Part shown: positions 1 to 30,235 of the stretch, in pieces | Numbering within the stretch: position 1 is the first letter of the stretch | Layout of the letters: every line of letters begins with the position of its first letter | Source of the DNA: a virus | Taxonomy: Duplodnaviria; Caudoviricetes | Length of the DNA: 30,235 nucleotides | Direction: 5' to 3' (one strand) | IMG/VR virus record: IMGVR_UViG_3300014208_000105 | Coordinates: 1-30,235 of that record | Made by a program: the position numbers and the translations under genes | The notes under the pieces: model-generated | What the model was told of the DNA's origin: nothing | The model's input: the letters and a program-made list of their open reading frames with translations, nothing else | Databases searched by the model: none

Positions 1-1152
1 GAGCTTTGCCCACCCCTCAATGATGAGCTTCATGGGCGGCAAAACGACATCGGTAAGGATGAACCCCAGGTCACCCATGACCGGAATGAGATCTTCCCCG
101 ATGGCGTTCTTCATGTTGAGGACGGTGGCAGTGAAACTTCGGAAACCATCCGCATCCGAATCGATCACACCGCCCATGTCTCGCAGTTCCTGAAGACCAG
201 CCGCGATGGTGGCGTTCGCCAGGAGCTGCACCGAATGCGCGTCCCGCATGCTCTCCGTAGCCTTTTTCACTGCCTCGGGAATCCGGATTCCAAGGTTGTC
301 CAGGATCAACGGGGAGGAACGGCCGATACCTGTAACGATGTCATCGAAGGCCTGGGCGGTATCCAGGCCAAAAAGCCGGGCCTTGTTCCTGGCGATGAGC
401 AGCAGGTTTCCCAGATCCTCTCCGTTCTTGGCCACCCCAAGCGTCATTGCCTTGGAGGATGAGGAGATCAGGCTCATATCACCAATGGTGTTCCCAGAAA
501 TTTTCTTGAGGGAAAAAATGATCGAATCGGCATCCTGCTTCTGGGTTTGAGCGAACTTTCTGAAGGCCTGCCGGGCTTCCTCCGTTTTGGCTGCTTGCTC
601 AGCAAAGGACCATACGGTGTCGATCCCCGCCTTCACCTTGGACAGAACTTCGAGGGTTTGGTTGATCTCTGTCGAAGCCGTTCTGAAACCCTTGACAAAG
701 TCCTTTTCAGCCGCAGTGGCCGCATTCAAGGATGTGACAAGTTCCGATTTGATTTTGGCGGCGGCTCCGGAAACGCTGGCATTGGTATAAGTGAAAGCCC
801 TGCCGATGGTTGTCGCCATCGTGGACAGTGCCCCCCCGGCAGTTTGGGCGGAGGCTTTGGAAGCATCGAGCTCCCTGCGAAACCAGTCGACCTCCTCCCG
901 GGCTCTTTTCGCCGCATCCCCAGCACTTTTCAGGGTCAAAACGAAGTTCCCGGAAATGACCGACCCGGCCTGGGCAGCGCCGCTTCCCATGGTCTTCATG
1001 GCCTGACCCGCCCCGGAAAGCCCGGCGTCCGCGCCTTCGGATGCGCCCCGCAAACCGGCCAGAGACGACCGAACGTCTTCCACGCCCTTGACGGCAGCGG
1101 TGCCGTCAGCGCGGATGACGAGGGTGATCTCGTTGCTTGGGCCTGGACTCAT
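1..1152 (-). CDS. Tail tape measure protein, N-terminal part (runs off the window)
   Basis: Not in ORF track. ATG at 1152 gives MSPGPSNEITLVIRADGTAAVKGV..., Ala/Gly-rich helical sequence with the TMP-like motif DIVTGIGRSSPLILDNLGI. Follows the tail chaperone genes. Confidence 0.9.
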   Translation of the reverse strand, partial: MSPGPSNEITLVIRADGTAAVKGVEDVRSSLAGLRGASEGADAGLSGAGQAMKTMGSGAAQAGSVISGNFVLTLKSAGDAAKRAREEVDWFRRELDASKASAQTAGGALSTMATTIGRAFTYTNASVSGAAAKIKSELVTSLNAATAAEKDFVKGFRTASTEINQTLEVLSKVKAGIDTVWSFAEQAAKTEEARQAFRKFAQTQKQDADSIIFSLKKISGNTIGDMSLISSSSKAMTLGVAKNGEDLGNLLLIARNKARLFGLDTAQAFDDIVTGIGRSSPLILDNLGIRIPEAVKKATESMRDAHSVQLLANATIAAGLQELRDMGGVIDSDADGFRSFTATVLNMKNAIGEDLIPVMGDLGFILTDVVLPPMKLIIEGWAKL

Positions 1153-1382
1153 CGTCGTTTTCTCGGTTTCATTCCGGTGAAGGAGGCAAGGGTCGCATCG
1201 ACGTTTGGCACCTCGATCACCTCATCAACGGCAGGCCAGAAATCGGCCAGATCCATACTCCAGGTGGCCCGGTGTTCCAGATGGAACGCCCGGGCCACCT
1301 TTTGGACGAAGGACCCAAGAGTTTTTTGGAAGGGCTCCCGGGCCCCCGGCCTCAGACGAGGGCCGGACCCCGGGCGGGATCG
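1149..1382 (-). CDS. Tail assembly chaperone -1 frameshift extension (gpGT-like C-terminal part)
   Basis: 77 open codons in the -1 frame after C CCA AAC (…LGSFVQKVARAFHLEHRATWSMDLADFW…). Stop overlaps the TMP ATG (ATGA). Confidence 0.8.
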   Translation of the reverse strand, partial: RSRPGSGPRLRPGAREPFQKTLGSFVQKVARAFHLEHRATWSMDLADFWPAVDEVIEVPNVDATLASFTGMKPRKRR

Positions 1383-1388
1383 TTTGGG
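1337..1388 (-). promoter_or_regulatory. Programmed -1 frameshift signal (CCCAAAC plus downstream hairpin)
   Basis: In-phase X XXY YYZ heptamer at 1388-1382. GC-rich hairpin CCCGGG..CCGGCCCTC-GTCT-GAGGCCGG..CCCGGG starts 7 nt downstream. Confidence 0.8.
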
Positions 1389-1753
1389 TGCAACTCCGGG
1401 GTCAACAATTCCTGAAGCCAGATCTGGGCAATGTGCCCTGCGTGGTTATGGTCGAAGGCGGCTTCCAGCTCCTCCCGGGAAAACTCCACCTTGTCCCGGT
1501 CGGGATTGAAGACGATCTCCAGCACGTCATAGCGGTCGACCCGGACGATCTCCAGAACTTCCTGGTTCGTGACCTTTTTGGTTTCCTCATCGAACTTCCG
1601 TCTCCGGGCTTCCTGCATGACCATGTAGCGCCGGTATTGATCGGGGGTCCAGCGGAGGAGGGTCTTCTTTTGGCCGACCGTCACGATGATGCGGTTGCCG
1701 GGGTAGACGCGATAGGGCAAGGGATGGGCTTGCAACAGGTCTTTGTCTTCCAT
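1352..1753 (-). CDS. Tail assembly chaperone (gpG-like)
   Basis: 133 aa between tail tube and tape measure genes; GAGGAG RBS; slippery heptamer near the 3' end. Confidence 0.8.
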   Translation of the reverse strand: MEDKDLLQAHPLPYRVYPGNRIIVTVGQKKTLLRWTPDQYRRYMVMQEARRRKFDEETKKVTNQEVLEIVRVDRYDVLEIVFNPDRDKVEFSREELEAAFDHNHAGHIAQIWLQELLTPELHPNDPARGPALV

Positions 1754-1764
1754 GTTCGGGCTCC

Positions 1765-3015
1765 TCAGCGGACCATGATTTCGATGTTGTCGTTCTGGCC
1801 GGGGACCGCGTGGATCTGCCCGGACAGCCCGTAGTGCAGGATGTTTTCCTTGTTCGCCAGGTCGTTGCCCAGCGTGCTCGCCCGGCGGATCCAGACCTGC
1901 ACGATGTTCCCGGCCACGCTGCCGGCCTGGGCGTTGAGAGGAAACTCGGTCCGGGCCCGCAGATTGGCCCAGAACGGGTGGGTGGCTTCGAGCTCAGCCT
2001 CGACCGTTGCCGACCAGCGCGGATCGCGCCGGCCATACCGGAGCCCCTTCAACCCATCTTCGGAATTCACGTCGGGCCGCTCGCTGAGCTTGTTTCCAGA
2101 GGTGAATCCCAGTTCCGGGATGACACCGGCTCCGAAGGAGCCGAACAGAACCCCGGCGCTCTCCACCACGGGCGGAATGAGCTTGTTCCAGTAATCGCCG
2201 GCGGGGGTGTCCACGTCGGTCAGGCCGCCAAAGCGGCCCCGAACGCTGAACTGGGCGCTGGCCATCTCGCCGGCAGGAAACGCCAGGCTGAAATCGGCAC
2301 GGGCCCCGTGGACCTTCACCAGGTGCTTGCCGAGGTAGTGGTAGAACGTCATGGTGGTTTTCGCATCGGCCGGTGCCCGGGTTGCGTAGGCCACACAGGG
2401 CAGGTAGCAGTGGACCAGCCAGGCATCGCCCAGCACCAGGTTTCCGGAGGCGAAGGTGAAGGTGATGGTCGCCCCTTCGTCGCCCAGGTTGATGGGGGTG
2501 GCAGTCGTGATGACGTTTCCCACGCTGTTCTGGGTGGTGTCGTCCAGGCAAACGACGCCACAGGTGGCGACACCGGACGCTCCGCCGAGGGTCACCGTGA
2601 CCAGGTAACGCCGCGGGGCCGGCCCCGTGAAGGTCCCCCCCGAGGTCACCGCAAGGGTCGAGGGGCCGCCGCTGTTGCCGAAGGCTCGCTCGGCCGCCCC
2701 AACGGTTTTGGCGGCAATCACCCGCTTGGTGTAACCGCAGATTTCCACCAGAGGGCCCCAGTCGGGCTCATTCCCGACCGTCCCGGCCCCGCGCAGATCG
2801 ACGGCGATGGCCAGGTCGACCAGCTCCCGGCCGATGAGCATCTTGGGCTCGGTCAGGCCGCTTTCCAGGGCCTTGCGCTGCAGCTCCTGGGGGCTGTATT
2901 TGGGCATCAGCTCGCCGCACAGAATGGCGTTGGCCGCCGGTGTCGGCGTGGGATCCACGTTCTCGGTGACCTCCAGCTCGCCAAGCAGCAGTTGGTTCAG
3001 TTCAAAATCGCTCAT
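1765..3015 (-). CDS. Major tail (tube) protein with internal beta-rich insertion
   Basis: 416 aa between the gp37-like gene and the chaperone. Beta-rich, with tube-like segments (DLRGAGTVGNEPDWGPLVEICG; VHGARADFSLAFPAGE). Confidence 0.8.
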   Translation of the reverse strand: MSDFELNQLLLGELEVTENVDPTPTPAANAILCGELMPKYSPQELQRKALESGLTEPKMLIGRELVDLAIAVDLRGAGTVGNEPDWGPLVEICGYTKRVIAAKTVGAAERAFGNSGGPSTLAVTSGGTFTGPAPRRYLVTVTLGGASGVATCGVVCLDDTTQNSVGNVITTATPINLGDEGATITFTFASGNLVLGDAWLVHCYLPCVAYATRAPADAKTTMTFYHYLGKHLVKVHGARADFSLAFPAGEMASAQFSVRGRFGGLTDVDTPAGDYWNKLIPPVVESAGVLFGSFGAGVIPELGFTSGNKLSERPDVNSEDGLKGLRYGRRDPRWSATVEAELEATHPFWANLRARTEFPLNAQAGSVAGNIVQVWIRRASTLGNDLANKENILHYGLSGQIHAVPGQNDNIEIMVR

Positions 3016-3023
3016 GGTGCCTC

Positions 3024-3461
3024 CTATTGTCGGGTTGGGACGGGCAGATAGGCCTTCGTCCGAAAGCCCAGGGTGTAGGCGATGACGCCGCCGTCGAGTT
3101 CCCCCAGGCGAACATCGATGCAGTCGAAAGGCCCGATCCCGGTCAGGCCGAAATCCTTGCCCTGGATCGCATCCCGGACAGCCTCAAACAGGGAATAGGC
3201 ATCCTTGGCGAGGGCCCTTTCCCCTTCGAGGTTCTGGGACATGACCACCACATCGAAATACCAGTCATAGACGGGGCGGGGCTGTGATTCGGTTCTGCGG
3301 GCGAAGAGGAAATAGACGAACGCGGCCGGGTAGCAGATTGGCGGGGGCGTATCATTCCGGCCGATGGAATCCACCTGGCCGAAAAGCTTGTTGCCCGACA
3401 GGTCGACGAGCGCCGTGACGGCGTCCATCATCTTGTCTTCCGTTGCCCCGGTCGTCGCCAT
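3024..3461 (-). CDS. Mu gp37-like tail terminator/completion protein
   Basis: 145 aa directly before the tube gene; YPAAFVYF, FDVVV, AYSLFEAVRDAIQG and YTLGFRT pattern. Confidence 0.75.
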   Translation of the reverse strand: MATTGATEDKMMDAVTALVDLSGNKLFGQVDSIGRNDTPPPICYPAAFVYFLFARRTESQPRPVYDWYFDVVVMSQNLEGERALAKDAYSLFEAVRDAIQGKDFGLTGIGPFDCIDVRLGELDGGVIAYTLGFRTKAYLPVPTRQ

Positions 3462-3575
3462 GTCAGAACGTCACTCCCACCCGCCACTCGGGTTTGTGAT
3501 TTCCCACGCCCAGATCCACAAACACGTTCCGGGCCCGCGCAGAAAGGGTCGCGCCTCTCGGCCCTGCCTCGATCC

Positions 3576-4022
3576 CTACCTGGGGCCGGGCAGGGCCGCG
3601 GTAGGGTCCGCGGGCACCGCCGGTCTGATGGGTAGACCGATCGCCTGACCGATCGCCTGGCCGGCCGGCAGCGCCGGCTGGTGATCCTGGGCCGCCAGGG
3701 TCTTGGCGATGAACTGGGCCTCCGCCTCGTGCTCCGGGGTCAGGTCGATCTTGTGCTTCATGGCCTCGTTGCGCAGTTCCAGCAAAAACTGGCCGGCCTT
3801 GTCCGTCTTCTTGATGACGTTCTTCTCGGCCAGGGCTTCGACGATGGTGAAGATCGCCGGGGCCTTGTCCGCGACGAAACCCCACCCGCGATCGATGGTG
3901 GAAACGATGGCCGCGCCCTTTTCGGTCTTGGCCATGAACGGCCGGGCCAGCTTGTAGACCTGGATCAACAGCACCGCAACCAACATCACGTTGGCGGGGG
4001 TCAGATAGTCGGTGAGATTCAT
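3576..4022 (-). CDS. Holin-like protein (LL-H-like: one N-terminal TM plus amphipathic helices)
   Basis: Start re-called at ATG 4022 (AAGGAGG RBS, ATGA overlap with the endolysin stop). TM segment VMLVAVLLIQV. Directly follows the endolysin. Confidence 0.6.
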   Translation of the reverse strand: MNLTDYLTPANVMLVAVLLIQVYKLARPFMAKTEKGAAIVSTIDRGWGFVADKAPAIFTIVEALAEKNVIKKTDKAGQFLLELRNEAMKHKIDLTPEHEAEAQFIAKTLAAQDHQPALPAGQAIGQAIGLPIRPAVPADPTAALPGPR

Positions 4023-4495
4023 GCGGCCAGGGCCTCCTTCAGGTTCTGCCAGGTCAGCGGGAGGTAAACCCCCGCGGGTGAGCACATCCACTGGGAATCA
4101 GGTTTGAAGCGCTCGCTCTTGGGCCGGATGTCGGCATGGAAGCCTGGACACCGCTTCCCTTTGGGTTTTCCGTCGAGCGTCCAGTAGGGATACAGCCCGA
4201 TGCCGTTGAACTCGTCGAACCGGGCCAGAGCGAAGAACAGGTCCATCAGGGAAAGGCATTCGACGTGCCCGTCAACGGCCATCCCGCGGTAGTGGTAGGA
4301 GCCATCGGTGTGGCCCCTGGTGTCGTAGGCGTTGTGGATCACGATGGGCAAACCCAGGAACGCCCGCAGAGCATCGAGGCCGTAGATCAGGTCCCGATGG
4401 ACCTTCCGCCAGTTCCCCCAGTTCTCGTCGGGAGTGAAATGGCGGACACCCTTCCAGTCGGCATCCGTCATGTATGGCCCGCGCACGTTGATCAT
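4019..4495 (-). CDS. Endolysin, peptidase M15 family Zn-metallopeptidase
   Basis: SxHxxGxAxD motif (SYHYRGMAVD), GIGLY and FHADIR. Start re-called at ATG 4495 (GGAG RBS). Confidence 0.85.
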   Translation of the reverse strand: MINVRGPYMTDADWKGVRHFTPDENWGNWRKVHRDLIYGLDALRAFLGLPIVIHNAYDTRGHTDGSYHYRGMAVDGHVECLSLMDLFFALARFDEFNGIGLYPYWTLDGKPKGKRCPGFHADIRPKSERFKPDSQWMCSPAGVYLPLTWQNLKEALAA

Positions 4496-4499
4496 AGCG

Positions 4500-4769
4500 T
4501 CACTCCCGGGCAATCGCCGCGTTGGCGTGCATGATCGTCTCTTCGAGGCGGGTCAGGGCGTTCGCCCGTTCCCGGCCGGCGGGGCAGTTGGTGCAGATCA
4601 GAATGGCCAGGATCAGGGCCTGGGCCCGAAGCTGCTGGAAGGACTCGGCAGCGCCGGGTTTGGGAGGGTGATAGGTGAAGCGGCGGGCCAGCTCGGCCTG
4701 AAGGTCGGCCGGAAGCTGGTCATAGCCGCGAGGCAGGGCAACCGGTTCGGATTGATCTTGTTTGGCCAT
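4500..4769 (-). CDS. Acb2/Tad1-like helical-hairpin protein (candidate signalling-nucleotide sponge)
   Basis: 89 aa from ATG 4769 (GAGGAGG RBS): RFTYHPPK...LR..A..LA..I...CP.GRERANALTRLEETIMHANAAIAR. Confidence 0.7.
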   Translation of the reverse strand: MAKQDQSEPVALPRGYDQLPADLQAELARRFTYHPPKPGAAESFQQLRAQALILAILICTNCPAGRERANALTRLEETIMHANAAIARE

Positions 4770-4779
4770 GGGTGCCTCC

Positions 4780-5229
4780 TCAGAATTTGTCCAGGACGGA
4801 CTTGGGGAACAGCTTGTCAGTGGTGGCTTTGTCGGTCCGGAACTCCGCCGGGGCGTTGGGGTCCGCCTCCTGGGCCCCCCAGCCGAGCTTTCCGCTCTGG
4901 ATCCGGTCAAGCAGCTTCATGGCGTTGTCATAACGCTGTTGAATCGGCTTGGGAAGCTCCAGAGAGGTCCGCCGGTTGTGGAGGGCCCAGATGGCGAGAT
5001 CGATGGACAGGGTCTTGATGATCACCGGCACCGGATTGAGAGGCAGGACCAGGTCACGGGTGGAAAGAAAGCCGTTGACGATCGCGTCGGCCGAGGCGAT
5101 TGCGTCCGCTACCCGGGCGATGGTGTTGGCTTCCTGTTCGGCCAGGACATCCCCCGAGTCCTTGGTCAGTTGGGTGACCTGGGCCTTGGGGATTTGCTTC
5201 TCGATATCGGTGCGGGTGCAGTAGGCCAC
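4780..5229 (-). CDS. Mu gp36-like (DUF1320) head-tail adaptor
   Basis: MAYCTRTDI...AIASADAIVNGFL...PVPVII...DLAIWAL...RYDNAMKLLDRIQSGKL pattern. Confidence 0.9.
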   Translation of the reverse strand: MAYCTRTDIEKQIPKAQVTQLTKDSGDVLAEQEANTIARVADAIASADAIVNGFLSTRDLVLPLNPVPVIIKTLSIDLAIWALHNRRTSLELPKPIQQRYDNAMKLLDRIQSGKLGWGAQEADPNAPAEFRTDKATTDKLFPKSVLDKF

Positions 5230-5238
5230 GGTGGTTCC

Positions 5239-5700
5239 TCAGTCCGCGTTGAGAACGACAGAGATCGAGGCGGAATCGGCCCGGAAGTAGAGTTTCGGGG
5301 TCAGGGTCGCCAGGTCCCAGATTCGAAAGGCACCAGGGGCAATCTGGAAGGGGGACGACCCGGTCGGGACGTTGGAATACCCATAGTTCAGATAGGAACC
5401 ACCGGCAGGAACGCCGACCCACAAACGATGGGCCCCCGTGGGGATGGCCCCGGAAGTGGTGATCAGGACGGCGGCAGACGTCCCGATGACGACGGTCGGG
5501 GTCGCATAGGACAGAAACCCGTCGGTCGGGGCGTCCTGGGTGGGCATGGGGTATTGCTGCCCGGACCGAACTTCGGATCCAGTCCCGGTGATACCCTGCC
5601 GCCAGAAGGCGGGATCCGCGGCCATGGAGGACACGGCAACCGCCAGGAGGACGATCAGGAGAGCGGTGATTTTCTTCATGGTCTTCTTGATGGTCTTCAT
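5239..5700 (-). CDS. Hypothetical protein with Sec-type signal peptide
   Basis: GGAGGA RBS; basic N-terminus, hydrophobic core ITALLIVLLAVAV, SMA-A cleavage-like site; beta-rich mature region. Confidence 0.7.
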   Translation of the reverse strand: MKTIKKTMKKITALLIVLLAVAVSSMAADPAFWRQGITGTGSEVRSGQQYPMPTQDAPTDGFLSYATPTVVIGTSAAVLITTSGAIPTGAHRLWVGVPAGGSYLNYGYSNVPTGSSPFQIAPGAFRIWDLATLTPKLYFRADSASISVVLNAD

Positions 5701-5709
5701 GGTTCCTCC

Positions 5710-6705
5710 TTACGCCACGACCTTGGCGTAAACGATCGCCTCGGGCTTGTAGAGGACGGGCAGGGGGCGGGCTTCCACCTTCACCCAGCGACCGCTCGGG
5801 TCTTCGCTCTTCCAGGACTTCGTGAAGAACATCCCCGCCGGTTTTCCGGAGCCGACCCCGTTGGGATCGTCGAAGTCGATCGCGGGAGCGTAGAGCTCGC
5901 CGGCGGCCTGGGCGGAAACACCCACCAGCACGAAGTATTCGGCCGGGATGAAGTCCTTGCGGACATTGGAGTTGTCCAGATAGCTGCCGAGAATCTCCTC
6001 GATCTCGCACTCGGCCAGATAGGTGATCCGGCCCTTTTCGGCAATCTGCTGGCCCACCTGGTTCTTCATCAGGTCGAGCACCTTCTGATTCTCCAGCAAG
6101 GCGTCCATGGCGGAGCTGCCGGCGAAAGCGAAGAACCCGTCCACCGCACCGATCGCCTGGGTGATGATCTTTTTCCAGGCCCGGATGTTCTTGATGGGGT
6201 TGGACTCAGAATCGGTCCAGAGGTTCTTGCCCGCGAGGGTCGGCTTCTGCGCCACCCCAAAGTTGTAATCGACCAACACGGTGCCGGCGTCGTCGACTAC
6301 CTGGCCGGCCAGGGCCCGGGCGGCCATAAACTCGCGGGTCCGGTCGACCTTGGTCTTCATGTCCAGCAGCTCCCGGTTGAGCTTCTCCCCGAGGAGCTCG
6401 GTCGCGGCCTGCTCGCCATACTTCCGCATGTCGGCCAGATCGGAAGCCAGGACCAGGCGCTTTTCCGAGAACCTGGTTCCCTTGCAGGTGATCGTGCTTT
6501 TCCCGGTTGCGCTGACGATCTGGGCTTCCTGCATGGGGCGGAGGTTCTGCAAGATCCGCTCGCTGCCGGAAACGACATCCCACTGGAACAGGCCGGAATA
6601 CAGGAACTGCTTGGCCCCGAAAACCTTGTCGGCGATGATGGTCCGGACCGACTTGATCTTGTTGATGGCGGCCGTCAAAACCCGGGCATTGAAGAGTTCG
6701 TCCAT
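5710..6705 (-). CDS. Major capsid protein (lambda gpE-like family)
   Basis: 331 aa; LTAAINK, RTREFMAARAL.G, VDYNFG, W.D.ESNPI, KSW..EDPSG...KVEARPLP. Confidence 0.9.
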   Translation of the reverse strand: MDELFNARVLTAAINKIKSVRTIIADKVFGAKQFLYSGLFQWDVVSGSERILQNLRPMQEAQIVSATGKSTITCKGTRFSEKRLVLASDLADMRKYGEQAATELLGEKLNRELLDMKTKVDRTREFMAARALAGQVVDDAGTVLVDYNFGVAQKPTLAGKNLWTDSESNPIKNIRAWKKIITQAIGAVDGFFAFAGSSAMDALLENQKVLDLMKNQVGQQIAEKGRITYLAECEIEEILGSYLDNSNVRKDFIPAEYFVLVGVSAQAAGELYAPAIDFDDPNGVGSGKPAGMFFTKSWKSEDPSGRWVKVEARPLPVLYKPEAIVYAKVVA

Positions 6706-6720
6706 GTCGTTCGTTCCTCC

Positions 6721-7131
6721 TTACACGACGTAGATGCCAGCGTCGAGCAGATCGGCGATGCCATTGGCATCCTCGCCGGTCAGGTTGGCTTCGATCACAT
6801 CCCCGTGGATGAGCACCACCGCTTCCACGGTGGCGGCATGAATGGCGACGTCTTCCAGGAGAATGGCCTTGGCCGTCTGGGTGCCGTCGTTGTTGGTATC
6901 CACGTAGGGCGCGTAGGTCCCGTCAGCCGCGACGATGCCGAGAACCGTGCCAGCGACCCGCGCGGTGCCGTCGATCGCCATGGTGACTTTCTTGGTGATC
7001 GGCGGATGGCTGCCGAGAATGGCCGGCTGGCTGAGGGTGGTCTCGGTCACGCCGAGCGTTCCGGCCATCCGCAGGCCCGCGGCGAGAATGATGGTGACGA
7101 GGGCAATGACAACAGCGGTGATCCCGGTCAT
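6721..7131 (-). CDS. Head decoration protein (lambda gpD-like) with hydrophobic N-terminal extension
   Basis: AGTVLG...G.Y..Y....DGTQTAKAILLED...HG pattern; lies between protease and capsid genes. Alternative start at 7068. Confidence 0.8.
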   Translation of the reverse strand: MTGITAVVIALVTIILAAGLRMAGTLGVTETTLSQPAILGSHPPITKKVTMAIDGTARVAGTVLGIVAADGTYAPYVDTNNDGTQTAKAILLEDVAIHAATVEAVVLIHGDVIEANLTGEDANGIADLLDAGIYVV

Positions 7132-7134
7132 GGG

Positions 7135-7578
7135 CTACTTGCCTCCCTTCTGTTCGGGGCCGACGATCATGGAAACGAACTTTTCGTCTTCCGAGAACTG
7201 GGCCCCCTTGGTCGCTTCACCCTTGGTCATGGTCTTGAACAGCGGGTGGGACGCGAACCCGGTTATGAAATCCTTGAACCAGTCCAGGGGGGCTTGTTTC
7301 TTGCCCTCGCTGAACTCGTAGACCTCGGTGGTCTCCTCGAGGTTCGCCATGAACTCGACGAGCCCCTGATCCTTCCAGGCGGGCAGGATCTTGCCGGCGG
7401 TGATGCCGGTGGTGACGAAATCGGTGAGCGCCTGGCGTTTCCGCTTTTTCTCCGCCTCGGAAAATTCGAGGGAGAACTTGGTGTTGGCAGTCTCCAAGGC
7501 TGTCACCTTGCCCTCCGCGGCCAGCCGCGCGGCTTGTTCGTCCGCCAGCTTCTTCTGAAGAATTTCAATCTCGGTCAC
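7135..7578 (-). CDS. Internal scaffold protein (Mu gpZ-like), in-frame start
   Basis: CAGGAGGGAAGC-GTG in frame at the protease/coiled-coil boundary. Confidence 0.55.
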   Translation of the reverse strand: MTEIEILQKKLADEQAARLAAEGKVTALETANTKFSLEFSEAEKKRKRQALTDFVTTGITAGKILPAWKDQGLVEFMANLEETTEVYEFSEGKKQAPLDWFKDFITGFASHPLFKTMTKGEATKGAQFSEDEKFVSMIVGPEQKGGK

Positions 7579-8055
7579 GCTTCCCTCCTGCTGTTCGAAT
7601 TTGAAATCCCCGGCTTCGGCGAAATCGAAGCAGTCGGGGTCCTTGACCGGTTTGGATTCGGAAAAACTGAACCCGGGAAGGCCTTTCACAGCGGGCGGCT
7701 TGGCCCCCAACCAGGCGACATGCCGCAACGTCCCGTCGGGATACAGGCCGATCGATCTCTTTTCGAGAAGCCCGTCATTGACCGCCTTGGCAAACTCCGG
7801 AACGACTTTCCGGAACTTCGCCAGCAGTAGTTTCCCTTCCCGTTTCAACGCTTCGACCCAGCCATAGGCCGGGCCACCAGGCACGAAACCCGCACTCTCG
7901 TCGTGATCGATGCAAATGGGTGCGTCATGACCGTTGACCGGATCGTAGGTGGTCACGATGCGGTCGAGATCCCCTTCGGACCATTCCCGCTCGCCACCCT
8001 TCCGCGATTTGTTTTTCCCGGCACGAAATATCGCGCACCATTTTCCCGTTTCCAT
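7135..8055 (-). CDS. Mu gpI-like prohead protease/scaffold
   Basis: IFRAG, APICIDH, PAYGWV, KRSIGL and LRHVAWLGAKPPAVKGL; coiled-coil C-terminal scaffold region with AGKILPA. Confidence 0.9.
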   Translation of the reverse strand: METGKWCAIFRAGKNKSRKGGEREWSEGDLDRIVTTYDPVNGHDAPICIDHDESAGFVPGGPAYGWVEALKREGKLLLAKFRKVVPEFAKAVNDGLLEKRSIGLYPDGTLRHVAWLGAKPPAVKGLPGFSFSESKPVKDPDCFDFAEAGDFKFEQQEGSVTEIEILQKKLADEQAARLAAEGKVTALETANTKFSLEFSEAEKKRKRQALTDFVTTGITAGKILPAWKDQGLVEFMANLEETTEVYEFSEGKKQAPLDWFKDFITGFASHPLFKTMTKGEATKGAQFSEDEKFVSMIVGPEQKGGK

Positions 8056-8204
8056 GCACCCATCCTAATGACTTTCGCCCTCACCTTCCCCCGGCTTATT
8101 CATGGGTTTTTCGGGTGAATTATCTAAAGGTAAAAGCGTTAGGAGCAATCGCCCCGAATCATTTATTGTTCAGATAGATCCGAACAAATAAAGCGAGGTG
8201 TTGA
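8056..8204. promoter_or_regulatory. Divergent late control region with dyad TTGTTC-A-GAT-AG-ATC-C-GAACAA (8166-8187)
   Basis: AT-rich gap between two diverging virion operons; imperfect inverted repeat. Confidence 0.6.
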
Positions 8205-8525
8205 ATGGGTGAGGCACAATGGGGAATTGAGATCATGAAGGTGGTCGGTTTTCCGGCGCTGCTGTTCTTCGTCTGGTATCTCTATCACCGCTCGGAAACC
8301 GAAAAGTGGAAGATCTATCTCGCCCAGGTCCAGGTGGAAAACAAACAGCAGTTCGAGTTGTTCAAGTCGGGAATGATTCAGCAGGAAAGAGCGCGTGAAC
8401 AGATGTTTCTGCTGCTGAAGGAAACCATCGAAACGGTCAGTTATCACTCGCAGATGTTGTCGCGGGTCGAACAGAAAATGGACACGAACCAATTTTGTCC
8501 CCTCGTGCGAAAGGAGCCCTCATGA
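8205..8525 (+). CDS. Single-TM coiled-coil membrane protein (BhlA/UviB-like holin-like)
   Basis: GAGGTG RBS; TM segment VVGFPALLFFVWYLY followed by a coiled coil; first gene of the packaging operon. Confidence 0.55.
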   Translation: MGEAQWGIEIMKVVGFPALLFFVWYLYHRSETEKWKIYLAQVQVENKQQFELFKSGMIQQERAREQMFLLLKETIETVSYHSQMLSRVEQKMDTNQFCPLVRKEPS

Positions 8526-8767
8526 ACCCCGAACGCCTCCAGATGAAAGGCCTTTTGGCGGACCTGAAGAAAAAAGCCGTCAAACTCGATGCCGACGCGG
8601 CCGGCCGGCTGATTTTGATCCGGACCCTGGCCAACCCCTACGCCGAAGACGTCACGGACCTGGACGTCGAGAAACTCCTCAACGAGGCCAGCGAGCTGTG
8701 CCGGATCGTGACGGAGCTGCGTGAGGTCCGGGCCAAGATCAAGAAGCTGGAAAGCGACCTCGACTGA
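8522..8767 (+). CDS. Hypothetical phage protein upstream of terminase
   Basis: Start re-called at ATG 8522 (AAGGAG RBS, ATGA overlap). Helical; stop overlaps the next ATG. Confidence 0.7.
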   Translation: MNPERLQMKGLLADLKKKAVKLDADAAGRLILIRTLANPYAEDVTDLDVEKLLNEASELCRIVTELREVRAKIKKLESDLD

Positions 8768-9180
8768 TGGCCAAGAAAGCCGCCCTCTTTGCCGACGCGG
8801 AGCGTTTCTACGTCGTTGAGCAGATGACCCTGGCCGAGATCGCCGACCGCCTGAAGATCTGCGAGCGGACGGTCCGGACCTGGAAGGACGAAGGGAAGTG
8901 GGAGGAACGCCGGAAACAGCTCCTGGCCTCGAAAGAATCCTTCCATGCCGAGCTCTACGAGTTCGCCCGAAAGCTGATGCGCTCGATCAAGGATGACATC
9001 GACGCGGGGGAAAAGATCGACGCCGGCCGCCTCTACACCTTCTCCCGCCTCCTTCCCGCCATCACCAAGGTCAAGGAATACGAAGACCAAGTCGTGGCCT
9101 CCGATCCCAAGGCCGCCGAAAAGGTCATGAGCGAGGAAGATGTCGTGAAGGCCGTCCAGAAAGCGTTGCTTGGCGAATAG
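8767..9180 (+). CDS. terS: Terminase small subunit (HTH, DUF1804-like)
   Basis: N-terminal HTH (TLAEIADRLKICERTVRTWK..GKW); immediately before the large terminase. Confidence 0.75.
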   Translation: MAKKAALFADAERFYVVEQMTLAEIADRLKICERTVRTWKDEGKWEERRKQLLASKESFHAELYEFARKLMRSIKDDIDAGEKIDAGRLYTFSRLLPAITKVKEYEDQVVASDPKAAEKVMSEEDVVKAVQKALLGE

Positions 9181-10527
9181 ATGGACCTGAAGCGCTTTTT
9201 CATGCCCTACCAGATCCGGTGGCTCAAAGACCGCCCCCGCATCAAGATCTGGGAAAAGTCGCGCCGCATCGGGGCCACCTACATCCAGAGCTATGAAGAC
9301 GTCGAGGATTGCGTGGCGAAGGCCGTGCCCGATGTCTGGTTCTCCAGCGCCGATGCCTCGGCCGCCGAGGAATACATCCTCTACTGCGAGAAATGGGCCA
9401 AGCTGTTCAACGTGGCCGCCAAGAACCTCGGCTGCGAGATCCTCGACGAGAAGAAAAACGTCCTGACCTACTCGATCGACTTTCCCGTCCTGGGTCGCCG
9501 CATCATCGCCCTCACCTCGAACCCGAAGAGCTTCCGCAGCAAGGGCGGCAAGGTCGTGCTCGACGAGTTCGCCTGGCACGAAGACCAGGAGAAGATGTGG
9601 ACCGCGGCGAAGCCCTGTATCACCTGGGGCTTTCCCCTCCGGATCCTCAGCACCCACAACGGCGCGGGGACCCTGTTCAACGAGTTCATCATCGACATCC
9701 GGGAAGGCAAGTCGAACTGGTCCCTTCACAAGACACCCATCCAGCTTGCCGTGGCGGAGGGCCTGGCCGACAAGATCATGCAGCGGACCCTCACCGACGA
9801 GGAGCGCGCCGCCTGGCTCGAACAGGAGCGCCGGGACTGCCGCAAGCCCAACACCTGGGAGCAGGAATACTGCTGCAACCCCGTGGACGAAGCCACCGCC
9901 TTCCTGCCCTACGCCCTGATCGCCACCTGTGAGGACCTCGAACTGGTTCAGGGGCTCGAAGATGTGGCAGGCGACCTGTATGTGGGCATGGACATCGGCC
10001 GGAAAAAGGATCTGTCGGTGATCTGGATCTTCGAAAAGCTCGGGCCGATGAAGTTCACCCGCCAGGTGATCGTCATGGAAAAGACGCCGTTCCGCATCCA
10101 GCGCGAAACCCTGTATGGCATTCTGCGCCATCCCAAGTTCCGCCGGGCCTGCATCGACAGCACCGGCATCGGTGCCCAGCTCGCGGAAGAAGCGAAGGAG
10201 GCCTTCGGCACGTTCCGGGTCGAGGAGGTGACCTTCAGCGAGGCGGTGAAGGAAGAGCTCGCCACCCACATGCACACCGAGTTCGAGGATCGGACCGCCC
10301 TCATCCCGTCATCGGAAGAGATCCGCGACGACCTGCACTCCGTGAAGAAGGTCGTCACAAAAACTGGCCACATCCGGTTCGATGCTCAATCCGACGAGAC
10401 AGACGGTCATGCTGACCGGTTTTGGGCGCTCGGTCTTTCACTGAATGCCGCCCGGTCCTACAAAGGACCCGTTTTGACCGCCTCAAGAGGGCGCTACCAG
10501 GGCCGGACCTTGACGGCGGGGTATTAG
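9181..10527 (+). CDS. terL: Terminase large subunit (Mu gp28-like)
   Basis: PYQ..W, EKSRRIGAT, VVLDEFA, ILSTHNG, WEQEYCC, GMDIGR..D, IDSTGIG and GHADRFWA. Confidence 0.97.
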   Translation: MDLKRFFMPYQIRWLKDRPRIKIWEKSRRIGATYIQSYEDVEDCVAKAVPDVWFSSADASAAEEYILYCEKWAKLFNVAAKNLGCEILDEKKNVLTYSIDFPVLGRRIIALTSNPKSFRSKGGKVVLDEFAWHEDQEKMWTAAKPCITWGFPLRILSTHNGAGTLFNEFIIDIREGKSNWSLHKTPIQLAVAEGLADKIMQRTLTDEERAAWLEQERRDCRKPNTWEQEYCCNPVDEATAFLPYALIATCEDLELVQGLEDVAGDLYVGMDIGRKKDLSVIWIFEKLGPMKFTRQVIVMEKTPFRIQRETLYGILRHPKFRRACIDSTGIGAQLAEEAKEAFGTFRVEEVTFSEAVKEELATHMHTEFEDRTALIPSSEEIRDDLHSVKKVVTKTGHIRFDAQSDETDGHADRFWALGLSLNAARSYKGPVLTASRGRYQGRTLTAGY

Positions 10528-10591
10528 AGGCCCGTAGGCGCGTCAAGGTGTCTTTTCGGGCTAGGACCCGAATTAAAAAATTTGAACGTTC

Positions 10592-10611
10592 TTCAACGGA
10601 AATCCGTTGAA
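10592..10611. repeat. Perfect inverted repeat TTCAACGGA-AA-TCCGTTGAA in the terL-portal gap
   Basis: 9-bp arms read directly from the sequence. Confidence 0.85.
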
Positions 10612-10645
10612 ATTATACGGGGTTTCGATCCCGGGGGAGGTTGGT

Positions 10646-12214
10646 ATGTCGGTCGGTCAAAAAGGGATCTGGGTCAACCCGGATGAGTTCGTGACGTTCC
10701 AGGAGGCCAAACCGCCCCGAAAAGCCCTGTTCACCGAGGTCGCCACCCGCAGCCGGGCCGGTGACTTCTCCGGGTTCGGCATGCAGCTTCCCAACCCCGA
10801 CGAGGTTCTGCGCAACCTTGGGCAGGACATCACCGTCTACAAGCGCCTCCTGATCGACGCCCACGTCGGGGCCTGCGTCATCAGCCGGAAAGCCGGCACC
10901 AAGAGCATGAGCTGGGACATCGATCGGCGGAAGGCCCCAGCCCGCGTCTACTCCTTCATCGAGGACCTGTTTGCCGATTTCGACGTCAAGGGCATCATCG
11001 GCAACATCCTCGATGCCCCCCTGTTCGGCTATCAGCCGATGGAGGTTCTTTGGAGCGCCGCCGGCGGGAGCCTGGCCCCGACCGGGCTGGTCGGGAAGCC
11101 CCCGAGCTGGTTCTGCTTCGATCCGGAAAACCGGATGCGGTTCAAGTCCATGGCCAACCCGATCGGCGAGGAACTGCCGCCGATGAAGTTCCTGTGCCCC
11201 GCGCACGATGCCACCTTCGAGAACCCCTACGGCTTCCCGCTTCTGAGCCGGTGTTTCTGGCCGGTCGCTTTCAAAAAGGGCGGATACAAGTTCTGGGTGC
11301 AGTTTACCGAGAAGTTCGGCGGCGCTTTCGCGATCGGCAAACACCCCCGCGGGACCGGGCAGGACGAAGTCGATCGGCTGGCCGACATGCTCGAAGCGCT
11401 GGTGCAGTCCGCCATCGCCGTGATCCCCGATGATTCCTCGGTGGAGATCAAGGAATCGGCCGGGAAAGCGGCCTCGGCCGACATCTACGAGCGGCTGTTG
11501 CTCTTCTCCGACGCCCAGGTGTCCAAGGCCCTGCTCGGGCAGACCCTGACCACCGAGATCGGCAAGACCGGCGGAGCCTACGCCGCCAGCGAAACCCACA
11601 TGCAGGTCCGCCAGGAAATCGTGGACGGGGACACGGACCTGGTCATCGCCACCTACAACGCCCTGATCCGTTGGGTGGTGGATCTGAACTTTGGGACCGG
11701 GGTGCCGGCCCCGGGGTTCAAGATGTGGCGGGAGAAGCAGGTTTCCAAGGACCAGGCCGACCGGGACAAACTCTTGTCCGACACCGGCCAGGTCGAGTTC
11801 ACCGAGCAATACTTCAAGCGTGAATACAATTTCCAGGACGGCGATATCATCGTCCGGCCGAAGCCGGAGCCCACGCCGCCGCCGGCCGCCCCTGCGCCGG
11901 CCGCTGCCGCTCCCCTGGAACCGGATGCGTCGGAGTTTTCCGAGCCGGGCGGCCCGGGCCGCGATCCTGCCCCCGATCAGACCGCCCTCGACCTGGCGAT
12001 GTCCCTGGCCGTGCAGCCCAAGGATCTCCAGGCGGCGGCGGAACCAATGCTCCGCCCCTTCATCGACCTGGTGCGCCAGGGGGCCAGCATCGAGGCGGTC
12101 ATGGAGCGCCTGGTGGAGACCTACCCGGCCATGAACCTGGACGAGCTGGTCAAGATCCTGGAGCGCGTCCTGTTCGTCGCGGGCATCTGGGGGCGGCTGC
12201 ATGCCGGCCGCTGA
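10646..12214 (+). CDS. Portal protein (Mu gp29/DUF935-like)
   Basis: Start re-called at ATG 10646 (GGAGG RBS); DAHV, FGYQPMEV.W, NPYGFPLL, FTEKFG, SKALLGQTLTT. Confidence 0.95.
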   Translation: MSVGQKGIWVNPDEFVTFQEAKPPRKALFTEVATRSRAGDFSGFGMQLPNPDEVLRNLGQDITVYKRLLIDAHVGACVISRKAGTKSMSWDIDRRKAPARVYSFIEDLFADFDVKGIIGNILDAPLFGYQPMEVLWSAAGGSLAPTGLVGKPPSWFCFDPENRMRFKSMANPIGEELPPMKFLCPAHDATFENPYGFPLLSRCFWPVAFKKGGYKFWVQFTEKFGGAFAIGKHPRGTGQDEVDRLADMLEALVQSAIAVIPDDSSVEIKESAGKAASADIYERLLLFSDAQVSKALLGQTLTTEIGKTGGAYAASETHMQVRQEIVDGDTDLVIATYNALIRWVVDLNFGTGVPAPGFKMWREKQVSKDQADRDKLLSDTGQVEFTEQYFKREYNFQDGDIIVRPKPEPTPPPAAPAPAAAAPLEPDASEFSEPGGPGRDPAPDQTALDLAMSLAVQPKDLQAAAEPMLRPFIDLVRQGASIEAVMERLVETYPAMNLDELVKILERVLFVAGIWGRLHAGR

Positions 12215-13313
12215 TCCGCAGGTTCTTCTCGATGCGATGAAGCTTCCCCCCGAGGAAGCGATCGCCTTCTTCAAGGCCAAGGGCTACCAGATCACCTGGA
12301 ACTGGCACGAGATGAAGGACGATGCGCACGCCCGCGCGTTCACGGTGGCCAAGGCCGCGAGCCTCGATATCCTGAAGGATATCCGGGGCGTCCTGCAGAA
12401 GGCCCTCGACCAGGGCATCACCCAGGCCCAGTTCGCAAAGGAGCTGACGCCCCGCCTGCAGGCAAAAGGCTGGTGGGGCCAGCAGGAAGTCCGGAGCCCG
12501 GACGGCGAGGTCAAGACGGTCCAGCTCGGGTCGCCCTGGCGGCTGAAGACGATCTTTCAGACCAACCTGCAGAGCGCCTACATGGCCGGCCGGGAACGGC
12601 AGATGCGGGCGGTGGCCGATGCCCGCCCCTACTGGAAATACATCGCCATCTTGGACGGGAAGACCAGGCCCGAGCACCGCGAGCTGCACGGGAAGGTCTT
12701 CCGGTTCGACGACCCGTTATGGGCTCATTTCTACCCGCCCAACGGCTACAACTGCCGCTGCCGGGTTACCAGCCTCAGCCCATCGGAGGCCGCGCGGGAT
12801 GGGGTGCAGATCGAGACCTCCGCCGGCAAGCTGGAACAGACCCAGGCCGTGGATGAGGTCAGCGGCAGAGTGTTCGAGACCACCGCCTACCAGTCCTCCG
12901 GCCGGCACCTGCCGATCCATCCCGACGAGGGCTTCGACAGCAACCCCGCCCGGGCCCAGGACCGCTTCCTCGCCCTCCTCGAGGAAAAGCGACGCGCGGC
13001 GGAAGAGGCCCTCGGCGAACCGGTTCCCGACCTTCCCGACCGGTCGGAAGAGGAAGCCCGGCCGGTGCCGGCAATTTCCCGAGCCGATGGCGATCCGGGG
13101 GCGGCCCCTGGTCAGGCGGCCGATGGGCCAGGCGGGGACGATGAAGAGGAAGAGCCCCTGCCGCCCGAGGCCATCAAGGCTCTCAGGGGGAAGGTCAGCA
13201 ACCAGGCCCTGGAGACCATCGTGGGGTTCCTGGAGGAAGTGGAAAGAAGTCGGCGCGAGGGAAAGGAACTCGACCAGGCGGTGGTGGACTGGTATCGGCG
13301 GCTCAATTCGTAA
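12201..13313 (+). CDS. Minor head protein (Mu gp30/gpF-like)
   Basis: AFTVAK, RLKTIFQTN...AY.AGR, D.KTRPEH, YPPNGYNCRC, PDEGFD.NP. Confidence 0.95.
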   Translation: MPAADPQVLLDAMKLPPEEAIAFFKAKGYQITWNWHEMKDDAHARAFTVAKAASLDILKDIRGVLQKALDQGITQAQFAKELTPRLQAKGWWGQQEVRSPDGEVKTVQLGSPWRLKTIFQTNLQSAYMAGRERQMRAVADARPYWKYIAILDGKTRPEHRELHGKVFRFDDPLWAHFYPPNGYNCRCRVTSLSPSEAARDGVQIETSAGKLEQTQAVDEVSGRVFETTAYQSSGRHLPIHPDEGFDSNPARAQDRFLALLEEKRRAAEEALGEPVPDLPDRSEEEARPVPAISRADGDPGAAPGQAADGPGGDDEEEEPLPPEAIKALRGKVSNQALETIVGFLEEVERSRREGKELDQAVVDWYRRLNS

Positions 13314-13358
13314 ACGATCCAAACCCCTGGTTTGAACGAGGCGTAAACGGTTTATTCG

Positions 13359-14000
13359 ATGAGCAAGGAAGACGGACAAATCTACCTCGAGGACGCCGGC
13401 GTCCAGCAACTGCTGCGCCGCCTGCAACAACGCATGCTCAACCTCAAGCGGCCGATGGATGAGATCGGGCAGATCATCACGGCTTCCGTCGAGAAGAACT
13501 TCGCGGCCGGCGGCCGGTGGTCCGGGACCGTCGGCCAGGTGATGGGTGGGTCCGAGCAGTGGAGGCCGTTGAAGCCGTCCACGATCAGGAAGCGGACCAA
13601 GGCCCGGACCTGGCCGGGGAAGATCCTCCAGGTCAGCGCCGGGGGATTGGCCGCCTCGATCGCCGCGAAAGCCACCGAGGACTCGGTCACGGTCGGCACC
13701 AACAAGGTCTATGCTGCCCCCCACCAGTTCGGGGCGACGATCAGCATGAAGGGCCGGAATGGTTCCATCCGCCTCCGGACGGACACCAAGGGCAATCTCC
13801 TGCGCCAGGCCAGGGAAGGGAAACTCCGGAACCTGGCCGTTTTTGCCAAGGGGCACCACAAGCGGGCCGTGGAGCGATCCTTTTCCGGGAAGGACTACAC
13901 CATCGACATCCCCGCCCGCCCCTACCTGGTCGTCCAGGAAGAAGACCTCACCGAGATCCGCGCCGCCATCCTCCGCCACCTGGCCACCGACACCCGCTGA
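13359..14000 (+). CDS. Virion morphogenesis protein (Mu gp31/gpG-like)
   Basis: W.PLKPST, ILQ...G.LAASI, VGTN.VYAA.HQFG and IPARPYL. Confidence 0.93.
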   Translation: MSKEDGQIYLEDAGVQQLLRRLQQRMLNLKRPMDEIGQIITASVEKNFAAGGRWSGTVGQVMGGSEQWRPLKPSTIRKRTKARTWPGKILQVSAGGLAASIAAKATEDSVTVGTNKVYAAPHQFGATISMKGRNGSIRLRTDTKGNLLRQAREGKLRNLAVFAKGHHKRAVERSFSGKDYTIDIPARPYLVVQEEDLTEIRAAILRHLATDTR

Positions 14001-14020
14001 GGAACCCCCGCCACAAAGCC

Positions 14021-14050
14021 AGAGAGCCGCTTTTCAGCGGCTCTCTTTTC
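14021..14050 (+). terminator. Intrinsic terminator where the packaging and early operons converge
   Basis: 11-bp stem AGAGAGCCGCT / AGCGGCTCTCT with a 4-nt loop and short T tail, 20 nt after the gpG stop. Confidence 0.75.
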
Positions 14051-14070
14051 ATCAACGGGGGGGACCTGGA

Positions 14071-14310
14071 TCAACGGCTCCGGTAAAAATCTTCAAGCCT
14101 CTTGAATGCATCGCTGATGCCTGCCCTGGAGAAAGATCGGTCCGGGAGATAAATCTGGCAGACTGCCTGTCTGGCCTCTTCCCAAGTCGGATAGGAGGCT
14201 GTCGAGATGGCCGTGAAAATGACATCCGAGTCAGCTCGCCATTGCTCTTGACCTGATTCCATGCTCACTTTTCCTCCCGGGGCAATCTTGCGGAATGCGC
14301 CCCTCGTCAC
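14071..14310 (-). CDS. Hypothetical protein
   Basis: GTG start overlaps the upstream TGA; alternative ATG at 14262 with GGAGG RBS. Confidence 0.5.
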   Translation of the reverse strand: MTRGAFRKIAPGGKVSMESGQEQWRADSDVIFTAISTASYPTWEEARQAVCQIYLPDRSFSRAGISDAFKRLEDFYRSR

Positions 14311-14456
14311 TTTATCACACAGATCACTTCAACCAAAGCCTTTCCATTGCCGCCGCAGCAAGACCATACATGTCCACAGGAATCGATCTCGGCGTGCTCT
14401 TTGCCATGAGGGCATTCGTCACAGGCAACCCTCGTTTCAGCATACACGCAGACCAT
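14307..14456 (-). CDS. Small Cys-rich hypothetical protein
   Basis: 49 aa from ATG 14456 (GGAGAG RBS): MVCVYAETRVACDECPHGKEH... Confidence 0.45.
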   Translation of the reverse strand: MVCVYAETRVACDECPHGKEHAEIDSCGHVWSCCGGNGKALVEVICVIK

Positions 14457-14685
14457 CGCTCTCCACCTTCCGGACGACACGACCGTGATCACAGTAAAAG
14501 ACCTCTGCGTCAGCGCCGCAGGCCTGACAGGTCTCCAACGTTGTCGCCCAAAACAGGATCCGAGGATATCTGGGTCGAAAGAACCGCCGCCCACCGCCGG
14601 ACCGGATGCCCCTCTTCACCTGGTGCCAGCGGTGAAAGCCCAACCAGCACTTCACCCGTTCGGCGAAAATCTTGATCAAACGCAT
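14437..14685 (-). CDS. Small hypothetical protein (C.LGFH.W ... CxxC)
   Basis: Overlaps both neighbours in the operon; probable Zn-binding pattern. Confidence 0.5.
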   Translation of the reverse strand: MRLIKIFAERVKCWLGFHRWHQVKRGIRSGGGRRFFRPRYPRILFWATTLETCQACGADAEVFYCDHGRVVRKVESDGLRVC

Positions 14686-14942
14686 GTTCTCTTGACCCGC
14701 CTTTCCCTGGCCTGTTGCAGCGCGGGCACGAACACGGCTCCTGCGCTCATGGCCTTCCCTCTCATGATCTGGGTCAGGTCATAATGCGGGGTGCTGCTCT
14801 TGGTGTGCTTCCAGGACTTGCTCAGGCCGATCCTTCGCGCGAACGCTTCCAGCTCCGCATCGTCGTCCGCGGTCAGATGGCAGAACATCCGACCCCGGAA
14901 GGGAAACACCAGCTCATCAACCATGATCCGCCCCATCGCCAT
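14676..14942 (-). CDS. DUF4031-like protein
   Basis: VD......GR..CHL.AD...EL.AFARRIGL...W......PHYDL...R.KA...GA pattern; GGAGG RBS. Confidence 0.8.
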   Translation of the reverse strand: MAMGRIMVDELVFPFRGRMFCHLTADDDAELEAFARRIGLSKSWKHTKSSTPHYDLTQIMRGKAMSAGAVFVPALQQARERRVKRTCV

Positions 14943-15013
14943 CCTCCATTTTTCAAACTTCCCTCCATCCTTGCCGATAATGGGTCCGACCGCACTTCAC
15001 GAGAGGAGTTTCC

Positions 15014-15448
15014 ATGGGCAAGATAATCGTCCGCGGCATCGTTATCCCTGGTCTTGGAGCGGCAAAAGGAACCGTTCCGCTCCAGATACCGTTCATCAAG
15101 AAGATCGAGCCAAACATCGAGACCTGTTTCCCTGCGACCATCAACATCTGGCTCGAAAAGCCCCTGTTCGTTGCGTCTTTCAGGCTGAATACAGGCTTGG
15201 TGCGGTGGAGCGATCGCTACCACCCGGAGGAATTCTCCATTCTCCGGGTCTCGATGCGTTTTCCCGAAGGTCCCGAAGAATGGCGCCATGCCTGGGTCTA
15301 CAAGGCATCAAATTCCCCTCATCAGTTCACACCAAACAAACTTGAAATCCTGGCCCCTGATCTGAGGGATTCCGTTCGGCCTGGGAAAAGCGTCGAGATC
15401 AATCTGCCCGATTCGTGCCAGGACTTCGGTCTGGCGATCATCGGGTGA
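15014..15448 (+). CDS. Moron: CTP-dependent riboflavin kinase-like (DUF120 fold) protein
   Basis: Opposite strand with GAGAGGAG RBS; motifs GIVIPGLG, FPATINI and PH...LEILAPDLR...PGKSVEI. Confidence 0.6.
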   Translation: MGKIIVRGIVIPGLGAAKGTVPLQIPFIKKIEPNIETCFPATINIWLEKPLFVASFRLNTGLVRWSDRYHPEEFSILRVSMRFPEGPEEWRHAWVYKASNSPHQFTPNKLEILAPDLRDSVRPGKSVEINLPDSCQDFGLAIIG

Positions 15449-15632
15449 CTCCCGACTTGAAGAAACAGATGGCCAAACCAACGGCCAGACCAGCAACGAA
15501 GGATGCAGAGAAAATGGTTGCGACCATTCTGAGAGGCGGAATGCAGTAGTTCTTCAATCTCTCCCCGCCCCAGCCTCGAACGTTGAACATCAGACCACCG
15601 CAAGGCATGGAATCATGAACATCAACCCACAT
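15438..15632 (-). CDS. Small membrane protein
   Basis: Start re-called at ATG 15632 (AAGGAGG RBS); C-terminal TM segment. Confidence 0.5.
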   Translation of the reverse strand: MWVDVHDSMPCGGLMFNVRGWGGERLKNYCIPPLRMVATIFSASFVAGLAVGLAICFFKSGVTR

Positions 15633-15655
15633 GACAGAGGACCTCCTTTTCCAAT

Positions 15656-15979
15656 TTATGGCTCGTATTCCGGCATTTTTTCGACCTGGTCGGGGGTGAG
15701 CAGGATTTCGCCGAGGATCTCGGCGACCAGCTCGCCGCCCTGACAATCACGGTTGAACTCCTTGGCGATGGCCTGGCCGTTTTCCGGGGTGGCGATCAAG
15801 ATGGCACCGTCCATCATCTTGAGCCGGAGGAACCGCAGAGGACGGTAGAACTTGCACCCCGGCGAATGGTTCGAAGGGGGGTATTTCCCCCCGTGCGTTT
15901 CCTGCCAGACCCGGGCATGGTCCAGGCAGCACGGCAGCAGGATCAGGTCTGCGATGTAGTCCTGCAGAGTCTTTTTCAT
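15656..15979 (-). CDS. Hypothetical protein
   Basis: ATG 15979 with AAGGA RBS; early operon context. Confidence 0.6.
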   Translation of the reverse strand: MKKTLQDYIADLILLPCCLDHARVWQETHGGKYPPSNHSPGCKFYRPLRFLRLKMMDGAILIATPENGQAIAKEFNRDCQGGELVAEILGEILLTPDQVEKMPEYEP

Positions 15980-15990
15980 GGCGGGTCCTT

Positions 15991-16335
15991 TCAACCGGGA
16001 AAATCATCGAGGTGCCGGTCAACCATGGCCAGGCACTTCTTGCAGATTCCCATGCAGCCTTTTTCCGGGAACTTTCTGGCGGTCGGGGCGAAACTCGGGC
16101 ACGACCCGCAGTTGCCGTCGCACTGCCGGTCCGGCGAAGCCATCACCCCTCGCTGCCCGCAGAAGATCCTTCCCGGATGCCTCGGATCTTCGAGGTGGCT
16201 GATGCGGGCGAATGCCACCTTTCGGACTCCGTCTGAGGCGATGTTATGGGTGCGCCTTGGCTTCAGGCTCTCCCCAACCCGAAGCCTTTTGTCCATCTGG
16301 CGAAACACGGCGTTCATGCTGTCGTCTCGTTTCAT
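15991..16335 (-). CDS. Cys-rich hypothetical protein
   Basis: GGAGG RBS; several CxxC-like pairs. Confidence 0.6.
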   Translation of the reverse strand: MKRDDSMNAVFRQMDKRLRVGESLKPRRTHNIASDGVRKVAFARISHLEDPRHPGRIFCGQRGVMASPDRQCDGNCGSCPSFAPTARKFPEKGCMGICKKCLAMVDRHLDDFPG

Positions 16336-16347
16336 GGTCAGCCTCCG

Positions 16348-17034
16348 TCAAAATTTGATCTTGTCGACCTTCGCCAGCGGGTTGAAGCGGAGAATGACCG
16401 TCTTGAGGATGGTCAGCAACACTCCGGGTTTTGACTTCGCAAGCGGCCGGAGGAGATCTTCGATCATCTGAGCGATCATCTTCCAGTCGTTTTTTTCCGG
16501 ATCGACCCGGGCTTCAGCCGCAAGCAATGCTTCTTGGCACACCCGCAACTTGGCCTCGGTCTCTCTCACCTTCACATTCAGCCGATCCACTGCGCTCACC
16601 AGTTCGCAGTAGGCGGGCTCGGTCAGGGTCTTGTATTTCCGGAGCTTCTCGACCTCGACTTGGAACACCTTGTTGATTTCGGCCAGGCGGTCGGATTCGA
16701 GCTTCTCCGCTTGGACGCGGGCCTCTTGATCCATGACGACCTGCCGGAGCAACGTCAGCTCCCCGGTCAGACTCTTGACCTGGAGGAGCAGCTCGTCGCG
16801 GGCAAGCATCAGATCATCTTTTTCCTTGCCCAGATTCTGGATCTTGCTCATCAAAGAAAACCGTTCTCCGGGCATTTCGAGGTGAACCTGAGTCCCGGGC
16901 TTCCAAGGATAGCCTGGAACCAACCGCACGCAATCGCTGCACATGGCCACAGGGGGGTTGCAATAGGGCGAGAAGGCGGAGTGGGCAGGATCCGGGGAAA
17001 CTTCCTTTTTGCAGAAAACGCATTGACCTGTCAT
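16348..17034 (-). CDS. Zn-finger plus long coiled-coil protein
   Basis: CVFC...CSDC at the N-terminus; heptad-rich central region; AAGGA RBS. Confidence 0.7.
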   Translation of the reverse strand: MTGQCVFCKKEVSPDPAHSAFSPYCNPPVAMCSDCVRLVPGYPWKPGTQVHLEMPGERFSLMSKIQNLGKEKDDLMLARDELLLQVKSLTGELTLLRQVVMDQEARVQAEKLESDRLAEINKVFQVEVEKLRKYKTLTEPAYCELVSAVDRLNVKVRETEAKLRVCQEALLAAEARVDPEKNDWKMIAQMIEDLLRPLAKSKPGVLLTILKTVILRFNPLAKVDKIKF

Positions 17035-17046
17035 CGCAAATTCCTT

Positions 17047-17604
17047 TCAGCAGGTGGTGTGCTCGAGTAGCCAGTCCCAGGCGCGGTCGAGCTTGTTGCC
17101 GGTGAGGGTGCCCTGGCCGACGACGTAGGCGCAGGCGGGGGTTCCGTCCTTGTAGAGGGCGGTGAATTCCTCGAAGGAAAAACACCTGGTGTGGCCGTTG
17201 CCCATGTGGGCGGTGACCACGCCGCGGTTGATCTCGTGTTCCGTGCCGTCCGGGCGGGTCTCCGATCGGGGCGGCAGAACCGATTCGATCACCACCCAGT
17301 GCTGCTGCAGCAGGCTTTCCGGTTCGATCGTTTTCGGATCGTCCGGAGCGTGGAGCAGGCAGACGACCTTGTTGATCGGCAGGCGGCCCGCCAGGATCTC
17401 GCCGAGGGGCACCACCCGCCAGGGGATCTTCAGCTTGACCAGGGCCCGGTAATGGGCCCCGGGGTTGTCGCGGAGGTTGCAGCGCCAATCCTCCAGGATG
17501 GGCCAGGTCCACAGGTCGAACATGTCATCGATGTTGGTCCCGGTGACGAAGGCGAGCGCATCCGGCCCGCAGGTCAGCTTTCCGACCATCGTGTAGCTGT
17601 TCAT
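17047..17604 (-). CDS. Papain-like (C39-type) cysteine peptidase candidate
   Basis: TCGPDALA (candidate catalytic Cys) and HWVVI (candidate catalytic His) in the expected order. Confidence 0.55.
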   Translation of the reverse strand: MNSYTMVGKLTCGPDALAFVTGTNIDDMFDLWTWPILEDWRCNLRDNPGAHYRALVKLKIPWRVVPLGEILAGRLPINKVVCLLHAPDDPKTIEPESLLQQHWVVIESVLPPRSETRPDGTEHEINRGVVTAHMGNGHTRCFSFEEFTALYKDGTPACAYVVGQGTLTGNKLDRAWDWLLEHTTC

Positions 17605-17837
17605 TACAACCCCCTGGGCGCTCTGCCAATGAATGGGGCCAAGTCAATCGCCGGAACCTGGGTCACCCGCCCTTGAATGCCGCAATGCTTGCAGGGAGCC
17701 GACTTCAGCCAATACCCCCGCAAGCGCTTTTCGATCTTGAGGACTGTCCCGGCCGGAATGACCATGTTCCCGTTCCTCAGCGGGAAGAGGGCTACCACCA
17801 GATCACCCACCTCAAACCGGTATATGTTCGAGCTCAT
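17604..17837 (-). CDS. Small SH3-like hypothetical protein with CxxC
   Basis: FEVGDLV...IPAGTVLKI pattern; AAGGAGG RBS. Confidence 0.6.
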   Translation of the reverse strand: MSSNIYRFEVGDLVVALFPLRNGNMVIPAGTVLKIEKRLRGYWLKSAPCKHCGIQGRVTQVPAIDLAPFIGRAPRGL

Positions 17838-18255
17838 GCTGCGGGGCCTCCTTTTCCTTCGCGGGTTCGTGCAACCGGATCTCCTTGAAATTCTTTTTCA
17901 GGTGGCTGATGAGCGTCCGCTCGTGGCCCCAGAATGGGTCGTAAGAGATGAGCTTGGGCCTGGTCATCTCCATCGCCTTGGCTTTGGGAAGGGCCCGGAG
18001 AAGCTTGGCGTGGAGGCGTCCCGAAAACAGGGAGGAAAAGCGCGGTCGCATGAATCGCGATTCCGGATGTTTCCCCGCCGGATCAAGCCACTTGCCGAGG
18101 CAGGAGCCGTCAACGTAGGTGATGATCACGATGCTGTTGCGGCAAATGACTTTCCGGTAAGAGACCACGAACCCATCGATATCGAGATCCACCCTGCCGT
18201 AGACGTGTTCCAGTGCGCGGGCGATTTCGCGGTAGATTTCGTCCTGTTCGGCCAT
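17812..18255 (-). CDS. Hypothetical early-region protein of Mu-like phages
   Basis: Start re-called at ATG 18255 (GGAGG RBS, TGATG overlap); YVDG...GKW...ESRF...PFW....LISHLKKN pattern. Confidence 0.7.
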   Translation of the reverse strand: MAEQDEIYREIARALEHVYGRVDLDIDGFVVSYRKVICRNSIVIITYVDGSCLGKWLDPAGKHPESRFMRPRFSSLFSGRLHAKLLRALPKAKAMEMTRPKLISYDPFWGHERTLISHLKKNFKEIRLHEPAKEKEAPQHELEHIPV

Positions 18256-18482
18256 CACCAGCCTCCTCGATCGCCGCCCGCGATGCTGCGGATGAGAGAA
18301 CGGTTCTCCGTCTCCTGGGCCGATCGGATCGGATCCTGACGCAGCCGCTCCTGCTTTCTTTCCTGCCGGCAGCGCCGGCAATACTTGGGCTTCCGGCCCC
18401 GCTTGTTGGCGGGCCGGTGGAACAAACCCTCGCACTGGTGGCAAATACAAACTTGGGAATCTTGCGATTTTTCCCCGCTCAT
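18255..18482 (-). CDS. Small Zn-finger protein
   Basis: ATG 18482 overlaps the upstream stop; CHQC...KYCRRC. Confidence 0.65.
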   Translation of the reverse strand: MSGEKSQDSQVCICHQCEGLFHRPANKRGRKPKYCRRCRQERKQERLRQDPIRSAQETENRSLIRSIAGGDRGGW

Positions 18483-18637
18483 GCGCGTTCCTCCAGCTTC
18501 TTCTGACGGTGGCTGATCAGTTCCCGATACTTGGGATCGAGGGCGCAGAGAACCGCGTCCATCTCTTCCTTCGTGGCCTCCCGGATGTCGATGTTCCACT
18601 TTCCCGCTTCGACCTCTGCTGTCCATCTGGCCATCAT
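18479..18637 (-). CDS. Small hypothetical protein
   Basis: ATG 18637 with AAGGAGG RBS; ATGA overlaps at both ends. Confidence 0.6.
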   Translation of the reverse strand: MMARWTAEVEAGKWNIDIREATKEEMDAVLCALDPKYRELISHRQKKLEERA

Positions 18638-18864
18638 CGGCCTCCTTTCCCGTGACCTCTGTCTTCGATGAAATGGTCTGCAATGCTTTCGGGGTTGTAG
18701 GCTCTCGCCGCGTTCCCACTCCAGGTTTTCGGACATGCCTTGATGTCGTGGTCACGTCTGCCGCAGAAGGCGCAGCGCATGTGCATTCGGCTCACAGATC
18801 CGTCACATGTCCCTGGGCAGTTGGCGGTGGTGTGAGCAGGACTGCCGCAATAGGCGCACCTCAC
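18634..18864 (-). CDS. Tandem CCHC zinc-knuckle protein
   Basis: GTG 18864 overlaps the upstream TGA; two exact CX2CX4HX4C motifs (CAYCGSPAHTTANC and CAFCGRRDHDIKAC). Confidence 0.8.
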   Translation of the reverse strand: MRCAYCGSPAHTTANCPGTCDGSVSRMHMRCAFCGRRDHDIKACPKTWSGNAARAYNPESIADHFIEDRGHGKGGR

Positions 18865-19367
18865 AGCCGACAACCGCACCGCCGGCAAGACCGGACCATT
18901 TGCTCCCCGATCACCAGGGGCCCGACAAAATCGCCGCACTGCGGGCACTGGGAATTGCCCGGGGTGGTTCCGGTGGCCAGCGGATTGCAGATGCCAGGGA
19001 TCTGAAGATGCGTCAAAGAACCAGCGTCCTGGGGAGGCTTCTGCGGCTGAGAATCGGCGGCATCGTCGGCCTGCAGCTCGTCGTATTGTTCCGGTGTGAT
19101 GGGGATGAAGACGTATTTCTCCGATTGGGTGGGAAGATGCCCGGCGAGATCCTCTGCCAGCTCCTTCATGGCCGTGGCGAACTCCTCAGGTTTCTCCCCG
19201 ATTCGCTCAGTGATAAGCTCGAACTCCTCGGGCGAGATGCCTTCAATCTTCATCGTGGCTGTGACCCCGGAACAACACTGGTTCTTCGCCAGCGCCTCGA
19301 CTTCATCCACGGCGAAGAAGATGGAAAGGGTCTTGGTCTCCTCGACGTAGCGCAGGTTTCGGATCAT
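18861..19367 (-). CDS. Acidic hypothetical protein with C-terminal Zn ribbon
   Basis: ATG 19367 (AAGGA RBS, ATGA overlap); CPQC...CRRC at the C-terminus. Confidence 0.65.
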   Translation of the reverse strand: MIRNLRYVEETKTLSIFFAVDEVEALAKNQCCSGVTATMKIEGISPEEFELITERIGEKPEEFATAMKELAEDLAGHLPTQSEKYVFIPITPEQYDELQADDAADSQPQKPPQDAGSLTHLQIPGICNPLATGTTPGNSQCPQCGDFVGPLVIGEQMVRSCRRCGCRL

Positions 19368-19597
19368 TGGTTCTCGTCCTTTCGCCGGCAGGTCCGGCAC
19401 AGTTCTCTATGTCCACGGAAGGGTCGGTTGCAGGCCGGGCACACCCGCTCCTGATCCGTCACCCGGTTCTTCGTCTGGTCCGTCGTCACCGTCCTCTTCT
19501 GGATCCCCCGCCGGGCAAAGGCCCGGTCGATTCGTTCCACCAGCCGCTCCAGCACCCGCTCCCGAAGCCGGCCCATGAACTCTTCTTTGCGCGTCAT
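19364..19597 (-). CDS. Small basic Zn-ribbon protein
   Basis: AAGGAG RBS; CPAC...CRTC. Confidence 0.6.
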   Translation of the reverse strand: MTRKEEFMGRLRERVLERLVERIDRAFARRGIQKRTVTTDQTKNRVTDQERVCPACNRPFRGHRELCRTCRRKDENQ

Positions 19598-19772
19598 CGG
19601 GGGAATGCTCCTTCCAGGTTGGAATTCCAGCCACCGTGAGCCAGGCCTTGAACGCCGCTTCGATGCGCACCGGATCCCCGGAAATCACTGCCGTCAGGTA
19701 GGCGTTCGAGGCGTTCTGCACCTCTGCCGCCCGCTGGTTGAGCGGATCATCAAACGCGATCGGCGGGGTCAT
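19407..19772 (-). CDS. Hypothetical protein (C-terminal half overlaps next gene)
   Basis: GGAG RBS. The first ~55 aa look protein-like; the remainder is low-complexity overlap. Confidence 0.45.
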   Translation of the reverse strand: MTPPIAFDDPLNQRAAEVQNASNAYLTAVISGDPVRIEAAFKAWLTVAGIPTWKEHSPDDAQRRVHGPASGAGAGAAGGTNRPGLCPAGDPEEDGDDGPDEEPGDGSGAGVPGLQPTLPWT

Positions 19773-19989
19773 GCCGGCTCCGTCCCTTGAAGTGCTCGAT
19801 CACCAGCAGGCCCCGGACCGCCTGTTCCACTGCGCACCGGGCGGACCAGGTCCTCTGCCGCGCCACCAGATCTTCGAGGGCGGCCCGGGCCCCGTCCGGG
19901 GTTGCCTGAGCCTGGATCGCCTGGAAGACGAGGTCCGTCACCAGCTCGCGGGGCATGATGGCCAGATCAGCTTCCGCTTTTGGGCTCAT
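19750..19989 (-). CDS. Hypothetical protein
   Basis: GGAGGGG RBS; early operon context. Confidence 0.55.
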   Translation of the reverse strand: MSPKAEADLAIMPRELVTDLVFQAIQAQATPDGARAALEDLVARQRTWSARCAVEQAVRGLLVIEHFKGRSRHDPADRV

Positions 19990-20713
19990 TGCCTTCCCCC
20001 TCCGTCGTGGCCGGGACCTTCGCCTTCGGGACGAAGGTCTTGTCGTCCGCGAGCTTGCTCATTCGGGCCCTCAGCTCCTTGAGGCGGGCCTGGTTGCGGG
20101 CCCAGTCCTCATCAGTCGGAGCCCCCGGGATAGGCGGAGTGGAAGCCCCTCGGGGCAGGGGCCGCTCCTCTGGGTTCGAGGTGGCGGGTGGCCTGTTTGG
20201 CAAACCTGACGAGCTGTTTGGCAAACCGGTCGGGGGATTTGCCAAACATGGGCCTGCAGACTCCCCCGGCCCGCGGGCGGGTGGTGGCGAGGGTTTCCGC
20301 TCCCGCAAGCCCCGCTCCCGGTCGTTTTCCACGTGGCGCGCCAGGCGCTCGGAAAACGCCCAGGCGGTGTGCCGGAGATAGTTGTGGTTCTGCAGCTTCG
20401 CCGGCCGACGCGCCACCACGGCTTCCAGGGCTTCCCCCCACACTTCGGGGGAAATCGGCCGTTCCTCGCTGTTGTCCCATTGGATCCGGTTTTTCCCGAC
20501 CAGCTCCGCCAGTTCCTGGGCCACCTTCAACGCCCGCCGCCAGGACAGCCCCCGGTCGGGCCCCGGCCGGAACAGCCCCAAATACTCGATGGCCCGCCCC
20601 TGCACCGGGCGAGGCAGCCCCACCAGCACCTGCAGCAGCGAACGACATTCGGCGTCGTTCGCCCAGGCCTCGAGGCTCGCCATCGCTCCGCATGCAGGGC
20701 AGACCAGTCGCAT
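19967..20713 (-). CDS. Mu-like early protein with N-terminal CPACG motif
   Basis: MRLVCPACGA..SLEA...YLGLFRP...LSWRRA...VW.EAL...L.NHNYL; Pro-rich C-terminal linker. Confidence 0.75.
   Translation of the reverse strand: MRLVCPACGAMASLEAWANDAECRSLLQVLVGLPRPVQGRAIEYLGLFRPGPDRGLSWRRALKVAQELAELVGKNRIQWDNSEERPISPEVWGEALEAVVARRPAKLQNHNYLRHTAWAFSERLARHVENDRERGLRERKPSPPPARGPGESAGPCLANPPTGLPNSSSGLPNRPPATSNPEERPLPRGASTPPIPGAPTDEDWARNQARLKELRARMSKLADDKTFVPKAKVPATTEGEGNEPKSGS
20193..20248. repeat. Three quasi-palindromes RTTTGSCAAAC at a 21-bp period inside a CDS
   Basis: CTGTTTGGCAAACC at 20193 and 20214; ATTTGCCAAACA at 20237. Confidence 0.85.
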
Positions 20714-20731
20714 GATGCTTCCCCCCCAGGG

Positions 20732-20989
20732 TCAGATTTCGAGAGGCGGCCGGCCGCAGATCGCCGCGGCCTCGTTGGCCTTGGTCGCGCACTGCAGGAA
20801 GCTCGCCCGGGCTTTGTCCGCGATGCTGAGCATGCGCAAACCCCGATCGACGTTGAACTCTGCGACCCGCTGGCCGGTCCGTTCCAGCATGTCCTGCAGG
20901 CACTCGACAGCCGCCTGCATGCAGGTCAGATGCGAGTCGGCCAGTTCCTTGTGGTAGAAATACTGTCCCAGGGCTTCCATGTCGGTCAT
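20732..20989 (-). CDS. Hypothetical protein
   Basis: 85 aa, helical; AAGGAG RBS; follows mor. Confidence 0.6.
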   Translation of the reverse strand: MTDMEALGQYFYHKELADSHLTCMQAAVECLQDMLERTGQRVAEFNVDRGLRMLSIADKARASFLQCATKANEAAAICGRPPLEI

Positions 20990-20993
20990 CCGT

Positions 20994-21329
20994 TCACTCC
21001 TTCGGTGGTTTGCCGTTGGCGACCTGCTGGACGTAACGCTCGGTTACGTTGAACCGCAGGGCCAGACGCTTTGCATTGCTGCCGTCGTATTGTTCCCGGA
21101 TCACCCGGTCCCTGATTTTTTTCAGGCCGTGCTTCGGGATGTTGAGTTGCATGCCGCCAAGGTGTTGCAGCAAGGCCAGAGCGAAATCCACGCTCACCAC
21201 CTCGGCCACCAGCCGCATGTCGTTGTTCGGCATGTCGTCAATGGTGATGGGCCCCCCTGCCTTCTCCGCATCGGAGATTGTCCGCTTCATGGCGGGGTCC
21301 TCGGGGAACAGCGACGGTTGTTTCGTCAC
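20994..21329 (-). CDS. mor: Mor/C family transcription activator
   Basis: L.QHLGGMQLNIPK...RDRVI...YDGSN...LA.RFNVTERYV..V; start re-called at GTG 21329. Confidence 0.9.
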   Translation of the reverse strand: MTKQPSLFPEDPAMKRTISDAEKAGGPITIDDMPNNDMRLVAEVVSVDFALALLQHLGGMQLNIPKHGLKKIRDRVIREQYDGSNAKRLALRFNVTERYVQQVANGKPPKE

Positions 21330-21330
21330 G

Positions 21331-21843
21331 TCACGCCGCCTGCTTTTCTTCTTCCAGGAGCTTGGCAACGAGCTTGTCCACATCGCCATCGGCGGGCTTG
21401 ATCACCACGACATCGCCGCCCTCCGAGGCCGAGACCGCGATCTTCTTGAGGTCGGCGATGGCCAGCTGGGCCAGGGCCTGTTTGACGGGGGTCTCCTTGG
21501 TCTTGATCAGCGTTTCCGCCAGTTCGGGGAAGTGCTTCTTGATCAGGCGGACGACCTGGTCGTCGTCCTCCCATTCCACCCCGCCGCGGCTTTTCGCCAT
21601 GCCGATCTTGATCCCGAACAGGACGATGGTGCGCGGGGAGTGGAACAGCTCCGGCCGGGCCTGGATGGCCGCTTCCAACCTGGATTTCTTTTCCAGCGCG
21701 GCCTGGGCGGCATGCCTGATCAGGGGCAGGAAGCGCCGTTTGAGCAGGTCGATGGCTTCGTTGAGTTCGGAAACCCGGCCGGTCAGGGTTCCGCGCGAGT
21801 CCGAGAACTCCTTGGTCAACTTTTCGATTTCGCCTAGATTCAT
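21331..21843 (-). CDS. gam: Gam-like host-nuclease inhibitor
   Basis: Long N-terminal helices then LF.SPRT..LFGIKIG..K; IKTKE.P.K.AL. Start re-called at ATG 21843 (AGGAGG RBS). Confidence 0.75.
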   Translation of the reverse strand: MNLGEIEKLTKEFSDSRGTLTGRVSELNEAIDLLKRRFLPLIRHAAQAALEKKSRLEAAIQARPELFHSPRTIVLFGIKIGMAKSRGGVEWEDDDQVVRLIKKHFPELAETLIKTKETPVKQALAQLAIADLKKIAVSASEGGDVVVIKPADGDVDKLVAKLLEEEKQAA

Positions 21844-21891
21844 GGGGCTTTCCTCCTGGTTTCGTTCGTTCACAGGGCCGATAATGGCCCG

Positions 21892-22368
21892 TTACGCGGC
21901 ACTTCCGGGGAGACTGGCCGTCCGCTTCAGGTCGGCCGCCCGCTTCATCTGGTTCAAAGCGGTCAGGACCTTGCTCACCTGGGCCTTGGTCAAGAACTCC
22001 ATGGCCGAGCAGTTGAACCGGCCGAGGAACCGGCGGAGGGCGACCTCCCGGCCCTTGGCGTCAGGGGCGTAGGACACCTCGGCCCAGATCGCCGCGATCA
22101 TGCGCAATTGGGCAGGGGAAGCCATCTCCGGGTCACGGCCGGCCAGGTGCTCGTAGGGCCGACCCTTCTTCCCCTTCCGGTTGGTCCAGACGCCGGCGGA
22201 GACCGCCTGCTGGGTCAGCCAATCGATCAGCTCCCGGGCCTTCTCGACCGACAGGTCCTTCGACGATTCCGCCCCGTAGCCCGACACGAGGCCCCGGTAG
22301 GTGCCCTCATCGAGTTCGAGGGCCCCCTTCAGTGCGTGGATGATCTTGATCTGGTCACGACTGGCCAT
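21892..22368 (-). CDS. gemA: GemA (DUF1018) family protein
   Basis: QIKIIHALK..L.LDE.TYR.L....G.ESSKDL and QLRMI.AIW. Start re-called at ATG 22368. Confidence 0.88.
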   Translation of the reverse strand: MASRDQIKIIHALKGALELDEGTYRGLVSGYGAESSKDLSVEKARELIDWLTQQAVSAGVWTNRKGKKGRPYEHLAGRDPEMASPAQLRMIAAIWAEVSYAPDAKGREVALRRFLGRFNCSAMEFLTKAQVSKVLTALNQMKRAADLKRTASLPGSAA

Positions 22369-22526
22369 CAGAGCACCTCCTCCTCGTGTCCGCATTTCCT
22401 GCAAGTCAGGAATCCGCGGAAGTAGTCCATGAGGTCTTTGCAGATAGGGCATGCCCGGTTCCAACCACAGTGCTGGCAGGTCGCCAGGACCGTAGGCAGC
22501 TGACGCTTGCAGTTCGGGCAGGTCAT
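22368..22526 (-). CDS. Double Zn-ribbon mini-protein (52 aa)
   Basis: Not in ORF track: MTCPNCKRQLPTVLATCQHCGWNRACPICKDLMDYFRGFLTCRKCGHEEEVL. Start and stop both overlap neighbours. Confidence 0.75.
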   Translation of the reverse strand: MTCPNCKRQLPTVLATCQHCGWNRACPICKDLMDYFRGFLTCRKCGHEEEVL

Positions 22527-22648
22527 TCCGGCTCATCCCCCGTTTGCCTCATGAGGTCTTGATCAGCGTCGCAGGAATACTCGCAGTCCTCGCACTCCCA
22601 GACGCCGCAGGTGAGAACCATCACGCCACCACATTCAGGGCAGTTCAT
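22523..22648 (-). CDS. Zn-ribbon mini-protein (41 aa)
   Basis: Not in ORF track: MNCPECGGVMVLTCGVWECEDCEYSCDADQDLMRQTGDEPE. GAGG RBS; ATGA overlap with the next gene. Confidence 0.7.
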   Translation of the reverse strand: MNCPECGGVMVLTCGVWECEDCEYSCDADQDLMRQTGDEPE

Positions 22649-22664
22649 CGCCTCGCCCTCCCGA

Positions 22665-23561
22665 TTAGATCAGCAGCGACTGCAGGGCGGCGTCGACCAC
22701 CTCGGGGGTGATCGGGGTATGGTTGAGCTCCGCCACCCGGGAAGACCGCTTGACCAGCTTGTCCAGGAGCCGGGCGTTGCCGCCGGTCTTTTCGTGGAAG
22801 ACCTTCCAGATCCCGTTCGAGCCGGGCAGGGCCGCCTGCACGATCTCCTCGGTGTCCGTCTGCCGGAGAGGGGTCAGGACAGCCTTGATGCCGACCCGGC
22901 TGTAGAGCTGGGCGTATTCGCCCTTCAGGCCGCGAAGGTTGCCCAGGAGCCGGGGCATCCCCACGAGCAGGACGCCGATGCCGGTGAAGTCGTGCAGCCG
23001 CCGGATGATCTCCAGGGACTTGTATTTCAGGTGCTCGGCCTCGTCGATGATCAGCAGCCGGCCGGAGCCCTTCAGCTTGGCCACGGCCTCGCTGAACAGA
23101 TTGTGCAGGGATCCGGATCCGCACAGCCCCACCTTCTTGTGCAGCTCCACGATCAGGTCGTTGGCCGTGATCGTCTCGGAGACCTCGATCAGGATCACGC
23201 CTGCCTTCTCCCCGGCATACTTCGCCGTGGCGGTGGTCTTCCCGAGCCCGGCATCGCCGATCACCACGCCAATCTCGCCATCCACATGGCAGATGTCCGC
23301 GACCTCGTAGACCTTGGTCGCCACGCTGGTCCGGACAAACCCCGCCGGCAGCTTGTGTTCCCCGCGCGCGGCCCGTTCCTTCTGCAGTTCGAGGTATTTC
23401 CGGACCGACGCCTCGATCTTCTCGACGTTGCCCTTGTAGGAATGATTGAGCCACTGGCTGATGGTGGCCGTGGACAGGCCCACCCCCCGGGCCACCTTCG
23501 TGATGCTGAGGCTGTGGGCCTCCATCTGGGCACGCAGTTCCGTGCGCAATTCGTTGTTCAT
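22665..23561 (-). CDS. MuB-like AAA+ transposition ATPase
   Basis: N-terminal HTH, Walker A GDAGLGKT, Walker B LLIIDEAE, QLYSRVG. True start ATG 23561 overlaps the transposase stop. Confidence 0.95.
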   Translation of the reverse strand: MNNELRTELRAQMEAHSLSITKVARGVGLSTATISQWLNHSYKGNVEKIEASVRKYLELQKERAARGEHKLPAGFVRTSVATKVYEVADICHVDGEIGVVIGDAGLGKTTATAKYAGEKAGVILIEVSETITANDLIVELHKKVGLCGSGSLHNLFSEAVAKLKGSGRLLIIDEAEHLKYKSLEIIRRLHDFTGIGVLLVGMPRLLGNLRGLKGEYAQLYSRVGIKAVLTPLRQTDTEEIVQAALPGSNGIWKVFHEKTGGNARLLDKLVKRSSRVAELNHTPITPEVVDAALQSLLI

Positions 23562-25783
23562 CGGTCTTCCTCCTGTTGACGTTGTGATTCGCGTTCGTCC
23601 GCATCCCGGTCGGATGCGAGCGCATAGAGCTTTTTCTTCGGCTTCACGATGGGAACGATCTTCGCCAGGTCGCCCTTCCCGTCCTGATCCTGGCGGGCCC
23701 GCTCGGTGACGACCCGGTCCATTTTGGTGTTGGCGAGCTGGACCATCGGAATCTTGGCCGGCGACGAGGCCGTGGGGATCTGCGGGGAAGCGGCCCCGGC
23801 CCCGGTGATGATCGCCGGCCCGGAACCCGCGGCGGCCAAGCGTTTCCCAGCCGACGCGGCCAGGGCGGAAACAGCCGTTTCCAGGTAAAACTGCTGTTCC
23901 TGGGACGAAGTGGCTTCCAGGCTCTTGATGCGGGCCTTCATGAGCTTCTTCTCGCGACCCTTGCGCGCGGACTCCTCGTTGAGGGTCTGGCGGTCCACAT
24001 CGGAAGCGGCCAGGACCGGCACGGTCCTCACCAGGGTTGCCTGGGCGATGTAGGAATCGTCCTTGGCGTCGAACACCCAGGCGTCCTGCCAGGAATCCGG
24101 GTCGCGGCGCATGTAGACCAGATCGCCCTTCCGGCCCGCCATCCACTCGCCCCAGTAGAACGAATCGAGGCGGCTGTCCCGGACCCCGTTCCGACCGATC
24201 TTGACCGGGTTGGATGCGCGCATGCAGAACAGCTTCAGGGCATCGCGGCGCACTTCCCGCCGGGTCACGAATTCTTCCCCCCACGCCATGTCCGGGGACC
24301 GCCCGCGCAGGGCCCGCCCCTGGGAAGGAAGGCAGTTCAGCACCTTGGTGATGAAGCCTTCCAGGCCGGCCTTCAGCTCCTCGAAGGAGACCAGGCGACG
24401 GCCCTTGACCTCTTCGGCCAGGCGTTCTGGCCGTTCGATCACGTCCCCGCCGCGATACCCGGGAAAGGTCTTGGAAAACCATTCCTTGATCTTGAGGAAA
24501 TCGCGCTCGATAGGCTTGGTCTGGGCGTTGTAGGGGATCGCGAAGTGGGGCTGGACGTTCAGGAGGAGGAGCATCGGGGAAGCCTTCGCCTCATCCACCT
24601 GGACCTTGTGCAGGGTGGTCCGGCCGCCGGCGAAGTCGCGGCTCCGGTAGTCCTTGCCGTTGTCGATCAGGACGTGCTTCGGCAGGCCGAAGGCCAGGGC
24701 GGCCCGATAGAAGGCCTGGAAGATGTGGTCGCTGTTGGGCGGTTCGACGTGGATGTGCCAGCCCAGGAACTTCCCGGTTTTGAGGCAGCGCCAGGCGGTC
24801 AGCCAGGGGGCGGCGACGCGGTCCCCGCTGGTGGTCAGGACGTCGATCTGGGCATGATCGGAAACCCAGGCCTCCCCGGCCGGAAGGCTCTCGTAATCGC
24901 GCACGATGTGCGCCTCGAACTTGCGCTTCCAAGCGCTATAGCCGTAACGGGCCCGATAGATGGTCCCCTCGTCGAACCGCTGGGACAGAAGCCGCCAGAA
25001 GGCCACCACGCTGGGGAAGTTTTCGAGGGTGATCTGCTTGGTTTCATGGGTGGCGAAGCCGAAGGTCATGCGCCAGACGTGGGCCAGGGAAGGTCGCTGT
25101 TCCTGGAGGTAGTGATTGGAAAAGAACTCGAACCAGGGTTGATCGATGGTCGAGCCGCCCCGGCGGTTGCCCCACTTGGCCAGCAGGCCGGCCCGGCCTT
25201 CGCTGGCGACCGTCTCGCGGGCGCGCAGGATGGCGGGGTAGCTGGTCGACAGGTCCGGGTGCTCGGCGTTCCAGGAATCGACGAAACTCTCCAGGGCCCG
25301 CCCGAAGAGGCCCTCGGATGCCTGCAGGACCAGGAGGTATTTGTTGGCTTTGCGGCGCTGGTAATCGGGTGCCCGATCGTAGACGTCGGCGTCGATCTCG
25401 GCCTGGTTCGGAACGCTTTCCATGTGGTGGGCGGGAAGATCCGGCGCGGCGATCGCGGCGGGGCTCGAGGGGGTGGTGGTCGGCTTGGCCTTGGGGAAAA
25501 AGGAAACGACCTGGTTGGCCGGCCGGGCCGTGGGGGCTGCTGCAGCGACGGGTGCAGCAAGAGCGGGGACCGCGACCGGGGCGGCCGTGCCGTCCCGCTT
25601 CATGAGAGCCACGCGGGTTTCCGGTGGAAGGCTGGAAAGATGGTATTCACGCCCGCCGCCCCGGCCCTGGCGCAAGCGCCATTTCCAACCCTCCCGGGAT
25701 CCCATATCCCGGACCCGCCGCTCTGACCCGGGGACCCCGGGCAAACCAGCCAGTTCAAGGGCTGTCCACCACTCTTTGACCAC
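23558..25783 (-). CDS. MuA-like DDE transposase
   Basis: N-terminal Mu-type DNA-binding domain (WWTALELAGLPG.P...RQGRGGGREYH.SSLP); catalytic WVSDH, IDNGKDY and KPIERDF; Mu transposase C-terminal beta domain. Confidence 0.97.
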   Translation of the reverse strand: MVKEWWTALELAGLPGVPGSERRVRDMGSREGWKWRLRQGRGGGREYHLSSLPPETRVALMKRDGTAAPVAVPALAAPVAAAAPTARPANQVVSFFPKAKPTTTPSSPAAIAAPDLPAHHMESVPNQAEIDADVYDRAPDYQRRKANKYLLVLQASEGLFGRALESFVDSWNAEHPDLSTSYPAILRARETVASEGRAGLLAKWGNRRGGSTIDQPWFEFFSNHYLQEQRPSLAHVWRMTFGFATHETKQITLENFPSVVAFWRLLSQRFDEGTIYRARYGYSAWKRKFEAHIVRDYESLPAGEAWVSDHAQIDVLTTSGDRVAAPWLTAWRCLKTGKFLGWHIHVEPPNSDHIFQAFYRAALAFGLPKHVLIDNGKDYRSRDFAGGRTTLHKVQVDEAKASPMLLLLNVQPHFAIPYNAQTKPIERDFLKIKEWFSKTFPGYRGGDVIERPERLAEEVKGRRLVSFEELKAGLEGFITKVLNCLPSQGRALRGRSPDMAWGEEFVTRREVRRDALKLFCMRASNPVKIGRNGVRDSRLDSFYWGEWMAGRKGDLVYMRRDPDSWQDAWVFDAKDDSYIAQATLVRTVPVLAASDVDRQTLNEESARKGREKKLMKARIKSLEATSSQEQQFYLETAVSALAASAGKRLAAAGSGPAIITGAGAASPQIPTASSPAKIPMVQLANTKMDRVVTERARQDQDGKGDLAKIVPIVKPKKKLYALASDRDADERESQRQQEEDR

Positions 25784-25805
25784 GCTCAGCTATCCTTTTC
25801 CTTCG

Positions 25806-25858
25806 TGCTATTCTGTGTGGAAGGGGGCGGCCCTCCGGCTCCAACCTCGGGCCGCCCC
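25806..25858 (+). promoter_or_regulatory. Extended -10 promoter (TGCTATTCT) followed by a 10-bp GC hairpin
   Basis: TG-C-TATTCT at 25806-25814; GGGGCGGCCC (25824-25833) pairs with GGGCCGCCCC (25849-25858). Confidence 0.55.
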
Positions 25859-25874
25859 GAACCCAACCTTTCGG

Positions 25875-26318
25875 TCAGGAGAAAATGGAATGTCGAATCA
25901 AAATTGCACGCTTCCCAAGTATTTCTTTCCGGGTTCTAACAAAGGGCTCTCGGAATTCACCAAGATTCTTGAAACCTATGCCGAGACGGGAATCCCTGCC
26001 ATTGTTTTCAAACTCTCCGTTTTTCAAAGTGCTGATGCCGGCCATTTTGAATACTGTCTTCACGGAAACGGATTTGACGCCGTTCTTCTCCTCCATCCTG
26101 ATCAATTCCCGGACGAAGAGGCTGATGGAGTGATTTCGGCTATGGCCACTCTTTGCGTTCCGCTTGGGGCTCCGGAGCGGGGGACTATTACGGATGACGG
26201 TTTGAAAATTCCCCGCTGAATCGAATTGGTAAACGTCTCCATTCTCAGGATCGCGTCGGATGTATCCTTGCGAGTCGCCTTTTTCCGGGTTTGGCTTATT
26301 CATTATTTTTCCTTTCAA
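25875..26318 (-). CDS. Hypothetical ORF, largely antisense to the + gene
   Basis: Coupled to the upstream stop, with an RBS before the second Met; the C-terminal two thirds may be a shadow frame. Confidence 0.35.
   Translation of the reverse strand: MKGKIMNKPNPEKGDSQGYIRRDPENGDVYQFDSAGNFQTVIRNSPPLRSPKRNAKSGHSRNHSISLFVRELIRMEEKNGVKSVSVKTVFKMAGISTLKNGEFENNGRDSRLGIGFKNLGEFREPFVRTRKEILGKRAILIRHSIFS
25890..26219 (+). CDS. Antisense moron, hypothetical protein (109 aa)
   Basis: AGGAG RBS and upstream promoter; lower GC than flanks; globular-looking composition. Confidence 0.55.
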   Translation: MSNQNCTLPKYFFPGSNKGLSEFTKILETYAETGIPAIVFKLSVFQSADAGHFEYCLHGNGFDAVLLLHPDQFPDEEADGVISAMATLCVPLGAPERGTITDDGLKIPR

Positions 26319-26779
26319 TGGGATTCAGATCCGCCGAATTCTCTCTGATCGCAATACTTTTCCTGGATCTCGCTGGTCTCAAGGACCAATTCCGCAGCCG
26401 TTTGAAGAATCCTTCGGGCCAGCCCGGTCCGGAGGTGTTTGACCTGCTTTACGAACTCAATGGCGATTGCGAACTGCTCTTCTGTGGGAAGGTCCCGGGG
26501 GCCTTTGATCTCTTCAGTGGGAAACCCTTGCCTTCGCATGGCGGCCTTGATGGTGAGGGCGAGTTCAGAATCCTGATCAGAAAGCAGCTCGAGATACTCA
26601 TCCATCTTTTGGGATTGGGTGATGTTCGGAATCACGAGGAGCGGAGCGCTCTTCTTGACCTTGTCTTTCAGGGCGCCGACGATGAGCCCACTTGCGTCTG
26701 CCAGAAAGCGCTTTCCTTTCTTGTTCCGGACGATGAAGTAGGTGCCTTTCCCTTCGTTTTGCATCTTGGTCTCCTTCAT
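26315..26779 (-). CDS. Hypothetical early protein
   Basis: ATG 26779 (ATGA overlap) or ATG 26764 (AAGGAG RBS). Confidence 0.6.
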   Translation of the reverse strand: MKETKMQNEGKGTYFIVRNKKGKRFLADASGLIVGALKDKVKKSAPLLVIPNITQSQKMDEYLELLSDQDSELALTIKAAMRRQGFPTEEIKGPRDLPTEEQFAIAIEFVKQVKHLRTGLARRILQTAAELVLETSEIQEKYCDQREFGGSESH

Positions 26780-27033
26780 TCTTTTGGTCCAACCGGATGT
26801 CGGTCCCTGATCGCAAAGGTGCACGCCGTCGAAAGACAGTGAATGATGGCCGTGCAATCCTCGATGTTCATGAACATCCTGACCGGGTCCTGATTGGCGC
26901 TGGCCGGCCCCGGCTTGATCTCGAACTGGATCACGTCCGATGGATCCTTGGCCTTCGCCGGCTTCCGATCGTGGTAGAAGGCCGAGACCTGCTGGTTGTT
27001 CTTCCAGATGTGGCGAGCGACGAGTTTCTTCAT
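26776..27033 (-). CDS. Hypothetical early protein
   Basis: ATG 27033 overlaps the ner-like stop; 85 aa. Confidence 0.65.
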   Translation of the reverse strand: MKKLVARHIWKNNQQVSAFYHDRKPAKAKDPSDVIQFEIKPGPASANQDPVRMFMNIEDCTAIIHCLSTACTFAIRDRHPVGPKE

Positions 27034-27227
27034 GCGGCCTTCTTCTTCATTTTCAGGAAAGTCTCCGGGCAGCCCAGGTCCTTGAGCAGCTTCGCCAGGG
27101 GCCGGCTCTTCCGGAGGCCGTTGAGGACCGCGCTGACGGTCCCGGGGGTCCGATTCATTTGCGCCGCCAGGTCCTTCTGGCGGATCCCCTTGTCCAGGAG
27201 CCATTTCTTGATCTCGATCAGTTTCAT
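27030..27227 (-). CDS. ner: Ner/Cro-like HTH regulator
   Basis: 65 aa; IKKWLLDKGIRQKDLAAQM..TPGTVSAVLNG.RKS; ends in KKKAA. Confidence 0.75.
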   Translation of the reverse strand: MKLIEIKKWLLDKGIRQKDLAAQMNRTPGTVSAVLNGLRKSRPLAKLLKDLGCPETFLKMKKKAA

Positions 27228-27691
27228 TTCAGTCCGACCTCCTGTGCGAGCCGGCTCGATTCCTTGGCCAGCCGCCTTCTTTCAAGTTCTGTCTGCCCCC
27301 AGCGCAGGATCTTCGCCTCATCCCCGGAAACCACGATGGCTCCGAGGGGTGCAATGAGCGCCTGCATCGGCAGGACCGACCCGGTGACCCGGCAAAAGAT
27401 GGGCAGGTAGTTCACCGGAATTCGATGTCCGGACGCTCCCGCCGCCACCCACTTGTCGAGGATCGCGGAAGTGACCTCCTGGGACCGGCCGGCGCAGGTC
27501 ATTCCTTCCGCCGAGGCGAGGGAATTGATGTCCGCCACCACTTGGTCCCTCGAAAGGGGGCAGTTCTTCAGGGCCTCCCGCATGGCCGCCTTCAAGCGGT
27601 CGGTGGGGTCGAACGACGGGGAATCCCACAGGGATAGCTGCGTGGGCCGTTCGGTCGAACCTTTCTGGGGGTTGCCATTGAAGAAAGTCAC
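27224..27691 (-). CDS. CII-like phage regulatory protein
   Basis: SRDQVVA...VT.AILDKWVA....HRIP...LP.FC.VTG pattern; first gene after the early promoter. Confidence 0.6.
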   Translation of the reverse strand: MTFFNGNPQKGSTERPTQLSLWDSPSFDPTDRLKAAMREALKNCPLSRDQVVADINSLASAEGMTCAGRSQEVTSAILDKWVAAGASGHRIPVNYLPIFCRVTGSVLPMQALIAPLGAIVVSGDEAKILRWGQTELERRRLAKESSRLAQEVGLK

Positions 27692-27747
27692 CGGTTTGGT
27701 TATCCTTTGGGTGAAGTGGTATCAATTTTCTTTGCTTTCTTAGCCTG

Positions 27748-27776
27748 AGTATAGAAGGAAATTCCTTTTATGTCAA
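27748..27776 (-). promoter_or_regulatory. Early lytic promoter TTGACA-N17-TATACT with operator-like dyad in the spacer
   Basis: -35 at 27776-27771, -10 at 27753-27748; AAGGAA-A-TTCCTT at 27755-27767. Confidence 0.85.
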
Positions 27777-27799
27777 CAGGGCTATGGAAGTTTTTTTCT

Positions 27800-27921
27800 C
27801 GTCCGAGTTTGCTCGCCCGGGTATTCGCCTGGCTCATGGCAAAACCCGCACGGACAGGCAAGTCGGACGCGGTTTGAGAACTCGGACGCCGCCGTCCGAG
27901 TTCGCGAGGGGAACTCGGACG
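27800..27921. repeat. Five copies of AACTCGGACG in both orientations upstream of the repressor
   Basis: 27800-27809 (rev), 27860-27869 (1 mismatch), 27879-27888, 27893-27902 (rev), 27912-27921. Confidence 0.9.
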
Positions 27922-28589
27922 TGGAAGAAAATTTCCCGGGTAGGGTGAAAAAAGTTGCCGAGGAAGTCGGGGGAGGAGCGGAACTCGCCCGAGTTACCGG
28001 CATTTCAAGACGGACCATTGGGTTTTACATGACCGGCGAATCTGATCCATCAAGGGAAAAGCTCATTTTGATGGCTGACGCCGCAAGAGTTTCTGTGGAA
28101 TGGCTGGCTACCGGGAAAGGCCCAATGCGATTGGGGGATGCGCAGACATTAACCCCTCCGCCTGCCGCTCCTGGGTCTGTCCCCATTCCTCTCCACTCCC
28201 TCTCCCCCTCAGCGGGGGCAGGGGCGTTTTGCGAGGGGGACTTCATTGAGGAATGGATCCAGATCCCTCAGGCCATCATCGATTGGATGGCCGTCCCCAT
28301 CAAGTTCCTGTGCCTGACCCGGGTGGCCGGCTCGAGCATGACCCCGACCCTGACGGACGGCGAGCTGATTTTTGTTGACCGCCGCTACGACCGCGTCATC
28401 GGGGAGGGAATCTACGTCCTTCGCTTCGAAAACGCCCTTCTGGTGAAGCGGATCCAGGTCCAACCAGGCGGCGTCCTCCAGATCATCTCCGACAACCCCG
28501 CCTTCCCTCCGTTCTCCGTCTCCCCCAAGGCCCCCCCAGGAGATTTCTCCATCCTCGCCCGCATCGTGTCCCATCTCCGTAAGCTTTGA
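27921..28589 (+). CDS. CI-type repressor (XRE HTH plus peptidase S24)
   Basis: HTH (ELARVTGISRRTI..Y..G.S.P...VSVEWLATGKG), Ala-Gly site SAG, catalytic GSSM.P and VKR; divergent from the early operon. Confidence 0.93.
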   Translation: MEENFPGRVKKVAEEVGGGAELARVTGISRRTIGFYMTGESDPSREKLILMADAARVSVEWLATGKGPMRLGDAQTLTPPPAAPGSVPIPLHSLSPSAGAGAFCEGDFIEEWIQIPQAIIDWMAVPIKFLCLTRVAGSSMTPTLTDGELIFVDRRYDRVIGEGIYVLRFENALLVKRIQVQPGGVLQIISDNPAFPPFSVSPKAPPGDFSILARIVSHLRKL

Positions 28590-28616
28590 ACACCTGAAAG
28601 GAGTCTCTGAAAAAGC

Positions 28617-28952
28617 ATGGAGTATTTTTTTCTGGCATTAGGAATGATCGCAATCTTAGCATTTCTATCCCAGGACAGTGAAAAACAGCGCGAGGAAAGA
28701 AGGGCAGGGCTGTTGTTCAAGTATGGAGACCCAGGAATCGTTGGAAAGATCCTTGACGGAATGGTCTGGATAGGGCAAACCGAAGAGCAATTGTCAGAAT
28801 CAATCGGCTCTCCGGCTGCCGTGGATAGGCTTGAAAAGGTCGGGAAAACAACGGAAGTTTGGAAGTATCAACCCCGTGGAAAAAGGGGTTTCGACCTCAG
28901 GGTGACAGTTGAGAACGGGGTGGTGATCGAGGTTGACAAAAAGTCCGCCTAG
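28617..28952 (+). CDS. Membrane-anchored protein with SmpA/DUF2845-like domain
   Basis: N-terminal TM; IGQTEEQL.ESIGSP...EVWKY...V.VENGVV pattern; directly downstream of the repressor. Confidence 0.6.
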   Translation: MEYFFLALGMIAILAFLSQDSEKQREERRAGLLFKYGDPGIVGKILDGMVWIGQTEEQLSESIGSPAAVDRLEKVGKTTEVWKYQPRGKRGFDLRVTVENGVVIEVDKKSA

Positions 28953-28989
28953 CTCATTCCCGCAGAAAGAGGCAGTGAGGGTGGGATGC

Positions 28990-29229
28990 CTATTGGGTTG
29001 GCTGCTTCAGGGGGAATTTTTCCAAAAGCTCAATCAGGATTTTGTCCCGTTCCTTTTCCGAGAGGGACTTCATGATTCTGTTCATGTCAGCAGATGCCCT
29101 ATCGAACGGCGTTCGGATCAACCGAACGGGCTCAGGCTTTTCCCCTTTTTTGAGTTCCGGAAGACCACCACCACACCCCTCGTTTGAAAATGACGCCGCG
29201 AATCCAACAATGAACTTAGGAGATGACAT
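28990..29229 (-). CDS. Hypothetical protein (79 aa)
   Basis: ATG 29229 with AAGGGGG RBS; fills the gap between two + genes. Confidence 0.4.
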   Translation of the reverse strand: MSSPKFIVGFAASFSNEGCGGGLPELKKGEKPEPVRLIRTPFDRASADMNRIMKSLSEKERDKILIELLEKFPLKQPTQ

Positions 29230-29667
29230 ATGGACCCCCTTCTCAACGCTATGGACAAGATTGCCAAACAGGCAATGGACGCAGCAGACGCGAGAGATAA
29301 GGATATCTTGCAAAGGATGGAGGATTCCCAAGAATACTTTGCCGAAAGGCTGGAAGAGTCGGAAGAAGCAATGAGGCAAGCGGTTTTTCAACGCACCGCT
29401 GAAGGAACTGCCGAGTTTTCATTTCAAGAGGTCAAGGAGTTCGAGAAGAACCTTCCGGAAGGCCACGCCGTTGCTCTTTTCATTGGTGGTATCGGCCCTG
29501 TTTTTCTAGAAGAGGTATGCTCTAAGGGGCCTTTGTTGGTCATTTTTCGAGGCAGGGCGAAGAACAAGAAAGTGGTCATTCTCCAGCATCTTTCCCAGGT
29601 TTCCATCACGATGATCGCCGAGAAGACCGACGATCCCAGAAAACCCATAGGGTTCAATGTCTTGTAG
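29230..29667 (+). CDS. DUF6173-like protein
   Basis: AGGAG RBS; FEKNL...AVAL...LVIFRG...ILQHLSQVS...PRKPIGF pattern. Confidence 0.65.
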   Translation: MDPLLNAMDKIAKQAMDAADARDKDILQRMEDSQEYFAERLEESEEAMRQAVFQRTAEGTAEFSFQEVKEFEKNLPEGHAVALFIGGIGPVFLEEVCSKGPLLVIFRGRAKNKKVVILQHLSQVSITMIAEKTDDPRKPIGFNVL

Positions 29668-29868
29668 AAGAAGGTTCAGAGGCCGGATTCAAACCGACTC
29701 AGGGGCTCCTTGGACGAGGGCTACTCGCACCCCAAAGAATTCCCCATGCTGCTGACCAGGCTTTCAGCTTATCCAACCCGCCACGACCGGGAGCGTGCAC
29801 TCCCCTGGGCCGGGAGAAGGACAGACCTTGGCTCTTGGGTGTCTCACCACGCCGCTCCAAACCTTCTT
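29668..29868 (-). ncRNA. Candidate ~200-nt structured RNA with tRNA-like closing stem and T-arm
   Basis: 14-bp closing stem whose two non-WC pairs are G-U only on the minus strand; T-arm GUCGG-UUUGAAU-CCGGC abuts the 3' strand; promoter places the TSS at the first stem base. Confidence 0.7.
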
Positions 29869-29874
29869 GTCTTG

Positions 29875-29903
29875 ATAATATCAGCCGCCTAAACGGCCGT
29901 CTA
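29875..29903 (-). promoter_or_regulatory. Extended -10 promoter for the ncRNA
   Basis: TAGACG-N17-TATTAT with TG extension (TGATATTAT, 29883-29875); A at 29868 is 7 nt downstream. Confidence 0.65.
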
Positions 29904-29976
29904 ACGCCGATTTCATGCAGTTTTTCAGGCCTTTATCAGCCTGCGACCACATTTTCGGGGGAGCCTTTGAAGAAAC

Positions 29977-30171
29977 TGTCAATCCATCTGAAAAAAACCG
30001 GCAAAACCGGCAGATCCTGGCCAAAAATGTCAAACCATCCAAGGTTGAGCCAAATCCGCTTCCGATCGCAAGCCAGGGCCAATTTTTCTTTCCCCCCGAT
30101 CTCTCAAACCACCTGAAAAACTATACTAAGGCCCAAACAGCGGGCCAAAGAGCCACCTGTCCCCTGTTTCA
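29977..30171. repeat. Putative transposase-binding end repeats and prophage terminus
   Basis: TGTCAATCCATCTGAAAAA (29977), TGTCAAACCATCCAA (30028), TCTCAAACCACCTGAAAAA (30102), partial GCCACCTG (30152), then ...TTTCA at 30171. Confidence 0.65.
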
Positions 30172-30197
30172 ACGACTCGAAATGAAGGAGGTGTCGT

Positions 30198-30235
30198 TTG
30201 CGTATCCCGTCCCGGAACGCCCGGCTCAACCGGGC
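30198..30235 (+). CDS. Probable start of a flanking host gene (truncated)
   Basis: AAGGAGG at 30185-30191, then TTG and an open frame (MRIPSRNARLNR...) to the window end. Confidence 0.35.
   Translation, partial: MRIPSRNARLNR

Follow-up and report, generated by a model that had tools for sequence, protein, structure and literature searches.

A conserved, probable -1 frameshift site near the end of a phage holin-like gene and its predicted beta-strand extension

The question raised by this locus is whether a holin-like gene in a phage with Mu-like late genes simply ends at its own stop codon, or whether some ribosomes leave its frame and continue into a -1 reading frame that stays open up to the next gene. 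The window, by which we mean the whole stretch of DNA analysed here, is a record of a groundwater virus, 30,235 bases long and 61% complete according to CheckV, and the features of the locus are collected in Table 1. The -1 frame of the holin-like open reading frame is open from 3885 to 3463 and ends in ...VGVTF, with the TGA at 3465-3463 and the next ATG one base beyond it, at 3461. An earlier note on this DNA had placed the holin stop at 3576 and described the -1 frame as open on to 1 nt before the next ATG. When the coordinates were recomputed, both statements agreed, and the computed product lengths, 148 aa in the 0 frame and 140+46=186 aa in the -1 frame, bore out those expected from the note. 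The name gp37, which the note had given to the gene at 3024..3461, turned out to be positional only, and the PHROG matches of this gene are weak.

Table 1. Positions of the holin-like gene, the predicted recoding elements and the adjacent genes in the window.
Feature	Position	Strand	Remarks
Endolysin-like gene, M15 peptidase-like	4019..4513	-	phrog_894 E 0.003; stop overlaps holin ATG
LL-H-like holin gene	3576..4022	-	148 aa; TAG at 3578-3576
Predicted -1 slippery site G_GAC_CCT, core C_CCU	3603..3609	-	C_CCT conserved in tail-bearing ends
Putative stimulatory hairpin, 10-bp perfect base stem	3559..3598	-	fold score and compensatory changes in relatives
-1 frame extension, 46 codons + TGA	3463..3603	-	four predicted beta strands; Phe last
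Next gene, 145 aa	3024..3461	-	weak PHROG matches only; start 1 nt past -1 stop

A break of this kind could in principle reflect an assembly error or a recent indel that interrupted a single longer gene, an explanation for which the frame break itself, and nothing more, can be cited. The possibility of an indel at the shift region, raised in the earlier note, was checked in contigs (not raw reads) from two studies, and neither an indel nor a substitution was found. Contig X2, 596 bases long and from a second groundwater study, is identical to the window over 3291-3886, and contig X1, which is possibly the window's own source, shows no indel or substitution over 2900-4700. Since the identical contig comes from a second study, the frame break is not an assembly error. 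Moreover, the same break recurs in 22 distinct 3' ends, and the 21 representative homologues recovered in the full search are 115-153 aa long, none of them fused to the tail. The chance that an error or a recent indel created this locus is practically negligible. The open -1 frame as such says little, because in 11 of the 13 other window genes tested the -1 frame also remains open for more than 113 nt past the stop. As long open -1 frames are common in the GC-rich DNA of the window, the case rests on conservation among homologues.

For this comparison 44 loci were fetched, of which 41 matched the holin profile; L025, L034 and L035 gave no match to this profile and were left out as non-homologues. 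Together with the window, the 41 loci make 42 sequences with 24 distinct 3' ends, seven of which are close relatives, so that the number of independent lineages is nearer a dozen. The holins of these 24 ends are 19-44% identical to the window holin, in most holin homologues the stop is preceded at 6-10 residues by a short N/D-P motif, and the phage records compared are 30-98% complete. Searches with single sequences and the A4 scan of genomes gave no matches, neither the holin nor the tail was matched among 50,697 cultured phage records, and an in-frame holin-tail fusion was not found among longer proteins, with 8000 candidates scored, a negative result of little weight. The named carriers of homologues are Ca. 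Ozemobacteraceae and Riflebacteria, and the gene is carried by 8 of 87 genomes of the Riflebacteria phylum. Because the named homologues come from this phylum, the host of the window phage probably belongs to it as well. L033 and L041 are the same contig, which is titled Methylomirabilis yet was drawn with the Riflebacteria phylum set.

Comparison of the 3' ends identifies both a shift site and a -1 tail in 22 of 24, with C_CC(U/G) lying 2-17 codons before the stop. The other two ends, L013 and L044, have no tail and no site either, and their tail losses are separate on the holin tree. An in-frame C_CCT is present in 21 of the 22 tail-bearing ends, in neither of the two tail-less ends and at only 3 of 142 other Pro codons. 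Among the 21 C_CCT ends the site takes the form A_AAC_CCT in 16 and G_GAC_CCT in two, and T_TCC, C_CTC and C_AAC occur in one each; the site of L001, C_CCC_CCG, was picked by hand. A_AAC_CCU, found at 16 of 22 sites, is a formal X_XXZ_ZZN heptamer, and at 21 of 22 sites the base before the P-site codon is the same as the first base of that codon, as favoured by tandem slippage. A -1 frame stop lies 13 codons before the holin stop in L002 and L005, which confines the shift to the interval that holds the site. It has been reported that in E. coli six tetramers, C_CCU among them, shift at four or more times the background level when a stimulator is present (PMC4066793). The six active tetramers gave 0.26-5.6% of -1 shift, with C_CCU at the lower end and in need of a strong stimulator (PMC4066793), and the long form is therefore probably minor. 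The alternative site C_CCC_AGG_TAG, also suggested in the earlier note, was discarded because it lacks both conservation and a hairpin further on (z +0.9). Slippage during transcription was left out of consideration, the C run being just 3-4 long in most loci.

The window site G_GAC_CCT (3609-3603) is followed, 4 nt on, by a stem of CGGCCCTGCC (3598-3589) and GGCAGGGCCG (3568-3559) with the stop between its two arms, so that the heptamer, the 4-nt spacer and the 10-bp stem around the 0-frame stop are all located where the earlier note had put them. The hairpin folds with a z of -3.2, and 2 of 200 shuffles were equally good. When the 55 nt behind each site were folded, 13 of the 22 gave a z below -2, compared with 6 of 88 control windows. 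Among the close relatives, a stem of 9 pairs has 63 of 63 cells paired and includes 2 compensatory pairs, a count to be read with the relatedness of these sequences in mind, which inflates the shuffle control. Strong longer-range stems are found instead in L038 and L043, and hairpins are weak or ambiguous in L021, L026, L029 and L042. The register of the hairpin differs between homologue groups, and these register shifts rule out one consensus hairpin for all loci.

Judging from how its codons vary, the tail is also subject to selection for protein coding in the -1 frame. Among the seven close relatives, 29 of 36 third positions of the -1 frame vary versus 9 first and 6 second positions, and 254 synonymous versus 151 non-synonymous differences are counted with zero stops, as opposed to 9 and 21 stops in the other frames. 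The extensions of the 22 ends run for 32-71 codons. A tail profile made from 14 sequences recovered 7 of 8 distinct tails found later, at E 3e-6 or better; the sole tail that it missed was that of L026, and the best unrelated frame reached E 0.23. A conserved peptide of this kind might be made without any slip, if the tail were a separate small gene restarted at a GTG overlapping the holin stop. The -1 codon over the stop, which always encodes a hydrophobic residue, is indeed GTG in 12 and TTG in one of the 22 loci, but the remaining nine, the window among them, have GTA, ATA or CTG, and the near-identical L006 and L007 carry GTG and GTA, respectively. Three of the 22 extensions are without any ATG, GTG or TTG, and in the window the first such codon is codon 26 of 46. 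A restart would also leave the conserved C_CCU unexplained, and a free tail has no export signal. We consider a restarted gene very unlikely. Because the site and the tail are conserved, coding selection acts in the -1 frame, no start codon is constant and no in-frame fusion has been found, a programmed -1 shift that yields products of 148 and 186 aa is very likely on the evidence of the sequences. The frameshift proposed in the earlier note is in this way strongly supported, with the stop, the site and the -1 peptide conserved jointly and a hairpin in most loci.

Phage frameshifts of the -1 type have been described in genes for tail chaperones and in capsid or tail genes (PMC5009743). The present case is similar to lambda G/GT, where a late gene of the phage is read with a -1 slip shortly before its end, producing a minor, C-terminally extended product in a set ratio (PMC5009743). 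It differs from G/GT in that the gene appears to encode a membrane protein of a lysis cassette, the core of the site is C_CCU and the extension is a predicted amphipathic beta-meander. No holin extended by frameshifting was reported in the literature searched, that is, in titles and the starts of abstracts outside subscription journals and supplements, and the word 'holin' is absent from the examined text of PMC5009743. At 1149-1753 (-) the window has an apparent G/GT-type -1 frameshift of its own, at C_CCA_AAC with a hairpin over the stop, and the shift site and -1 peptide of this tail chaperone are conserved in L001.

The 148-aa protein has one N-terminal hydrophobic helix, a helical soluble part and a Pro-rich linker, and it is predicted to be all-helical. 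It gave no significant match in Pfam, PHROG or Foldseek, and the Pfam cut-off of PF09682 (Holin_LLH) was not reached, the window protein having 0 matches and one of 22 homologues matching at E 0.061. In the Atlas a Holin_LLH cluster matches it with a score of 0.92 and 192 of 256 features, and 15% of the members of this cluster carry PF09682; in Foldseek, ranks 3, 4 and 7 are holins (prob 0.95-0.97, E 0.14-0.22). By these language-model features and the Foldseek ranks, which lie below the family threshold of PF09682, the protein resembles Holin_LLH. It appears to share with Holin_LLH (holin superfamily 6) the N-terminal hydrophobic helix, the helical soluble part and the place after the endolysin. 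We know of no extended form of Holin_LLH.

The neighbourhood of the gene likewise points to a holin function, given its place beside endolysins. A reading of the sequences puts an endolysin-like gene directly upstream of the holin in at least 12 of the 22 tail-bearing loci, and endolysins or related enzymes are identified there by family match in the window, L001, L006, L013, L014, L023 and L044. These endolysin-like genes belong to different families: relatives of the window gene in L001 and L014 match Peptidase_M15_2, and L024 has a DUF5675 gene at the endolysin place. For L010, L021 and L022, an endolysin cannot be recognised directly upstream. In the Mu-like members the holin gene lies between the endolysin and a three-gene block ending in Mu gp27, and the gene after the tail has no DUF2730 match, so that the term 'gp25-like' for that gene is positional only. 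In Mu itself, the spanins gp23/23.1 occupy the place that corresponds to this holin gene (PMC9239132). Alternatively, the gene might not serve lysis at all, and both forms might be membrane proteins that act as an assembly anchor, in phage exclusion or as a part of the virion. The three loci without an adjacent endolysin would suit such a role, as would the lack of a significant family match, and no paper on LL-H topology or function was found in the literature. We nevertheless find this alternative quite unlikely, since endolysin-like genes of various families recur directly upstream and the Atlas and Foldseek both indicate Holin_LLH.

The tail gave no significant match to a Pfam, PHROG or PDB-sequence family. 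AlphaFold2 predicts four strands in it, at residues 8-14, 17-24, 27-34 and 39-44 (pLDDT 81.5), all of them short at 6-8 residues, and the monomer model is a four-strand meander with a best Z of 5.9 and no Foldseek match at E 0.001. Fold searches gave no diagnostic match, and an oligomer prediction with four copies of the tail scored 0.01 and was used neither for nor against any reading. Weak leads in the Atlas point to Phage_OMP (0.84) and to attacin and gloverin clusters (0.83-0.84); Phage_OMP itself (PF24653) has no match in the window at E 10 and none in 14 tails. In the four C-terminal strands and the aromatic end, the tail is reminiscent of the anchor of the trimeric autotransporters YadA, Hia and AtaA, from which it differs in apparently having no cleaved signal peptide and in showing no sequence similarity. 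The AtaA membrane domain superposes on the tail model with an rmsd of 1.3 over 43 residues and a Z of 5.0, tied with unrelated sheets. The consensus of the outer-membrane beta-signal is an aromatic last residue preceded by alternating hydrophobic residues, as in outer-membrane barrels. The C-terminus of the tail fits this consensus in both respects. F or W is the final residue of 18 of the 22 tails, 21 end in an aromatic or aliphatic residue, and the mean hydropathy is +1.7 at positions -1, -3, -5, -7 and -9 versus -2.2 at the even positions. R or K occurs at -3 in 7 of 22 tails, one tail ends in Pro, and the tail of L026 is just 32 aa long. The tails of L001 (3864-4081) and L021 (3334-3545), which are on separate branches, exceed the others in length by about 24 residues, and this seems to amount to one additional beta hairpin.

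A tail with four such predicted strands may well act on the outer membrane as a stand-in for a spanin, and an outer-membrane-breaking, spanin-replacing role is the best reading of the sequences, which we hold with about as much confidence as doubt. We are slightly more tentative about the complete scheme, in which one gene yields a holin and a minority -1 form whose beta tail joins the outer membrane once the holin lesion opens. According to this scheme, most ribosomes would stop at the TAG and make the 148-aa holin-like protein, and a few would slip back one base at C_CCU before the hairpin and make the 186-aa form. The slip rate would be low, a few percent at most by extrapolation from the E. 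coli data for C_CCU, and the slip would fix the ratio of holin to holin-plus-tail. The tail would start on the cytoplasmic side and could enter the periplasm only once the holin lesion has opened or the protein has flipped; its oligomers would then insert into the outer membrane, with or without BAM, and the inserted tails would tie or perforate the two membranes, with breakage of the outer membrane timed by the holin. As periplasmic entry would follow the lesion, this timing would be automatic. In favour of an outer-membrane target, besides the beta-signal-like end of the tail, Riflebacteria have been counted among the diderm phyla (bioRxiv 10.1101/2021.05.31.446380). Omp85, too, is present in 2 of 2 checked Riflebacteria genomes with the gene.

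Several observations count against an outer-membrane target, among them the short strands, the basic residues at -3 in 7 tails, the lack of a lipoprotein next to the tail-less holin of L044 and the incompleteness of the records. The charge distribution, for which the earlier note had warned of a cytoplasmic C-terminus, does point that way. In 20 of 22 holins the hydrophobic helix is followed by more K and R than precede it, which as a rule of thumb predicts an N-out/C-in orientation, and in 15 of 22 the N-terminus has no basic residues and looks like an N-out anchor. With this orientation the tail would begin in the cytoplasm, beyond the reach of BAM. The same prediction favours another explanation, namely that the slip is real but that the tail acts at the inner membrane or in the cytoplasm, either as a beta-sheet oligomer that enlarges or nucleates the lesion or as a timer resembling an antiholin, with the slip ratio as its setting. 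A slip that sets a ratio is also the logic of lambda G/GT (PMC5009743). The shortness of the strands is consistent with this explanation, and so is the net charge of the tails, +2 to +7, which suits anionic lipids. It accounts poorly, however, for the tails of L001 and L021, which are longer by one complete hairpin, for the coincidence of tail loss with a new lipoprotein gene in L013, and for C-termini that end in an aromatic or aliphatic residue in all tails but one and alternate strictly, like those of outer-membrane barrels. We regard an inner-membrane or cytoplasmic action as possible, if on the doubtful side.

The proposed attack on the outer membrane would make the long form a functional counterpart of the spanins, among them lambda Rz/Rz1, Mu gp23/23.1 and T1 gp11, in that it would join an inner-membrane to an outer-membrane anchor (PMC6139136, PMC9239132). 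Its polarity is opposite to that of T1 gp11 (PMC6139136, PMC9239132). Unlike spanins, neither the 148-aa nor the 186-aa product has a lipobox or a Cys, the outer anchor would consist of beta strands, and the soluble part is predicted to be cytoplasmic and not periplasmic. Another system comparable to the proposed one, disruptin gp28 of phiKT, is helical. It is a cationic peptide that replaces spanins and is encoded by a separate gene without recoding (bioRxiv 10.1101/515445). Also in favour of an outer-membrane target, a lipobox scan, which uses a crude pattern, detected no candidate lipoproteins close to the holin, either in the window or in six tail-bearing records, one of them 98% complete. 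An Rz1 profile, insensitive for this host group, matched 0 of 10 related records, and the spanins of this host group may be unrecognisable.

The two tail-less loci differ in what lies behind the holin. In L013 a 67-aa lipoprotein gene ending in FF (3432-3635, +) overlaps the stop of the holin, and this lipoprotein is a candidate replacement for the lost tail; L014, the sister of L013, carries a tail whose last residue is Pro. In L044 no lipoprotein follows the holin. An 83-aa soluble helical ORF without a family match is found there (1905-2156, +), which by eye resembles the soluble half of an LL-H holin.

It has been recognized that about 13% (91/677) of the surveyed phages of Gram-negative hosts have no identifiable spanin (PMC6139136). 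If the proposed role of the tail is true, it would be one more means of passing the outer membrane besides spanins and disruptins, possibly an undescribed way for phages to break that membrane, and a lysis device built by recoding would be a candidate explanation for phages of diderm hosts that seem 'spanin-less'. The holin-like gene with its shift site and tail is real and conserved, and is a variant built from known parts. A slip in it would bring lysis genes into phage frameshifting, next to the genes for tails and capsids, and would be a natural, conserved use of the C_CCU motif. A tail in the -1 frame would escape both gene callers and family searches.

Other genes of the window deserve a brief mention. 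Just upstream of the endolysin, 4500-4766 (-) encodes an Acb2/Tad1 hairpin protein (PF24729, E 6e-12), likely an anti-defence nucleotide sponge, which is missing at the same place in L001 and L014. A gene between the major capsid and gp36 genes has a signal-peptide-like N-terminus in the window (5239-5700, -), L001 (2122-2556) and L014 (1669-2103), which is odd for a gene of the head region; similar genes lie near the holin in L022 (2215-2673) and L024 (3973-4401), and none of these genes has a family match. On the strand opposite to the late genes, 8205-8525 (+) encodes a 106-aa membrane protein that matches phrog_23321 at E 1e-17.

What the first reader, a model, noticed from the sequence alone, without database searches (positions are those of the whole stretch)
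29668..29903. Promoter-driven ~200-nt tRNA-mimic RNA next to the prophage end
Seen (minus strand): extended -10 TGATATTAT puts the start at A29868, the first base of a 14-bp closing helix, AAGAAGGUUUGGAG / CUCUGAACCUUCUU. Its two non-WC pairs are G-U on this strand only. The 3' strand is directly preceded by a 5-bp/7-nt T-arm, GUCGG-UUUGAAU-CCGGC. The 5' strand is followed by a D-loop-like CGGCGUGGUGAGAC. Where the anticodon arm would be there are ~140 nt of further helices (GGGAGU-GCAC-GCUCCC inside CGGCC/GGUCG; UUCUCC/GGGGAA; CGAG-UAGCC-CUCG). There is no CCA, no anticodon loop and no convincing ORF. Established: acceptor/T-arm stacking and D/T-loop contact form the tRNA elbow, which tmRNA and bacterial Y RNAs mimic. 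This element is too short and lacks the alanine acceptor for tmRNA, and its arm order differs from YrlA. Inference: a phage tRNA-like ncRNA with a cargo domain, e.g. a decoy for tRNA-targeting defence nucleases, an RNase P/Z-processed regulator, or an RNA partner of the convergent DUF6173-like gene. I cannot exclude that it belongs to an existing Rfam family.
Basis: partly seen in the sequence, partly recalled or inferred. Interest (0 to 1): 0.85.

Follow-up and report, generated by a model that had tools for sequence, protein, structure and literature searches.

The report
Anticodon-less tRNA-framed RNA in Mu-like phage
Near one end of an uncultured Mu-like phage sits a 201-base stretch with a tRNA's end stem and T-arm but a 138-base insert and no anticodon; it likely makes a stable RNA of a widespread, uncatalogued phage family that resembles phage T5's unexplained RNA2, and its job is untested.

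Summary
Core observation confirmed. Minus strand 29868-29668 has a 14-bp closing helix stacked on a T-arm (3 of 20,000 shuffles give even 7 bp), behind a sigma70-like promoter match. No Rfam or ARAGORN hit. The element is not unique. Its 5' motif marks a phage family with fixed tRNA-like ends and unrelated inserts of about 30-250 nt. A model built without the window scores it 46.9 bits and scores T5 RNA2, annotated 'tRNA-like stable RNA with unknown functions', 33.8 bits, above every T4/T5 tRNA. It is not tmRNA, Y RNA or tRNA. Best reading (inferred): a natural tRNA scaffold, an independently transcribed accessory RNA in the variable left-end slot of a Mu-like phage. The partner-of-DUF6173 idea found no support; the anticodon-nuclease decoy idea is weak. 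The insert has no homologue found and is no more structured than shuffles (z +0.4). This scan has noted this RNA class before on other DNA; ten paper searches found no description.

The parts
29875..29903 (-). Predicted sigma70-type promoter: -35 TAGACG, 17-nt spacer, extended -10 TG-A-TATTAT
   Evidence: Consensus scan, 9 of 12 matches plus TG; not tested for function
29668..29868 (-). 201-nt tRNA-framed RNA gene (predicted transcript)
   Evidence: Fold; family model R1 46.9 bits over all 99 positions at 29674-29862, window not in training
29855..29868 (-). 5' strand of the 14-bp closing helix; the inner 7 nt (29861-29855) correspond to a tRNA acceptor 5' strand
   Evidence: Sequence; pair probabilities
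29837..29854 (-). CG linker plus the family's D-like arm (5-bp stem, 6-nt loop in relatives; one C-C mismatch here)
   Evidence: Motif in 44 viral loci; folds; probability 0.20 for the family register in the window
29699..29836 (-). 138-nt insert where the anticodon and variable arms would be; three predicted hairpin domains; no homologue found
   Evidence: (z +0.4)
29682..29698 (-). T-arm, 5-bp stem and 7-nt loop with U54, U55, U56, A58
   Evidence: T-stem pair changes in relatives
29668..29681 (-). 3' strand of the closing helix; no encoded CCA
29230..29667 (+). Convergent 145-aa DUF6173-like gene whose stop codon abuts the helix; a neighbour, not shown to be a partner
29904..30126 (.). Likely phage left-end region (AT-richer); putative phage/host junction near 30126
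   Evidence: Contig ends in two runs; GC step; exact terminal bases not established

Best explanation
The element has a tRNA's acceptor helix and T-arm around a 138-base insert, and is likely a stand-alone accessory RNA gene whose tRNA-like frame would let host tRNA-handling enzymes trim and protect it, so that it would accumulate as a stable RNA carrying the insert as cargo. Shown: the frame, its recurrence in many phages with unrelated inserts, its match to T5 RNA2, and its position in a slot that holds a different cargo in the closest Mu-like relative. Inferred: transcription from the extended -10 promoter (probably also in the lysogen); 3' trimming with or without CCA addition; RNase P cleavage near 29862/29861, or no 5' cut at all if the 14-bp helix simply seals both ends; a trans-acting role. 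No target is identified.
For: Frame far above chance (3 of 20,000 shuffles). Of 40 distinct viral loci found by the 5' motif alone, 11 carry a perfect T-arm plus an acceptor of 6 or more pairs, against 4 of 1,560 swapped controls. In 16 relatives 7 of 8 acceptor pairs and 3 of 5 T-stem pairs change on both sides (these rows were chosen for pairing, so the swap control is the fairer test). Inserts range from 27 to 254 nt with no common sequence. Model R1 finds the window (46.9 bits) and T5 RNA2 (33.8 bits; best T4/T5 tRNA 22.5), and nothing in 55,277 nt of other phage DNA. T5 RNA2 is annotated as a stable RNA and is kept over 80% of its length in 418 phage records. The nearest same-strand ORF downstream is a doubtful 77-aa frame antisense to the DUF6173-like gene, which favours a free RNA over a leader. 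The closest relative by transposase (56% identity) holds a DUF4041/T5orf172 gene in this slot and no R1 hit. Engineered RNAs built from acceptor, D- and T-arms with an insert in place of the anticodon stem-loop are recognised by E. coli factors and protected (PMC3753655, passages).
Against: No expression data. The insert folds no better than shuffles (z +0.4; family mean -0.9, 10 of 38 below -2) and no homologue was found to test it. The D-like stem has a mismatch and U replaces C56, so the elbow that RNase P reads may not form. The paired leader and trailer could block RNase P or RNase Z. Only 3 of 37 family members have a promoter-like site directly upstream (0.5 expected), and some sit between operon genes such as terminase and portal, so the family as a whole may often act in cis. 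The engineered scaffold keeps a single hairpin at the insertion site; here the insert is multibranched.
Confidence: 0.5

Rival explanations
1. Decoy or inhibitor of host proteins that read the top half of tRNA (acceptor end, T-arm), such as CCA-end-modifying toxins or tRNA-sensing defence effectors; the insert would be secondary.
For: What is conserved is the acceptor plus T-arm, not the insert. The gene sits in an accessory slot. Toxins that inspect the acceptor stem and modify the CCA end exist (FaRel2, abstract start only).
Against: No anticodon loop, so anticodon nucleases have no site. Encoded CCA is rare: 1 of 38 after a 7-bp acceptor, 2 of 38 after an 8-bp one. T5_123 (deletion 29191-32442) is still sensitive to PARIS (10.1101/2024.01.02.573894, passages); by coordinates it keeps RNA2 (my inference, assuming the same numbering).
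Confidence: 0.2
2. Cis-acting processing signal: the frame is a cut site in a longer transcript, here releasing or stabilising RNA antisense to the convergent DUF6173-like message.
For: Relatives lie in gaps of phage operons, one between terminase and portal, one after recT. No terminator-like site follows the element. The neighbour's stop codon abuts the helix.
Against: The element has its own promoter-like site and no convincing same-strand gene downstream. A 138-nt insert is not needed for a cut signal. No DUF6173 among 44 ORFs beside family members.
Confidence: 0.15
3. RNA partner of the DUF6173-like protein (an RNA-protein module).
For: Adjacency; weak Atlas structure look-alikes include WYL-domain clusters, all with TM below 0.5.
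Against: 0 of 44 neighbouring ORFs of family members match DUF6173; no R1 hit beside 2 of 2 phage loci with relatives of the protein; GC differs (RNA 0.60, gene 0.50).
Confidence: 0.05
4. A decaying or passively carried copy of the family, no longer functional.
For: C-C mismatch in the D-like stem, two G-U pairs in the acceptor, unremarkable insert folding; absent from the closest relative's slot.
Against: Promoter match, 14 consecutive pairs and an intact T-arm are all kept, and a C at that D-stem position recurs in intact relatives L059 and L061.
Confidence: 0.1

Closest known systems
Phage T5 RNA2 (AY543070.1 32959-33083, annotated 'tRNA-like stable RNA with unknown functions')
   Same: 8-bp acceptor ending in G-C on the T-arm, CG linker, 5-bp D-like arm, insert without anticodon arm, A before the T-arm, no encoded CCA; full-length R1 match at 33.8 bits.
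   Different: Different D-arm sequence, unrelated 71-nt insert, lies in a tRNA cluster of a lytic phage. The window's RNA has a 14-bp helix and a 138-nt insert, and lies in a Mu-like contig with no tRNA gene.
Phage T4 RNAC and RNAD (species 1 and 2 RNAs; NC_000866.4 70908-71171)
   Same: Small stable phage RNAs of unknown role (PMC3014915 and PMC9697503, passages); RNAC ends in a T-arm and stacked helix.
   Different: RNAC matches R1 only in its 3' 93 nt (25.6 bits) without the D-like arm; RNAD does not match.
tmRNA (SsrA)
   Same: Same order of parts: acceptor 5' strand, D-like region, large insert, T-arm, acceptor 3' strand (recalled; tRNA domain plus mRNA-like region described).
   Different: 201 nt against 347 nt for A. 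aeolicus tmRNA; U3-G70 instead of G3-U70; C at 73; no ARAGORN or Rfam call.
Bacterial Y RNA YrlA
   Same: Phage-borne tRNA mimic with D- and T-like arms; one member is cut by RNase P and receives CCA (PMC4201824, passages).
   Different: In YrlA the acceptor-like stem-loop is closed and lies between T and D arms, and the gene lies within 4 kb of Ro60. Here the acceptor is the open terminal helix and no TROVE gene is on the contig.
Engineered tRNA scaffold for recombinant RNA (PMC3753655)
   Same: Acceptor, D- and T-arms kept, anticodon stem-loop replaced by a payload. A 'works like' analogy only.
   Different: Synthetic; canonical D-arm; payload on one hairpin.

Membership tests
T5 RNA2-type tRNA-like stable phage RNA | Terminal acceptor helix stacked directly on a 5-bp T-arm | tested here: met
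T5 RNA2-type tRNA-like stable phage RNA | Two-base linker then 5-bp D-like arm | tested here: inconclusive
   Motif present but 4 of 5 pairs and probability 0.20 in the window; loop sequence differs from RNA2
T5 RNA2-type tRNA-like stable phage RNA | Insert in place of an anticodon arm | tested here: met
   138 nt, no 5-bp/7-nt arm in the fold, no tRNA call
T5 RNA2-type tRNA-like stable phage RNA | Sequence homology of the insert to RNA2 | tested here: not met
   No blastn match to any phage record; nhmmer of the insert over all fetched loci, T5 included, gave no hit below E 0.05
T5 RNA2-type tRNA-like stable phage RNA | Accumulates as a stable RNA | not testable with these tools
   No RNA holder listed
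tRNA (RF00005) | Cloverleaf with anticodon arm | tested here: not met
tmRNA | G3-U70 alanine acceptor with A73 and CCA (features recalled) | tested here: not met
   U3-G70, C73, no CCA
tmRNA | Tag reading frame and pseudoknot ring, about 350 nt | tested here: not met
   201 nt; no ARAGORN or Rfam tmRNA call
Y RNA (YrlA) | Order T-arm, closed acceptor stem-loop, D-arm | tested here: not met
   Order here is D-like arm, insert, T-arm
Y RNA (YrlA) | Ro60/TROVE gene within 4 kb | tested here: inconclusive
   None on the contig, but the contig ends 367 nt beyond the element on one side
Viral tRNA-like structure (criteria in PMC10424219) | Interacts with a tRNA-specific enzyme (synthetase, RNase P, RNase Z, CCA-adding enzyme) | not testable with these tools
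   Criterion read; needs bench assay

The most novel reading that the evidence does not exclude
Phages use one constant tRNA-like frame as a natural expression scaffold for interchangeable functional RNAs, and this copy is an RNA-only cargo gene of a temperate transposable phage that acts in the lysogen, for example in phage-versus-phage or phage-versus-host defence, by presenting a tRNA top half together with its own 138-nt effector domain.
Probability: 0.2. Interest if true: 0.8.

Novelty: new variant of a known kind. Interest (0 to 1): 0.48.

Why it matters
T4 and T5 carry tRNA-shaped stable RNAs whose role is still recorded as unknown. This copy shows the same frame working apparently alone: its own predicted promoter, no tRNA cluster, in the cargo slot of a Mu-like phage. 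That argues these RNAs are mobile genes in their own right and not just by-products of tRNA-array processing. As a self-contained cassette of about 240 bp it is easy to express, and T5 RNA2 gives a cultured model. The class is missing from Rfam 15, so annotation pipelines do not see it.

Tried and rejected
Rfam 15 at gathering and E-value thresholds, window and 49 locus scans: no family over any frame except ordinary tRNAs nearby. ARAGORN: nothing in the window; it does call some short relatives tRNAs with odd anticodons. Close homologues: none in phages or plasmids by blastn, none with the same insert in viral or metagenome pattern scans. The 6 cellular-genome matches to the 19-nt motif show no T-arm frame by inspection. 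Antisense-regulator idea: longest perfect complement elsewhere in the window is 13 nt, reached by 30 of 100 shuffles. Hidden ORF: a 53-aa frame spans the RNA without a spaced ribosome-binding site; rejected as unconvincing. Mu-end feature: no R1 hit in 2 related viral records, 1 distant one and 4 cultured Mu-like left ends. Expression: no RNA holder listed. PF19670 in 3 family-bearing records: nothing, but the control also did not ring, so uninformative. The structure prediction for the neighbour protein did not finish, so its fold rests on the Atlas model. My early note that L007 ends in CCA was wrong: that CCA lies inside the stem. His-like G-1:C73 identity considered: present here, but position 73 varies across the family, so not a family feature.

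Full report
Setting. The window is a virus record of 30,235 bases, about 61% complete, held in groundwater metagenome runs. It is a Mu-like transposable phage: Mu transposase at 23558-25783, GemA, Mor, Gp36 and capsid genes on the minus strand, and a CI-like repressor at 27921-28589 on the plus strand. Contigs of two runs from two studies stop at 30126, and GC rises from 0.48 (29869-30126) to 0.61 beyond, so the phage end is probably there. Three of four cultured Mu-like records begin with TGT and the window does not show this at that point, so the exact terminal base is open. Between repressor and end lie a 111-aa ORF, a 145-aa ORF (29230-29667, +) and the element. The closest relative by transposase (L103, 56% identity) has a 466-aa DUF4041/T5orf172 gene next to its repressor instead, so this is a variable cargo slot.

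The observation. On the minus strand 29868-29668 the first and last 14 bases pair, with two G-U pairs, and a 5-bp/7-nt T-arm directly precedes the 3' strand. Pair probabilities are 0.95-1.0 for 13 of 14 closing pairs and 0.95-0.98 for the T-stem; the minus strand folds at -85.7 and the plus strand at -67.7 kcal/mol; 3 of 20,000 shuffles give a T-arm with 7 or more stacked pairs. A promoter-like site (TAGACG, 17 nt, TG-A-TATTAT) ends 7 nt before A29868. Rfam 15 and ARAGORN find nothing here.

A family. The exact T-arm occurs in 11 viral loci; one (L005) also has the window's 16-nt 5' motif and a 10-bp acceptor of different sequence, and one (L007) lies in a tRNA array. The 5' motif alone gave 44 viral loci. 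After removing 4 duplicates, 11 of 40 carry a perfect T-arm with an acceptor of 6 or more pairs starting exactly at the motif, against 4 of 1,560 controls with swapped upstream flanks. The other 29 failed this strict test; some score with the model, others may be stand-alone hairpins or chance. A two-ended pattern added 30 loci. On 16 chosen relatives, 7 of 8 acceptor pairs and 3 of 5 T-stem pairs change on both sides; those rows were picked for pairing, and the D-like stem was fixed by the search pattern, so its invariance says nothing. Inserts run from 27 to 254 nt (of its 24 frames I dropped 2 as mis-paired) and do not align.

Model test. R1 was built from the 16 relatives without the window or T5. 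It hits the window once, at 29674-29862, 46.9 bits, E about 2e-9 (E-values rough). It gives 0 hits at E 0.1 in 55,277 nt of other phage DNA and at most 13.6 bits in 9 Mu-like or DUF6173-related loci. In the T4 and T5 tRNA regions the top hit is T5 RNA2 (33.8 bits, full model), then the 3' part of T4 RNAC (25.6), then real tRNAs at 22.5 or less. GenBank annotates RNA2 as 'tRNA-like stable RNA with unknown functions'; 418 phage records cover 80% or more of it. For family statistics I used 40 of the 50 hits at 33.5 bits or more (10 left out, 5 of them equal-score repeats), plus the window and RNA2, giving 38 distinct elements: encoded CCA in 1 of 38 after a 7-bp acceptor and 2 of 38 after 8 bp; A before the T-arm in 29 of 38; C56 in 20 of 38 and U56 in 15; a promoter-like site just upstream in 3 of 37 (0.5 expected), the window among them; insert z below -2 in 10 of 38. 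A few rows are out of register by a base, so these counts are approximate. Four of 5 tested family-bearing records have no tRNA gene (four of the five are under 65% complete). Neighbours vary: terminase/portal, RecT, ERCC4, HTH, mostly unknown; 0 of 44 ORFs match DUF6173.

How it likely works. The conserved part is the tRNA top half. RNase P removes tRNA leaders, and CCA-less precursors are cut by RNase Z and extended by the CCA-adding enzyme (PMC10424219, passages). Engineered RNAs of the same plan are recognised and protected in E. coli (PMC3753655, passages), and one Y RNA with a 7-bp acceptor is cut by RNase P and gains CCA (PMC4201824, passages). I infer that the frame makes a stable RNA and that the insert is cargo. 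Two caveats: the G18/G19-to-55/56 contacts that hold the elbow are not guaranteed with U56 and a short D-like loop, and the extra 7 pairs could leave the RNA uncut and simply sealed. No antisense target exceeds shuffles. The decoy rival survives only for enzymes that read the acceptor end; T5_123 stays PARIS-sensitive (10.1101/2024.01.02.573894, passages) while, by my reading of coordinates, keeping RNA2, and T5_Mos lacks that region yet is a propagated variant, so RNA2 seems dispensable in the laboratory.

The neighbour. The 145-aa protein is DUF6173-like: PHROG 3306 at E 5e-9, Atlas structure match to a DUF6173 cluster at TM 0.61/0.71, and 2 of 5 tested homologues pass the Pfam cut-off, though it does not itself. 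Nothing links it to the RNA except adjacency.

Novelty. The kind is known by annotation (T5 RNA2, T4 RNAC) with role unknown (PMC3014915 and PMC9697503, passages). Ten full-text searches found no description of the wider family or of a copy in a transposable phage; the library lacks most subscription and older papers, including the original T4 and T5 RNA work, and I read no supplements. Earlier notes of this scan describe the class on other DNA (51 and 215 findings hold the search words) and pointed me to the T5 annotation, which I then tested; none matched this sequence or a Mu-like end. Verdict: a real, likely expressed member of an uncatalogued phage RNA family, a new variant in D-arm sequence, insert and solitary setting, with function untested. 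Interest 0.48.

Noticed in passing
L014, L022, L024, L036, L044, L051, L053 (motif sites); L033 about 1160-1185: In 7 of 44 viral loci the 5' motif is preceded by TGA and has no strict T-arm frame; similar TGACA-stem-GAGAGA-stem hairpins occur nearby in L033. The D-like arm may also exist as a stand-alone phage hairpin motif.
   Followed up: no
L097 593-697, 783-901, 1016-1143; L033 1193-1283, 1526-1717; L013 975-1084, 1119-1224: Tandem copies of the frame with different inserts in one contig.
   Followed up: partly
L031 1192-1295: A 104-nt frame fills the short gap between terminase and portal genes, a good test case for a cis-processing role.
   Followed up: partly
L033 1194-1284, L079 589-668, L080 594-672, L091 593-672: ARAGORN calls short family members tRNA-Ser, -Thr or -Asp with odd anticodon positions; some annotated phage tRNAs may be these RNAs.
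   Followed up: no
L057 5960-6084 (T5 RNA2): The insert of T5 RNA2 holds a second T-loop-like hairpin; the window's insert has none.
   Followed up: no
window 29976-29995 and 30101-30120: 20-nt direct repeat (85% identical, 125 nt apart) near the left end, possibly transposase-binding sites; a terminator-like hairpin at 30011-29997 (minus) may insulate the RNA promoter.
   Followed up: no
window 27788-27933: Several short inverted and direct repeats with a shared core between the repressor and the early promoter (27776-27748, 11 of 12 matches): likely operators.
   Followed up: no
window 28617-28952 (+): Low-GC 111-aa ORF with an N-terminal hydrophobic stretch and a weak DUF2845 match (E 0.007): a second cargo gene behind the repressor.
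   Followed up: no
L010 50-115, L011 190-255: Very short (about 65 nt) acceptor-plus-T-arm elements with the window's exact T-arm but a different middle.
   Followed up: no
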